A DNA stretch of 64,000 nt from Candidatus Obscuribacteraceae bacterium (GTDB taxonomy: Bacteria > Cyanobacteriota > Vampirovibrionia > Obscuribacterales > Obscuribacteraceae), in the NCBI GenBank assembly GCA_044226015.1, contig JBGAHS010000001.1:832001-896000 (forward strand). The letters are read 5' to 3'. Positions 1-64,000 of the stretch are shown here, in pieces. The notes beneath the pieces are model-generated. The model saw only the letters and a program-made list of their open reading frames with translations, had not been told where the DNA came from and searched no databases. How positions within the stretch are numbered: the stretch's first letter is position 1; every line of letters begins with the position of its first letter. Both the position numbers and the translations under genes were made by a program.

Positions 1-513
1 AAGGTTGATACCTCAAAGATTGCAATCACCGGTGGTAGCGCAGGTGGCTACACTACTTTGTGTGCTCTTACATTTAGACCTTCTGTCTTCTCTGTTGGCG
101 CCTGCTATTACGGCGTAAGTGATTTGAGCGCTCTTGCAACTGATACACATAAGTTCGAGTCTCGCTATCTAGATAAGCTTGTCGGACCATATCCTGCGCG
201 CAAAGACATTTATGATCAACGCTCTCCAGCTTTACATGCTGACAAAATTACCTGTCCTGTAATATTTTTTCAGGGGTTGGAAGATAAGGTAGTTCCTCCT
301 TCTCAATCTGAAGTGATGGTGAACGCTCTGAAAAAGAAGGGGCTTCCTGTAGCATATTTGACATTTGAAGGTGAGCAACACGGATTTAGAAAGGCAGATA
401 CTATCAAGACCTGCTTGCAGTCGGAATTGACGTTTTACTGCAATATCTTTGGTATCAAGCGCGATGATCTCAGCCAACAACTTGTAATCGAAAATTTCGC
501 GGCAGCGAAGTAA
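1..513 (+). CDS. S9 family (prolyl oligopeptidase / acylaminoacyl) peptidase, C-terminal part, 5'-truncated
   Basis: Frame is open from base 1 ([20 protein letters not shown]): nucleophile motif GGSAGG, then QGLEDKVV (Asp) and GEQHGF (His). Confidence 0.93.
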
Positions 514-515
514 GC

Positions 516-3092
516 TCAGCTTTCCTTTTCTGCGGACTCTTGCGTTTCTGCTATTTCGTTTTTTCTACGAAGGCAGAGCAAAGCGAGTGCGGTGTAGCTT
601 GCTAGAACAATTCCAACCGCAAGGGCACCAGCATACAAGCAATCAGGTCTGAAATAAAAGTCAACTTTGTGTGCACCTGCAGGCAGCTTAACCGCTCTGT
701 TTATAAGGTTTGCTTGATATATTTCGCTGGATTTTCCATCTATGTATGCTTTCCAGCCGGGGTAGTAAGAGTCTTGTAGAACTAGATACGAATCACTCTT
801 CGAAATTGTGTCTATAGAAACATGCTCGGGCTCATCCAGGCTGATGTTCGCTCTATCTCCATTTGAGTTGAGTGTCGTGGGACTGTTCGAATCGCTAAGG
901 TTCTTCGCTTCTCTTAACCTTACAGTAGAAAGAGGATCTAAGTTCAATTCTTGCGAGCTTGAAAGCTCGGACAAAAAATCAGCTTCTTCATTTTGAACTG
1001 ATGTGGTCAGGTACACTCTTTTACTGTTTTCGCGAATTCTGTAAAGCAGAAGATTCATGTTGTCGTCTCTAAGGACTGGCTCAAAGAGTTCAGGGTCAAG
1101 AATCGGCAGATAGGATTTTGGATCGCCCTCAACGTTGAGTGTTGCGATCTGTGCTGTTAAATATTTTGTTGCCGTGATGCGGCAAAATCTGTAGAGCGGA
1201 ACATCGTGATATTTCGAGCTGATTTCAGCTTGCCTGCTAAGCCTTGAACTCGCCATCGACCCCATGGCCAATTTGCTGTGTAAACCAGTTATTGCCATGT
1301 CGTAGCCGAACGAACTTTTGAGGTCGCAATCCATATTTGTGTTAGGAAATAAGGTTTGTCTGTTGTATTGAATGACTGCTTGGGTTGGTGTGATACCACC
1401 AGCGGTGAGTCGCTCCAGGTAATGTTTGCTAGACATTGCATCACTGTAACTGCGTAGAACTCTTGCTGTAGCTGGTTTAGGGTCTATTTTTTTCAAGAGT
1501 TCCAGGCAATATCGAGGTTTCGCGAAAAATCCAGGCGGAGCTGTTGCTCGAACGTAGTTGATAGCCGGATAGAGTAAACTGGCGCTTACAGTGACGCCGG
1601 TCAGAATGAAAAATAATGGTTTCGCTATTTTTCCATACTCTAGCAAGAGGCAAAGGAAACAAAATACAAGAGCAGTTCCCGAAGCTTGGATGACTGAGTT
1701 TGCGATCAATTGTTGTGCTGCCGTGGCAATTGACGAGTCTGCCTCAGGAAAAAAAACTCGGACTTGAAGTGCATAAAAACCGAAAAGCAAAAGTCCTGCC
1801 CATAAGGCTTGAGTTACAAATATTGTTTTCTTTGCCAGTCCCCCGGCGCTTAGAAGAAAAATGCCACGAGCCGCAAGCAAAATGAGGGCAATATCCACAA
1901 AGAAAAGCATTTTGACTGGATAGCGCATGAGGCTGAGAGAAGGCAACAATTGCAAAGCAAGCGGGGCAAATGGCGTGTTTTTTCCAAGTGCCAGCAATAG
2001 AAAGATGCTGAGGGCGACAATAAGTAAGTATCGCGATTTCCAGGTTCTATCAAGCAATCCCCAGAAGGACAGCGTGAGAATCACCGGGCCTATTAAGGCG
2101 GATTGTAAATAAGCCCGGTGATTTGCGTATGAGCTGACAAGTTTTAGGAAGGGAGATTCAAGTTGGGTGAGGTCTCCTAGCGGTTGTGCACAAACAATGC
2201 AAAGTAAATCGTACCAGTTTGCACTCCAGCGAAAAACTTCGTCTGCGCTGAGTCCTTCAGCGCGTGGAGACAGTCTCAACCATTCGAACTGTGCAAGTAG
2301 GAAGGCTGTACTTAGCCCCAGTCCAAGCAGAATGCTCAGAGTTTGCCAAGCAAACCTTCGTTTTGCAAAGTCGAAATTGCCTTTTGCAGAATTCAACTGT
2401 AAAAGCATATAGATTGCTACGGACAAGAAAATGGGGACGTATATTTCGAAGCGTCCACTGCTCAAGACCATGTAGCACGCAAATGAGCCTAAAAATAAAT
2501 CAAAAACAGCACGAACTGAGGAAGCGTCTCGGATTCTGCAAATTGTCCAGAAAAATAAAGGTCCCCAGGCACAGGTTGTGACTATGCTGTATTGCGATTG
2601 AATAGAGAAAATGTAGCCACAAAAAGCAAAAGACAGTCCCGAAATCCATGCGGCAAATTCACCCAGGTTCCATCTGCGTACCAATAAAAACACACTGGCA
2701 CCAGCTAACAACTGATGTGTGAGTAGAACCAGTGCCATAGCGGCACTGAATGGAAGTAGTGCAAAAATATAATTTGGAAAAAAGAATATTGACGGTTGCG
2801 GATTTGCCAACATGGATACGCCACAATCAGAAAGGTTATTCCAAAGTGGGAAGTGCCCCGCACGAAGTGATTCTCCAATGAACCGGCATTGAGGTTCAAA
2901 GTAGTAGGTGGTATCACCTGCGCAAAAATCCTTGCCTTCAAACAAATATGGAAAATAGTAAATAGTCAAAATAAGGACGACAGAGATGCAAAATGCTGCT
3001 TGAGTTTTAAGAAACTGGATTCCGCAATTCAAAAAGCTCACCCTGTGTTTGACTAAAGCATTATAACTGACCTCGTTGCGATCTACTTCCAT
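516..3092 (-). CDS. YfhO-family multi-pass membrane protein (putative GT-C glycosyltransferase)
   Basis: N-terminal GDTTYYFEP...GHFPLWN...G.SMLANPQ, many TM helices, C-terminal YLVLQDSYYPGWKAYIDG...RAVKLPAGAHKVDFYFRP. Confidence 0.85.
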   Translation of the reverse strand: MEVDRNEVSYNALVKHRVSFLNCGIQFLKTQAAFCISVVLILTIYYFPYLFEGKDFCAGDTTYYFEPQCRFIGESLRAGHFPLWNNLSDCGVSMLANPQPSIFFFPNYIFALLPFSAAMALVLLTHQLLAGASVFLLVRRWNLGEFAAWISGLSFAFCGYIFSIQSQYSIVTTCAWGPLFFWTICRIRDASSVRAVFDLFLGSFACYMVLSSGRFEIYVPIFLSVAIYMLLQLNSAKGNFDFAKRRFAWQTLSILLGLGLSTAFLLAQFEWLRLSPRAEGLSADEVFRWSANWYDLLCIVCAQPLGDLTQLESPFLKLVSSYANHRAYLQSALIGPVILTLSFWGLLDRTWKSRYLLIVALSIFLLLALGKNTPFAPLALQLLPSLSLMRYPVKMLFFVDIALILLAARGIFLLSAGGLAKKTIFVTQALWAGLLLFGFYALQVRVFFPEADSSIATAAQQLIANSVIQASGTALVFCFLCLLLEYGKIAKPLFFILTGVTVSASLLYPAINYVRATAPPGFFAKPRYCLELLKKIDPKPATARVLRSYSDAMSSKHYLERLTAGGITPTQAVIQYNRQTLFPNTNMDCDLKSSFGYDMAITGLHSKLAMGSMASSRLSRQAEISSKYHDVPLYRFCRITATKYLTAQIATLNVEGDPKSYLPILDPELFEPVLRDDNMNLLLYRIRENSKRVYLTTSVQNEEADFLSELSSSQELNLDPLSTVRLREAKNLSDSNSPTTLNSNGDRANISLDEPEHVSIDTISKSDSYLVLQDSYYPGWKAYIDGKSSEIYQANLINRAVKLPAGAHKVDFYFRPDCLYAGALAVGIVLASYTALALLCLRRKNEIAETQESAEKES

Positions 3093-3134
3093 TGAAGAAT
3101 GGAACTGCAGTTACACGGTTAGTTGGCGTGTTTT

Positions 3135-4364
3135 CTAAAAGCTTGGAATCTCGGGACGCTCGCCTTCCTGGAAGTTTTTCCACGATGCAATCACTTCTGC
3201 AGGTGCTTTGTATTTGCTGTCGTAAACCACTAACACATTGGTTAAGCCTCGGCCGGGCTTCATAACTACGGTGTTGTCGTGGGCTAAAGCCTTTGATGCG
3301 CCACCATCTAGATTCATCGCTTCATAGCAGCCTATTGCCTTCATCAATTTAGCTTCTTGATTGAGCGAAAGTCCCTGTAGGAATGTAATGAGGATCAACC
3401 TATCTCTGCTTTTGTTAAATCCTATCGCTGAGCGTGGTCCACAACCTAATACATGCGGGTCGGCAAATCCCTCCAACTCCGGATTCAGCCAGACCTCACC
3501 TTCCTTGAGTAAGCGGGGCCCACAGGTGAGGGAAAAATAGTGGTCTTTCCAGTTAGGCTTGCCCTCTGCGCGCGCCGTTATCATCTCTGGATAATCACTT
3601 TCCCTCAGTGCCAGGGTGGTTCCATAATTTTCCCAGGGGCTATACTTCAGGTTTTTGCCATCGGAGACAAGATTTCCCATCACTCTTTCTTGCTCATCTT
3701 TGCTGAAGAAAGTCCCGTTGACCATTGCTGCCGCCGGGTAGCGCTTTACGAACGTTTCGAAATTGTCGTGCCCTGCACTATAGGTGGTGCTGTTAGCTTC
3801 TTTTGCATTTTTTGGAAGCCGCACAGCAATATATGTTTCAGGGTCGTTCAGGTCGATTGTCAGTTGATAGAATGGCACTCCCTGAAGCTTTCTTTTTTCA
3901 AACTTAATCGGTTTACCGTGACCTGTTCGCACCTTCTTCGCTTTGCTTATTGGCGGAGGAGAGTAGAACAGATTTGCCAGGTTGGGATCTTCTTTTATAC
4001 TTCTTGCTTCTGGCGGAATGCAGTCACCAGGAACCTCCGAAGCCAGCTCCTCCTCCGTTGGAGGGGGTGGTGGCACAAATGCTGGCGGCGGTGGTTCGTC
4101 AGCTGAATCTTCCGTCTGTGCATTTTCAGTTTCTTTTGTCTTTTCAGGTACAGGTTTCTTCTCCCAGGCGCGGGAGACCGTGTTTACGGATATCGCAACT
4201 GTCTTGTTGAACCAGGACCCAATAGTCGCCCAGAAACTGGCTTGGTTTTGTTGATTTGAGAAATACCAGATAAGAAGCACAACAATTCCTATGTCGAAAA
4301 TCCAGCTGAGGGCTGTTTTCAACGTTGAAACTTTTGACTTTTTGGGAGGAGGTGTTTTGCTCAT
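3135..4364 (-). CDS. Phosphodiester glycosidase (NAGPA/DUF2233) family membrane-anchored protein
   Basis: N-terminal TM and Pro-rich linker; motifs NGTFF, GPRLL, PRSAIG, AMNLDGGAS. Confidence 0.88.
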   Translation of the reverse strand: MSKTPPPKKSKVSTLKTALSWIFDIGIVVLLIWYFSNQQNQASFWATIGSWFNKTVAISVNTVSRAWEKKPVPEKTKETENAQTEDSADEPPPPAFVPPPPPTEEELASEVPGDCIPPEARSIKEDPNLANLFYSPPPISKAKKVRTGHGKPIKFEKRKLQGVPFYQLTIDLNDPETYIAVRLPKNAKEANSTTYSAGHDNFETFVKRYPAAAMVNGTFFSKDEQERVMGNLVSDGKNLKYSPWENYGTTLALRESDYPEMITARAEGKPNWKDHYFSLTCGPRLLKEGEVWLNPELEGFADPHVLGCGPRSAIGFNKSRDRLILITFLQGLSLNQEAKLMKAIGCYEAMNLDGGASKALAHDNTVVMKPGRGLTNVLVVYDSKYKAPAEVIASWKNFQEGERPEIPSF

Positions 4365-4522
4365 CGGAAGATAGGACTAGTAATGCTAATCATTCTAGAG
4401 CAATCTGGAAATTATAGCTTCTGTCCTTTTTCCTGAATCTGCCTGACAAAAGTCATCCTGGCTTTATGGATCTAGCCGAATGCAAGGTTATTTCAGTAAA
4501 CCTGGTTTGCTATTGATTGATA

Positions 4523-6985
4523 CTATTTGGGGTCGACTGAGATTGCCAAATGATCTGAGCCTGAACCGCAAATATTGCCAGCTGAATCCAACGGGAAGAA
4601 TCGAATCTCATACAGCCCTGGTGCCTTGAACTCAGTGAACTTCGACAGTTCCAAAATAAACTGTCCGGACTTTTTGTCTGTGACATGCCAGCCATCAGCG
4701 ACTTTGCTGCGCACCTGCGGATTTTGTTCTTCGAACAATAGATTCGTTCGCGTTATCTCGGCGGCATACTGAGAAGCTCCAGGAATGGCGCTTACATCGA
4801 CATTTATTGTGCATGGTTTTCCCTGTGCCGATAAGTGTATAAAACCTTTGCTTCCGAAGTACCCTGAGTTTTCGAAAGAGACCAGAGGCATTACCTGTTC
4901 TTTTGTCAAAATTGAAATTGATTGAATTGTGGCATCGGTTCCCGAAGGCAGCATCAAGCGGAATGGGTGGGTGTTACCACCGAGTGACCATTCCGGCAAA
5001 CCTCGAAGGGCAAACAAAATTCTCTGTTCTTTTTTTCCAGGAGCAAATTGCGCTCGGGTGCGTCTACGCAGTTCGAAATCAGGAAACAAATCATTCGTAT
5101 ACAAAATGTCTGCACCGGTTTCAGCCGCCGCTTCCTGCGCCAGTGTTAGTTTGACCTCGACGAAATCACAGTTAAAGCATGAGCGTGAGCCGAGGTCGAG
5201 TTGAATGAACTGCGGCTGTGCAGATCTATAAATCACGTGCAGACTGCCGTCCTGGTTAGAGCTCATCTCTGGCTTGGTTTTTTGTTCTGGTAGGCTAGCG
5301 ATTGTGGAAAGGTCTTTGCCTTGCCAGATTTGGCTAGCACTCTTTTGCTTCTCCGGGCTTACGTCTACTGCTGCAAAGTGCTTGGAGTCAGTATCCCAGC
5401 GATAGATATGTAGCTTGTCGCTTGATTCTGAAATTGACTCCTTAAGATAACCAAACGGGAAAATTGGGTCGAACCCATTTACCATCAAACACTTGTAAAT
5501 GTCTTTGTTGAGCTGTGGTTTCTTCGTCATTCCATCTAGTGAATTGCGACAGGTGTACGCTCCATTGATTTGATCCGGCAATCCTAAGAGCATTACTTCA
5601 GGGTCGCCATCAAGGTTTGAATAGAGCTTCTGCAATTCTGCTCTAATTGCATTGTTCTCTTCTCCGGCTGCCTTCCATGGCAAATTATTTGTCCAAAGCA
5701 CAATAGTTGCCAGCACCAACAACAATGATGAAACAGCCACGGGAGCAAGCGATGCAAGTTTGTTTTTGATTAGCTTGCCTGTTTCAAGCACTCCGAAGGT
5801 CAGCAACATGCTGAGGGGCACCGTTGCAAGATAAGCAAGGCGACTGCCTTGTAGGTCGCTTCCGATGTTGAAAAGTTTGTATACAGGAACGAGGCAGAGC
5901 ACCAGCCATCCAGCTAAAAACACAAAAGCTCGGCGGTGTTTGACTGGAATCAATCCATTAAGGCTGGCAAAAATGATGCTGGCTACAACCGCTGCCGGAT
6001 AGATCTTGCTGAGGATATTGTGCGACCCGATTAGCATTTTGTTTAGTGGAATGATGAACATAAGGATGGCATGCAGCCAGCCTATGATGAATGCTTTGGG
6101 GTTGGAGATAAATAAGAGGGAGTCGTCGTATCCACCCACCACTGTGCCCAGAGATAATACTCTCACGACAAAATATGCAGCAAGTAAAATCCAGAAAGGA
6201 ATAGTCGAAAAGATTGGCTTTAGACTAGCAACAAAGGAGACGCGCTCAGCTTCCTGTGATGAGGACGCCTGTGCTTTCGTTTGAAAAAGCACATTGAAAA
6301 TGAGTTCGTAAGCGACGAAGACCGCGGGCAATGTTATCGCCATCTCTTTTGAGAGAAGACCCAGGATTGCTGCCACCATGCTTAATGTCATATCGCTGAT
6401 GCGTTTGCTTTCACTGAACCGCATGTAAAAGTAAACTGAAGCCAGGCAAAATGGTGTGACTACAGAGTCAACGCGACCAGTAATCCATGAAACAGCTTCC
6501 GGATGCAGAGGATAGAGCGCAAACAGAGCAGCTGCAAAGAATGGCCAGGTTAATGAATTCGCGAGCCTGGACTTTAATTGAAGCTGTTTACCAAGCAGGA
6601 AGATGAAGACTGTGCTTGCTAAATGGAAAAGAATGTTGGTTATGCGAAAACCAAGTCCGTTCAGTCCGTACATCGCATAGTCGCTGACCATGAAAACTGA
6701 AATCAGAGGGCGGTAAAACTTTGTGGTAGTGCCATCTAGCCAGGACGTATGGAAGTTGCGCCATACAAGCTCTGGTTCATGAATTGCTCTACTCAACCAG
6801 GTCAGATGAACAAAATCATCGCCGTTGAAGAAATTGAAAAATACAGGAGAGTAAGCCCAGAGTGTTAGAGCTGAAATTCCAATCAAGAGTAGAATTTGTA
6901 AGCCAGCTTTTGCTTTCTGACCATTGCTGTGTTCGGCGCCCGAAGCTAGCTCTGGCGATTTTGCATTCACCTGCTGAAGCTCCAT
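4523..6985 (-). CDS. GT-C fold (PMT/TMTC-like) membrane glycosyltransferase with large extracytoplasmic C-terminal domain
   Basis: FFNGDDF, FYRPL, ALFALYPLHPEAVSWITGR, LLSKEMA and SRLAYL motifs with multiple TM segments. Confidence 0.8.
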   Translation of the reverse strand: MELQQVNAKSPELASGAEHSNGQKAKAGLQILLLIGISALTLWAYSPVFFNFFNGDDFVHLTWLSRAIHEPELVWRNFHTSWLDGTTTKFYRPLISVFMVSDYAMYGLNGLGFRITNILFHLASTVFIFLLGKQLQLKSRLANSLTWPFFAAALFALYPLHPEAVSWITGRVDSVVTPFCLASVYFYMRFSESKRISDMTLSMVAAILGLLSKEMAITLPAVFVAYELIFNVLFQTKAQASSSQEAERVSFVASLKPIFSTIPFWILLAAYFVVRVLSLGTVVGGYDDSLLFISNPKAFIIGWLHAILMFIIPLNKMLIGSHNILSKIYPAAVVASIIFASLNGLIPVKHRRAFVFLAGWLVLCLVPVYKLFNIGSDLQGSRLAYLATVPLSMLLTFGVLETGKLIKNKLASLAPVAVSSLLLVLATIVLWTNNLPWKAAGEENNAIRAELQKLYSNLDGDPEVMLLGLPDQINGAYTCRNSLDGMTKKPQLNKDIYKCLMVNGFDPIFPFGYLKESISESSDKLHIYRWDTDSKHFAAVDVSPEKQKSASQIWQGKDLSTIASLPEQKTKPEMSSNQDGSLHVIYRSAQPQFIQLDLGSRSCFNCDFVEVKLTLAQEAAAETGADILYTNDLFPDFELRRRTRAQFAPGKKEQRILFALRGLPEWSLGGNTHPFRLMLPSGTDATIQSISILTKEQVMPLVSFENSGYFGSKGFIHLSAQGKPCTINVDVSAIPGASQYAAEITRTNLLFEEQNPQVRSKVADGWHVTDKKSGQFILELSKFTEFKAPGLYEIRFFPLDSAGNICGSGSDHLAISVDPK

Positions 6986-6998
6986 GCCACTAACTCAC

Positions 6999-7784
6999 CT
7001 ACTGTCCGCTAGATTTCACTGACTCAAACGCAACTTCGTAGGCTGGTCGGTCTTCAATGTGACAGCGTACTTCGTCTCTTTTCTTGATTGCTTTGGCAGG
7101 AACTCCTGCCATGACCATATTCGGCTGAACGTTGTGAGTGACTACGGATGCGCCTGCTATTACGGCTCCGGTGCCAACTCTAACACGAGGAAGAATAAGT
7201 ACTTTTGCACCAACTGTCACGTTGGCTTCAAGATATGGACCTTCACGCCCTTTCTGGCAAGGCGGATGCATGCTATCCACGGTGCAAGACATCGGGTAAA
7301 AATGGACATTGTCTTCAGTCTTAGTGAATGTAGCGATAAACACATTGTTGTGGAAGCGGCAATTGTTGCCGACTTCGATGTGTCCATCTGACTGTGACAT
7401 TGTGCCGAAACTGCAGCCGTCTCCGAAAACACTATTCTCTCTTATGCAAGCCCGGTGTCCGGTTTGAAACCCTTTTCCGAATTTGCAGCTGGCGTAAATA
7501 ATTGTGCCACTGCGTATAGTGCTATGCTCAGAGATAATAGTCTCTGGGTTGTTGTAGTTAGGGTCACGAAACCCAGCTAGCCTCTCACCCAGAATGCACT
7601 GAGCGCCGACAAAGCAGTTTGGTCCAATCTTGACGTTTTCGTAGATGACCACGCCTGGCTCGATGATGCAGTTGTCGCCAATTTCTGCACCATCCATGAT
7701 GATTGCATCGTCGTAAATTCTACAGTTTTGTCCAATTTTGGCTTTGCTGGAGATGCGACTACAAGACGATTGGCTCTCAGGCAT
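6999..7784 (-). CDS. Hexapeptide-repeat (left-handed beta-helix) sugar N-acyltransferase
   Basis: Repeated hexapeptides (IGQNC, IGDNC, IGPNC) and C-terminal GAVIAGASVVTHNV...GVPAK; directly follows the DegT aminotransferase. Confidence 0.85.
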   Translation of the reverse strand: MPESQSSCSRISSKAKIGQNCRIYDDAIIMDGAEIGDNCIIEPGVVIYENVKIGPNCFVGAQCILGERLAGFRDPNYNNPETIISEHSTIRSGTIIYASCKFGKGFQTGHRACIRENSVFGDGCSFGTMSQSDGHIEVGNNCRFHNNVFIATFTKTEDNVHFYPMSCTVDSMHPPCQKGREGPYLEANVTVGAKVLILPRVRVGTGAVIAGASVVTHNVQPNMVMAGVPAKAIKKRDEVRCHIEDRPAYEVAFESVKSSGQ

Positions 7785-7802
7785 AAATTATTCTCTTTAG
7801 TT

Positions 7803-9023
7803 TTAGAAGCCGACGAACGGTGTTGCCACTGCTGCCGGTGTGGCGGCACCAAGCTTGCTCACCATGATTTCGGTAATGGCTTTGGATACTCTCTTAACTT
7901 GTTCTTGCTTAAGTTCAGGATACATCGGCAAGGACAATACTTGAGCTGCGAGTTTTTCTGAAATCGGGAAGTCGCCTTTGCTATATCCGAATTCTGCAAA
8001 AGCATCTTGCATATGCAGAGGTACAGGGTAATAGCACATGCTGCTGATTCCACGCTTATTGAGTTCTGCTCCCAATGCGTCACGCAGAGCTGCATCGTCA
8101 GCATGGTTGCTGCTGCCGCTGGAGACTTTTATCGTGTATTGGTGCCATACGTGAGTGTTGCCACTCATCACTGTTGGCAGAGTCACACCAGGACAGTGTT
8201 TTAGTTCTTCCTGATACCACTTCGCTACTTGATTGCGTTGAGTGTTCCAATCTGCCAGAAATGGCAGTTTGGCAAGCAATACTGCAGCTTGAATTTCATC
8301 TAAACGGCTGTTTCTACCAATTTCATCATGGTAGTAGCGTTTGCGCATGCCGTGAGCACGAATTGCGCGCAGCTTGTCTGCTAGCTCATCATCATTAGTA
8401 GTGATCATGCCAGCGTCACCTGCAGCTCCCAAGTTTTTTGTTGGATAGAAACTTATGCAAGCCATATCGCCTAAGCTGCCTGTTCGTTGCCCATTTTGAG
8501 TGGCACCGATCGCTTGCGCGTTGTCTTCAATAACTCTTACTCCATAACGAGTTGCGAGTTCGAGTATCTTTGCCATCGGGGCTGGCTGCCCATATAAGTG
8601 AACTGGCAATATTGCTTTCGTTTTCTTATTGAAGAGCTTTTCGATGTTATCCGGGTTCATGTTGAATGTGTTCGGATCTACATCAGTAAAAACTGGTTTT
8701 GCACCGCGGGTCGCAATCGCTTCTGCTGTAGCTGCAAAAGTGAATGGAGGTGTGATTACTTCATCTCCAGGACCAACTCCTGCTGCCCATAGTGCTAGCT
8801 CGAGAGCGTCAGTACCATTGGCCACCGCTATTGCGTGCTTAGCGCCGCAGAATTTGGCGATATCTTTCTCTAGCTGACTTACATATTGACCAAGAATATA
8901 GTGTCCGCTGCGCAATATATTGATGACTGTTTCTTCGAGCTGCGGACCGAACTGTTTATATTGTTCTTTGAGGTCGAGGATTTGAATTGGTTGGTTTGCA
9001 GTTTCTTCTACCAAGGTTTCCAC
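7803..9023 (-). CDS. DegT/DnrJ/EryC1/StrS PLP-dependent nucleotide-sugar aminotransferase
   Basis: ANGTDAL, PVHLYGQ, IEDNAQA, SFYPTKNLGAAGDAG, NSRLDEIQAA; GTG start with GGCAGGA RBS. Confidence 0.95.
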   Translation of the reverse strand: METLVEETANQPIQILDLKEQYKQFGPQLEETVINILRSGHYILGQYVSQLEKDIAKFCGAKHAIAVANGTDALELALWAAGVGPGDEVITPPFTFAATAEAIATRGAKPVFTDVDPNTFNMNPDNIEKLFNKKTKAILPVHLYGQPAPMAKILELATRYGVRVIEDNAQAIGATQNGQRTGSLGDMACISFYPTKNLGAAGDAGMITTNDDELADKLRAIRAHGMRKRYYHDEIGRNSRLDEIQAAVLLAKLPFLADWNTQRNQVAKWYQEELKHCPGVTLPTVMSGNTHVWHQYTIKVSSGSSNHADDAALRDALGAELNKRGISSMCYYPVPLHMQDAFAEFGYSKGDFPISEKLAAQVLSLPMYPELKQEQVKRVSKAITEIMVSKLGAATPAAVATPFVGF

Positions 9024-9329
9024 TCCTGCCGGTCTTACTTGTCTCCTGACTCGAGGTTTCAGAGACGCTGCAAGTCTAGTACGGCAGTTGGCATGTCTCC
9101 AAGTAGCAGCTTATAAGGTTGGCAACTCCTAAGAATGTAAACAAGAACTTCATAGCGCTGCTGTCGCTTGACATGGTTGGCTGTTGCTTAAAGGGTGAGG
9201 GTTTGAGATTGCGGGTGTTGTCAGTGGAAAGAAATTGCTGTCGCACCTAAAAATAAACTTACAGCAGTTTGATGAAACAGTTTTTTATCAGTATCTCTTT
9301 GAAAGTATATCTGTATTATAGGCTTAAGA

Positions 9330-9741
9330 TGGTCTTTGTTTAATCCTGGCTACAAGTGATTCCGGCTTCGTCTACTTGCCACTTTATGACGGCAATGGCA
9401 GATGCGCTGTTCGGTTTTCTTCTAAGTTTACAGCGAACTATGGTGGCGTATTTGGTGGCAGGACTATGTGGGAAAGCAGCTGCAAAACTCAGTCTCTTTC
9501 TCTACAGTTTCAATCCTGCTTCAGTTTCGCTAAGACCTTCGCGCAGAGCCTAGCGCGAGAATCCTGAATTTCGCCGGCCGGATATCAAAGACCTGCTCTT
9601 CTAGCGGACCTTTGGAAAACGAGGGGGGGCTGCCATCCCCGACATGATTCGCCATTGGCGGTCACATCGGCCCTCGTTTCCAGATCCGCACTATTGGCCT
9701 GATCCAGAGATGACTGCATCAGCTTCGCTGACTGCAATCAC
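9330..9741 (-). ncRNA. Candidate large structured non-coding RNA (family not recognised; 3' end uncertain)
   Basis: Starts just downstream of a TTGACA-17-CATACT promoter. At least six hand-identified helices in which the minus strand has G-U pairs where the plus strand would have A-C mismatches. No convincing ORF. Confidence 0.5.
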
Positions 9742-9745
9742 TTAA

Positions 9746-9774
9746 AGTATGCCATACAAATGTATGTTTGTCAA
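9746..9774 (-). promoter_or_regulatory. Sigma70-type promoter with palindromic operator-like site in the spacer
   Basis: Minus strand: TTGACA (9774-9769), 17 bp, TGn-CATACT (9751-9746); perfect inverted repeat CATACA-aa-TGTATG at 9753-9766. Confidence 0.65.
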
Positions 9775-9787
9775 TCAATTTATATAT

Positions 9788-9977
9788 TGGGTGGGGCGGC
9801 AGGGGGCCAGAACCGGAACCATGGGCGGGGCGGCACCGGATTCGAAACCGGAACCATGGGCGGGGCGGCACCGGATTCAGAACCGGAACCATGGGTGGGG
9901 CGGCACCAGATTCAGAACCGGAACCATGGGCGGGGCGGCACCAGATTCGAGACCGGAACCATGGGTGGGGCGGCACC
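9788..9977. repeat. 35-bp GC-rich tandem repeat, 5 units (last truncated) plus a degenerate leading half-unit
   Basis: Unit ACCGGAACCATGGGYGGGGCGGCACCRGATTC(GAA/AGA/GAG) starts at 9812, 9847, 9882, 9917, 9952; no spacers. Confidence 0.95.
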
Positions 9978-10032
9978 GCCTCCTTCATGGCAAGGGGGCA
10001 AAGTCAGAAACCCTTGCTATGTAATGTTTTAG

Positions 10033-10064
10033 CAAAAGAAAAAGCCCCTCCGAAGAGGGGCTTT
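10033..10064 (-). terminator. Intrinsic terminator of the HicB-like gene
   Basis: AAAGCCCCTC stem with TTCG loop on the minus strand, running into a T-rich tract. Confidence 0.85.
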
Positions 10065-10087
10065 GAACATCCTTGCCGTTGCTTTAA

Positions 10088-10384
10088 TTACTTTCTCTTG
10101 CCGCCAGGAACAGCAACTGTTCTCGACAGAGCGTTCGTAACGAACAGATTGAGGCTGACGCCTTCTTTTTCAGCTCTGTCAACGAGTGCTTGGTGTAGAG
10201 AGCGGGGAAGACGAACTGTGAACTTACCGCTGTAATCAAGGTATTGTTCGTCCGAGCGTGGTGCGCGAGCTGGTGCTTTAGCCGGCTTTGGAGCTGGCTT
10301 ACGAGCTGGAACTGACTTTTTGAGAGCTGATTTGAGTTTTGCCGCTTTGCTAGCTGGCTTTTTTGCTTTAGCTTTTGTAGCCAT
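10088..10384 (-). CDS. HicB-family ribbon-helix-helix DNA-binding protein with Lys/Ala/Pro-rich N-terminal tail
   Basis: C-terminal YSGKFTVRLPRSLHQALVDRAEKEGVSLNLFVTNALS matches the HicB-type RHH domain; strong AAGGAG RBS; own terminator. Confidence 0.85.
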   Translation of the reverse strand: MATKAKAKKPASKAAKLKSALKKSVPARKPAPKPAKAPARAPRSDEQYLDYSGKFTVRLPRSLHQALVDRAEKEGVSLNLFVTNALSRTVAVPGGKRK

Positions 10385-10581
10385 GTTGTTCTCCTTATCC
10401 GAACCTACTTGTATTAATTCCGGTTACCTGGTGCCTACTAGCTGCCTGGCAGCCGGGCTCGTGCACTGGACCCTCAGGTTTTGCCGAAGGGCAAAACCAC
10501 CTCCGAAAGCACCAAGGTGCCTTCTGGAGAAATTATGTGATCTTGCCACCTAATACCACCTTAGGTGGCATGATCATTCTA
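10385..10581 (-). promoter_or_regulatory. Extended -10 promoter, long inverted repeat and multi-hairpin 5' leader of the RHH gene
   Basis: TGtTAGAAT on the minus strand (TAGAAT at 10581-10576); IR TGATCt-TGCCACCTAA-n7-TTAGGTGGCA-tGATCA at 10538-10576; hairpins at 10501-10529, 10477-10498, 10441-10453. Confidence 0.55.
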
Positions 10582-10664
10582 ACAGAACTTATACCCTAGA
10601 GATCTTTTGGATATGCATTAATATCTTTCCTGGTGCACCTCGAGAATGCTAAGCTGTCTAGGGT

Positions 10665-10703
10665 TTCGAAACCGGCACCAGCAGTGGGGCGCACCGGTTT
10701 TGA
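10665..10703. repeat. Degenerate single copy of the 35-bp repeat unit (REP-like hairpin)
   Basis: TTCGAAACCGGCACCAGCAGTGGGGCG-CACCGGTTTTGA aligns with array sequence TTCGAAACCGGAACCATGGGCGGGGCGGCACCGGATTCAG. Confidence 0.65.
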
Positions 10704-10761
10704 TGGCTGGTATCACGGGCGACACTTAGCATTAATTTAGAAAATTAAGGCGGAAATTCTT

Positions 10762-11868
10762 TTGAAAGTATTGATTATCAGGCTCAGCGCTATGGGAGAT
10801 ATAGTCCACGGACTACCTGCTGCTGCTTTGCTGAAAGAAAGACTGCCTGGGCTTGAGCTGAGCTGGCTTGTAGAACCCGCTGGAGTGCCTTTGCTGGAGG
10901 GAAACCCAGCTGTGGATAGGGTAATCGTTTTTCCCAAAAAGAAGTGGTTGCAGCAACTACGTACGGTGTCAAGGCTCTATGCCACCGCCGCTGAGGCTAA
11001 GACTTGGGCTTCCGAACTGAAGACCCTTCAATTTGATGCAGCTATTGACTTTCAAGGATTGTTGAAAAGTTCTGTCCTTGGCCTCGTATCTGGTGCCAGA
11101 AAGAGATTCGGATTTCAAGGCACCAGGGAAGGTGCGGATAAGTTCTTGACGCATCGGCTTGATGTTGGCGATTACTTTAGCCCTGAAACCCATGTGGTAG
11201 AGCACAATTTGCGTCTTGCCGATTTCGCAGCTCGTGTCTTACTTGGGCAAACTGAAAGCTCAGCTGATCAATCCTATATATATGAAGCAAAGTTCCCCCT
11301 ACCGGCACCATCGGCGACGTCGTTAGAAACGCTTAAACTGAATGCGGGGCAGTCTTTTGAAGCATTTCTTTCCCGACCAGGGCAGCGGCGCTTTGCCTTT
11401 ATCCCTGGTACCACTTGGACAACAAAAATTTGGGACTGGCAAAAGTGGGCCGAGCTTGCGGAAATGTGTTCGGAGACGACTCGTTTGCCCTTACTACTCT
11501 TGGGCGGTCCATCTGAATTGGAAATGAATCAGCATATCGCTGATAGGCTCGGAAGCAGAGTTCTCAATTTGACCGGAAAAACCGATATTCCGATGTTGCT
11601 TGAACTTTTCCGGCATGTTGATACCGTTATTGGTGCAGATACAGGACCTTTGCACCTGGCTGCTGCTGTTGGCATGCCTCAGGTGCTGGCAGTCTTTGGA
11701 AGCACTCCGTATAAAAGGAATGGACCCTACGGAGCTCACTGTTGTTCTGTTGCATTGAATCTGGAGTGCCAGCCCTGTTTCAAAAAGGTCTGTCCCTTGG
11801 GAACGCTAGCGTGCTTAAAAGAGCTAAGTGCCAAGCAGGTCTTTGCTGCAATACCTGAAGAGTCTTGA
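10762..11868 (+). CDS. GT9 ADP-heptose:LPS heptosyltransferase (WaaC/WaaF-like)
   Basis: KVLIIRLSAMGDIVH, AIDFQGLLKS, NLTGKT, GADTGPLHLAAA, C-terminal CQPCFKKVCP. Confidence 0.92.
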   Translation: MKVLIIRLSAMGDIVHGLPAAALLKERLPGLELSWLVEPAGVPLLEGNPAVDRVIVFPKKKWLQQLRTVSRLYATAAEAKTWASELKTLQFDAAIDFQGLLKSSVLGLVSGARKRFGFQGTREGADKFLTHRLDVGDYFSPETHVVEHNLRLADFAARVLLGQTESSADQSYIYEAKFPLPAPSATSLETLKLNAGQSFEAFLSRPGQRRFAFIPGTTWTTKIWDWQKWAELAEMCSETTRLPLLLLGGPSELEMNQHIADRLGSRVLNLTGKTDIPMLLELFRHVDTVIGADTGPLHLAAAVGMPQVLAVFGSTPYKRNGPYGAHCCSVALNLECQPCFKKVCPLGTLACLKELSAKQVFAAIPEES

Positions 11869-12265
11869 ACCGTCTGAGAATATTCTTATCTTTGCCGCGC
11901 CCGGGATATTGCTTCAATCGACATTGCCTTAAGTTCGTAGAGTCTGGCAGATTCAAATTATTCTCCACTCCAGGACTTCGAGCTCCGTCCGATAAAGCGT
12001 AAATTACAGCACTGACTCTATTTGCACACGCAAAATAGTGACTGATATTGCTACTTGCAGATTTGGATCACTTAGTTTGATCAAGGTACGTCTCATTTCT
12101 ATCTCTTCAATTAATTCACCATTTCAGATAGCACAGCACTTTCTTTTTTTTAATGATGGTATCGTATACGGTATCGATGATTCAGATCAGAGCAAATCAA
12201 GCTGTTGGGCTTAAGTCTGGAGTGCAAAAAGCGAGAAAATCCCTTTGGCGAAAATCGCCTTGAGC

Positions 12266-12299
12266 ACAAAGAAAAAGCGCTTGCATTCGCAAGCGCTTT
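12266..12299 (-). terminator. Intrinsic terminator of pcrA-ndk
   Basis: AAAGCGCTTGC-attc-GCAAGCGCTTT stem with T-tract on the minus strand, just after the ndk stop. Confidence 0.8.
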
Positions 12300-12325
12300 A
12301 TTCAAGAATGCAAACTATGGGTTAC

Positions 12326-12784
12326 TTATTCAGAAACCCAACATTGTAATGTTCTGTTCCAATCAACGAGTTCTTTATCGCCGAAGAAGATACCGAGCTC
12401 GCGCTTAGCACTTTCCGGACCATCAGAACCGTGAACGATATTTCTTCCGATTTCTAGAGCCAGATCACCACGGATGGTGCCCATGGCAGATTGAGCAGGA
12501 TTGGTGGCACCAATGATATTGCGGCAAATGGTAATTGCGTCCTTACCTTCAAACGCCATAGCAACAATTGGTCCTGAGGTGATAAAGTCAACCAAGCCAG
12601 CAAAGAATGGTTTTCCTTTATGCTCACCATAGTGGTTTTCCGCTAGTTCACGGCTTACTTGCATGAACTTCATACCAACCATCTTCAATCCTTTTCTCTC
12701 GAATCGGGAAACAATCTCGCCAATCAAACCTCTTTGTACGCCATCTGGCTTGATTGCTACGAATGTTCTTTGAACTTCAGCCAC
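12326..12784 (-). CDS. ndk: Nucleoside diphosphate kinase
   Basis: [33 protein letters not shown]. Confidence 0.98.
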
Positions 12785-12815
12785 GGTAATTAATCCTCCA
12801 ATTGTGTTTTACTTT

Positions 12816-15749
12816 TTAGTCCATTTTTACAAGCTTTGCAAAGCGTGGGTCGAGAATTCTCTTTCCAGCGCTATCGAATTTAACAGCATATAGTTCTTTG
12901 TTGCCTTCGCCGATTACTTCGACTACTGACCCAACTCCGAACTTGCTGTGCATCACCTTATCGCCAACAACAAGTTTTTCAAATTCAGCTGACGGAGTGA
13001 TGTGGTCTTTGTCTGAACCCCACTTTGTTGATTCTTCCTTGGCAGAACCTGGTCCTGGAAGTCTTCCAAGAACTCTTGGTTTAGCAGGTGGTTGTGATGG
13101 TGAGGGACGAGATGGAGAACCTGAAGAACTTGAACTGCTGCGGTTGCCGTATGGAGAAGAACTTCCTGAAGATCTGTTTTGTCCGTAGGAGTTGCTGCCA
13201 CCACCCTTAGAGCCATAGGACGAAGACGAAGCTCCTTTACTCGAGGAAGATGAACCGCCATACCCAGAGGACCTGTTTTGTCCGTAAGAGTTGCTTGAAG
13301 ATCCTGAACCATAGCCACCCGAAGATCGCCCCTGGGACGGGCTGGAAGAACCTGACCCGTAAGAACTTGAACGATTGGAATTTCCGCCATAGCCGCTGCC
13401 GCTTGATCCGCTACTGCGATTTTGTCCGTATGAACCGGACGAGCCACTGCCATAGCTACCCGAACCACTGCGTCCCTGACCATAGCCGCCGGTAGAACCG
13501 CCGCCATATCCACCAGAGCGGTTCTTGTTCTTAAAGCTCGAGTTCCCGTCATCGTAATCTGGGTCGAAATCTTCGTATTCAGATTGGCGGCGTCCAAATG
13601 AATTTGAGCCAGCATAACCGCCACGGTTTCCGCCACCATATCCGCCACCACCACCATAGCTTGGCTCTGGTGGAAGTTCTTTCATTGATTCCAATCCCAT
13701 CAACATCTCAGGGTTGATTTCTTGCAAGAAGCGACTCGGTAGCGAGTAATTGGTATTGAAACCACCACCCTGGGCAAAAGATGAGCGCTTGCGAGCATAC
13801 GTCAAGTAGAGACGCTCTTCTGCTCGAGTAACCGCCACATACATCAGTCGGCGTTCTTCCTCAAGTTCTTTATCAGAGTTACGCGAACGTGAGTGTGGGA
13901 AAAGTCCCTCTTCCAGTCCAATTACAAAAACGTTTTCGAATTCGAGACCTTTTGAGGCGTGAATGGTCATGAGTTTAACTGCATCCTGACCGGCTTTGAT
14001 AGCGTCGAGATCGCTTACCAACGAGATATATGTCAGGAATGATTCCAACGTAGGTTCGTCTGCTGTGTCTTGAAACGCAGCTGCGACATTCACAAATTCC
14101 TCAATGTTCTCAACTCGTCCAACTGCAAGTTCGTCCTTCGAAGAAGCTGCATCCTCTTTTAGCTTAGTGATGTAGCCAGATTGAACAAGGATAAGACTTA
14201 CCAGTTCTGCAACCGGTATCTGGCTTGACTTGTTGTGCCAGTCTTGCACAAGTAAGCCAAACTCTTTGAGTCCCTTTGATGCTTTAGGTGTGAGGCTTCC
14301 GCATTGCTCGGCTAGAAGGCATGCTTCCAATGCACCGAAATTTTGCTTTTCGGCAAAGTCTTTCAAATGGTCAAGGCTTGTATTGCCAATGCCTCGTTTG
14401 GGCACATTGACACAACGCAAAAACGCTTGCATATCTTGTGGGTTAAAGATGAACTTTAGATAGCCGATGATATCTTTGATTTCAGCGCGTTCGTAGAATC
14501 GCGTTCCACCTACCATGATATATGGAATATTGCTTCGAACCAGAACTTCTTCTATTGCGCGGCTGAGTGAGTTCGTTCTGTACAGTACGCAGGTGTCTGA
14601 CAACGATATGCCGCGAATCTGCAATCGTTTTACTTCTTCTGCAACAAAGTACGCTTCATCGATTTCGTCCGTTCCTGCATTGACTCTGACCTTGCCTCCC
14701 TTGCCTTTATTGCAACGAAGTACTTTGTCAATTCTCTCGGAGTTGTTTTTGATGATGTCGTTGGCGACATCAAGTATGGTGGCATTAGAGCGGTAATTCT
14801 CTTCTAGCTTGATCATCAAACAACTCTTGTAGTCATTTTGAAATCCTAGAATGATTCTAAAATCGGCCTGACGCCATGAATAAATAGATTGGTCTACGTC
14901 ACCAACAACCATCAGTGTGCGTTGGTGCCAGAGCTGCTCGAGGTCCGCTGCGGTGGCATCCTTTGGCTCTGCTGGTGCGAGCATTCGCACAAGTTTGTAC
15001 TGAGATTGATTTGTGTCCTGAAACTCATCAACGAGGACATGCTTAAATCGTTCTTGCATTCTTTGTCTGACTTCAAGATTTTGTTCAAGCAACTGACTGA
15101 ATGTAAGAATCAAATCATCAAAGTCGAAGGCATTATTACGTGCTAGCGAGGCTTGATATGCGGTGAATATCTCTGAGAACTTCTGATCGGCATATGCCTT
15201 TGCGTTCTTTGAATATTCGTAAGATGTGACTCCGTCGTTTTTGAAGGAAGATATACGACTGCGCATCTCTTTTGGCGGATACATTTTGTCGTCCAAGTTC
15301 AATTTCGAAATGGCATCTTTGACGAGGCTCAGGCTGTCGGTCTCATCGTATATAACAAAGTTAGTCTTCCACTTATATCCTTCTGGCGTTGAATAGTTTT
15401 CAATCTCAGTTCTCAGCAATCTTGCGCATACGCTGTGGAAGGTTCCAATCGTCAATTGCTTGGCTGTTCGGGTTCCTACAAGTGCCTCGAGACGATCTCG
15501 CATCTCGCCTGCAGCCTTATTAGTGAATGTGACTGCAAGAACTGAGTGGGCTGGTGCTTTCAGTGCACTAAGCAAATAAGCTACACGGCGCGTCAGAACT
15601 GTTGTCTTACCGCTTCCGGCTCCAGCGATAACAAGAGATGGTCCCCATTTGAGACTAACTGCCTGCTGCTGCTCTTTATTTAGTCGGGCAAATAGATCTT
15701 CGATATTCACGATAGTTACGACATGGGCATTGGTGGTTGTGCTTTGCAT
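12816..15749 (-). CDS. pcrA: ATP-dependent DNA helicase PcrA/UvrD with a long Gly/Ser/Tyr-rich linker before the C-terminal Tudor-like domain
   Basis: AGAGSGKT, TFTNKAA, DEFQDTN, VVGDVDQSIY, LEENYRS, TIHASKGLEF, EEERRLMYVAVTRA; C-terminal VGDKVMHSKFGVG. Start could be TTG 15767. Confidence 0.96.
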   Translation of the reverse strand: MQSTTTNAHVVTIVNIEDLFARLNKEQQQAVSLKWGPSLVIAGAGSGKTTVLTRRVAYLLSALKAPAHSVLAVTFTNKAAGEMRDRLEALVGTRTAKQLTIGTFHSVCARLLRTEIENYSTPEGYKWKTNFVIYDETDSLSLVKDAISKLNLDDKMYPPKEMRSRISSFKNDGVTSYEYSKNAKAYADQKFSEIFTAYQASLARNNAFDFDDLILTFSQLLEQNLEVRQRMQERFKHVLVDEFQDTNQSQYKLVRMLAPAEPKDATAADLEQLWHQRTLMVVGDVDQSIYSWRQADFRIILGFQNDYKSCLMIKLEENYRSNATILDVANDIIKNNSERIDKVLRCNKGKGGKVRVNAGTDEIDEAYFVAEEVKRLQIRGISLSDTCVLYRTNSLSRAIEEVLVRSNIPYIMVGGTRFYERAEIKDIIGYLKFIFNPQDMQAFLRCVNVPKRGIGNTSLDHLKDFAEKQNFGALEACLLAEQCGSLTPKASKGLKEFGLLVQDWHNKSSQIPVAELVSLILVQSGYITKLKEDAASSKDELAVGRVENIEEFVNVAAAFQDTADEPTLESFLTYISLVSDLDAIKAGQDAVKLMTIHASKGLEFENVFVIGLEEGLFPHSRSRNSDKELEEERRLMYVAVTRAEERLYLTYARKRSSFAQGGGFNTNYSLPSRFLQEINPEMLMGLESMKELPPEPSYGGGGGYGGGNRGGYAGSNSFGRRQSEYEDFDPDYDDGNSSFKNKNRSGGYGGGSTGGYGQGRSGSGSYGSGSSGSYGQNRSSGSSGSGYGGNSNRSSSYGSGSSSPSQGRSSGGYGSGSSSNSYGQNRSSGYGGSSSSSKGASSSSYGSKGGGSNSYGQNRSSGSSSPYGNRSSSSSSGSPSRPSPSQPPAKPRVLGRLPGPGSAKEESTKWGSDKDHITPSAEFEKLVVGDKVMHSKFGVGSVVEVIGEGNKELYAVKFDSAGKRILDPRFAKLVKMD

Positions 15750-16108
15750 GGAGTTACCTGTAGTCAAGTTTGCATCGAATAACCAAGAACCTGCAAAGTT
15801 GCAGATTCACTTTACAAGCGATTTCCGGACACCGAGATCGGCGCTCGACGCTTGAGGGACATACACCTTGAAGCTTTGCTTTCGTAAGACTAAATTTGTC
15901 GTCCATTCAGTATTGAAGAAAAACTATTTTACGACTTGTAAACTGAGACTGTGAAGGCTTCCTAACGGAGACGACAGAAGGTACTCTTAATGGCGATAGC
16001 AATTGCTGGTGGGAGAGGCCAGAATAATACCAGAGGCCAACAGCTCTCACCCTAAGAATCAATTCCACTTGAATTGGCTTACTTCTTACTTAAGTAGATG
16101 GTGACTAG

Positions 16109-16630
16109 ATGACTTCACAAGGTCCAGCACAATCAGCAACGGTACCAACCGTCGATGAACTCGCTCAAGAGCTGCTCCTAATTCAACAGTCGGGACCAAG
16201 ACGTGTAGCCATTATTGGCTCGCGAAATCTCCCTCTGACGCATCAGCAACTCGTTGAGATGCTTGCATATGCTCTGGTGCTTTCGGGCAACCAGGTTGTA
16301 ACCAGCGGTGGTGCCAATGGTACCAACATGGCTGCAATCCGCGGCGCTCAAAGAGCCAACCCAGATCGTCTGGAGATAATTCTTCCTCAGACAATCGGGC
16401 AGCAGCCGCCAGAAGTTCAAGACTTGCTGATTGGCGTTCGCAACATAATTGAATATCCTGATAGAAGAAACATGACCCTGGCAGATGCCAGTAAGTTGTG
16501 CAACCATGAAATTGTTGACCGCAGCCAGCAAATAATTTGTTTCCTCTGGCACACAAGCTATACACTGTTAGAGTCGGTCAATTATGCTAAGGATCACAGA
16601 AAGATAGTTACTAACTTCTATCTGGACTAG
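16109..16630 (+). CDS. Cyanobacterial-type short DprA/SLOG ('DNA recombination-mediator protein A') family protein
   Basis: VAIIGSR, VVTSGGANGTNMAAIRGA, ILPQTI..QP, CNHEIV, C-terminal FYLD, resembling the conserved cyanobacterial family. Confidence 0.8.
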   Translation: MTSQGPAQSATVPTVDELAQELLLIQQSGPRRVAIIGSRNLPLTHQQLVEMLAYALVLSGNQVVTSGGANGTNMAAIRGAQRANPDRLEIILPQTIGQQPPEVQDLLIGVRNIIEYPDRRNMTLADASKLCNHEIVDRSQQIICFLWHTSYTLLESVNYAKDHRKIVTNFYLD

Positions 16631-16652
16631 GCTGAATCTTCAGGATTAGTGC

Positions 16653-17798
16653 TTGAACCTTTCAACGTTGAATGAGAATCCGTTTTTGCCGCTTGTTTTG
16701 ACGGCTTTTGCGGCGATGTTTTTGTGTCTTGGTTTATATCCACTGTATATAAAGTGGCTAAAAGCCAAACAGATCTCTCAGTATATTCGTGAAGAAGGTC
16801 CCAAGAGTCACGCCGCTAAAGCGAAGACTCCCACGATGGGCGGTCTTTGCTTTATCTTTTCTATCGTGCTTGTTGCCGGCACATTCCTTCTAATAAACAA
16901 TCTGGTCTCGGTTGAGTATAGAAGCCGTGCTTTGATTGCACTTCTAACCCCAGTATTTTGTGGGCTAATCGGTTTTGCTGACGACTACGGAAAAATCACA
17001 AGCAAGTCAAATGCCGGACTTTCTGCCAGGCTGAGACTCATACTTGAGTTCGCACTTGGCGCAGTACTCGGTGTGGCTATCTACTATTGGAACCTGGTAC
17101 CTGATTTTGTCTACGCGATAGATATTGGGCCCGAGGGCATCAGCACAAAAACATTTCCTCATTTTACTGGGCTGCTAGAAATGGCTTACGTAGTTCTGTT
17201 TGTGCCATTTCTTATGGCGGCGACCAGCAACGCGCTCAACCTTCACGATGGCATGGACGGACTGGCTGCTGGTACCTCCTGCATCGTTTTTATTACACTG
17301 GCTTTGATGCTGCTTGCATCTGGCCAGTGGACACTTTCCTGGGTTGCATCTACTGCCGCCGGTGCGCTTTTGGGATTTCTCTTTTTCAATAAAAATCCGG
17401 CTAAGGTTTTCATGGGCGACACAGGCAGTCTCTTCCTGGGGGCATTGATGGCCAGTCTGGTCGTCTGCGGCGGTCTTGTCATTTGGTTTGTGCCACTGTC
17501 TCTCATTTATATCGTCGAGGCAGTTTCTGTGATGGCTCAGGTCTCTTATTTCAAGCTGACGAAACCTTACACGCCAGCAAAGCCGATGGATTCAATATCT
17601 CTAGCCATTTACAAGCTAACCCACAGACTTCCTGGCGACGGAAAACGTTTGCTGCGCATGGCGCCAATGCACCATCACTTCGAAGCGCTTGCTGCTGAAA
17701 AGGGGATAAAGGAGAAGGAAGTAGTAGTCTATTTTTGGTTGCTTCAGATTGCTATCAGCTCAATTTGCATCTTGTTTTTCAGACATGTACATTCTTAG
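16653..17798 (+). CDS. mraY: Phospho-N-acetylmuramoyl-pentapeptide transferase
   Basis: IREEGPKSH..KAKTPTMGG, GFADDY, SNALNLHDGMDGL, VFMGDTGS, MAPMHHHFE. Confidence 0.97.
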   Translation: MNLSTLNENPFLPLVLTAFAAMFLCLGLYPLYIKWLKAKQISQYIREEGPKSHAAKAKTPTMGGLCFIFSIVLVAGTFLLINNLVSVEYRSRALIALLTPVFCGLIGFADDYGKITSKSNAGLSARLRLILEFALGAVLGVAIYYWNLVPDFVYAIDIGPEGISTKTFPHFTGLLEMAYVVLFVPFLMAATSNALNLHDGMDGLAAGTSCIVFITLALMLLASGQWTLSWVASTAAGALLGFLFFNKNPAKVFMGDTGSLFLGALMASLVVCGGLVIWFVPLSLIYIVEAVSVMAQVSYFKLTKPYTPAKPMDSISLAIYKLTHRLPGDGKRLLRMAPMHHHFEALAAEKGIKEKEVVVYFWLLQIAISSICILFFRHVHS

Positions 17799-17832
17799 CT
17801 ATACTCTTTAGGTCCACGTCCCTAAGGTCCCC

Positions 17833-19680
17833 GTGACTGCAAAGATCAATCAGCTTGTAAACGAACTTTTGTCCCAGGGACGCTGGGATGAAGCCTATTC
17901 TGTGCTTGCCAGTCATGTTTCCAAGAATCCCGATGATCTAGAAATGGTTTACCAGCTTGGCAGCTTTTGCTACACCTCAGGGCGTTTTCCTGAAGCTGAA
18001 AAAGCATTGCGCCAATGTTTGACCGGTCCATTTGGTGCTGAGGCGCAATATGTTTTGGGGCTGACTTTTCTGAAATTGCGAAGACCCACTGATGCTGTTG
18101 GTGCTTTTCGTGAAGCGTGTGAGAAGAAGGAAAATTTCTCACTTGGACATTTGCACTGGGGCATTGCTCTGGCTTCGATGGGAAGCTGGAAAGGTGCTCT
18201 TGGGCAGTTCAAGCAGGCTATCAAAATAAATCCTCAACTTCTCGTGGGCTACTATCAGGCTGGTGTTGCTTCCTACAAACTACAGAATTACGACGAAGCA
18301 AAACAGTTCTTCGTAGAATCGTGCAAAATCGACCCCGAATTTTCGGAGTCATGGACAGCCCTTGCGATGACTCAAGCAGCAGCTCAAGACTATCCTGCAG
18401 CTGTTGCAAGTTTTGAACGAGCCTGGCAGGCTGACCCTAATCAAGCTGCTACCAAGCGTGCCTGGGCAGCTTTATTGATGCGTCTCGGTCGTTTCGATGA
18501 AGCTTCAAAGCAATACCAGGATGCGCTGAACATAAACACACAGATGTTGGACGCACGGGACAGAAGTCTGATTTACAACGACTGGGGTGTAAATCTGTTT
18601 CAGCAGGGAAGGCTTGAAGAAGCCGCCGATAAGCTCTTTCAAGCAGAGGGCGTTGACCCGACTTTGATTGAGGCTCGAATAAATCATGGGCTTGTGAAAA
18701 TAGCCATGCAAGAATTTGAGCACGCACAAGAGGAATTCGAGAAGATTCTCGAAATTGACCCTGAGTGCGCAGAAGCAATGATGCAGCTAGGCATCAATAA
18801 TTTCCTGATGAAACGTTATGCAGAAGCCCAACAGTTTTTGCAGCATGCCTTGAGCAAAGGTTTGGATGTTCCCAACCTGCGATTGTGGCTTGGTTTCTCG
18901 TTTATGTCATTGCGAGAGTTCGAGAAAGCGGAAGATTGTTTCCACAAAATATTGAACGATTATCCTGACAGCGCGATTGCACTCGATGCTCTTGGTGCCA
19001 GTCTTGCGTTTCAAGACAGGCATATTGAAGCTGTACAGAAGTTTCAAACTTGTATCGCCAAGAAACCGGATTATGCTCTGGCACATTTGCATTTGGCACG
19101 TAGTTACGAAGCCTCTGGTCGTGGAACTGAAGCCATGCAAGAATACAAATTGGCTGTGGCAAAAGACCCTGAGTGCTTCTCTCCAGAAAAAGAACTGGTG
19201 GAAGAACTGTTGAAGCAATCTCAGTACGATCTTGTTCAGAACAAATCGAAACGCCTGCTTGAGCTGCTTCCTTCAGATATTGAATCGTACCTGGCTCTTG
19301 CCAGAGCATACAAAGGTCAGGGAAAAATGGAAGAAGCGATGGCTGTCTTGAACTCGCTTACTTCGCTCGATCCTAATTATGGTGCTGCTTATGTTATGCA
19401 AGGGCAGCTGTATCTTTCGCAGGGATTGTTGCTCGATGCAGATGAGAAATTTCGTGTTGCATCGCAATTATATGAAGGCGATGTGATTCTATATTATGGC
19501 TGGGGAAAGACTCTTGGTCTTCTGGGCTTGCATGAGCTTGCGCTGGAAAAATTCGAAAAGGCAAATGAAATAGATCCTTTTGACGCCGATACATACGAAG
19601 CCTGGGGCGCAACACTGAAGATTCTCGGCCGCTATCAGGAGGCGGCTGAGATTTACAGAAAAGCTTCCGAATACATTTAG
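17833..19680 (+). CDS. Multi-TPR protein
   Basis: Continuous ~34-aa TPR-like helical repeats over 615 aa. Confidence 0.9.
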   Translation: MTAKINQLVNELLSQGRWDEAYSVLASHVSKNPDDLEMVYQLGSFCYTSGRFPEAEKALRQCLTGPFGAEAQYVLGLTFLKLRRPTDAVGAFREACEKKENFSLGHLHWGIALASMGSWKGALGQFKQAIKINPQLLVGYYQAGVASYKLQNYDEAKQFFVESCKIDPEFSESWTALAMTQAAAQDYPAAVASFERAWQADPNQAATKRAWAALLMRLGRFDEASKQYQDALNINTQMLDARDRSLIYNDWGVNLFQQGRLEEAADKLFQAEGVDPTLIEARINHGLVKIAMQEFEHAQEEFEKILEIDPECAEAMMQLGINNFLMKRYAEAQQFLQHALSKGLDVPNLRLWLGFSFMSLREFEKAEDCFHKILNDYPDSAIALDALGASLAFQDRHIEAVQKFQTCIAKKPDYALAHLHLARSYEASGRGTEAMQEYKLAVAKDPECFSPEKELVEELLKQSQYDLVQNKSKRLLELLPSDIESYLALARAYKGQGKMEEAMAVLNSLTSLDPNYGAAYVMQGQLYLSQGLLLDADEKFRVASQLYEGDVILYYGWGKTLGLLGLHELALEKFEKANEIDPFDADTYEAWGATLKILGRYQEAAEIYRKASEYI

Positions 19681-19691
19681 GTGCTGCTGCG

Positions 19692-21803
19692 ATGCATCCC
19701 CTTCTTTTAGATCGCCTGGTTAAGTCTCGCAACCTGACTTACTTTCGTCTGGCTTTTGCGCTTGTCGTGCTTGTTTCTGCTCTCGTTATTCAGCGTTTTG
19801 GTGTGCAAGATACTAACCCGGTAGGACTGATTGCAGCTGGCTTTGCTGTATTAGCCTCAAATCTTCTTGCGCTTGCGACTCTTTCAAGTGCAAAGCAGTT
19901 GAATAAGTTTAAAATCGATATGCTCAATGCCGCTTTGCTGGCAGTGGATATCGGTGCACTTTCCTACGTGGTGCATTTCACTGAAGGCGTTGAGTCTGAT
20001 TTCTTTTTTCTATATTTGCTGCCAATTCTCCTTGCTAGCAATGTTTATGAACGAATGGGCATCTTCCTCACTGCCTTTGCAGTCTCTTGTGCATACCTCT
20101 TCACGGTTGTTGCCGAGAATGCTAGCTTCATTCCTTATTTGAATCCTAGTTCAAATCAAGATGGGCTTACTGCGGCTTACGCGCAGCGACTCTGGTTGCA
20201 GATTTCTTCACGCAGTACGATTCTTTTTCTTGTCTCTATGATATGGGCGGTTTTCTGTCACCGCATGATGGGAGTCGTGCAAGAGAGTACTCGGAGGTTA
20301 TCAGAACAATTATCAGCAAACACTCTGCTTCTTGAACAACTTAAGTCCAAAGCCAAAAGAGAGCAGCTTAGCAATGCAATAAGTCTGGCCTTAAGAAGAA
20401 CGCTTGAACCAGAGACAATCTTGAGCACCACCTGTAGTGAACTGAGCGAAGCGCTGAGTGCAAACCATTGTTTGCTTGTGACTTCGAACAGAGATGATGG
20501 CGAGCCTTTAGTCTGGGACTCACGAGTTATAGCTCATGAAGCGATTGATCCATCTCTTCCTCAATCAGTTTGCAAGTTTTTCTTGCAGCACAATTGGTTG
20601 CGCAAATCGGAAGAAACTCCAGTCGGCAAAATGATTATTAGTGATGCTCCTTTTCTTGACCCTGATCTGGCGCCTGTCAAAGACCGGCTTCTTGAAATTG
20701 GTGTGTCCAGCATGCTTGTTCGACCAATTAAATACGGAAGTTCTCTGAAAGGGGTTCTGAGCATTTTGACGTTTGGGTCTCCCAGGCAATGGCTGTCCTC
20801 CGAACTTGAGCTGATAGATTCTGTTGCTGGGCAAGTCGCCATCGCGATCGAACATGCAGAGTTAGTTGGAAAGCTTTCCAATACCAATCAAGATCTTTTG
20901 CACAAAAACGAAAATCTGGACAGCAAAAATCTTGAGTTGAGAGAAATGCAGTCTCAGATGATTCATCATGAGAAAATGGCTTCATTGGGGCGAATTGTGG
21001 CAGGCATTGCTCATGAATTGAATAATCCTATCAATTTCGTTCACGGTAATTTGCCTTATTTAACTCAGTACTTTGACGAGTTAAAGCAAGTAATTTCTTG
21101 CCTGGATGAGCTTCCGGAAGAGTATCAAAAGGTGGTTCAAGAAGCCAAGAAAAAAATAAATTACGATTTCGTGGTTACAGACTTAGACAACATAATCGCA
21201 GACCTTGTTGAAGGCACTGAGCGTATTCGCCAAATAATACGAAACTTGCGCAGTTTTAGCCGCCTGGATGAAGCTGAATTGAAAGAGGCTTCAATTGAAG
21301 AAGGAATTGAGTCAACAATAAAAATTCTCAGCCAATACTATGGACGAGACAAAGTTGCGCTCGAACTCGACTTTTGTGGACTACCGCCGTTGCTTTGCTT
21401 CCCGGGTAAGTTAAATCAGGTTTGGATGAATTTGCTTTCTAATGCAGCCCAGGCACTCGAGGGCAAGCCCGACCCGCGGGTCTTTGTGAAAACTCAAATT
21501 GAGCCCGATACTGATACTTTCATCGTTTCGGTGGAAGACAATGGGCCTGGCATTATGAGTCCAGATCAGAGTAAAATCTTTGAGCCCTTTTTCACGACCA
21601 AGCCGGTCGGTCAGGGGACGGGTCTCGGTCTTTCGATTTCACATTCCATTGTGGAAAGACACGGAGGTCGTATCTGGTTTGAATCTGAAGCAGGCAAGGG
21701 AACAAAGTTTTTGGTAAGACTCCCATTGCATGCACCCCCCGCAGAGTTGCAAGATTTGGAAGATCAGTCGGTTTCTGATGTAAATTCCATAGTGTCCAGA
21801 TGA
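19692..21803 (+). CDS. Membrane-bound GAF-domain sensor histidine kinase (NtrB-like)
   Basis: N-terminal TMs, GAF (ELELIDSVAGQVAIAIEHA), EKMASLG..AGIAHELNNP, NQVWMNLLSNA, DNGPG, FEPFFTTK, GTGLGLS. Confidence 0.95.
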   Translation: MHPLLLDRLVKSRNLTYFRLAFALVVLVSALVIQRFGVQDTNPVGLIAAGFAVLASNLLALATLSSAKQLNKFKIDMLNAALLAVDIGALSYVVHFTEGVESDFFFLYLLPILLASNVYERMGIFLTAFAVSCAYLFTVVAENASFIPYLNPSSNQDGLTAAYAQRLWLQISSRSTILFLVSMIWAVFCHRMMGVVQESTRRLSEQLSANTLLLEQLKSKAKREQLSNAISLALRRTLEPETILSTTCSELSEALSANHCLLVTSNRDDGEPLVWDSRVIAHEAIDPSLPQSVCKFFLQHNWLRKSEETPVGKMIISDAPFLDPDLAPVKDRLLEIGVSSMLVRPIKYGSSLKGVLSILTFGSPRQWLSSELELIDSVAGQVAIAIEHAELVGKLSNTNQDLLHKNENLDSKNLELREMQSQMIHHEKMASLGRIVAGIAHELNNPINFVHGNLPYLTQYFDELKQVISCLDELPEEYQKVVQEAKKKINYDFVVTDLDNIIADLVEGTERIRQIIRNLRSFSRLDEAELKEASIEEGIESTIKILSQYYGRDKVALELDFCGLPPLLCFPGKLNQVWMNLLSNAAQALEGKPDPRVFVKTQIEPDTDTFIVSVEDNGPGIMSPDQSKIFEPFFTTKPVGQGTGLGLSISHSIVERHGGRIWFESEAGKGTKFLVRLPLHAPPAELQDLEDQSVSDVNSIVSR

Positions 21804-22927
21804 GGTCAGTCCAAGACATGAAGCACAGCGTACTGCTAATAGATGACGAACCCGCCAATCTCAGGTTGCTCCGCCGCGTGCTTGGGGCTGAGTATGAAAC
21901 CAAGCTTGCAGAAAATGGAGCGGATGGTCTGAAAATTCTCGAGTCAGAGAAGATTAGTTTGATAATCTCTGACCAACGCATGCCTGGAATGACGGGTGTA
22001 CAAGTTCTGGAGGCCTCACAAAAGATTCAGCCAGAAGCGATTCGAATTCTATTAACAGGTTATACCGACATTCAGGCGCTAATAGATGCAATTAACTCTG
22101 GCCGAATTTATAAGTATGTCCAAAAACCCTGGGATGCTGAAGACTTAAAGCTTACTGTCAAAAGAGCTATTGAAAGTCTTGAGCTAAAGCAGGCTAACGA
22201 CAGTTTGGTTCTTGAGTTGCAGGCCGCATTGAAGCAGTTGGAGAACATCTCAATTGGAACAATTGTTGCCCTTGCAAACGCCCTTGATGCAAAATGCGAT
22301 TACACATCAGGGCATAGTTTAAGGGTGAGTCGGTTTGCTCTGGGCATCGCCAGGCAACTGGGTTTTAGCGCTGACGAATTGCGTGATATTGAGCTTGCCG
22401 GAATCTTGCACGACATCGGGAAGATTGGTGTCCCCGAATCGATTCTCTGGAAGCCTGAGCGATTGAATCCGGAAGAGCAAAAAATAATGGCTATTCATCC
22501 AGTTCGATCAGCTGAGATGATTCAAGAGATTGAACACTTCGAAAGAGTGCGCTTGTGGGTGAAGCATCATCATGAGCACCTCGATGGAAGTGGGTACCCT
22601 GATGGACTAGTTGGAAACGCTATTCCCATTGGAGCGAGAATTGTTCTGGTGGCAGATGCCTTTGATGCTATGACAAGCGATCGACCTTATCGCAAATCAA
22701 TCGGATTTGAAAAAGCTAGTGCAGAATTACAAAAATATTCTGGTCGTCAATTTGACCCTGACCTCGTTCAGGCACTATTGAATTGCAAGTGCGAAGATGA
22801 CAGCCCACTCAGCGAAGGTGGAATTCCAGCAAGTCATTTAGGTCTTAAGTTAGGCGCAATAGATCCGCGGCAGTCTGGTAAACAGTATCTAGCGGAATCC
22901 GAACGGCAGGCTCGGAATCAGGTGTGA
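21800..22927 (+). CDS. Response regulator with HD-GYP cyclic-dinucleotide phosphodiesterase domain (RpfG-like)
   Basis: REC (LIDDE, SDQRMP, KPW), then YTSGHS, LHDIGKIG, HHEHLDGSGYPDGL, VADAFDAMTSDRPY; ATGA overlap with the kinase. Confidence 0.95.
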   Translation: MRSVQDMKHSVLLIDDEPANLRLLRRVLGAEYETKLAENGADGLKILESEKISLIISDQRMPGMTGVQVLEASQKIQPEAIRILLTGYTDIQALIDAINSGRIYKYVQKPWDAEDLKLTVKRAIESLELKQANDSLVLELQAALKQLENISIGTIVALANALDAKCDYTSGHSLRVSRFALGIARQLGFSADELRDIELAGILHDIGKIGVPESILWKPERLNPEEQKIMAIHPVRSAEMIQEIEHFERVRLWVKHHHEHLDGSGYPDGLVGNAIPIGARIVLVADAFDAMTSDRPYRKSIGFEKASAELQKYSGRQFDPDLVQALLNCKCEDDSPLSEGGIPASHLGLKLGAIDPRQSGKQYLAESERQARNQV

Positions 22928-23891
22928 TCGACGCCGCCTCTGCCGGATGCTCTTTTATAGCAATCACGCGATTATTTTGCAGCAATAGTTTGTCTGGATC
23001 TGTGGGACCAAACAAGGCAACAATGCTTTTTTGCAATGCCGATGCAATATGCATCGGAGCCGAGTCGACACAAATCACAAGCTCTGAAAGTTCCATCAAT
23101 GCTGCCAGTTCCTGAATGGAAGAAGTCTTCCCATAAGCATCTATGAACAAACCACCCTGAGCATCAGGCATGTCGCCGAGCTGCTTTTTGATATCAGATA
23201 CGGTGGCTTCATCATCTGGACCACCACAAAGCATTACTTCCAAATTGTGAGCAAGAAGTTTGCGCGTCAATTCAGCCCAGTTGCGTGACGACCAGGTCTT
23301 AATAATGCCTTTTTTGAGAGCCATTTGGCTCATTCCAGGATGAATAATTATCAGCTTTCCACTGGTTATGCAGGCAGCCTTCTTGCGTTCGTCCTGCACA
23401 AATCCACGCATCTTGTTGAGAGCTTGATGGTCCAGGTCCACCCGCGGTGCGGATGAGGGGAGCTTTATATTCAGCCCGCGCACCAGGTCATGATACATTT
23501 CGCCAGCGTACTGTTCTTTGTTCAGTGGCACGGCACTTGTCAGAAGCATTCGAGAAAGCGAACCTGAATCGTAGCCCACCCTCGTTTTGATACCACTTAG
23601 AAACAACAAGATACAGACCTTGCTGGATGATCCGGAGGAAAGGACGATGTCATATTTTCCTTTTCGAATCAGGCTGACAAGATCTAAATAATCGCCGACC
23701 TGCAGGTCTTTTTTGATGTCAAATACGATGTTCTGATCTATCAAGCGAGACAGCTGGGCGATAGCCTTTGATCGCGGTTCCGTGAGCAAAGTTATTTCCC
23801 AGTCAGGGTTTGCAGCTTTTACACTTTTCAACGTGGGTAGAAATAAAACCTCATCGCCAAGACCACCGAAGTTGATTGCTAAGAATTTCAT
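22845..23891 (-). CDS. GT9 glycosyltransferase (heptosyltransferase-like, cyanobacterial type)
   Basis: MKFLAINFGGLGDEVLFLPTL, IIIHPGMS, ICVDSAPMHIA, ALFGPTDP. Confidence 0.9.
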   Translation of the reverse strand: MKFLAINFGGLGDEVLFLPTLKSVKAANPDWEITLLTEPRSKAIAQLSRLIDQNIVFDIKKDLQVGDYLDLVSLIRKGKYDIVLSSGSSSKVCILLFLSGIKTRVGYDSGSLSRMLLTSAVPLNKEQYAGEMYHDLVRGLNIKLPSSAPRVDLDHQALNKMRGFVQDERKKAACITSGKLIIIHPGMSQMALKKGIIKTWSSRNWAELTRKLLAHNLEVMLCGGPDDEATVSDIKKQLGDMPDAQGGLFIDAYGKTSSIQELAALMELSELVICVDSAPMHIASALQKSIVALFGPTDPDKLLLQNNRVIAIKEHPAEAASITPDSEPAVRIPLDTVYQTAADLLRLT

Positions 23892-23970
23892 TTGACCTTC
23901 CCTGGGTGCCTTAACGGACAAGCAATTTGAGCTTCGCTTATAATAAGCCAGTTCGGTTTGAGATAAAAGA

Positions 23971-25218
23971 TTGAGAACTCAATCAAATTGGTTTCTGATG
24001 ATTGTAGGCTGCGCTCTTCTGGGCGTAGGGCTCGGCTACATCGTCACTCTTTTGATTCGTCCGCAGATGCTTCCGCCGTCGCTCAGGCTGGGAGGCTTGG
24101 CAAGACCGAGCACCGTTTTACTTTTGGGCGTTGATATCGTCTATGGTGGTGACCGTCGCCATCTTAAAGCAGACCCTGCTTCCTTTCAGGGGCGCTCAGA
24201 TACCATAATGCTGGCTAGATTTGATCCTCCCAGAAACTCATTCTATGTGCTTTCTATACCACGCGATACCAATGCGAGTATTCCTGGACATGGAAGACAA
24301 AAGATAAATGGTGCCAATGCAATCGGTGGTGAGCAGCTTGCCATGGAAGCTGTCGAAGAACTCACAGGAATGCATATTGATCATTTCGTCATTTTGAATG
24401 TGCACGGACTCGTTGAAATGGTTGATGCTCTTGGTGGTGTCACTATCCAGATTCCGAAGAAAATGAAGTATCGAGACCGTTCAGCAAAGCTCAATATCAA
24501 TCTTGATGCGGGTCCCCATACTCTCACCGGAAGCGAAGCTATGGGGTTTGTGCGTTTTCGGCATGATGCCTTGGGTGATATTGGAAGAGTTCAAAGGCAA
24601 GAACTCTTTATTCAAGCCGTTATGGATAAAGCGATGAGTCCTGCTTCATGGGCCAAGGTTCCAGAATTGCTAGCAATTGCACAGAAGCATGTGAAAACCG
24701 ACATGAAGATTCCTCAAATCATGCAAGTTCTCTCATTTGTCAGAGCTGTGCCAAAACCCAATCAACACATGATCATGCTGCCTGGAAATTTTTCAGGTAC
24801 GGGTGATTGGGCTGCAGATGATAGCGCTCTTAAAAATGTTGTTGCCACCATGACTGGTTCAGCCGTGACAGTTTGTGATCGAAGTGAAATGCGTATCAGT
24901 ATTGAGAATGCCAGTTCTAGCCCTGGTCTTGGGCGAAAAGTCTCAAGATATTTAGGCAATCTTGGTTATCCTGTGATTTCGGTGTCCGGTAAATCTGAGA
25001 TTTTTTCAAGCCCGCAGGCGTTGACTAAAATCATTGCCATGAGAGGAAACTTCAGCGAAGCTTCTTTACTGAAGGGAGACCTGGGCAAAAATGGGGAAAT
25101 AATTAGTGCGTCAATTGGTGATATTCAGAGTACACTTACTTTAGTGGCTGGTGATGACCTGATACCGCTGGTGGAGTCATCTGCATCTACTGCTGACACA
25201 AAAAGACGTCGTCGCTGA
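23971..25218 (+). CDS. LCP (LytR-CpsA-Psr) family protein with LytR C-terminal domain
   Basis: N-terminal TM, LLLGVD, GRSDTIM, LSIPRDT, KINGA, FVRFRHD..GDIGRVQRQ. Confidence 0.95.
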   Translation: MRTQSNWFLMIVGCALLGVGLGYIVTLLIRPQMLPPSLRLGGLARPSTVLLLGVDIVYGGDRRHLKADPASFQGRSDTIMLARFDPPRNSFYVLSIPRDTNASIPGHGRQKINGANAIGGEQLAMEAVEELTGMHIDHFVILNVHGLVEMVDALGGVTIQIPKKMKYRDRSAKLNINLDAGPHTLTGSEAMGFVRFRHDALGDIGRVQRQELFIQAVMDKAMSPASWAKVPELLAIAQKHVKTDMKIPQIMQVLSFVRAVPKPNQHMIMLPGNFSGTGDWAADDSALKNVVATMTGSAVTVCDRSEMRISIENASSSPGLGRKVSRYLGNLGYPVISVSGKSEIFSSPQALTKIIAMRGNFSEASLLKGDLGKNGEIISASIGDIQSTLTLVAGDDLIPLVESSASTADTKRRRR

Positions 25219-25379
25219 CCCTTAGAGTTCTCAAGTTAAGGTGTGTAACCGAAATTTACGCCATTTTCGAGGAATTCTATAGTAATTATTACGATTCGGT
25301 GGCATGATGAACGCGTCGATTATGTTTGAATAGCTCTTGGCGAGCGCGGCGGCGGTCTGAAACAAAAGGTGGCAAATTT

Positions 25380-25604
25380 ATGATTCATTATCTATATGCA
25401 ACACGTGGTGGTTACTTGTACATGGTTGGACGCTACAATTCCCAACCCAAAGCAGAAAACGAAGGCGAATTCGTGCTTTCAGTTCCAGACAAAACTCCAC
25501 AAGCTGCAATAGATAGTCAAGCTCACCGTCGTTTCATGGAGCATTTGAGACGCCCACGCAGAGCAAACCACCACCACCACCATCGCGAAACCGCCAACGT
25601 GTAA
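25380..25604 (+). CDS. Small hypothetical protein (74 aa) with Arg-rich / His5 C-terminus
   Basis: ATG at 25380 after AAAGGTGG; ends RRPRRANHHHHHRETANV; followed by a terminator. Confidence 0.6.
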   Translation: MIHYLYATRGGYLYMVGRYNSQPKAENEGEFVLSVPDKTPQAAIDSQAHRRFMEHLRRPRRANHHHHHRETANV

Positions 25605-25627
25605 TCGCATTAGCCAATGAATTCTTG

Positions 25628-25660
25628 AAAGACTCGGTAAATACCGGGTCTTTTGCTTTT
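25628..25660 (+). terminator. Intrinsic terminator after the small His-tail ORF
   Basis: AAAGACTCGGTA-aa-TACCGGGTCTTT followed by TGCTTTT. Confidence 0.75.
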
Positions 25661-26155
25661 GAATTGAATTTTCGCTCAGGCAAAAAACGCTTATGGAGAT
25701 GTGTAGAAGCTAATAAATGGAATCGTATTTCAAATATGACTTTCGCAATTCAAATAAGAGTTCGGATTATCTTTTTCCTGTTTTTTTTTCCGAACTGTTA
25801 TTTGATTCCCCAAATGAATCGTTCATATATAGATGGCGTCCCTTATCGATATTCAATCTGCTTTTTCTGCTTGCTGGCTGTATTCATCAGCCTTTAGCCT
25901 CTATGAGGCGCGGATTTGACTACCGGGTATCTTTCCCACTTGTCAAATAAAAAGTGCAAAAATACCGCGCAAAATAGGGTTTGTGAGATACGTTTAATTT
26001 TTCTGGGGCGTTATGCCGTTATTCCAAGAATTTTCACGGGCATTTCCTTTGTAGGAGAAGCGAGTTGTGTTCACTCCATTGAAGGTTGAAACATTTTGCT
26101 TTTGAGATTTCGCGATCTTGTTTAGGAAGTGTGTGTGTTGAGAGGAAATGAGTTA

Positions 26156-26659
26156 ATGAGAAAGATAAAAGGGTTTACTCTAGTCGAGCTTCTGGTCGTC
26201 GTTGTAATTATCGGTATTCTTGCCGCTATCGCTTTGCCTAACTTCATTGGAGCTCAGAAAAAGGCGAAAGCTGCTGCTGTTAAAGGCAACTGCCGTACAG
26301 TACAAATTGCTGCTGAGTCCTATGCTACAGACAGCGGCGGTGCATACGCAGCTGACGCAACGGGTGCTCTCTTGAATTACCTACCTGGTGGTTCGAACAC
26401 CATGACTGGAACAGCTGGAACCATGCCAGTCAATCCCGTTACTGGTGCTGTTGGCGCTATCGCTAAGGGAACTTTGGTAACATCCGCTGCAATTACAGCT
26501 CAACGTGCCAAAGCAGTGGGCGCTGGTACTGCTGCTGCTGGATCACAAGATTACGTTGCTGCTGACAGCGGTAACTCTTATGCCATCACAGGAAGTGACC
26601 CAGATGGAAATTACCTGTCAGGTGTAGGCGGTAAATGTTTGGTTCTTTCGAACCAATAA
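26156..26659 (+). CDS. Type IV pilin (copy 1, probable major pilin)
   Basis: Class III signal MRKIKG|FTLVELLVVVVIIGILAAIALPNF; GAGG RBS; followed by a terminator. Confidence 0.93.
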   Translation: MRKIKGFTLVELLVVVVIIGILAAIALPNFIGAQKKAKAAAVKGNCRTVQIAAESYATDSGGAYAADATGALLNYLPGGSNTMTGTAGTMPVNPVTGAVGAIAKGTLVTSAAITAQRAKAVGAGTAAAGSQDYVAADSGNSYAITGSDPDGNYLSGVGGKCLVLSNQ

Positions 26660-26693
26660 TCTAGTCTAGTCTAGTCTGGTTGTAAAAGCTCTC

Positions 26694-26730
26694 AAGGAGT
26701 GGACCGATTCAGGTCGTGTCTGCTCCTTTT
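26694..26730 (+). terminator. Terminator-like hairpin after pilin 1
   Basis: AAGGAGTGGAC...GTCTGCTCCTT then TT. Confidence 0.65.
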
Positions 26731-26760
26731 GGCGCGTTCTTGTTCATGGGGGATTCTGCG

Positions 26761-27261
26761 GTGAGAAACAAAGGGTTCACTCTGGTCGAATTGCTAGTAG
26801 TTGTTATTATCATTGGTATTCTCGCTGCAATTTCTCTGGCCAATTATGTTTCCGCGAGCAAGAAAGCGAAGAATGCATCTATACGTTCTTGCATGCGGAC
26901 AATACAGATAACCTCCGAAAACTATGCCACTGATAGTGGTGGCAGATATTCGACGACAGCAGCAGGACCTTTCTTGAATTATCTGCCGGGGGGCAGTAAT
27001 AATCCATTTGGATCCGCTGGTATAATGCCTGCTAATCCATTGACTGGGCAAGCAGGGTCTATATCTGATGCTGGAATCGCGACATCGAAAGCTCTGGTGA
27101 CCTTGCGTTCTAAAGCTCCGACTGGTGCGACAGCATCAGCAGGCAACACTTCATACAGTCAGGTTGACTCGGGTGACTCTTACGCTGTAACAGGCAGTGA
27201 TGTCGACGGTACCTATATATCTAACTCCGGAGGTGGGACTCTGGTATTATCGAATCAGTAA
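26761..27261 (+). CDS. Type IV pilin (copy 2, divergent paralog)
   Basis: GTG start, MRNKG|FTLVELLVVVIIIGILAAISLANY; shares YATDSGG, NYLPGGSN and C-terminal LVLSNQ with copies 1 and 3. Confidence 0.92.
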   Translation: MRNKGFTLVELLVVVIIIGILAAISLANYVSASKKAKNASIRSCMRTIQITSENYATDSGGRYSTTAAGPFLNYLPGGSNNPFGSAGIMPANPLTGQAGSISDAGIATSKALVTLRSKAPTGATASAGNTSYSQVDSGDSYAVTGSDVDGTYISNSGGGTLVLSNQ

Positions 27262-27291
27262 GTATTGTGATTACTAAAGGGGGGCTAAGAA

Positions 27292-27801
27292 ATGCTCAAT
27301 AAAAAGCGCAGCGGTTTTACGCTCGTTGAACTTTTGGTGGTGGTTGTTATTATCGGTATTCTTGCTGCGATAGCTTTACCGAATTTTATTGGTGCTCAAA
27401 AGAAAGCCAAGGCTGCTGCAGTCAAAGGCAACTGTAGGACAGTTCAGATTGCTGCAGAGTCCTATGCGACAGATTCCGGCGGTGCTTATGCTGCCGATGC
27501 AACTGGAAGTTTGAGAAACTATTTGCCAGGTGGTTCGAACACCATGACCGGAACTGCTGGCACGATGGCTGTTAATCCGGTGACCGGGGCTGTTGGTGCG
27601 ATTGCAAAGGGAACTTTGGTGACTTCTGCTGCCATCACCGCTCAACGTGCCAAAGCCGTTGGTGCTGGAACTGCTGCTGCTGGTTCGCAGGATTATGTGG
27701 CTGCTGACAGCGGCAACTCGTATGCCATCACAGGAAGTGACCCAGATGGAAACTACCTGGCAGGTGTAGGTGGAAAATGTTTGGTGCTCTCAAACCAATA
27801 G
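27292..27801 (+). CDS. Type IV pilin (copy 3, near-identical protein to copy 1)
   Basis: MLNKKRSG|FTLVELL...; the mature protein differs from copy 1 at 4 of 161 residues. Confidence 0.93.
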   Translation: MLNKKRSGFTLVELLVVVVIIGILAAIALPNFIGAQKKAKAAAVKGNCRTVQIAAESYATDSGGAYAADATGSLRNYLPGGSNTMTGTAGTMAVNPVTGAVGAIAKGTLVTSAAITAQRAKAVGAGTAAAGSQDYVAADSGNSYAITGSDPDGNYLAGVGGKCLVLSNQ

Positions 27802-27834
27802 GTATCTAGGCACTGTACTAAGCAAGCGAACTTC

Positions 27835-27869
27835 GGAGCAGGATCTATAATGGTCCTGCTCTCCTTTTT
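27835..27869 (+). terminator. Terminator-like hairpin after pilin 3
   Basis: GAGCAGGATC...GGTCCTGCTC then TCCTTTTT. Confidence 0.6.
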
Positions 27870-27896
27870 ACCCTAAACGGTTTTCACTTTTTGCAA

Positions 27897-28742
27897 ATGA
27901 CAAAATCTGCCTGCTCGAGTAACACACTGAAGGCCCTGCTGGTGCTTATTCCAGCTTGCATTGTCATGCAACTTAGTCATGTTCAATTGATAAAGGCGAT
28001 TCCGTTTCAGTTTAAGTTTGAACGAACAAGAATGATCTTAAAAGCCGAAAACGCAAGAGCCGCTTCTCTTGGCTTCACTCGTGTTTTGGCGGATCTCAAT
28101 TGGCTCGGTTTCGTTCAATATTATGGCGATAAGAGAGTTGTTCCTGAAGGATTTAAGTTTGCCTCGGATTTTCTAAATCTGATTATTGAGTTAGATCCAC
28201 ACTTCAAGGCTCCATACTGGTTCGCTTCTTTCATACTCGCTGGTGAATTACACGACAACGAGGCCGCCACAAAGATTCTCGACAAGGGAATAAAGTTGAA
28301 CCCCACAAACTGGGAGCTCTGCTACATTGCAGGGTTCAATCAGTACATGTATGGATATGACAAAAAAGCCGTTCGCCGACAAGACCCGGCTGCTATTCGG
28401 CAGCGCAATTTAAGCTTGGACAAAGCCGCTGACTACTATGAACAGGCGGCTAAGATTGCGGGAGCCCCTTCCTGGTTGAAGGGCTTTGCGAAAATTATGC
28501 GTTCTCATGCTCTAGATATAGTGTCTGAGATCAGGCAGTGGGAGAAAACATTCAATACTAGTGACAGCCTGGTAGTTCGTCAGCACGCTGTTGAACAATT
28601 ACAAGAGCTGTATTCGATTCTCTACTACATCTCACCCAATGATGCCTATCGTAATCGTGCAACAAGCGGTCTGCATCAGCTCGACGTTCCGTTACTTGAG
28701 AAGTCCAAGCTGCCAACGAATTGGCAGGATAATAAATTGTAG
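27897..28742 (+). CDS. Pilin-associated membrane-anchored TPR-like protein (Myxococcus PilG / Geobacter XapA-like)
   Basis: N-terminal TM; LADLNWLGFVQYYG...ELDPHF..PY, ILDKG..NPTNW and GAPSW motifs; immediately downstream of the pilins. Confidence 0.65.
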   Translation: MTKSACSSNTLKALLVLIPACIVMQLSHVQLIKAIPFQFKFERTRMILKAENARAASLGFTRVLADLNWLGFVQYYGDKRVVPEGFKFASDFLNLIIELDPHFKAPYWFASFILAGELHDNEAATKILDKGIKLNPTNWELCYIAGFNQYMYGYDKKAVRRQDPAAIRQRNLSLDKAADYYEQAAKIAGAPSWLKGFAKIMRSHALDIVSEIRQWEKTFNTSDSLVVRQHAVEQLQELYSILYYISPNDAYRNRATSGLHQLDVPLLEKSKLPTNWQDNKL

Positions 28743-28806
28743 TGAGAAATCGATAAGCATCTGGGATAATCGTCTTGCGTTTCTATAAAGTACAACTGGA
28801 GCTTCT

Positions 28807-31800
28807 GTGCAAAATTTCAAGGGGAAGTTTGACACCCGGTTTTTGATTACTGCTGGGCTTTTTCTGTTCTCAGGATTAAGCAGCTTAATTTATCAAGTAA
28901 TCTGGACCCGCTTACTTGTATTTGTTTTTGGCTCAACGACATTTGCAACTTCTACAGTACTTTCAGTCTTCATGGGCGGTTTGGCGCTTGGTTCTTATCT
29001 GGCAGGAAACCGGGCTGATCGCATAAAGAAACCTCTTTTAGCTTATGGAATTTTGGAATTCGCAATTGGTGTCTGGGCTCTGCTGACGCCTGTACTCTTC
29101 TCTGCGGCAATACCAATTTACAAAGCCTTCTTTGAATCGTTGCATTTGCAACCGATCGTTTTTGGAATGCTTCGTTACGCGATTGCTTCTGTAATCTTGC
29201 TTTTACCGACTGCCTGTATGGGCGCAACGCTACCACTGTTGTCTAGATATGTGACCGAAAGTTTGGAGCAGGTCGGTGACAGGGTTGGCACCTTGTATGG
29301 CATAAACACGCTTGGCGCCGTTTTAGGATCTATACTCGGCGGCTTTGTGCTAATTCCTAATTTGGGGCTGAGCATGACTACCAATATTGCTGCGGCAATA
29401 AACGTGCTGTTGATGCTAGCTGTTCTTGGAATTTCAAAATTGCCTTCTTTTGCAGCAAGAAACGCAAGCATCGCGGAATCCATCGAAGCTGCTCCGAAGT
29501 CGGAGGGTGAAAAACTTTCACCGCTTGTAAAAGCGACGATGATCAGCTTTGGCATTTCTGGCGCCCTGGCTATGATTTATGAAGTGGCGTGGACTCGTGC
29601 CCTTTTGATGGTTATAGGCTCTACCACGTATGCGTTCACTGTTATGTTGTCGGCATTCCTTGTCGGAATTTTTGCAGGAAGTTTAATAGCTGCGCGTTTT
29701 GTAGACAAAATGAAAGCTCCGGTTATTGGTTTTGCAATAGCTGAGATCGTTTTGAGTTTTTTCGGTTTAGTAGCGCTTTTCACGTTCAATCATCTTCCTT
29801 ATATAAACTTGATTGCCGGAATTCAATTAAAAGAAAGTCCTGATCTGACATTGTGTTTCCGATTCTTTGCGGCTGGGCTGGTACTTCTACCGATCTCACT
29901 CTGTCTGGGAATGATCTTTCCTCTTGCAGTAAAAGTTTGTGCGCAAGATCTCGCCAGAATCGGAAAGTCTCTAGGGCAACTCTATTCAATTAACACGGTG
30001 GGCGCCATCATTGGTGCCTTCCTGGCGGGCTTCGTTGTGATACCAGTTTTTGGTACAGAGCAAGCGCTCGTGCTTACTTCCCTTGTTAATTTGTTGCTTG
30101 GCGCAGTGCTCTTGTTCATGTTCTCACAGCTCAAGTACTCGATTAAGTTGTTGACTGTCGCCACGTCTATCATTTCCATCGTCGTTGTATCCGTAAACCC
30201 GCCTCGCTTCTTTGACATTAATCAGATTGTTGGTGCGCAAAGCTTCCGTCGTTTCTTGATCAACCAACCAAACGTTACGACAGAAAATGCTGCCAGCATA
30301 TTTAATGATCTACTTGCTGACGGTAGCATTGAATACTATAAAGAAGGCAAGTCAGCTAACGTCGCAATCAGAAAGAGTGGATCGCAAGGCTTTCACTCGC
30401 TTATTACCAATGGGCACATTGATGCTTCTGATGAGTTTGATATGAGCAATCAAGCAATGCTAGCTGCTCTTCCTTTGCTTTCCAAGCCAAATAACAACGA
30501 CGAAGTATGCGTCATCGGTTGGGGCAGCGGCGTGACTACTGGTTATGCACTTCGCTTTCCCATAAAAGAAATGGTTTGCTCTGAACTAGAGCCTGTGGTT
30601 ATTGAAACCAGTCCTTTTTTCCATGCCGTAAATTTCAAGCCTGAAGAGGATAAACGATGCGTCATCGAGCCTTCAGATGGAAGAAACTATTTGCTTGGAA
30701 CTTCGAAAAAATTCGACGCAATAATTTCGGAGCCCTCTAATCCATGGCAAGCTGGTGTTTGTAATCTCTTTACGAAAGAGTATTTCCAAATTTGTAAGGA
30801 TGGATTAAAGCCTGGTGGTGTTTTCACAATGTGGTCTCAGGTTAGTGAGATTCCGACGAAAGATTTGCGCAACGTTTTTTCTGCTCTGCACTCCGCTTTT
30901 CCAGAAGTGTTTATTTTCGACAGTGGAAATGGTTGCGACGTAGTTGCTCTTGCTTATCCTGAAAAGCATAAGTTCAATTTTGAGCAAGTAAAGAAGAATA
31001 TTGAGTTGCCCGGAGTTCGCGACTCACTAAGGCGTTTTCAATTGTTGTCTGCTGAAGATTTCTTTGCGCGTCTTGTAGCCACACCAAATAAGGTGGATGG
31101 TGAAATCGCTGGAATTGAGCCAAACTCAGATGAGCGAAATTATTTGGAATATGACATTGCAAAGACTTACGAAAACAAGTCTTTCAATTTGAACAATCAA
31201 GATTGGCTTCGTTCGATGCATGGTGCCGTCTGGGACTATGTTGATTGGGGGCAAATGTCCGATGAGGACAAGGCGAAGGAGTTTTTGAATATCGCAAGGT
31301 CGTGTGTTAGCTATCCTGCTCTTGCCAGGAGTACTCGTGCATTAGATTGGGCTCAAGAGTCAATGAAGCTAAAGCCGAGTGCTGATGCACTTGCTTTTAT
31401 TGCCGACATGCATGTTTCGGACAGACAGTTTAAAAACGCTGAAGAGGTGCTTGCGCAGGGGCGAAAATTGTATCCGACTGATGCGCGTTTCTTCGGGCTT
31501 GAAGGGGTGATGGCTCTCAAGAATTGCGACTATAACAAGGCGCTGTCGTTTCTTTCTGATGCGGTTAAGATTGCTCCAGACAATTTCAATTTCCGCTATT
31601 ACCTGGCGCTTTGTTATTCGAATTTGAATCTGCAGCAAGCGTACAAACTTTATGTTCCGCCGACAAAGACTGACCCTGCCAAAGTAATTGAACTGTGTCT
31701 CAAGCCAGCCGACGACCAGGCTTTTGTCAAAGGCAAACCACAAATCCTTGCACTTATTGCTGACTCCTATCTGAAGATTGGTAAGCCAGCGCAAGCCATT

Positions 31801-32277
31801 TCTTATTTGCAAAGACTGCTTGCTATCAGTCCGAATGGTTACTTGACCTGGCGCTTGCTCGGTCGAGCTTATGATGCACAGAATGATTGGAATCGGGCGG
31901 CTGTCTCGTACTCGAAATCAATGTCGATTGCAGCAAAAGAAGCTCCTGCGTTTACCAAGCGAATTCAAGGATTTATGGATCGCAAAGTCTATGATCTCGC
32001 TTTGAGAGAGGTTCAAAGTCGTTTAGATATGAACCCAGTTGATACTGAGGCTCTTTCATATCTCGCCGTTCTATCCAGTCTGGATGCCCAGGCGAAATCG
32101 TTCCAGCAAGCAATGATTCAGGGCATCAGGATAGACCTTCCCAAGTCACCATCTGAAAGTACCGTGCCTGCTAAAGGAGCGAATCTCGAAGCTAACGCCG
32201 CAAAAGCAAATTCCACTGGCGAAGTGAAGTCCAGCGAAGATAGAGCGAGTTCTGTTCATCCCTCAGTTAAGCCTTAG
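28807..32277 (+). CDS. Fused multi-TM / spermidine-synthase-like SAM-dependent transferase with C-terminal TPRs
   Basis: Two TM blocks (FSG.SSLIYQVIWTR..FGST; MGATLP; LYGINTLGA), Gly-rich VIGWGSGVT, DGRNYL, DAIISEPSNPW, TPR tail. Confidence 0.88.
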   Translation: MQNFKGKFDTRFLITAGLFLFSGLSSLIYQVIWTRLLVFVFGSTTFATSTVLSVFMGGLALGSYLAGNRADRIKKPLLAYGILEFAIGVWALLTPVLFSAAIPIYKAFFESLHLQPIVFGMLRYAIASVILLLPTACMGATLPLLSRYVTESLEQVGDRVGTLYGINTLGAVLGSILGGFVLIPNLGLSMTTNIAAAINVLLMLAVLGISKLPSFAARNASIAESIEAAPKSEGEKLSPLVKATMISFGISGALAMIYEVAWTRALLMVIGSTTYAFTVMLSAFLVGIFAGSLIAARFVDKMKAPVIGFAIAEIVLSFFGLVALFTFNHLPYINLIAGIQLKESPDLTLCFRFFAAGLVLLPISLCLGMIFPLAVKVCAQDLARIGKSLGQLYSINTVGAIIGAFLAGFVVIPVFGTEQALVLTSLVNLLLGAVLLFMFSQLKYSIKLLTVATSIISIVVVSVNPPRFFDINQIVGAQSFRRFLINQPNVTTENAASIFNDLLADGSIEYYKEGKSANVAIRKSGSQGFHSLITNGHIDASDEFDMSNQAMLAALPLLSKPNNNDEVCVIGWGSGVTTGYALRFPIKEMVCSELEPVVIETSPFFHAVNFKPEEDKRCVIEPSDGRNYLLGTSKKFDAIISEPSNPWQAGVCNLFTKEYFQICKDGLKPGGVFTMWSQVSEIPTKDLRNVFSALHSAFPEVFIFDSGNGCDVVALAYPEKHKFNFEQVKKNIELPGVRDSLRRFQLLSAEDFFARLVATPNKVDGEIAGIEPNSDERNYLEYDIAKTYENKSFNLNNQDWLRSMHGAVWDYVDWGQMSDEDKAKEFLNIARSCVSYPALARSTRALDWAQESMKLKPSADALAFIADMHVSDRQFKNAEEVLAQGRKLYPTDARFFGLEGVMALKNCDYNKALSFLSDAVKIAPDNFNFRYYLALCYSNLNLQQAYKLYVPPTKTDPAKVIELCLKPADDQAFVKGKPQILALIADSYLKIGKPAQAISYLQRLLAISPNGYLTWRLLGRAYDAQNDWNRAAVSYSKSMSIAAKEAPAFTKRIQGFMDRKVYDLALREVQSRLDMNPVDTEALSYLAVLSSLDAQAKSFQQAMIQGIRIDLPKSPSESTVPAKGANLEANAAKANSTGEVKSSEDRASSVHPSVKP

Positions 32278-33337
32278 CAGACTTTTCCTGAAAAGCATTA
32301 TGCAGCTGGCCGCAAGCTGCGTTGATATCAGTTCCCCGTTCGAGGCGGATTGTCACCGTTTTTCCGGTGGACTCCGCAATTCTCTTGAATTTTTGCTGCG
32401 CCTCGATGCTTGGTCGCTCATAAACTACTGCGCCGTCTTTTGCTCGAGTTGGGTTGTAGGGAATCAAGTTGATGTTGCAGTGCAGGTCTTTCACCAGACG
32501 AGCCAGTTCTTCTGCTTGTTCTGGGTAGTCAGTGACATCGGCAAGCATCACATATTCAATGGTTATTCTTCTTCCCGTGCGATCATAATATTTGTGCAAA
32601 GCTTTCATCAAATCTGGAATAGGAAATTTCTGATTTATAGGAACTATGGCGTCTCTTGTCACTGTATCTGGTGCGTGAAGTGAAAGCGCAAGTGTGATTT
32701 GAAGATCTTCTTCGGCCAATCGATTGATACCATTTACGATACCAGAAGTTGAGACTGTGATGTGCCTTTGCCCGATTCCAACCGAATTGATAACTGTGTG
32801 TAGTGATTTAATCACTTCCTCAGTGTTCAGCAGTGGTTCTCCTTGTCCCATATAAACTATGTTAGAGATTCGCTTCTTGCTTTCGCGCTGAATACCCATA
32901 ACCTGATCTACGATTTCCTGGGACGTCAGGTTTCGTTTGAAGCCCATGTATCCCGTTGCACAGAAAGTGCATCCGACTGCGCATCCGACCTGGCTCGATA
33001 CACAGGCCGATAGGCTGTCACGGTCGGCGAATGTCATTAATACAGACTCCACCATTTGCCCGTCAGGCAGTTCGAAGAGATATTTGCAGGTGCCGTCAAA
33101 ACTTCTTTCAAAATGTGCCATTTTGAGAAAGGGTACAGTGAATTTCGAGCTGAGCTGATCTCTTAAGTCTTTTGACAAATCGCTCATTTCATCGAAGGAT
33201 TCAGCGTATTTTGCGTAGATCCAACTATGTATTTGTCTTGCTCGAAACGCCGGAAGTCCCATTGCTTTGATAAGCTTAGTCATTTCTTCCAGTGTTTTGC
33301 CTGACAAAGCGATACGTTCATCGCCGGCTGTGTTCAT
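32267..33337 (-). CDS. rlmN: Dual-specificity 23S rRNA/tRNA methyltransferase RlmN (radical SAM)
   Basis: CVSSQVGCAVGCTFCATG, YMGQGEPL, SLHAP, NLIPYN, DINAACGQL. Start placed at the ATG with GGAG RBS; upstream ATGs exist. Confidence 0.95.
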   Translation of the reverse strand: MNTAGDERIALSGKTLEEMTKLIKAMGLPAFRARQIHSWIYAKYAESFDEMSDLSKDLRDQLSSKFTVPFLKMAHFERSFDGTCKYLFELPDGQMVESVLMTFADRDSLSACVSSQVGCAVGCTFCATGYMGFKRNLTSQEIVDQVMGIQRESKKRISNIVYMGQGEPLLNTEEVIKSLHTVINSVGIGQRHITVSTSGIVNGINRLAEEDLQITLALSLHAPDTVTRDAIVPINQKFPIPDLMKALHKYYDRTGRRITIEYVMLADVTDYPEQAEELARLVKDLHCNINLIPYNPTRAKDGAVVYERPSIEAQQKFKRIAESTGKTVTIRLERGTDINAACGQLHNAFQEKSAKA

Positions 33338-33658
33338 TTCAATTTCTCCGTCGGTGAGCATCTCTGGTTCGCGGACTCTCGCGCTTGGCATGCCGGTTTT
33401 TGCCAGAGGTATACAGAGTAAATTTATCATTTATTATTTCAAATTCCCGATTTTACTGCTTAATCGGCTCCCTATTTTTTTTGAAGTTTGTCTTTCGCCC
33501 CCTCAACAGAGCGTTTAGCGGCTCAGGGAAGTTTTTTGAGTTCTTAAGCGGGACTCTGAAGAGAAACTGATGGTTTGTGGATGTCAGTAACCGGCGTGAT
33601 AGAATTCTTCTCTGTAATTGCTGTTTTTGCAGCAGCCACTTTAGGAGCGAATTACTCA

Positions 33659-36946
<3,288 letters not shown>

Positions 36947-36952
36947 CGGACA

Positions 36953-37693
36953 ATGCGATTCCTATCCTTTGACAGCAGTGGCATGAATGTGCAGCTAGCT
37001 CTGCTAGACGAAGGCAAAATCGTCTTTGAGCAAAGCATTCCACCGACTCAGGTTAACCGCCAGGAGTCGGCTTCTGTGCTGCTTCCGTCAATCGACGAAG
37101 CGCTGAAAGAACTGTCATGGGACAAGGCGAGTCTCGACCTCATTACTGTTGGAGTTGGTCCGGGAAGCTTTACGGGTGTTCGTGTTTCAGTAATTACCGC
37201 TCGAACCATTGCTCAGGGACTTCGTCTGGCTGTCTACCCCGTTTCCCTTTTGGAGGTTTTGGCAGCAACAGTAGAGCGGCCTTGTTCAATTGTGCTCTCC
37301 GCGGGTGGTGGCAAATTTTACACCGCTGCTTACGGAGCCGATTTAGCCGGCAGTGATAAAGGCGAACTCTTTGCTCCCCGCTGTACCGATCTTGAAGAAA
37401 CGAAGTCAGCTCTCGCTTCGCTATCTTCTGTGCAGCACCTCCTGCTCGACAATGGCTTGGAAGAAGCTCAGTTCATCAATGGTAAAAGCCTCGTAGCGTA
37501 TCCCTCATCAATCAATGTAGCTACTGTTGGCGCCTTGCTCAGCTGGGAGCGCTTGCTCAATCTGGCTGATAAACTTAACCGAAATTCGCTTGCAGCACTG
37601 TTTCCATGGGATAATGTGCTGCCTCTTTATTTACGAAGTCCCTCTGTAACCTTAAAGTCAAATGGAAGTTCTAGTAAGACGTCTCACTGTTGA
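36953..37693 (+). CDS. tsaB: tRNA threonylcarbamoyladenosine biosynthesis protein TsaB
   Basis: LSFDSS, VGVGPGSFTGVRV, C-terminal PLYLR; upstream of rimI. Confidence 0.92.
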   Translation: MRFLSFDSSGMNVQLALLDEGKIVFEQSIPPTQVNRQESASVLLPSIDEALKELSWDKASLDLITVGVGPGSFTGVRVSVITARTIAQGLRLAVYPVSLLEVLAATVERPCSIVLSAGGGKFYTAAYGADLAGSDKGELFAPRCTDLEETKSALASLSSVQHLLLDNGLEEAQFINGKSLVAYPSSINVATVGALLSWERLLNLADKLNRNSLAALFPWDNVLPLYLRSPSVTLKSNGSSSKTSHC

Positions 37694-38231
37694 TGATCTG
37701 AATCAGGTCATGGAAATTGAACCTGTGGCTTTCGGAAGCCATCACTGGTCGCGTCATTCCTTCATCAACGAGCTTGAAAATCCAGGTGGTACCTACTTTT
37801 GCGCTGTCGAGTCAAGTACAGGAACTTTATGTGCTTATTCAGGTTTCTGGCTCATTGATGATGAAGCGCATATCACCACCCTCGCCGTTCACCCCGATTA
37901 CCGCCGAAAAGGTATAGGGGAATTAATGCTCATAAACAATATACAAACGGCAATGAAAGTGGGTGCGAAGCGTATGACTCTGGAGGTAAGAGTGTCGAAT
38001 GATCCCGCACAGAAGCTCTATTATAAGTATGGTTTTAAGAGCATGGGGCTAAGACGAAAGTATTATCAGGACAACAGTGAGGACGCACTGGTACTCTGGA
38101 TGGAGGATATTCGTTGCGACGAGTTTCTCGAATTATTAGATAAGAGCATTGCCGCTTGGGAAGCAAACAAAAATCGAGTAAGCTTGAATAGTCCTTTATC
38201 GCAAACGAACAATATCACTACGAAAAGTTAG
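37662..38231 (+). CDS. rimI: Ribosomal protein S18 alanine N-acetyltransferase
   Basis: DEAHITTLAVHPDYRRKGIG, LEVRVSN, LY.KYGF, RRKYYQDNSEDA. Confidence 0.95.
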   Translation: MEVLVRRLTVDDLNQVMEIEPVAFGSHHWSRHSFINELENPGGTYFCAVESSTGTLCAYSGFWLIDDEAHITTLAVHPDYRRKGIGELMLINNIQTAMKVGAKRMTLEVRVSNDPAQKLYYKYGFKSMGLRRKYYQDNSEDALVLWMEDIRCDEFLELLDKSIAAWEANKNRVSLNSPLSQTNNITTKS

Positions 38232-38254
38232 ACGCACTTAAGAGGAGTCATCAA

Positions 38255-39097
38255 TTGCCATCAGGTTTTACGAAAAATCTGCGCAGTTTGAGGAAACGGT
38301 CTTTTCTAGGCCAAATAGTGATCACCTTACTTTCGCTGGAGCTTCTATTTTTCGCTTCCTTTATCTCTGTGCCGTTGCCGACCCCAACGAGCAGAAACAT
38401 TCAGCTTTATGTTCAAAATACAGCCAAGGAATTGTTCACGGTCAGTCTCTCTCAGAAGCCTGAACTGAAACAAAAAGTCGAAGAACAAATTCCCTTCTTC
38501 AAGGAGCCTCCTTCTGGCTCGGTGCGCTTCGGAACCTATGTGCCCTTGCTTCCTATAGCAGTTGCGCTGGGCTACATTATAGGTTCTCCACTGATTCTCA
38601 TTGTCACAGGACTCTATTTAATGCTTGGACTGCTGGGTAATAACAATGGACTGTTCTTGTTTGCGTCTGGCGGCGGAACCTCGTACATCAATGAACCTGG
38701 TTTTGGTTATCTGCTTGGTATCATGGGTGGTGCATGGTTCGCAGGGTTCATATGCCCTGACGAAGAACGTAAGAGTTGGCGTCAGATTCTTGCTTCAGTA
38801 GTCGGCGTTTTGATTGTTCATGCCATTGGTTTGTCGATTGTATTCGGCAGCAGCATCGGTGTTCTTCTATTTGAGGGTGAGCAGGCTTATCTCTCGTTTC
38901 AGCCCTGGCTTTCCGAACAGCTTCGAAATCTCAGCTGGTATACCCTGCCTTACGATTTGCTGTTTGCTACAATGTTAATTGCTCTGGTTTTTCCATTGCG
39001 ACTATTGTTTACGATGCTTATGAGCCCCGATATTTCAAGCCGGCACCGTCCGCGCGTCGATACTCAGCTTGAAGTTTTGCAGGAAAGCGGCGTTTAG
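38255..39097 (+). CDS. bioY: BioY-family biotin transporter S-component (extended)
   Basis: LYLMLGLLG..FASGGGTSYINEPGFGYLLG; multi-TM; TTG start with AGAGGAG RBS. Confidence 0.75.
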   Translation: MPSGFTKNLRSLRKRSFLGQIVITLLSLELLFFASFISVPLPTPTSRNIQLYVQNTAKELFTVSLSQKPELKQKVEEQIPFFKEPPSGSVRFGTYVPLLPIAVALGYIIGSPLILIVTGLYLMLGLLGNNNGLFLFASGGGTSYINEPGFGYLLGIMGGAWFAGFICPDEERKSWRQILASVVGVLIVHAIGLSIVFGSSIGVLLFEGEQAYLSFQPWLSEQLRNLSWYTLPYDLLFATMLIALVFPLRLLFTMLMSPDISSRHRPRVDTQLEVLQESGV

Positions 39098-39100
39098 TTC

Positions 39101-40036
39101 ATGAAACTACCTCGATTCCTTGAAGATCCGCAAAAGCGGAATGTAGTTTTTGCTTCCTTAGCAGGAGTAGCTGCAGCCGCTGGACTAGGTGCATACTTGT
39201 ACGCTAGCAAGGTCGAGTCGCGCAGTTATAAGCTCGATTCCCTCAGAGTTGACACAGGAATGAAGCGGGCCGAGCTATCTTCCAGCGACGATGACGTCAC
39301 CCGTCTGCGAATTTTACACATTTCGGATTTGCATCTTTCAAAGCCAGAAACGCATAAAATTGAGTTTCTGCGCAGAGCTACTGATGCGCAATACGACATG
39401 ATTGTCATAACTGGCGACATATTCGAGAATTATTCAGGCATGGAGTACGCCTCTCAAATAATCGCTAGACCTCCTCGCTTAGGTACTTTTGCCGTTCTGG
39501 GCAATCACGATTACTTCAATTACTCGATGATGCATCGCACCATCGGTAGAGTCATAAGAAAATTTCGCTCTCCCAAGGCAAAACGTGATGTTCAGCCAAT
39601 GGTAGAGGCACTCGAGGCAGCGGGAATAAGAGTCTTGCGTAATGAAGCTGTCACCTTGCACGATGAAAAATTGCATATTGTAGGAATTGATTATCCAGGA
39701 ATAGCCGAACATGAGCTACAGCGACTGTCTAAAGAGGCACCGCCTGGATATTTCGTGATGGCGCTAGTGCACGTGCCCGAAAGACTTGAGCGTCTTTCTC
39801 GTGCAAACATCGACCTTGCTTTCGGCGGTCATACGCACGGTGGACAAATTCGCATTCCCGGTTGGGGTCCTCTGATTACTAATTCTGATTTACCGCGTCA
39901 TGAAGCCTCTGGGCTCATCTGGAGAGGTAATACAGCTATTCATGTTTCAAGGGGTATAGGGGCTGACCCTCGTACCAATTTTCGACTTTTCTGTCCGCCA
40001 CATGGCAGTGTCATAGAGTTGTGTCATAGAAGCTAA
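39101..40036 (+). CDS. Calcineurin-like metallophosphoesterase (YkuE-type)
   Basis: HISDLH, TGD, LGNHD, H.P, GHTHGGQ, VSRGIG. Confidence 0.93.
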   Translation: MKLPRFLEDPQKRNVVFASLAGVAAAAGLGAYLYASKVESRSYKLDSLRVDTGMKRAELSSSDDDVTRLRILHISDLHLSKPETHKIEFLRRATDAQYDMIVITGDIFENYSGMEYASQIIARPPRLGTFAVLGNHDYFNYSMMHRTIGRVIRKFRSPKAKRDVQPMVEALEAAGIRVLRNEAVTLHDEKLHIVGIDYPGIAEHELQRLSKEAPPGYFVMALVHVPERLERLSRANIDLAFGGHTHGGQIRIPGWGPLITNSDLPRHEASGLIWRGNTAIHVSRGIGADPRTNFRLFCPPHGSVIELCHRS

Positions 40037-40046
40037 TATCCAAGTT

Positions 40047-40781
40047 ATGGATCAACAAACCAGCGCAACAATAAATCTAATCGGGATGCTCTTTGATGCT
40101 GCTGGTGGGCTCTACCTCGCTTACGATTTGTTGGGTGGCGAAAAAGGACCCCTGAGCACGTTTACGCGCATTTTTACCTATAGCTTTATCATCAGCAGCA
40201 TTTATTCGCTTACTATGGGGCTTCGCTTTGGCTTGCTTGCTGGAGTTGCTCTGGGCGTTGCCATAGGACTGCAGCTTGACCGCCTTGGTCGGAATCTAAA
40301 GGATACAAAAGGTTTTTTGTTTGGAATTTCTTTGTTGCGAGGTCTTGGTCTTGGTGCGGCCGTCGCCACCATTGATGGTGTCACTAGCGCCTCTATTGTA
40401 GGTGCCATTACCTTTCTGGCATCAATGATTTTACCCAGCTTTGGTATCTCGCCTGAGCTGTTGAAAGACACTGACAAGCGACCCAGGCTAAGTAAGCGAA
40501 AGCTTTTACTCGTTGTCGTGTTCCTTCTAATCGCATTGTTGTGTGATTTCCTTTTCCTGGCATTGGGAGTAAGTCAATCGCAGAGTTCATTTCAAAATAT
40601 GGTGAAGATAAGCTCGATTGTGGTAGTCGCAATACTATTCGTAAGCTACATAAGTCCAACAATTGAGTGGTATGCCGATAATGTTGAGCCGCGCGTACTT
40701 GGCTATGTAGGGGCTGTTCTTTTTACAATCGGATTCTTCATTCAATCGCTGCCTTCCCTGCTCATCGTTTTGAGTAAATAA
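40047..40781 (+). CDS. Hypothetical multi-pass membrane protein
   Basis: 244-aa hydrophobic ORF in operon spacing after the phosphoesterase. Confidence 0.75.
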   Translation: MDQQTSATINLIGMLFDAAGGLYLAYDLLGGEKGPLSTFTRIFTYSFIISSIYSLTMGLRFGLLAGVALGVAIGLQLDRLGRNLKDTKGFLFGISLLRGLGLGAAVATIDGVTSASIVGAITFLASMILPSFGISPELLKDTDKRPRLSKRKLLLVVVFLLIALLCDFLFLALGVSQSQSSFQNMVKISSIVVVAILFVSYISPTIEWYADNVEPRVLGYVGAVLFTIGFFIQSLPSLLIVLSK

Positions 40782-40892
40782 GCAGGATTCGAGACGAGAA
40801 GCAGAATTTAGTTATTTCGAGAATTTCAGTCATTATTTTGCGTAAAAATCATCGATTTTGGGAACTGCAAAAGAAGAAATAGGGAGCTATTC

Positions 40893-41822
40893 ATGTCTGC
40901 TGATCCATACGACGAGGTCCTAAAAACTGCCGAGGCGTCGCTGCGAGACACAGTCTCGCGACTTGGCAATTCTCATCCTGAAACCTACGCGATGTTAAAG
41001 CAATACATTGCTTTGCTGAGACAGTGCGGTCGGACGGAACAGGCGGACAAGCTCGATGTCAGAGCACAAGCTCTGAAAGACATTCTTGACCGTGAGCAAG
41101 CGGAAAAAGCCAGGGCGAAAGCTGAGGAAGAGGCCAAAGAAGCTGCCCGAAAGGCTGAAGAAGAAGCCAAGGCTGCCAGCGCTGCCCTTGAAGCTGCAAA
41201 AGCTCAGGAAGAAGCAGTAAAAGCCGCTAAAGCGGCAGAAAAAGCCCAGGAAGAGGCCCTGGCAAAAGCTGTAATGGCTATGCAATCGCCCCAGCAGACA
41301 GAAGCTGACAAGAAAAGTGAGTTAGCAAAAAAGGCGCAGAAGGCCAAGGCTGCGGCTGAAGAGGGCGTTTTTGACCTCGATATGTTCGAGGATGATGACG
41401 AAGAAAGCCTTGCCCTTGCTCTCGAGTTGGTTAAAGAAACTCCAGAACTTGCTGCACCAAAAGCCGCAGAGCCTGTAGCTGAGCCGGTGAAACAGGCTGC
41501 TTCTGACGAGCCCGTTTTCCTTTTTAACAGCCATGGAGAGCACATTGCCGTTGCCTGTGACAAAGCGCTCTTTTCTCCGCAAGGAGAGAATATAGGACGC
41601 TTGCTGGAAGACTACGATGTATATCTTGACCGTAATGGCTGGTATCTTGGTCAAATAGTGGACGGCAACCGGCTTGCGCGCGACGAAGCCTGGATACATC
41701 GCCATCTGAACTTTGGTGACCGTGGCAATGAGGGCGACCGTGCTGGTTGGGGCAGAATTGCTGATGTAGAGCGAACTTACTTTGACCGTGGTTTTGAAGA
41801 TGTGAAGTTAGGTAGTGAGTAG
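40893..41822 (+). CDS. Hypothetical protein: TPR-like N-terminus, Ala/Glu/Lys coiled coil, probable 4-fold beta-flower C-terminal domain
   Basis: LGNSHPETY TPR-like helix pair; repeated aromatic-x-x-x-G hairpins LFNSHGEHIA / LFSPQGENIG / LDRNGWYLG; GGGAG RBS. Confidence 0.7.
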   Translation: MSADPYDEVLKTAEASLRDTVSRLGNSHPETYAMLKQYIALLRQCGRTEQADKLDVRAQALKDILDREQAEKARAKAEEEAKEAARKAEEEAKAASAALEAAKAQEEAVKAAKAAEKAQEEALAKAVMAMQSPQQTEADKKSELAKKAQKAKAAAEEGVFDLDMFEDDDEESLALALELVKETPELAAPKAAEPVAEPVKQAASDEPVFLFNSHGEHIAVACDKALFSPQGENIGRLLEDYDVYLDRNGWYLGQIVDGNRLARDEAWIHRHLNFGDRGNEGDRAGWGRIADVERTYFDRGFEDVKLGSE

Positions 41823-41883
41823 GCTCAGGCGCTTGCACCATATACGCTACCATCGCCAGTGGCTCGTCTTGCTTACGTTAAGC

Positions 41884-42588
41884 TTAGCCTGGTCTGCGAT
41901 ACATCAGGCGGAATGTGGCTGAGTCTTGCCATAGCAATGCCGGTTCTACTTTTCTGTGCCATTCATGATTTTGCCATACTCTGTGACCAGCACGTAATTC
42001 GTTAAGACAGCGAACTATGGAGTCTTCGTCGCTAGCCTCGTAGATTGTCAAACGACGTGTCTGTTCACGATTGATGCTAGCGTAGCGTCTGCATGCGATC
42101 CATCCTGGAATATCCGCTATTTGAATCGGTAAGTAGGACTCCTGATACCACTCCTGGAATTCTTCGTCGACTTCAGGTTTCATTTCATGTTGCCAGACAA
42201 AAATCGGTCGATTTCCGAATGGTCCGTCCCAGGGAAGACGCTCATGAGACCATGTGTTCAGAAAGGTTATTCTTGAAAAATTGCGCAGATGATTGTTTTT
42301 CCATTGCTGGAATTCACCAACGAGATCGGCTACAGCTGGTCGTTTGAAGAGGTCATCGCAGTTCTCTACGTCAAATTCTGAGCTGAGTTCGTAGATTGTC
42401 CAGAACTGTTTGTTGTACCAGCGCAAACTTCCATTTGTGCCAATTTCCTCATAACGTCTAATGGAAACTATTTCCGGGCAGTCTCTCAGCATGGCTGGAA
42501 GAAAACGATGTTGATAAAACGCGTTGAATTCAGATTCCTTTTCCGGTGGAACGGATAATGTGACCACCATTATTGGTTTTGCAGCCAT
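41884..42588 (-). CDS. Tandem dimeric alpha/beta-barrel (EthD/DUF4286-like) protein
   Basis: Two homologous halves: PEKESEFNAFY..FLP..RRY..TIYE and PEVDEEFQEWY..YLP..RRY..TIYE. Confidence 0.75.
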   Translation of the reverse strand: MAAKPIMVVTLSVPPEKESEFNAFYQHRFLPAMLRDCPEIVSIRRYEEIGTNGSLRWYNKQFWTIYELSSEFDVENCDDLFKRPAVADLVGEFQQWKNNHLRNFSRITFLNTWSHERLPWDGPFGNRPIFVWQHEMKPEVDEEFQEWYQESYLPIQIADIPGWIACRRYASINREQTRRLTIYEASDEDSIVRCLNELRAGHRVWQNHEWHRKVEPALLWQDSATFRLMYRRPG

Positions 42589-42703
42589 TGATAACACTCA
42601 CTTTTCGAGCTGATTCTGGTGTTGGATTATACTCCAAACAGATTCATTTTGATTCTTTATTGTAAGATCTGGCGTTCCGATCACTTGATTTTAGAAGGTG
42701 TAT

Positions 42704-43387
42704 ATGGCACTAAATACGAAATTTCCTTATGCAGTCTGTTCTTTGCTGCTTCTTCTTGCTTTAGTGGGAGCTGCACCCTTATCGGCTAAATCGAGCAAGC
42801 CCCCAAAGGCAAAGACTGAGGAAACGAAAAAACTAGAAGGAAGCGCGGCTGAGAATGGCGCTGCTTCTGAACCTGTCGATAGCGACTCGAGCAAACGTAT
42901 AGAGCAGCTGGAGAAGATGCAAGAGCGGCAGGAAGAGCTCTGGTCAAAATGGCGTGATGATCGTGATAAGCTGGATGCCCAGAGGCTCGAGCTGGAAAAG
43001 ACCCGAGTAGAGCTTGAAGAACCACGGCACAAGCTTGATTTAGAAAACGTGCAGATTGACGAAAAACGATTTAAATTGGATGAGAAAAATCATGAGCTTG
43101 AGATGCAGCGGAGGAAGCTGGATGAGGAGCGTGAAAAATTAAGCCAGCAGTTCAAAGAGTTAGATAAGCAACGAGACGATATTCGGCAAGAGCATAGAAG
43201 AATTGACCAGCAAAGACTCAAGACGGAGAAGCAGCGATTGAGCCTCGATGAAGTTTCCCACCAGCTTGATTTGCGTCGATTATCACTTGACGAAAGCTCA
43301 CGAAACATTCAACACGAGAAGAGAAAATTAGAAGAACAAAAGCGCAAAGCAGATCAGAAGAAGCGCGCCGAATCAAAAAAGAACTAG
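42704..43387 (+). CDS. Secreted coiled-coil hypothetical protein
   Basis: Signal peptide (LLLLLALVGAAPLSA) and long charged heptad repeats (KLDxER-like). Confidence 0.75.
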   Translation: MALNTKFPYAVCSLLLLLALVGAAPLSAKSSKPPKAKTEETKKLEGSAAENGAASEPVDSDSSKRIEQLEKMQERQEELWSKWRDDRDKLDAQRLELEKTRVELEEPRHKLDLENVQIDEKRFKLDEKNHELEMQRRKLDEEREKLSQQFKELDKQRDDIRQEHRRIDQQRLKTEKQRLSLDEVSHQLDLRRLSLDESSRNIQHEKRKLEEQKRKADQKKRAESKKN

Positions 43388-43550
43388 GGTTTGAAAGTGT
43401 TTAAGCCTATCTGGACCCTGAATGATGATGCATCATTCAGCGGAGGACTGTGCATAAATTGACAGTCCATATTTACCCTGATGTCACGCATAATTCTCTA
43501 TATTCATAACAAGGTCAGAAACTGTTTTGAATAGCGATTTGCGAGGTTTC

Positions 43551-44315
43551 ATGAAATTGGCGTTTATTTTCGGCGGCTCGACCAGGCTATCTTTATTCCA
43601 ACTCACCCTTGCCTTTCTTCTCTTACTTTCGTTCTTTCAGGTTTCTCCTGCGTTTGCGCAGTACTATCAGAACTACGCTAGTAATAAAAATACGAACTCG
43701 CAGCAAAATGCAAACCTGCATCCAGGCATTCGACCCACTGGGGCTATTCCAGGCTCAAGGATGAATAGTCTAGAGCGGGCTTTGAATTCTGTTGAATCCA
43801 GAAGCAATTGGGCACAGGCGCCTGTATCTCCCGCAGGGCGAAGGATTGCGATGAATCCATTTGCGCAAATGCCTGCCAGAAATGTTGGGACGATATCGGC
43901 TCCAAATCCTGCCGGGTTTGGTGGATTTCCTGGTTTTAATAAGCAGGACTTGATGCGAATCTTCTTAGGTGGCTCTAGCACCGCTGGTGGTGCTAGCCGC
44001 GCGCCAGCGCCCAAGGACTTCTCCTCCCAAAATTCTAATGCCTATAATGCCTATCAGCGAGCTGAAAATGAATCGTCAAAAGCTCATGGCTGTGCCAATG
44101 GTGCAAGTTATGGAAATGATAAGTGGGGACGAAAGAACTATGCCGACCAGGCCGAGTATGCCGCAAATGCTGCTTACTACGCTGCGCAAGAAGCTCAGAA
44201 TGCTGCTTATAATGCCGGTTCTGAGGCTCAGGGCTATGCAAATCTAGCTAGAGCTGCTTCTGATCGTGCCAGAGCTGATGCGGACCGGGCTCGATACAAC
44301 GCTGATACTTTCTAG
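43551..44315 (+). CDS. Secreted hypothetical protein with Ala/Asn/Tyr-rich helical C-terminus
   Basis: Signal peptide ending PAFA; GAGG RBS before ATG 43551. Confidence 0.7.
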   Translation: MKLAFIFGGSTRLSLFQLTLAFLLLLSFFQVSPAFAQYYQNYASNKNTNSQQNANLHPGIRPTGAIPGSRMNSLERALNSVESRSNWAQAPVSPAGRRIAMNPFAQMPARNVGTISAPNPAGFGGFPGFNKQDLMRIFLGGSSTAGGASRAPAPKDFSSQNSNAYNAYQRAENESSKAHGCANGASYGNDKWGRKNYADQAEYAANAAYYAAQEAQNAAYNAGSEAQGYANLARAASDRARADADRARYNADTF

Positions 44316-44472
44316 TATTCTCTTTTTAACGATATTCAAGCAATCCGTTGCTATATGAATGTGTCGCCGGTGTGTCGCCGGATAATACAACGCATTTCTC
44401 TGATTGCTCATAGTCTTGTAATAGGCTAATGAGGATTCGACATGATACTTGTAGGTACAAGCGCATTTTTGT

Positions 44473-44499
44473 TTGACTCATCTGAGTTTCGTGTATAAT
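44473..44499 (+). promoter_or_regulatory. Probable promoter of the rtcB leader
   Basis: TTGACT (44473-44478) and perfect TATAAT (44494-44499), spacer only 15 bp; palindrome ACTCA-tc-TGAGT overlaps the -35. Confidence 0.5.
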
Positions 44500-44531
44500 G
44501 CGATAAGAGATATTTGATTGAGGTCAGCCAG

Positions 44532-44675
44532 ATGAATTTCCGGCACGAAAATTTAGCTTTCTGTGAGCGAAGATATTTTTCGTTGCATTTCTCTGTTCTC
44601 TCACTGATACCCACGTTGAGCCCGAAAACCCAAGCCATGGGCAGTTTTTGGCTGCGGCAATTAGAACCAAGGTAA
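44532..44675 (+). CDS. Putative 47-aa leader peptide (uORF) upstream of rtcB
   Basis: TGAGG RBS; MNFRHENLAFCERRYFSLHFSVLSLIPTLSPKTQAMGSFWLRQLEPR-stop; lies between the promoter and a terminator. Below the ORF-track size cutoff. Confidence 0.5.
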   Translation: MNFRHENLAFCERRYFSLHFSVLSLIPTLSPKTQAMGSFWLRQLEPR

Positions 44676-44701
44676 AAAGAATCAATATCAATAATGATGT
44701 G

Positions 44702-44739
44702 AAGACTTTGCCTGAGGATCGGCAAAGTCTTTTTGGTTT
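44702..44739 (+). terminator. Intrinsic terminator / attenuator immediately upstream of rtcB
   Basis: Perfect 11-bp stem AAGACTTTGCC-tgaggatc-GGCAAAGTCTT then TTTGGTTT, just before the rtcB RBS. Confidence 0.75.
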
Positions 44740-44762
44740 AACCACAGTAAGGAGTGTGGATT

Positions 44763-45998
44763 ATGACAAAGGAATCGAACTATTTGGTATTTCACGACAG
44801 TGGAGTGCCTGTGAAGGCATGGATTAATGGTGTTCCTATTGAGGATGAGGCCAAAAAGCAATTGCTAAATATCAGCAGAATGCCATTCATTTATAGATGG
44901 ATTGCAGCCATGCCAGATGTTCATCTCGGCAAGGGTGCTACCGTCGGTAGTGTCATTCCAACAGTCGGGGCTATCATTCCTGCTGCTGTAGGGGTAGACA
45001 TTGGCTGCGGCATGATGGCTGCTAAAACAACTTTGAAGGCAGAGCAGTTGCCTGACAATTTGAGACCGTTAAGAGAGGCGATTGAGAAGGCTGTTCCTCA
45101 TGGACGTACCGATAATGGTGGCGCGAATGATCGCGGTGCCTGGTCTGATTTGCCAAAGGCGCAGCAAGACACCTGGGAAGACTTAAAACCACGATTTGAC
45201 CGAATTTTAGAAAAGCACCCAAAACTAAGAGGCGGGCACGTGAACCATGTTCGTCATCTAGGCACATTGGGTACGGGAAATCACTTTATTGAGATTTGCC
45301 TGGATGAGAGCAATAGTGTTTGGATTATGCTTCACAGCGGTTCGAGGGGCATCGGCAATCGCATTGGCAGCTATTTCATCGATCTTGCAAAAGAAGACAT
45401 GAAGAAGTGGTTTATCAATTTGCCTGACCAGGACCTTGCTTATTTGGCTGAGGGAACTCAACATTTTGATGAGTATATCGAAGCTGTAAGCTGGGCTCAA
45501 AAGTTTGCACGCTGCAACCGTAATTTGATGATGTCTGCTGTTGTAAATGCGCTTCGTTCCTCTGGGGTTGTTCCAGACTTCGAGATGACTGATGTTGCGG
45601 TGAATTGCCACCACAACTATGTTGAGCGCGAAAAGCATTTTGGGCAAGATGTTCTACTTACGCGAAAGGGAGCGGTGAGCGCGAAAGCTGGTGAGTTGGG
45701 AATTATTCCTGGTTCAATGGGTGCATGCTCTTACATCGTTAAAGGAAAAGGCAATGCAGAAAGTTTCATGAGCTGCAGCCATGGTGCAGGACGTAAAATG
45801 TCTCGCACTGAGGCGAAGAAGACGTTCACGGTTGCTGACCATGAGAAGGCGACTGCTGGAATTGAATGTCGCAAAGATGAAGATGTCATCGATGAAACAC
45901 CTGCTGCGTATAAATCGATCGATGATGTGATGGAAGCGCAGAAAGATCTCGTTGATGTTGTGCACAAACTTAGACAGATCATCTGTGTGAAAGGTTAG
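44763..45998 (+). CDS. rtcB: RtcB family RNA ligase (3'-phosphate/5'-OH)
   Basis: AMPDVHLGKGATVG, VGVDIGCG, LGTLGTGNHFIE, HSGSRG, CHHNY, TRKGA, IPGSMG, SHGAGR, DETPAAYK; TAAGGAG RBS. Confidence 0.98.
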   Translation: MTKESNYLVFHDSGVPVKAWINGVPIEDEAKKQLLNISRMPFIYRWIAAMPDVHLGKGATVGSVIPTVGAIIPAAVGVDIGCGMMAAKTTLKAEQLPDNLRPLREAIEKAVPHGRTDNGGANDRGAWSDLPKAQQDTWEDLKPRFDRILEKHPKLRGGHVNHVRHLGTLGTGNHFIEICLDESNSVWIMLHSGSRGIGNRIGSYFIDLAKEDMKKWFINLPDQDLAYLAEGTQHFDEYIEAVSWAQKFARCNRNLMMSAVVNALRSSGVVPDFEMTDVAVNCHHNYVEREKHFGQDVLLTRKGAVSAKAGELGIIPGSMGACSYIVKGKGNAESFMSCSHGAGRKMSRTEAKKTFTVADHEKATAGIECRKDEDVIDETPAAYKSIDDVMEAQKDLVDVVHKLRQIICVKG

Positions 45999-46002
45999 AG
46001 TT

Positions 46003-46044
46003 GAGAGTCGCAGGCAAAGCTTGCGGCTCTCTTTTCTTCTTTTC
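46003..46044 (+). terminator. Intrinsic terminator after rtcB
   Basis: GAGAGTCGCAGG-caaag-CTTGCGGCTCTC then TTTTCTTCTTTTT. Confidence 0.8.
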
Positions 46045-46111
46045 CTGAGCTTGCGGGTTCCTTTGCCATCCTGCTTGCAAAGTCTGTTGGGAGAGTTCTC
46101 GCTCTTCTGTC

Positions 46112-46594
46112 TTAGTCGGTTAACTTGCTCAGCACTGCTTTTGCCGCTTTTTCTTGACCGGCAGTATCTGGTTTTGTGAAAGGTCCACACATAAAAATCA
46201 ACCAGTTGTTGCCTTTGAGCACGCAGAGTTGTGCCGGGGTTGTTGTTCGGTAAGCCGCTTCGCCGATGCCTTTAACTTCTACGCCTTTGTACATGTCTTT
46301 GCACTGAACATAAGCGCTTTTGGTCTCTTCCTTGCTTCCGTGCCTGATTAAGACACTAACCTGTGAGTTTCCGTTCTTAAGCATGTAAGCGGCAGTGCTG
46401 ACCCATGTATCTCCCACTTGAGTGTCAGCTACCGAGTTACGGCTAGATTCCTCAACCGCACCACCTAAAAGGCTCTGCGCAAGTTCTGCTGTCAACATTT
46501 TGCGCGCTCGGTTGCCAGGTTCGGCAGCTGTGACATTAAGGTTGGCTGTGGATAGTGACAGAATAGCCAAAACTGACAGGACGTGCTTCTTCAT
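46112..46594 (-). CDS. Secreted hypothetical protein
   Basis: Signal peptide MKKHVLSVLAILSLSTA; AGGAG RBS; VKGIGEAAY motif. Confidence 0.75.
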   Translation of the reverse strand: MKKHVLSVLAILSLSTANLNVTAAEPGNRARKMLTAELAQSLLGGAVEESSRNSVADTQVGDTWVSTAAYMLKNGNSQVSVLIRHGSKEETKSAYVQCKDMYKGVEVKGIGEAAYRTTTPAQLCVLKGNNWLIFMCGPFTKPDTAGQEKAAKAVLSKLTD

Positions 46595-46722
46595 CGTTAG
46601 CTCCTGATAGAGGCTACAAGTTTAGCGCGAAGCTAGAGGCTTTCCCTTAACTTCACTGAAAGATATGGATTTTAGGCGAGTGGAATGCAAAGGCATAATT
46701 GCTTGTATGCGAACAATGAATC

Positions 46723-47793
46723 CTAGCGAAACGCCGCGGGATGCTTCTTTTCCCATGCTCTAAGCGCGCGTACTCCCACTTCAAATGACTGAGCGTTCGC
46801 ATAAAAATTATGAGCACCGTCATTGCGGTCAGGATTGCGCACGTAATAAAGGTAATTGGAAGATGCGGGATTGACTGCCGCTTCAAGCGAACTAAGTCCG
46901 GGTGAAGCGATTGGACCTGGTGGAAAACCTTTGTTCAATCTTGTGTTGTATGGAGACTTGCGATCTATATCGCTCTGATAAACTTTGCCATCGTTTTTCC
47001 AGGTGCCTGCGAGTTTTGCCGCGTAGATCAATGAAGAGTCTACTCCAAGTGGAATGTCTCCTCTGATGCGGTTCTCGATGACGGATGCTACCAGTGGTCT
47101 TTCAGATTTCAATTTGGCTTCGGTTTCAATTATTGACGCTTCGGTCACAACAGTGTGTGCGTCCATCTTTCTTGAGTCTGCCATAGACTTGAGTTTGTTG
47201 AACCAAACTTCTCTGAATCTTTTCACCATCTCTTTCACTACTTCTGTTGCAGTGGAATTCGAGTCTATGAAATAGGTATCGGGAAACAAGTATCCTTCGA
47301 GATTTTTTGCTTTAGTATCGATGTCTTTGATCAAAATCGTCGCATCAAGCAACTTCATTGCTTGCTTGCGATCCCTCAATTTGAATGCTGGCACTTTCAC
47401 CATAGCATCTGCTATTTCAAATCTGGTCCACCCTTCGATGATGGTTAGACGCTCGAAATCGCCGCCTTGCTTCAATCTTTCCAGCGCTTCTAACGGAGTG
47501 ATGGGCGATGGAAAAGTATATGAGCCTGAGCGAATGACAGGATTTGCTTTAGTCAATTTCAAATAGACGCGCAGCGGAAGCGTTGTGTCCAAAATTTCTT
47601 TCGATTTGAGATCTTGCAAAATCTGGTCAAGGCTCTCACCTCTTGCTACAGCGACTGAGGCACTTGCACTCTTGTGAGATATTTTTGTATGGAGTTTCTG
47701 CCAGACCCACGCTGCAAAACCACCGCCAGCCAGTACTGCAAGAAGTAAAATAATGATGATACCGGTAAAGAATGTGCGTAACAATTTGAACAT
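46723..47793 (-). CDS. mltG: Endolytic transglycosylase MltG (YceG)
   Basis: N-terminal TM, LTIIEG, LEGYLFPDTY, ASIIETE, SPYNT, PPGPIASPG, YLYYV. Confidence 0.95.
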   Translation of the reverse strand: MFKLLRTFFTGIIIILLLAVLAGGGFAAWVWQKLHTKISHKSASASVAVARGESLDQILQDLKSKEILDTTLPLRVYLKLTKANPVIRSGSYTFPSPITPLEALERLKQGGDFERLTIIEGWTRFEIADAMVKVPAFKLRDRKQAMKLLDATILIKDIDTKAKNLEGYLFPDTYFIDSNSTATEVVKEMVKRFREVWFNKLKSMADSRKMDAHTVVTEASIIETEAKLKSERPLVASVIENRIRGDIPLGVDSSLIYAAKLAGTWKNDGKVYQSDIDRKSPYNTRLNKGFPPGPIASPGLSSLEAAVNPASSNYLYYVRNPDRNDGAHNFYANAQSFEVGVRALRAWEKKHPAAFR

Positions 47794-47983
47794 TCGATTG
47801 CAGGCAACACGCAGTGGGTCGATTTCATAATCTTACCCGGCTTTCAGCTCTGCAGTCAAAGAAAGAACTCATAAAGGCTGTTAGCAACCGATTGGCTCGT
47901 CAAGCATAATTTCAAAATGACGAAAAGGTAAGCTTTCGCCTACCTTCTCGTGGTTTTTGTGGTTGCCGGGAAGCTTTGAAGAT

Positions 47984-49459
47984 TTAGCTGCCTTCACCAT
48001 TGGCGGTGGCAGGCGTTTGCTTTTCTTTTTTCTGGAAAAAGAACCAGAACAAGAATGAAAGCAGAATTACGAACAACACTCCGTAGCTCAATACTGTTGA
48101 TTTGACAGAAATCGATGCGGTGTTGCCCATTTCAAGCAATCCACTTGTGAGAATGCCCGAAGAAATCATGAGGGCTGGTGTCAAGGCGAGGTTTTCAGCA
48201 CCGCGGCTGTTAGCCGCTTGCAGTGAAGGTCCCACAACAGCAAGTAGGAAACAGCTGGTCAGCGCAGCGGTGAACAAGCTGCAGCTTGGTTCAGAGTGAA
48301 GCAAGAAGTTGGAAAGCACTGGGGTAATGATGCAAGCGGCTAGCGTCAAGCCCAGCAAAGTGCGCCGTTCCATTTTTTCTTTGAGCAGGAGTAGCATTGC
48401 AACCCCAAGTAGCAAACCACCATATTGTGCAGCCCCTGTATAGGCATGATTCAAATTGATGCCTGTGACGTTTAAGTTGAAGTGTTGCAAATAAACTTGC
48501 ATCAACGCTCGGCTGGCAAAATAAATTCCAGGAAATAAAGCTGCGCTGGATATTGGTGCAACCATCGCGGTTGGTGCCAGTGCGAGAAGTCCGAAGGTTC
48601 CATAGAAGCGCATTGCAACCAGTGTCAGAATTCCAACTGCAAAAAGCATTCGCAGAGCTGGTTGGGCAAACATGGAATAACGTTCATCTCCGCTGAGATC
48701 CTTATATAGGTAACTAACGAAGTACCCTGCTCCGCAAAGAATGGCTAGATTTTGATATTGAACAAGGTTGAGAACTTTGATGACGACGCATAGCACTGCC
48801 AAACCAGCGCTGACAGAGAGGACTGTGCGTTTCACTAGTATGCGGTCATCGTTTCTGTTTCCGACCTTAATGAATGGACCCTGGATGAATCGCATGAGAA
48901 ATGACACAGCCATAATGCCGAGGAGTAAACCGGCTTTTTGCGTAAGTTGTGCTGGCGCGGTGTCCACTGAGCTCAGCCACATCGCTGACGTGAGCCAGAT
49001 GAAAGGCGGCACGATATCGTCGAGGTCGGAGGACTCTCCATATCCCAGGTTTTCTGCTAGCTTCACCATCACAAGACCGGTGAGAGCTGCTGCCATCCCC
49101 ACGAATTCTCCTGCTGGGGCCAGGCTGGTTAAAGCAACAGCTGCACCAGCAAGCAAAATACCTCTTAAATATGATGGCAGCCCCAACCCACTCAAAAGGT
49201 AAGTGAGTATCGATGCCCCCGCGAAATAGGAAATTGAGTTAGCGCTGGCAACTCCGAAGTGTTGTGCCAAAAACAGTAAGCCAAGGAATGGCAGGAAGAC
49301 CATCGCGAATAGACCCAGATGATTGATCACCGGCTTGAAGGAGATTTGTTTATAAACTCCATCTTTGACGAAGCGCAGTCCAAACCCCAAAAGGCTGGCA
49401 ACTATGTAGATGATTAGGACTGGGTCTGGAATCTTGATCATGTTTCTGCTGTCCTGCAT
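47984..49459 (-). CDS. Hypothetical polytopic membrane protein
   Basis: 491-aa, almost entirely hydrophobic ORF; no motif recognised. Confidence 0.78.
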   Translation of the reverse strand: MQDSRNMIKIPDPVLIIYIVASLLGFGLRFVKDGVYKQISFKPVINHLGLFAMVFLPFLGLLFLAQHFGVASANSISYFAGASILTYLLSGLGLPSYLRGILLAGAAVALTSLAPAGEFVGMAAALTGLVMVKLAENLGYGESSDLDDIVPPFIWLTSAMWLSSVDTAPAQLTQKAGLLLGIMAVSFLMRFIQGPFIKVGNRNDDRILVKRTVLSVSAGLAVLCVVIKVLNLVQYQNLAILCGAGYFVSYLYKDLSGDERYSMFAQPALRMLFAVGILTLVAMRFYGTFGLLALAPTAMVAPISSAALFPGIYFASRALMQVYLQHFNLNVTGINLNHAYTGAAQYGGLLLGVAMLLLLKEKMERRTLLGLTLAACIITPVLSNFLLHSEPSCSLFTAALTSCFLLAVVGPSLQAANSRGAENLALTPALMISSGILTSGLLEMGNTASISVKSTVLSYGVLFVILLSFLFWFFFQKKEKQTPATANGEGS

Positions 49460-49571
49460 GTTAGACTGAATTCAATGTAACACAGCGCTGTTAACAGATT
49501 TCACTTTCGACGCTAAGCGAAGGTAAAAGCATTGTTAGACAGAAATTTTACAGAGGGCTATTTCGCGCAAA

Positions 49572-50459
49572 ATGGCAAATCTGAGAATTATTTTGTTGAT
49601 GAGTATCTTTGTTTTGACCATTGGAGTCATGCTTACGACTCTTGGTTCAGAACCGAGCACCGATGAAGCTGCCTTCTTTTTGCGCAAAGTTCAGGAAGCT
49701 GATAAGCCAGTGGTGATTGCTCAATTTGGCGACAACACTTGCCATTGTCAGCCTCGAGGTGGCTTCAATGCGTTCCTGCACTTTGAGTCAGGTGAAGATG
49801 ATAATCTGGCTTTCATCTGGGGGCAAAAGTTCTTAATCGGAAGCATGAGCCAGCGGGAAATTCCAACCGTTGAAAAATTCAAGGGCAGTAATCTTCCCTG
49901 GGAGCAGCCAGAAAGTACGCAGGTAGATGTTCTGATTGCTTTTGATAAAGGCACCTACAGTCCCTACTTCTTGCCACTCGATATGGCTTATGGTCATCCG
50001 GTAAAGATCGCCGATTTGCAATCTTTCTGTAAGGACCCAAGTGCAGACTTCAATAGATCACTTGCTCTCAGGCTGCGCCCAAGTTTAGAGCCAGGTCTGC
50101 TTCCTGTTGCCGTCAAGGATCCAAACAAGAAGCCAGAGTTCACATCTGACTATTACCTGAGCTTGCTTCCTGCTGAGCAAGCAATTTATGTGAAACCTAC
50201 TGATGCTGCGGATGTCCTTATGTCTGACGGAGCAAAGAAAGCTGCTGCGAATTTTGCAGATCAGCTTCCCCGGCTGAAGTCAGCGACTTTACGCCTTGAG
50301 ATTGTTCGACGAGGACGTTTCCAGCGATGGGCGGTTAAGAAAGGTTCGGTTCGCGATCCCGTTTTTGCTCTTGCTGATGGAAAAGAACTTGCGCTTAAAA
50401 CTCCAGCACTTTTGCTTCCCAAAACTGAAGAGAAAAGTAGCGAAGATGCTGAGCATTGA
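49572..50459 (+). CDS. Hypothetical exported protein
   Basis: N-terminal hydrophobic anchor, CHC motif; GAGGG RBS. Confidence 0.75.
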   Translation: MANLRIILLMSIFVLTIGVMLTTLGSEPSTDEAAFFLRKVQEADKPVVIAQFGDNTCHCQPRGGFNAFLHFESGEDDNLAFIWGQKFLIGSMSQREIPTVEKFKGSNLPWEQPESTQVDVLIAFDKGTYSPYFLPLDMAYGHPVKIADLQSFCKDPSADFNRSLALRLRPSLEPGLLPVAVKDPNKKPEFTSDYYLSLLPAEQAIYVKPTDAADVLMSDGAKKAAANFADQLPRLKSATLRLEIVRRGRFQRWAVKKGSVRDPVFALADGKELALKTPALLLPKTEEKSSEDAEH

Positions 50460-50656
50460 GTGCTGTTTTCTCAATGTTGAAGAAAATGCGAATGACCTTA
50501 GAATGCATGCTTTCCGAAAACCGGAAATTCAGACAGTCTCTAGGCTCAGAACGCTTTGACCGGTTATAATACGTGTTATAGTTGCTAAAGCCACATAAGT
50601 GGTCACTGCGAAAGGGAAGCGCAAGCCTGAAAAGCTTGTCATTAAGGAGATACGAA

Positions 50657-51406
50657 ATGGTTGTTGTCGATGAAAAAGCGAAGCAAGAAGCCATGATGGC
50701 TAAAATCAACTCTGGCCAAAAGCTTGAGTCGCTTGATGAAGTAACCGAAGAGTACAGAGAGAATCTCCTCAAGCTGATGATAGCTCAAGCTGATTCAGAA
50801 TTAGCTGGCGCTTATGGATACGTACCGTGGATTCAAGGCGCACCGACAATGGCTGAGCGTCTTGCAATGGCAAACATCGTCAAAGACGAAATTCGCCATG
50901 CTCGTGCTATGTACGATCTTCTCGATAAAGTTGGTGTCGACACCGATAAGTTGATCGCTGACGATATGAAAAATCGCATGAAAGTATTTTATGAACCAAT
51001 CAAGACCTGGGCTGACCTCGTCATGTTCAACTTCCTTATGGATAGAGCTGCCGGTCACCAATTGAGAGATGCTGCAGAGTGCAGCTGGGGTCCATGGTCA
51101 CGTGCAATGGTTCAAATTGAGAAAGAAGAGTGGATGCATGTTCGCCACGGTGAGCATTGGGTCAAGAAGCTCGCCGGAAGTCCTGAAACCCATCAGGAAA
51201 TTCAAGCCGCGCTTGACTTCTGGTTCCCCAAGGTCAACCGTGTATTCGGCAAAGGCGGCAGCAAAACTAACCAAGACTTCCAGCACTTCAAGCTTAAACA
51301 GCGCGATAACCACGATGTTCGCGAAGCCTGGTACAACGAAATCAAAATATTGCTAGAAGGCTATGGATTGAAGGTTGCAGGAATTGACGTAGTCGATAAA
51401 GACTAG
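50657..51406 (+). CDS. Phenylacetyl-CoA epoxidase large-subunit family (PaaA/PaaC ferritin-like), diiron ligands intact
   Basis: QADSE, WIQGAPT..ERLA, KDEIRH, TWAD...FLMDRAAG, SWGPW, KEEWMH, QAALDFWFP; AAGGAG RBS. Confidence 0.85.
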   Translation: MVVVDEKAKQEAMMAKINSGQKLESLDEVTEEYRENLLKLMIAQADSELAGAYGYVPWIQGAPTMAERLAMANIVKDEIRHARAMYDLLDKVGVDTDKLIADDMKNRMKVFYEPIKTWADLVMFNFLMDRAAGHQLRDAAECSWGPWSRAMVQIEKEEWMHVRHGEHWVKKLAGSPETHQEIQAALDFWFPKVNRVFGKGGSKTNQDFQHFKLKQRDNHDVREAWYNEIKILLEGYGLKVAGIDVVDKD

Positions 51407-51429
51407 TTTCAAGCCTGTTTGAATTATTG

Positions 51430-51464
51430 AGCAGAACGGATTCATTGAAGCCGTTCTGCTTTTT
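51430..51464 (+). terminator. Intrinsic terminator after the PaaA-like gene
   Basis: AGCAGAACGG...CCGTTCTGCT followed by TTTT. Confidence 0.75.
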
Positions 51465-51633
51465 ACTTCGGCAGCAATTTTCTTTTGCCGGACGCTTTCT
51501 GACTGGTGAAAGTACTGAACTGTGATCTTCTTGTTAAACCCGCTCAAATAGCGACTTCGAGGCGATCAAAACGGTTTCCGAGAGGGTATCATTTGACGCT
51601 ATATTCGTGCGTAGGTGAGGTCTTCGTCTTCCG

Positions 51634-52953
51634 ATGTGGAACGACAAGGTCGAGAGCATGTCCCGGGCAGAACTGGAGAAACTCCAGTCGCAACTTTTCG
51701 TGCGTATGCTGCGCCGCATCAACGAGTACGTTCCATTTTATGCAAACCTGTTATCGTCCAGTGGTGTGAATCTTGATTCAATAAATGGTATTGGCGACAT
51801 TCATCGCCTGCCATTCACTCGAAAGTCTGACCTCCGAGACAATTATCCACGCGGCTTGCTTGCTGTTCCCCAGGCTGAACTTCGGCGCTTTCACGCCTCA
51901 TCGGGAACTCGAGGCAAGCCGACGATTGTGGCATACACCCAGAATGATTTGGACAACTGGGCAGAACTCGGCGCACGCTCGCTATTTGCTGCTGGGGTGA
52001 GGCCTGGTGATATTGTTCATAATGCATATGGCTATGGCTTGTTCACTGGCGGACTGGGCGTTCATTATGCAATTGAAAGACTCGGTGCAATCGCTGTCCC
52101 CGCATCTGGTGGCAAGACTCAGCAGCAAATTAGTTTGCTGAAAGATCTTGGCGCCAGGGTAATTTGTTGTACGCCCTCATATGCATTGAGAGTGGCAAAC
52201 ACCTTGTTAGAACTTGGGGAGACTATCGATTCACTCAAGCTTGAAGTTGGCATATTTGGCGCTGAGCCGTGGAGCGAACCTATGCGAGCTCACATAGAGT
52301 CTGCGCTAGGTTTGAAAGCGATAGACATCTATGGGCTGAGCGAAATTATGGGACCAGGAGTCTCCATTGAGTGCAGTCAAGCCCGTTGTGGTTTGCACAT
52401 ATGGGAAGACCATTTTTATGCAGAAATCGTTGACCCCGTAAGCGGTGAGGTTTTACCGGAAAACGAAGAAGGCGAGCTAGTAATTACGACACTTCAAAAA
52501 GAAGCCATGCCACTTTTGCGATTCCGCACCGGTGATTTGTCTCGGCTTAGTCGTGAGAAATGCGCCTGTGGAAGAACAATGGCGCGAATGACTCGCGTGC
52601 GCGCTCGTCTGGACGATATGTTGATAATTCGCGGTGTAAACGTTTACCCGTCTGAAATCGAGAACATTTTGCTGAAGGTTGATGAGCTGGCCCCTCACTA
52701 TCAGCTTGTACTCAAGCGAGAGGAATCGCTAGATCAGTTATCGGTGCAAGTCGAAATTACAGAAGAGATTGTGGCTCGATGGGCCGAGGTTCAAGAAGAA
52801 GGTTTGCGTATTAAAGCTCTCAGCGACCGCATCAAATATCTGTTAAAGGAAAACCTGGGGCTTACAGTGGCGGTGGAGTTATTGCCTGCAAAATCCATCG
52901 CGCGCAGCGAGGGGAAAGCTTGCCGTCTAGTCGATTTGAGACAGAGTTATTAG
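51634..52953 (+). CDS. paaK: Phenylacetate-CoA ligase
   Basis: LPFTRKSDLRDNYP, HASSGTRGKP, AYGYGLFTGGLG, GAEPWSE, DIYGLSEIMGPG, DDMLIIRGVNVYPS. Confidence 0.95.
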   Translation: MWNDKVESMSRAELEKLQSQLFVRMLRRINEYVPFYANLLSSSGVNLDSINGIGDIHRLPFTRKSDLRDNYPRGLLAVPQAELRRFHASSGTRGKPTIVAYTQNDLDNWAELGARSLFAAGVRPGDIVHNAYGYGLFTGGLGVHYAIERLGAIAVPASGGKTQQQISLLKDLGARVICCTPSYALRVANTLLELGETIDSLKLEVGIFGAEPWSEPMRAHIESALGLKAIDIYGLSEIMGPGVSIECSQARCGLHIWEDHFYAEIVDPVSGEVLPENEEGELVITTLQKEAMPLLRFRTGDLSRLSREKCACGRTMARMTRVRARLDDMLIIRGVNVYPSEIENILLKVDELAPHYQLVLKREESLDQLSVQVEITEEIVARWAEVQEEGLRIKALSDRIKYLLKENLGLTVAVELLPAKSIARSEGKACRLVDLRQSY

Positions 52954-52972
52954 AGAAAAGGAGAAATATATC

Positions 52973-53284
52973 ATGGTGGCAAAACTAATTACTCTACACA
53001 AAAAGCCGGCCGACGTTAAATCGTTTGACGAAGTCTATTTCAACGAACATATGGATGTCGCTCGCAAGATTCCAGGCTTGCAGTTAATTGAAGTGTCTCG
53101 CGTTGTTGGAGCTCCACAGGGAGAAGCTGATTTCTACTTGATGACGGAACTTTATTTCGAAAATTTGGAATCTGTCAAAGCAGGTATGGCGAGTCCGGAA
53201 GGTAAAGAGGCTATCGAGCATTTGAAGAGTTTTGCAGGAGAGCAAGTTAGTTCAATGTTTGCTGAAGTTGCAGAAAAAAACTAG
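52973..53284 (+). CDS. EthD family protein
   Basis: KLITLHKKPAD..FDEVY..H..ARKIPGL, ELYFE, MASPEG. Confidence 0.88.
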   Translation: MVAKLITLHKKPADVKSFDEVYFNEHMDVARKIPGLQLIEVSRVVGAPQGEADFYLMTELYFENLESVKAGMASPEGKEAIEHLKSFAGEQVSSMFAEVAEKN

Positions 53285-53348
53285 ATAAGGGTAGAGCTAC
53301 GCGCGATTGCACCGCAAGAAAGCAAACGCCAAAAATGAGGCAAGGTAA

Positions 53349-54245
53349 ATGGTACAACAAATTGAGAAACTGCTAAACGGAATGGATCCTGAGGAGTTTA
53401 ACTTTCAGCGAATCCTTTATAGCAAGCAAGGCTATGTAGCCACGATTACTATAAATAGACCCGAAGTATTGAACTGCTTCGACATGATTACCTTGAAAGA
53501 ACTCGGACTTGCTTTTGAAGATGTGAGCCGTGACGACAACATAGCCGTGATGGTTTTGACTGGCGCTGGCGATCGCGCTTTCTGCACTGGAGCAGATTTG
53601 AAAGAGCAAGAGGAACATATTCTCAAAAAGCCAAATAATTACTACAAGTGGATGTATCAGTTTATCGAAATGCACGATCGGCTTCGCAATATTGGTAAGC
53701 CAACCATTGCAAGACTAAACGGTATGACTGTCGGTGGTGGAAACGAATTGAACATGGCTTGCGACCTGGCTGTTGCTGCTGATCATGTAATCATCAGGCA
53801 GGTTGGTGCTGCTCGTGGTAGTGTCGCCGCTGGTGGCGCGACTCAATGGCTGCCGATGATTGTGGGCGACCGCCGCGCCCGCGAAATGCTACTTCTTTGT
53901 GAAGGACTTGATGCTTACACGGCACTAGACTGGGGGCTGGTAAATCAAGTGGTGCCAATGTCTATGCTTGATGATGCCGTCAATCAATTGGCTGAAAAAC
54001 TCTACAAGAAATTGCCAGAATGCACGCGCTATACAAAGCAGCAGTTAAATTTCTGGAGAGATTTCTCGTGGTCTATGACAATTGGTCATGCTCGCGATTG
54101 GCTAAGCCTGCACGCAGGCTCGCTTGAGACTGCAGAAGGGCTTCGCTCGTTCCGTCAGAAAAATGAAATCAATTACCCCGGCATTCGCTGCAAGGCTGCC
54201 GGTCCTGTGCCACCACCCTCACCGATTGGCAGTGGCATCGAGTAA
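53349..54245 (+). CDS. Crotonase-family ring-opening hydrolase, Oah/BamA(BzdY)-like
   Basis: GAGDRAFCTG, RLNGMTVGGGNE, RGSVAAGGATQWLP, LLCE, LPECTRYTK, ARDWLSL. Confidence 0.7.
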   Translation: MVQQIEKLLNGMDPEEFNFQRILYSKQGYVATITINRPEVLNCFDMITLKELGLAFEDVSRDDNIAVMVLTGAGDRAFCTGADLKEQEEHILKKPNNYYKWMYQFIEMHDRLRNIGKPTIARLNGMTVGGGNELNMACDLAVAADHVIIRQVGAARGSVAAGGATQWLPMIVGDRRAREMLLLCEGLDAYTALDWGLVNQVVPMSMLDDAVNQLAEKLYKKLPECTRYTKQQLNFWRDFSWSMTIGHARDWLSLHAGSLETAEGLRSFRQKNEINYPGIRCKAAGPVPPPSPIGSGIE

Positions 54246-54295
54246 GGACAAGTTCAAAGTCTAATAGTTAGCAGACAAATGGAGATGATACGCAA

Positions 54296-55108
54296 ATGAC
54301 AGTAATAATGAAAGAGGAGAAGGAGATGAGTACTTCAACGTACAAAAACATCAAAACCGAAACTGAAGGACAAATCGCGATTGTTTCGTTGAATCGTCCC
54401 CAGGTTCTGAATGCTTTGAACCATGAGCTGATGTCTGAATTGGCTGATGCTCTAGAAGGTTTTGATCGCGACGAATCTATCCGCGTAATCATTCTTACTG
54501 GAAGTGAAAGAGCATTCGCTGCAGGCGCCGATATTAAAGAAATGGCTGATGAAGGTGCCGTTTCAATTTTGTTGAAGGACAGGCTCGCTACTTGGGACCG
54601 TGTTCGTTTCATCAAGAAGCCTATCATCGCTGCCGTGAGTGGATTTGCCCTCGGCGGTGGTTGCGAACTGGCGATGACCTGCGACATGATTGTCGCTTCT
54701 GAGTCCGCTCAATTCGGTCAACCAGAAATCAACATCGGTGTAATTCCTGGTGCTGGTGGAACGCAGCGTCTCACCCTGGCAGTTGGAAAAGCAAAAGCCA
54801 TGGAATTGATTCTGACTGGTCGTCCATTCACTGCACATGAAGCGCTGTCTATGGGGTTGATCAACAAGGTTGTTCCAACCGAAATGTTGATGGACGAAGT
54901 GAAGACACTTGCTGCTGAAATCGCTAAGAAATCACCACTAGCGGTTAGAACTGCGAAAGAATCCATTCTCAAAGCTTATGAAATGACCTTGACCGAAGGC
55001 TTGAACTTCGAAAGAAAGAACTTCTACATGCTTTTCGCTTCTGAAGATCAGAAGGAAGGTATGAAAGCCTTCATGGAGAAGCGCCCAGCTACATTCACCG
55101 GTCATTAA
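54296..55108 (+). CDS. paaF: Enoyl-CoA hydratase (2,3-dehydroadipyl-CoA hydratase-like)
   Basis: AFAAGADIKEM, GFALGGGCELA, FGQPEINIGVIPGAGGTQRL (both catalytic Glu); paa context. Start may be 54326. Confidence 0.8.
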   Translation: MTVIMKEEKEMSTSTYKNIKTETEGQIAIVSLNRPQVLNALNHELMSELADALEGFDRDESIRVIILTGSERAFAAGADIKEMADEGAVSILLKDRLATWDRVRFIKKPIIAAVSGFALGGGCELAMTCDMIVASESAQFGQPEINIGVIPGAGGTQRLTLAVGKAKAMELILTGRPFTAHEALSMGLINKVVPTEMLMDEVKTLAAEIAKKSPLAVRTAKESILKAYEMTLTEGLNFERKNFYMLFASEDQKEGMKAFMEKRPATFTGH

Positions 55109-55131
55109 TATCGAAAGAGGATTTTAGAACA

Positions 55132-55929
55132 ATGTCAGACGAAAAAATATTGCTTGTTGAAAAGAATGATGGTGTTTGCGTCATTACTTTGAATAGACCC
55201 GATAAGCTAAACGCCTTCAACGACGAACTTAGCTTTCAACTAATTGATGCTTTGAAAGAAGCTGAAAAAGATGCTGCAGTTCGCGCCGTCGTCATAACCG
55301 GTGCCGGACGTGGTTTCTGCTCTGGTCAGGACCTTGCAAACCGCAAGTTCAGTGATGCCAGCGAAAAGCGTCCTTCGCTTTCTGAATCTATCCGCAGAAG
55401 ATATAACCCGATGGTCATCAAAATTCGCAAGATGGAAAAGCCAGTCATTGCGGCCGTCAATGGTGTCGCAGCTGGTGCGGGTAGCAGCCTCGCGCTTGCT
55501 TGCGATTTGCGTGTTGTAGCAGACAATGCTAACTTCATTCAATCATTCACTAAAGTCGGTCTGGTTCCTGACTCAGGTGCTACCTTCATTCTGCCAAGAC
55601 TAATTGGTGCCACTAAAGCATTCGAACTGATGCTTAGCGCTGATAAACTTAGTGCAAAAGAAGCTTTCGACCTCGGTATCGTGAATAAGTTGGTGGCTCC
55701 AGAAAAAGTTCTTGAAGAAGCTATCGAATGGGCCCAGACTCTAGCGAAGGGACCGACCAAAGCATTCGGATTAACTAAGAGAGCAGTCAATGCAGCCATA
55801 TTCCCAGACCTCGAAGAACGTTTGGAGTATGAAGCTTACATGCAAGAAATTGCTGGTCGCAGCGACGATTTCCAGGAAGGCGTTACAGCGTTTCTCGAAA
55901 AACGTACTCCAGCATACAAAGGCAAGTAG
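55132..55929 (+). CDS. paaG: Ring-1,2-epoxyphenylacetyl-CoA isomerase-like crotonase
   Basis: GRGFCSGQDL, YNP, VNGVAAGAG, GLVPDSG (PaaG-type Asp); paa context. Confidence 0.85.
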   Translation: MSDEKILLVEKNDGVCVITLNRPDKLNAFNDELSFQLIDALKEAEKDAAVRAVVITGAGRGFCSGQDLANRKFSDASEKRPSLSESIRRRYNPMVIKIRKMEKPVIAAVNGVAAGAGSSLALACDLRVVADNANFIQSFTKVGLVPDSGATFILPRLIGATKAFELMLSADKLSAKEAFDLGIVNKLVAPEKVLEEAIEWAQTLAKGPTKAFGLTKRAVNAAIFPDLEERLEYEAYMQEIAGRSDDFQEGVTAFLEKRTPAYKGK

Positions 55930-55965
55930 TTGATACAGTTCAGCTACGCATGAGTATCTAAATCA

Positions 55966-56000
55966 TTCAGACCCTGTCCCTCTTGTGGACGGGGTCTGAA
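55966..56000. terminator. Strong hairpin between convergent paaG and TPR genes (probably a bidirectional terminator)
   Basis: TTCAGACCCTGTCC-n7-GGACGGGGTCTGAA. Confidence 0.7.
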
Positions 56001-56123
56001 CCTTTGAAATTAGAAGAGCAGTCTGGAAGCCTGCGCTCTCAGATTCGCCATCCTGCCGGCTTCGGACAGGGATCGCCTTCATCCTGCTAACGAATTGAGA
56101 ATCACTCTGAACTCCTGCGATAA

Positions 56124-57164
56124 CTAGAAGCCTGACTCACCAGGGGGCAATGAATTTTTTTCTTCTTCTTGTGGCTGCCCTTGTTGCTGTTGGCGCATGT
56201 AAGGAGATGATTTGACTTCTCGCTGTTGCTGTGTGCCCGCAAGTTCGCCTTGAAGATAGACAATTCGTTTGTTGATTGGATCTGCATTGAATGTCTTTGG
56301 TGCCGTTCGAATTGCTTGCTGGTACTGGTTTACTGCGGATGTGACGTGCTTTTCCTCATCGAAGATGTGAGCAAGCGCCAGATGGCTTTCGAAATGATCG
56401 GGATTAATTTTCAAAGCTTCTAGCAAATGGTCAATCGCGCTCTGGTGGTCGCCTCGTTTGTAGAAGCATTCTGCCATTCCGTAATAGCATTCGACCCAAT
56501 CGATGTCTTTTAGAAGAGCATTGATCATTCCTTTGTAATCAGACAATGCCTGCTTATAATCAGGCGGCTTCATGTGGCGATAGCAGCGCGCCCTGCCCAT
56601 CCAAGCTTTTGTGAATGTCCAGGGGGTTTCTCCAAGAGCAGTCGTGTATGAGCCGATCGCCTCACCATAACGTCCCAGGCGCTCTTGTAAAACGCCCATT
56701 GTGTAATAGGGACGTTTGTTTTTGTAGTCTGCTTCAATTCTTGCTTGTGTTATGTGCTTATCTGCTTTATCGAACTGTCCGGTTTCGATGTAGCATTCTG
56801 CTATGTCGCAATTGGCATCGGGTGCGCCTTCGGTTGTTTGCGCCAGGTGGGTTGAAAGAGCATCGATTGCCTTGGCCCAGTTTTTCAGCTGCATATAGCA
56901 GCGACCGAGTGCCAGCCATCCTTCAGGATTGTATTTGTTTCGAGCGAAATAGCAAGACTGTTGGAATTCGTCGGCTGCAGCCTCTACATCTCCTAACTTG
57001 AGCAGCCTCTGCCCCTCTCTCATGTGCTCAACGGTGGGCTCGACGGTAGCGGTGTCTTTGCGTTTTGCTATCGCATCGGGCGAAGCCACGAAGCAGGGAA
57101 TCTGCGCAATTATCAGTGCGCAAATTGATGTTTTCAGAATTGACGAGTAATTTTTCTGGACCAT
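56124..57164 (-). CDS. Exported TPR protein
   Basis: Signal-like N-terminus, multiple TPRs, Gln-rich tail. Confidence 0.85.
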   Translation of the reverse strand: MVQKNYSSILKTSICALIIAQIPCFVASPDAIAKRKDTATVEPTVEHMREGQRLLKLGDVEAAADEFQQSCYFARNKYNPEGWLALGRCYMQLKNWAKAIDALSTHLAQTTEGAPDANCDIAECYIETGQFDKADKHITQARIEADYKNKRPYYTMGVLQERLGRYGEAIGSYTTALGETPWTFTKAWMGRARCYRHMKPPDYKQALSDYKGMINALLKDIDWVECYYGMAECFYKRGDHQSAIDHLLEALKINPDHFESHLALAHIFDEEKHVTSAVNQYQQAIRTAPKTFNADPINKRIVYLQGELAGTQQQREVKSSPYMRQQQQGQPQEEEKNSLPPGESGF

Positions 57165-57166
57165 TC

Positions 57167-57418
57167 TCAGTCTAAGTTTTCGGCATCTAGTTCAATTTGA
57201 ATGATACCACTTAGATATAATGCTGTCGCAACAGCCAAATAGAGCAAAAGCGATTGCCACAAATTAATTGGCGGTAGCATCGAGCACATTGGCACAAATT
57301 TGTTCCAGGACCAATTAATAAGTACGACAGGATAAACCACCAGCCCGCCTATAACACCCATTGCCAGCACGGTGAATATTGCAGCAGCGCCAAATGGATT
57401 AACCGGGAAGCTTTTCAC
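57167..57418 (-). CDS. Small two-TM hypothetical protein
   Basis: Fills the gap between ligA and the TPR gene with 2-bp spacings; WSWN...INLWQS. Confidence 0.7.
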   Translation of the reverse strand: MKSFPVNPFGAAAIFTVLAMGVIGGLVVYPVVLINWSWNKFVPMCSMLPPINLWQSLLLYLAVATALYLSGIIQIELDAENLD

Positions 57419-57420
57419 TT

Positions 57421-59493
<2,073 letters not shown>

Positions 59494-60684
59494 TTATAGA
59501 CCTTCTCTGCTGAGAATTACGCTGTCTCCCTGTCCGGTTCCGGAGCAGATTGCTGCAGCACCGTATTTAGCACCACGTTCTTCCATTTCTTTTGCTAAGC
59601 TCAGAAGAATTCTTGCGCCGCTTGCACCGATGGGGTGGCCCAGAGCCACGGCACCACCATTCACATTAACCTTCTCCGGGTCAATTTCGAGCATTCTCAT
59701 TGAAGTGAGAGCCACAGCTGAGAAGGCTTCGTTGATTTCAACGAGGTCAAGTTGAGAGGCGCTCAATCCGCATTTTGCCAGTGCTTTCTTCGTAGCTAGC
59801 GCTGGGGCCGTTGCCAGGTAAGGTACGTCTTGTCCCAGTGACGCGTGCGAGAGAATTTTTGCCAGTGGTTTCAAGCCGAGTTTCTTTGCCTTCTCTTCGC
59901 TCATTACGAGCAGAACGCAGGCACCGTCATTAACGCCAGGTGCATTGCCTGCGGTAATTGTGCCTTCATCCCAAAATACTGGTTTCAACTTTGTCAACGC
60001 TTCTACTGTCGTGTCTGCGCGAGGGCCTTCATCGTTTTCGATAATCTGATCTTGTTTCTTTTGTTTGATTGTTACTGGGAGAATTTCTTTTTTGAAGCGT
60101 CCGCTTTGAATTGCTTTGTTAGCTTTCTGGTGGCTGCCGTATGCCCATTTGTCTTGATCTTCTCGGGATACGTTTAGCTCTTGTGCTACCTTGGCACCGT
60201 GGACTGCCATGTGGACGAAAGCTATCGGGCACTCTAGCCCATCAGCCAACATTGCGTCTTTGAATTGAACGTGACCCATTCTCTTGCCGAAACGAGCAGC
60301 ATTAGCGTCCACCAGATATGGTGCCTGACTCATCGATTCCATGCCACCAGCAAGCATCATCTCGCCGTCTCCGGCACGAACGCGCAAATCACAAAGAGTG
60401 ACCGAACGCATACCAGAGGCGCAGACTTTGTTAACCAGTGTCGACTCACAAGTCACAGGCAATCCTGCTTTTATGAGTGCCTGGCGGGAAGGAATTTGTC
60501 CGCATCCGGCCTGAAGTACCTGTCCCATGATGACTTCGTCGATTTCTTCTGCGTTGATTTTGTTTCTCGATATGAGTTCTTTCAAGAGGGGAGCAGCAAG
60601 ATCAACCGCAGAAAGGCTGCTGAGCCCTCCGCCTAGTTTGCCGAATGGTGTTCTCAATCCGTCCACAATGACCGTTGCGCTCAT
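59494..60684 (-). CDS. Acetyl-CoA C-acyltransferase (thiolase)
   Basis: RTPFG, VNKVCASG, GGMESMS, EINEAF, GGAVALGHPIGASG, AICSGTG; AAGGAG RBS before ATG 60684. Confidence 0.95.
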   Translation of the reverse strand: MSATVIVDGLRTPFGKLGGGLSSLSAVDLAAPLLKELISRNKINAEEIDEVIMGQVLQAGCGQIPSRQALIKAGLPVTCESTLVNKVCASGMRSVTLCDLRVRAGDGEMMLAGGMESMSQAPYLVDANAARFGKRMGHVQFKDAMLADGLECPIAFVHMAVHGAKVAQELNVSREDQDKWAYGSHQKANKAIQSGRFKKEILPVTIKQKKQDQIIENDEGPRADTTVEALTKLKPVFWDEGTITAGNAPGVNDGACVLLVMSEEKAKKLGLKPLAKILSHASLGQDVPYLATAPALATKKALAKCGLSASQLDLVEINEAFSAVALTSMRMLEIDPEKVNVNGGAVALGHPIGASGARILLSLAKEMEERGAKYGAAAICSGTGQGDSVILSREGL

Positions 60685-60960
60685 CGCTGTTCTCCTTAAT
60701 TGCTCTGCTGGACTTACAGTCCTGGTAAGAAATGCTAACTTCCCTGACAACTCAGATTCCTTATTCTTTCGAATTGTTCAAAGATTTGGGCATTGGAATA
60801 CACTAATCGACCCCGAACCTTGAAAAGTATCGATACGATCGGCCGATCTTGCCTGATAAAATGGTCCTGCTGTCTGGTAATCTCGCGACTTTCCACCAAA
60901 CCATCGCAAGTCGTCTGCTATCGGGCATATATTTTAAGCAGAGCAGTTGGGGATTGGATA

Positions 60961-61713
60961 ATGTCAAGGTCATTCCGCGGTCGACCGGACCCGCAAGACA
61001 ATCGTGATCAAGGACCTGACGACGCCAATGCGACGGGCGCACAGCGTCCGCAGCCGCGTGGCAACATGCCGCAGCGTTCCTCAATGAGACCAAATGTGAG
61101 GTCTGGTCCGCAGAGTCAGCCTCCAGCCCAACGAAAGGCAGATTATTTGCCTGAGTATGCCGAGGAAGAGCAAGGCTACAGCAATGATTCAGAAGTTTCG
61201 CAACCAAGTGAGATGAACAAACGCTTTGTGGCTGCCTTAATCGACGTAGTTGTTGGTTATATTCTCAACTTGATGGTTAATTGCATTCCTTTTGTGAACG
61301 TGTTTTTGCACGACCAGATTGTTATGGTCTCTTACTTGCTTGTCAAGGATTTCCTGTTCGGCGGCAGGGGCGTTGGAAAAAATCTGATGGGCTTGCAAGT
61401 TGTTGATGCCCGGACTGGCGCCCCCGCCTCTTTGCTTCAGTCCATTCAGAGAAACATAGTCATATTCGGACCTTACATCTTGATGTACATCTCGAATTTG
61501 ATAATCAAGTTTATTCCTGATGAGAACATCAAGTCTATTGCGCAGAGTGTGGTTCTGGGCATCGGCGCAGTTTACATCATCATCGCATTGCCTTACGAGG
61601 CTTATCGCCTCTATTCTAGAGCTGATGGAAACCGTTGGGGAGACCAGATTGCAGGAACCACGACAGTTCCTGCTGACATGGATTTTGGCAATCCGGCTGG
61701 GCGTCGAAACTAG
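60961..61713 (+). CDS. RDD family membrane protein with disordered N-terminus
   Basis: KRFVAALID, GVGKNLMGLQVV, SIQRN, RWGDQIAGTTTV. Confidence 0.88.
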   Translation: MSRSFRGRPDPQDNRDQGPDDANATGAQRPQPRGNMPQRSSMRPNVRSGPQSQPPAQRKADYLPEYAEEEQGYSNDSEVSQPSEMNKRFVAALIDVVVGYILNLMVNCIPFVNVFLHDQIVMVSYLLVKDFLFGGRGVGKNLMGLQVVDARTGAPASLLQSIQRNIVIFGPYILMYISNLIIKFIPDENIKSIAQSVVLGIGAVYIIIALPYEAYRLYSRADGNRWGDQIAGTTTVPADMDFGNPAGRRN

Positions 61714-61857
61714 AATTCATCGTTACCTTTGAATTAGGAAACAATTCCGTGCTGATCGAGTTTGGCACGGCTTCCTCGTGCTATCTTAAGCAAGTTCAAG
61801 TGCAAGCAAAGAAGTTCCTCCAACTTCGATTAGAAATGTGTTGTTAGAGATTTGGAT

Positions 61858-63342
61858 ATGAGCATAAAAACCGCTTACGTCTGGGGTCCTGTTTCGAGTT
61901 TCTCTTCGAGCTTGTTAGCCACAATGCTTGAAAATGGGTGGACAATTCACCTGGCGACAAAATCTGCCTTGCAGATTTCGCTGTCACCGCTGGATTTGTC
62001 TTCTTCTGCGCAGCAAAACATTGAAAAGTCTGCCGGAGCTGAAAGATTTAAGTTATTGAACGAGCGCCTTGTGTTCCTGGACAATGGCGAAGTTCAAAAA
62101 GGCACCACATATGATATCGCGTTGTTCATGGGCTTGCCGAGTAATTTCGACGAGCCTCGTGTGTCGCGTGCTCCCTGGGCTGCGGAAGAACTGCCGTCCA
62201 TTGCAGCTAAATTAAAGGGTGTGCCCATTATTATTTTCTCGGCTCTTTCTGGTGGCATTCAGTCTGATGGATCTGTGCCTGAAGAAATTGAGTTCGAGAG
62301 ACGCAAGCCGCGGAGTCATTTCGAAGCCGTTTGCCAGAGCTACGAAGCTAAGATTCTCAAGGCGGTCAACAAGCTCGAAAGCAAGTGGCATCTGGTCCGA
62401 ATTCCTCTGGTCTTGGGAAGCAAGGAGGACGGGCGCAGCTTGAATTTCACTGGGCTCTACAATATTTTGCACGAACTATACAACGCGAAGATTCAGCTTG
62501 GTGATAATCCTGAAACCAAGACACTTGAGCTGCATTACGATCCCAACGCTACTTGTTGGATGCTGCCGGCAGACGTCGCGAGCGCCCTGGTTTTGAGTTT
62601 GATCGAAGACCCTCAGCGACCATCTATATGCAATATCGTATCGACTCAATCGACCCTCTGTCAGGAGTGGATGCATGAGCTTGCGCTGGGCTTGGGCGTC
62701 AAAGAAATCGTTCCGGCAGATAAAGATGCAGTCAATCTGCCTGGTACGCTGCGAGCTGTTTTGAGTGATAGCATTCATGTGAAGACGAGAAATCTCTTTG
62801 AATTGCAAGGGCGTCACCAGCACGTTCCCGTAACTCTAAGCAGCGACTATTTTGCCCGAGTTATAGATTATGCAAATCAGCATAATTGGGGACAAGCAAA
62901 ATTTAGTGCTCCGGAGCCAGGTTTCTCTGCCGAGCACGCAAAAGATTACTTCGAGAATTTCTTGCCAGAAAAAATGGATAAGAAGCTCTTGAAAGATCTT
63001 GCATCTTTTAATGGTGGCATTGCTTTTCAGATAGCCGGAGAGGAAGAATCCTCTTACTTAATTCAATCGGTTGATGGAACTCTTCTAGTGGCAAAATTCG
63101 AGTCTAGCAACCACAAACCGGCAGGCACATTTGTGATTGCTGCAAACACTTTTGCAAAACTGGTTGCTGGCAAAATTTCTTTCGAGCAGGCTTTGATAAC
63201 TCGAGCTGTGCAGGTGAGTGCGGGACCCCTGGCTATGCTTAGAGTCTGTGATTTCGAACGAAAGTTGTTGCGCAAATATCATTTCAGTTCTACAACAAAA
63301 TCAGATGACTCGCGCGTGCTTGAAGGCGCCGTAAAAGAATAA
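61858..63342 (+). CDS. Degenerate extended-SDR (fatty-acyl-CoA reductase-like) domain fused to an SCP2 lipid-binding domain
   Basis: Rossmann-like start, [21 protein letters not shown]-terminal [23 protein letters not shown] is SCP2-like. Confidence 0.65.
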
Positions 63343-63353
63343 GGAGGTCCACT

Positions 63354-64000
63354 GTGGGCATCGCCAATGAAATTACCGAGACCTTTGGGCATACACCGAT
63401 GGTCCGTTTGAATTCTCTGAGCTCAGGGCTCGAAGCAACTGTAGTATGCAAGCTCGAGTTCTATAATCCGCTGAGTTCAGTGAAGGACAGAATTGGTATT
63501 GCCATGGTGAACGATGCCGAGTCCAGAGGACTAATCAAAAGAGGTGAGAGTACTCTGGTTGAACCAACCAGCGGAAATACAGGTATTGCATTGGCTTTTG
63601 TTGCTGCGGCAAGAGGATACAAACTCATTCTCACCATGCCAGAAACAATGTCTATTGAGCGGCGAAAATTGCTAGCAGCTCTAGGGGCACAAATTGTTCT
63701 GACACCAGGCTCAGAAGGTATGCGTGGTGCGATTGCCAAAGCCAATGAGATTGTTTCTCAAACCGAAAATGCATACATGCCACAGCAGTTCGACAACCCT
63801 GCTAATCCGCAGGTGCATAGAGAAACTACAGCTGAAGAAATCTGGCGTGATTCTGACGGTAAAGTTGATATTTTTGTTTCCGGAGTGGGAACAGGTGGCA
63901 CCATTACTGGTGTCGGGCAGGTCTTGAAGCAACGCAAGCCTGGTGTCAAAGTTGTCGCTGTAGAGCCGCAAAACAGTCCAGTAATCACTCAGAAACTTGC
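63354..64000 (+). CDS. cysK: Cysteine synthase A, 3'-truncated by the window edge
   Basis: AAGGAGG RBS, GTG start; [51 protein letters not shown]. Confidence 0.96.

Follow-up and report, generated by a model that had tools for sequence, protein, structure and literature searches.

The intergenic region between a hicB-family gene (10088-10384) and a DegT-family aminotransferase gene that heads a sugar-modification operon raises the question of whether its minus strand encodes a structured RNA and, if so, what that RNA might do. The region lies within a window of 64,000 nucleotides (G000:C11:832001-896000, where G000 is the genome under study), and a sequence-only reading of it had proposed a non-coding RNA of ~400 nt with its own promoter and joined ends or, alternatively, a very long leader of the sugar operon. 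Our results suggest that the locus holds one member of a real, covarying and apparently undescribed multicopy family of RNA genes under predicted LexA control, with a structured gene of ~170 nt (Table 1). Since the same locus occurs in a second strain, sequenced in a different study (run X2; a contig spanning 7500-9641 with 8 differences, plus a piece covering 9617-9771), the RNA locus is no assembly artefact; in that strain, a change at 9648 gives the variable hairpin one extra pair. Metatranscriptome runs X8 and X17, searched against 7500-12000, gave no contig over the RNA and covered only 4 and 9 of 30 bins, respectively, mostly with sequence of other organisms. The neighboring hicB-family gene has a long Lys/Ala-rich N-terminus, occupies the same position in six genomes of the same genus, and has no hicA that could be seen alongside. 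As for the tandem array upstream of the promoter, arrays were not enriched beside RNA copies (near 3/10 copies vs. 18% of 1309 intergenic gaps, with 1210 arrays genome-wide in G000). The hicB-degT spacers of G002 and G006 also contain arrays, which look unrelated to the one in the window.

All sequence strings listed in the sequence-only reading were present at their positions, including the promoter (TTGACA at 9774-9769, CATACT at 9751-9746, and a TG upstream; 10/12 match), the 5' hairpin at 9740-9711 and the ~130-nt rod at 9707-9578. Taken alone, the promoter is within chance (3 found vs. 3.2 expected in the region); its significance comes from retention in all ten paralogues described below, across which promoter and box show 3 changes in 160 positions. 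When 17 copies were compared, the first paired base lay no more than 7 nt from the predicted start. Compared with shuffled sequences, the entire 406 nt folded better than expected (z -3.95 on the minus strand, -3.22 on the plus), and this signal was confined to the 5' part, i.e., 9740-9574 (z -3.76 minus, -2.13 plus). The four 3' hairpins that had been described are there as sequence, but 9573-9340 folds no better than shuffles (z -0.49 minus, -0.42 plus). Among 18 sliding 80-nt windows in this 3' part, 9520-9441 of the minus strand was the sole one to stand out (z -3.1), as a local hairpin of unique sequence that lies outside the family and has no homologue; the 3' half also had no translated match in its own genome below E 0.07. 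The 8-bp repeat supposed to join the two ends is present (9743-9736 / 9361-9354) at a frequency of 0.5-2% in simple shuffles, a figure to be read with the caveat that the 3' end had been picked after the repeat was seen. Its 5' arm overlaps the 5' hairpin and begins upstream of the predicted transcription start, and paralogue similarity ends some 200 bases short of its 3' arm, so that joined ends are unsupported. With the family ending near 9574, an independently promoted structured RNA is upheld as a predicted non-coding RNA that belongs to no Rfam family, but its length and its closure are not. Also passed over in the sequence-only reading were the operator palindrome, the GGGG/CCCC hairpin by which a three-way junction is formed, the palindrome CCGGCCGG, and nine further copies.

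Table 1. Features of the RNA gene and its surroundings (window positions; strand "." denotes a feature listed for neither strand).
Feature	Position	Strand	Remarks
Terminator of hicB-family gene	10064-10041		Between hicB-family gene and tandem array
35-bp tandem array, 4.9 copies	9808-9978	.	Between hicB terminator and RNA promoter
-35 hexamer TTGACA	9769-9774	-	Left edge of paralogue similarity; TTGAC unchanged in 10/10 copies
CATAC-N4-GTATG, 14-bp palindrome, predicted LexA (SOS) box	9753-9766	.	Between -35 and -10; right half overlaps extended -10 TG
-10 hexamer CATACT	9746-9751	-
5' hairpin	9711-9740	-	Begins at predicted start (~9740); sequence and length vary among copies
Predicted 5' strand of irregular lower helix and internal loop	9690-9707	-	Pairing register varies by copy
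Conserved core	9604-9689	-	Rod opened by GCGG/CCGC, three-way junction
Variable hairpin of core	9668-9641	-	Absent from short variants
GGGG/CCCC hairpin of core	9640-9626	-
3' strand of internal loop (6 nt, pyrimidine-A first) and lower helix, then U-rich stretch	9582-9603	-	Probable 3'-end region, 3' end inferred; no terminator called
CCGGCCGG palindrome	9574-9581	.	Near right edge of paralogue similarity; in 10/10 copies of G000
3' part of interval first proposed	9340-9573	-	Unique sequence; outside family past first 10-35 bases
Promoter-like element of degT operon, distinct from RNA gene	9073-9102	-	Conserved in 7/7 orthologous loci

BLAST and nhmmer searches of the interval against its own genome revealed nine paralogues of the RNA gene. 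Every match covered the promoter and the initial ~190 bases, and no match extended to the 3' half; exactly the same ten copies were recovered with a covariance model built on the core. All share one order of parts: TTGAC, CATAC-N4-GTATG, the -10 box, a 5' hairpin of free sequence, the lower helix with its internal loop, the GCGG/CCGC rod, the three-way junction, and CCGGCCGG. The ten copies are 58-86% identical over promoter and RNA, all are intact, none are near-identical, and no decayed copy was found in G000; spacer and flank bases match those of the nearest copy at only 31-69%. In an alignment of 21 copies, 93% of 743 cells were paired and 24/37 pairs displayed compensatory, two-sided change (0/500 shuffles scored as high and slid controls were 44-54% paired), although these values overstate covariation, since the alignment was fitted to the model and the sequences are related. 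An unfitted MAFFT/RNAalifold alignment of ten copies gave two-sided change at 13/35 pairs, and between nearest copies 42/68 differing pairs remained paired, vs. about 40% expected for one random change. The four G-C pairs of the GCGG/CCGC opening are invariant and so receive no support from covariation. The minus-strand preference noted before, i.e., G-U pairs where the plus strand would have A-C mismatches, was borne out for the family core (102 G-U vs. 11 A-C cells).

Three rounds of covariance models identified 25 copies in 7/104 family genomes and 4/37 genera (G000, 10; G007, 6; G002, 4; G087, 2; and G025, G028, and G091, 1 each); because the models include sequences that they then score, scores of the included copies are not independent. 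By these models, the RNA family is absent from 5/7 other genomes of the same genus, one of which carries another RNA under the same promoter. In copies outside the genus the variable hairpin is missing, and in relatives the CCGGCCGG palindrome lies at a variable distance or is altered in sequence. Weak matches in G019 and G020, from a looser pass over 40 genomes, were inside coding sequence and were dropped. A pattern search of the contig collection returned 87 loci, at least six of them real (five among the 80 scored with the model), all from Obscuribacterales or Obscuribacteraceae. The family had no match in viral contigs, in phages or plasmids, in the 100 scored of 106 metagenome loci, or among 120 genomes that belong to other families of the class. 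An isolated 3' RNA fragment with the palindrome but without 5' half or promoter was observed in G007 (contig C5, L360).

The palindrome between the -35 and -10 hexamers, CATAC-N4-GTATG, occurs in 10/10 copies of G000 and is very likely the family's LexA box, as judged from sequence, since it also fronts lexA (G000:C1:697528-698214), imuA-imuB-dnaE2, ssb, and ku, as well as nrdB. Seven of the 11 exact matches to it in G000 are at RNA copies, and with up to one mismatch it precedes the genes just named, a DinG-like helicase gene, and a PD-(D/E)XK nuclease gene; recA of G000 has no box. Upstream of lexA, a box with no more than one mismatch was present at 30/30 loci (from 56 genomes with a lexA match), compared with 0/30 in control stretches inside lexA. 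The promoter-plus-box pattern was found in 67/104 genomes, vs. a handful of matches for a reversed-pattern control, and 38/48 exact matches in fetched loci precede imuA, imuB, or dnaE2, according to a crude classing by motif. This agrees with the persistent control that LexA exerts over the imuA-imuB-dnaE2 cassette and with the overlap of LexA boxes and the polymerase site, as described in PMC3323433. A matrix scan of G000 ranked two RNA copies first and placed 8/10 copies among 21 intergenic matches, with a matrix trained on relatives' cassette promoters and six non-RNA sites of G000; the two missing copies had been filtered as lying inside long chance ORFs or below score. Part of the conservation belongs to the promoter, since the right half of the box doubles as the extended -10. 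Across the family, the box is present with no more than one mismatch in 18/25 copies, four copies of relatives have 2-3 mismatches, and three copies in genus g51 have instead a shared, different upstream element. Short variants in G087 and G091 (L374, L375, L376) share a ~60-base upstream element without a LexA box, which suggests another regulator. Compared to the cyanobacterial LexA box, AGTACWNWTGTACT, as given in PMC3091678, the predicted box has the same 14-bp palindromic geometry, 4-base spacer and inner TAC/GTA but differs in its outer bases, CA...TG, in these non-photosynthetic Obscuribacteraceae. The predicted regulon of G000 also includes a Rv2578c-like radical SAM gene, and weak box sites occur near two Rpn-family genes, sbcC, and a XerD-like recombinase gene. 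A one-mismatch box was also seen at C2:51427, within an island (L046, G000:C2:48000-55000) that encodes a transposase-like ORF, a 540-aa deaminase-domain protein, and further ORFs.

We tentatively favor, at somewhat less than even confidence, the reading that the gene encodes an SOS-induced, protein-binding sibling RNA that has been duplicated as a block. LexA would bind the palindrome and block RNA polymerase, and the ~170-nt RNA would be made after DNA damage, its 5' hairpin protecting the transcript. The RNA would act in trans and bind a protein by way of its unvarying GC helix, the internal loop next to it, and the GGGG/CCCC hairpin. Its long imperfect duplex would be a scaffold or decoy for some protein at work during the SOS state, and Ku, SSB, LigD, and ImuA/B, which are co-regulated, are candidate partners. 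Recognition by a protein is favored since the letters that never vary are found within helices rather than single strands, and there is no common single-stranded seed. New copies could arise as promoter-plus-RNA blocks at unrelated spacers and be kept because dosage is useful. Promoters and folds have stayed intact along long, separate branches, which argues for selection on each resident copy. Several findings count against this reading, among them the boxless recA and the mismatched or missing boxes of some relatives' copies. Presence in just 7/104 family genomes, and absence by these models from 5/7 others of the genus, is odd for a useful regulator. Moreover, the copies group by genome, closer to their paralogues than to copies of other species, and have neither synteny nor a common neighborhood, the opposite of csrB genes, which are generally closer to their syntenic orthologues in the account of PMC6262261.

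A distinctly possible, if doubtful, alternative is that the stretch from the -35 box to just past CCGGCCGG is a non-autonomous mobile cassette switched by SOS, in which an enzyme encoded at another site would use the fold of the RNA or of single-stranded DNA as its substrate or guide. It stays close behind the favored reading because of the scatter, patchiness, and per-lineage expansion of the copies. The expansions are lineage-specific, with the ten G000 copies forming one group in the tree and the nearest copy lying in the same genome for 17/21 copies. For 9/11 relatives' copies the flanks could be mapped to G000, and all lie elsewhere than the G000 copies, no closer than 43 kb to any of them or on copy-free contigs. 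Six genomes of the genus keep the hicB-degT order, and RNA, box, and palindrome are absent from the spacer in 6/6 (220-395 bases long in four and 625-964 in the two with tandem arrays, compared with 1064 in G000). Similarity among paralogues begins at or shortly before TTGAC, often sharply at TTGAC between close ones, and mostly ends 0-35 bases past the right-end palindrome, which itself stands at a variable distance from the core; G-T pairs would suit single-stranded DNA as well. One spacer holds the C8 copy in G000 and, in reverse orientation, a different RNA behind an SOS promoter in G003. That genome lacks the family and has four copies of this different ~150-nt rod RNA behind the same -35/box/-10 promoter (L379, L382, L383, L384). 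Against mobility, no target duplication or terminal inverted repeat rose above mismatched-flank controls among 19 copies (own flanks 5.0 and 5.2 vs. 5.3 and 5.1, an indirect test, since the element ends are inferred), TnpB (PF07282) and Y1 transposase (PF01797) were absent from 5/5 carriers, and IS110 transposase (PF02371) was missing from 2/4 carriers searched. There is also no near-identical pair and no decayed copy in G000 (a single 3' fragment occurs in G007); copying by way of RNA cannot include a promoter that lies upstream of the start; and the viral contigs, phages, and plasmids searched were negative. It is unlikely, in our estimate, that we are dealing with an SOS-switched, protein-free element of a new kind, in which host repair functions would copy the promoter-plus-RNA cassette into further intergenic sites when DNA is damaged (through Ku-LigD together with the retron-type reverse transcriptase, or through some other enzyme acting in trans), sister lineages having different rod RNAs behind the same promoter.

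The remaining explanations concern RNAs that pair, encode, act as a polymerase decoy, or regulate in cis. A family of base-pairing sRNAs acting on mRNAs in the SOS state through a common seed has a precedent in the LexA-controlled, trans-acting DinR (PMC10907235), and the loop word GGGGATGG and the palindrome are indeed in 10/10 G000 copies; we nevertheless hold it to be quite improbable, as both words lie mostly in paired positions, other genomes have a different loop, and an exact-match test found complements near the start codons of only 1-12 of 6401 ORFs, several of these being spurious ORFs overlapping copies. It is very improbable that the transcript is an mRNA for a small SOS-induced peptide, i.e., a TisB/DinQ-like type I toxin: in 6/10 G000 copies a frame of 10-11 codons begins with an AUG located in the loop of the small hairpin, but the frame is broken in 4/10, the AUG is missing from most relatives' copies, and no frame with a ribosome-binding site was common to 17 copies, nor are the peptides hydrophobic. 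A 6S-like decoy of RNA polymerase, specialized for SOS, would account for a rod with an A-rich internal loop. This too has very little probability, given that RF00013 matches no copy, that the short variants keep little helix above the loop, and that a separate weak 6S candidate (L041, G000:C6:800550-800755) is single-copy and found in 4/5 relatives; it scores 23 bits, below threshold, and is 77-79% identical in three same-genus genomes. Least tenable is the leader of the sugar-modification operon proposed at the outset. The RNA is on the same strand as degT, 551 bases upstream, but since degT has its own conserved promoter and the RNA is absent from 6/6 orthologous loci, the hicB-degT RNA is almost certainly no such leader; elsewhere, 7/10 copies face a convergent gene, the three co-oriented downstream genes are unrelated, and no gene neighborhood is common to the copies.

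Identity with well-known structured RNAs, already doubted from sequence inspection, was not found: at the gathering score, Rfam had no match in the window (best in the interval, 17 bits; best over the ten copies, 18.4 bits), and the families unmatched include RNase P, tmRNA, SRP, 6S, Y RNA, HEARO, and CsrB/Rsm. ARAGORN reported nothing, and the SRP RNA is located elsewhere. 6S RNA is usually present in one or two copies and matches RF00013, whereas here there are ten copies and no such match. The Ro60/TROVE gene that might accompany a Y RNA had no match in the genome (92% complete). Likeness to the SRP symmetric loop and to the tRNA acceptor/T-arm, judged by eye, was limited to single copies. 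HDV-like ribozymes form a nested pseudoknot; by eye, the strand pairing with the 3' tail lies only a few bases before the rod and leaves no room for one.

MITEs, IS200/IS605 derivatives with omega RNA, IS110 bridge RNAs, and attC cassettes are short, structured, intergenic, dispersed, patchy, and expanded per lineage. The same may be said of the present family, but no terminal repeats, target duplication, or cognate enzyme were found, and each copy appears intact, its promoter complete. An IS110 bridge RNA comes with a recombinase encoded in or alongside its element; the element here contains no ORF, and PF02371 was found in 2/4 carriers searched. attC sites have conserved R-box triplets, which are not conserved in our alignment, and the one recombinase scored, near a weak box, is XerD-like and below the integron cut-off. 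Retron msr-msd RNAs are structured, similar in size to this RNA, and adjacent to a reverse transcriptase gene; in G000, the ku-ligD genes, which have an SOS box, are followed by a gene for a retron-type reverse transcriptase. We rejected a retron ncRNA, as the enzyme has its own canonical-looking leader and occurs in 49/104 genomes, mostly without this RNA, and as the RNA has no conserved msr hairpin and is not adjacent to the reverse transcriptase gene. That locus (G000:C4:64318-69463; L043, L314, L388) comprises ku, a LigD primase-polymerase gene, and the reverse transcriptase gene (292 aa, YCDD, VTG); the msr/msd-like leader is conserved, no effector is evident alongside, and homologues are often behind ligD.

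To our knowledge, few stand-alone, non-coding members of the SOS response have been described, and among those we found no ten-copy covarying rod. The literature search found no paper combining LexA, Melainabacteria, and SOS and nothing on such an RNA for Obscuribacter or Vampirovibrionia; supplementary tables of RNA-motif screens (e.g., PMC8040213, PMC10690425) could contain the motif. The loci tisB, dinQ, and symE belong to the SOS regulon and encode peptides with antisense partners. DinR of Klebsiella (PMC10907235) and MTS1082/MTS2823 of Mycobacterium (PMC3381160) resemble the present RNA in being LexA-controlled non-coding or small-RNA members of the SOS regulon. DinR, as reported there, is released by cleavage from the 3' end of an mRNA and forms pairs with ftsZ (PMC10907235). 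In contrast to DinR and to the tisB/dinQ/symE loci, the RNA described here is a stand-alone, multicopy, covarying rod without conserved reading frame or seed. In G000, the two highest-scoring boxes both belong to promoters of the RNA, and in four species of one genus there are 4-10 RNA genes of this sort, at sites unrelated to one another. Two readings can be put to the test: after DNA damage, cells need a protein-binding RNA in large amounts, or a minimal element is spreading by an undescribed route. As a by-product, the analysis provides a predicted LexA box and regulon for Obscuribacteraceae, non-photosynthetic relatives of cyanobacteria. Among sibling sRNAs, the Csr/Rsm RNAs carry many short hairpins with GGA loops, compared with the single small conserved hairpin with a variable loop seen here, and Yfr2 is a further family of this type. 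With CsrB/Rsm, Qrr, csRNA, and LhrC, as presented in PMC4211561 and PMC6262261, the family has in common that one genome carries several related ncRNA genes, every one of them under a promoter of its own, and that a regulator site is shared. It differs from them in its ten copies, its LexA-type box, the one long rod in place of repeated short loops, and the lack of an Rfam match. We regard the family as sibling RNAs in kind, less than half the size first proposed, with dynamics resembling those of a mobile element.
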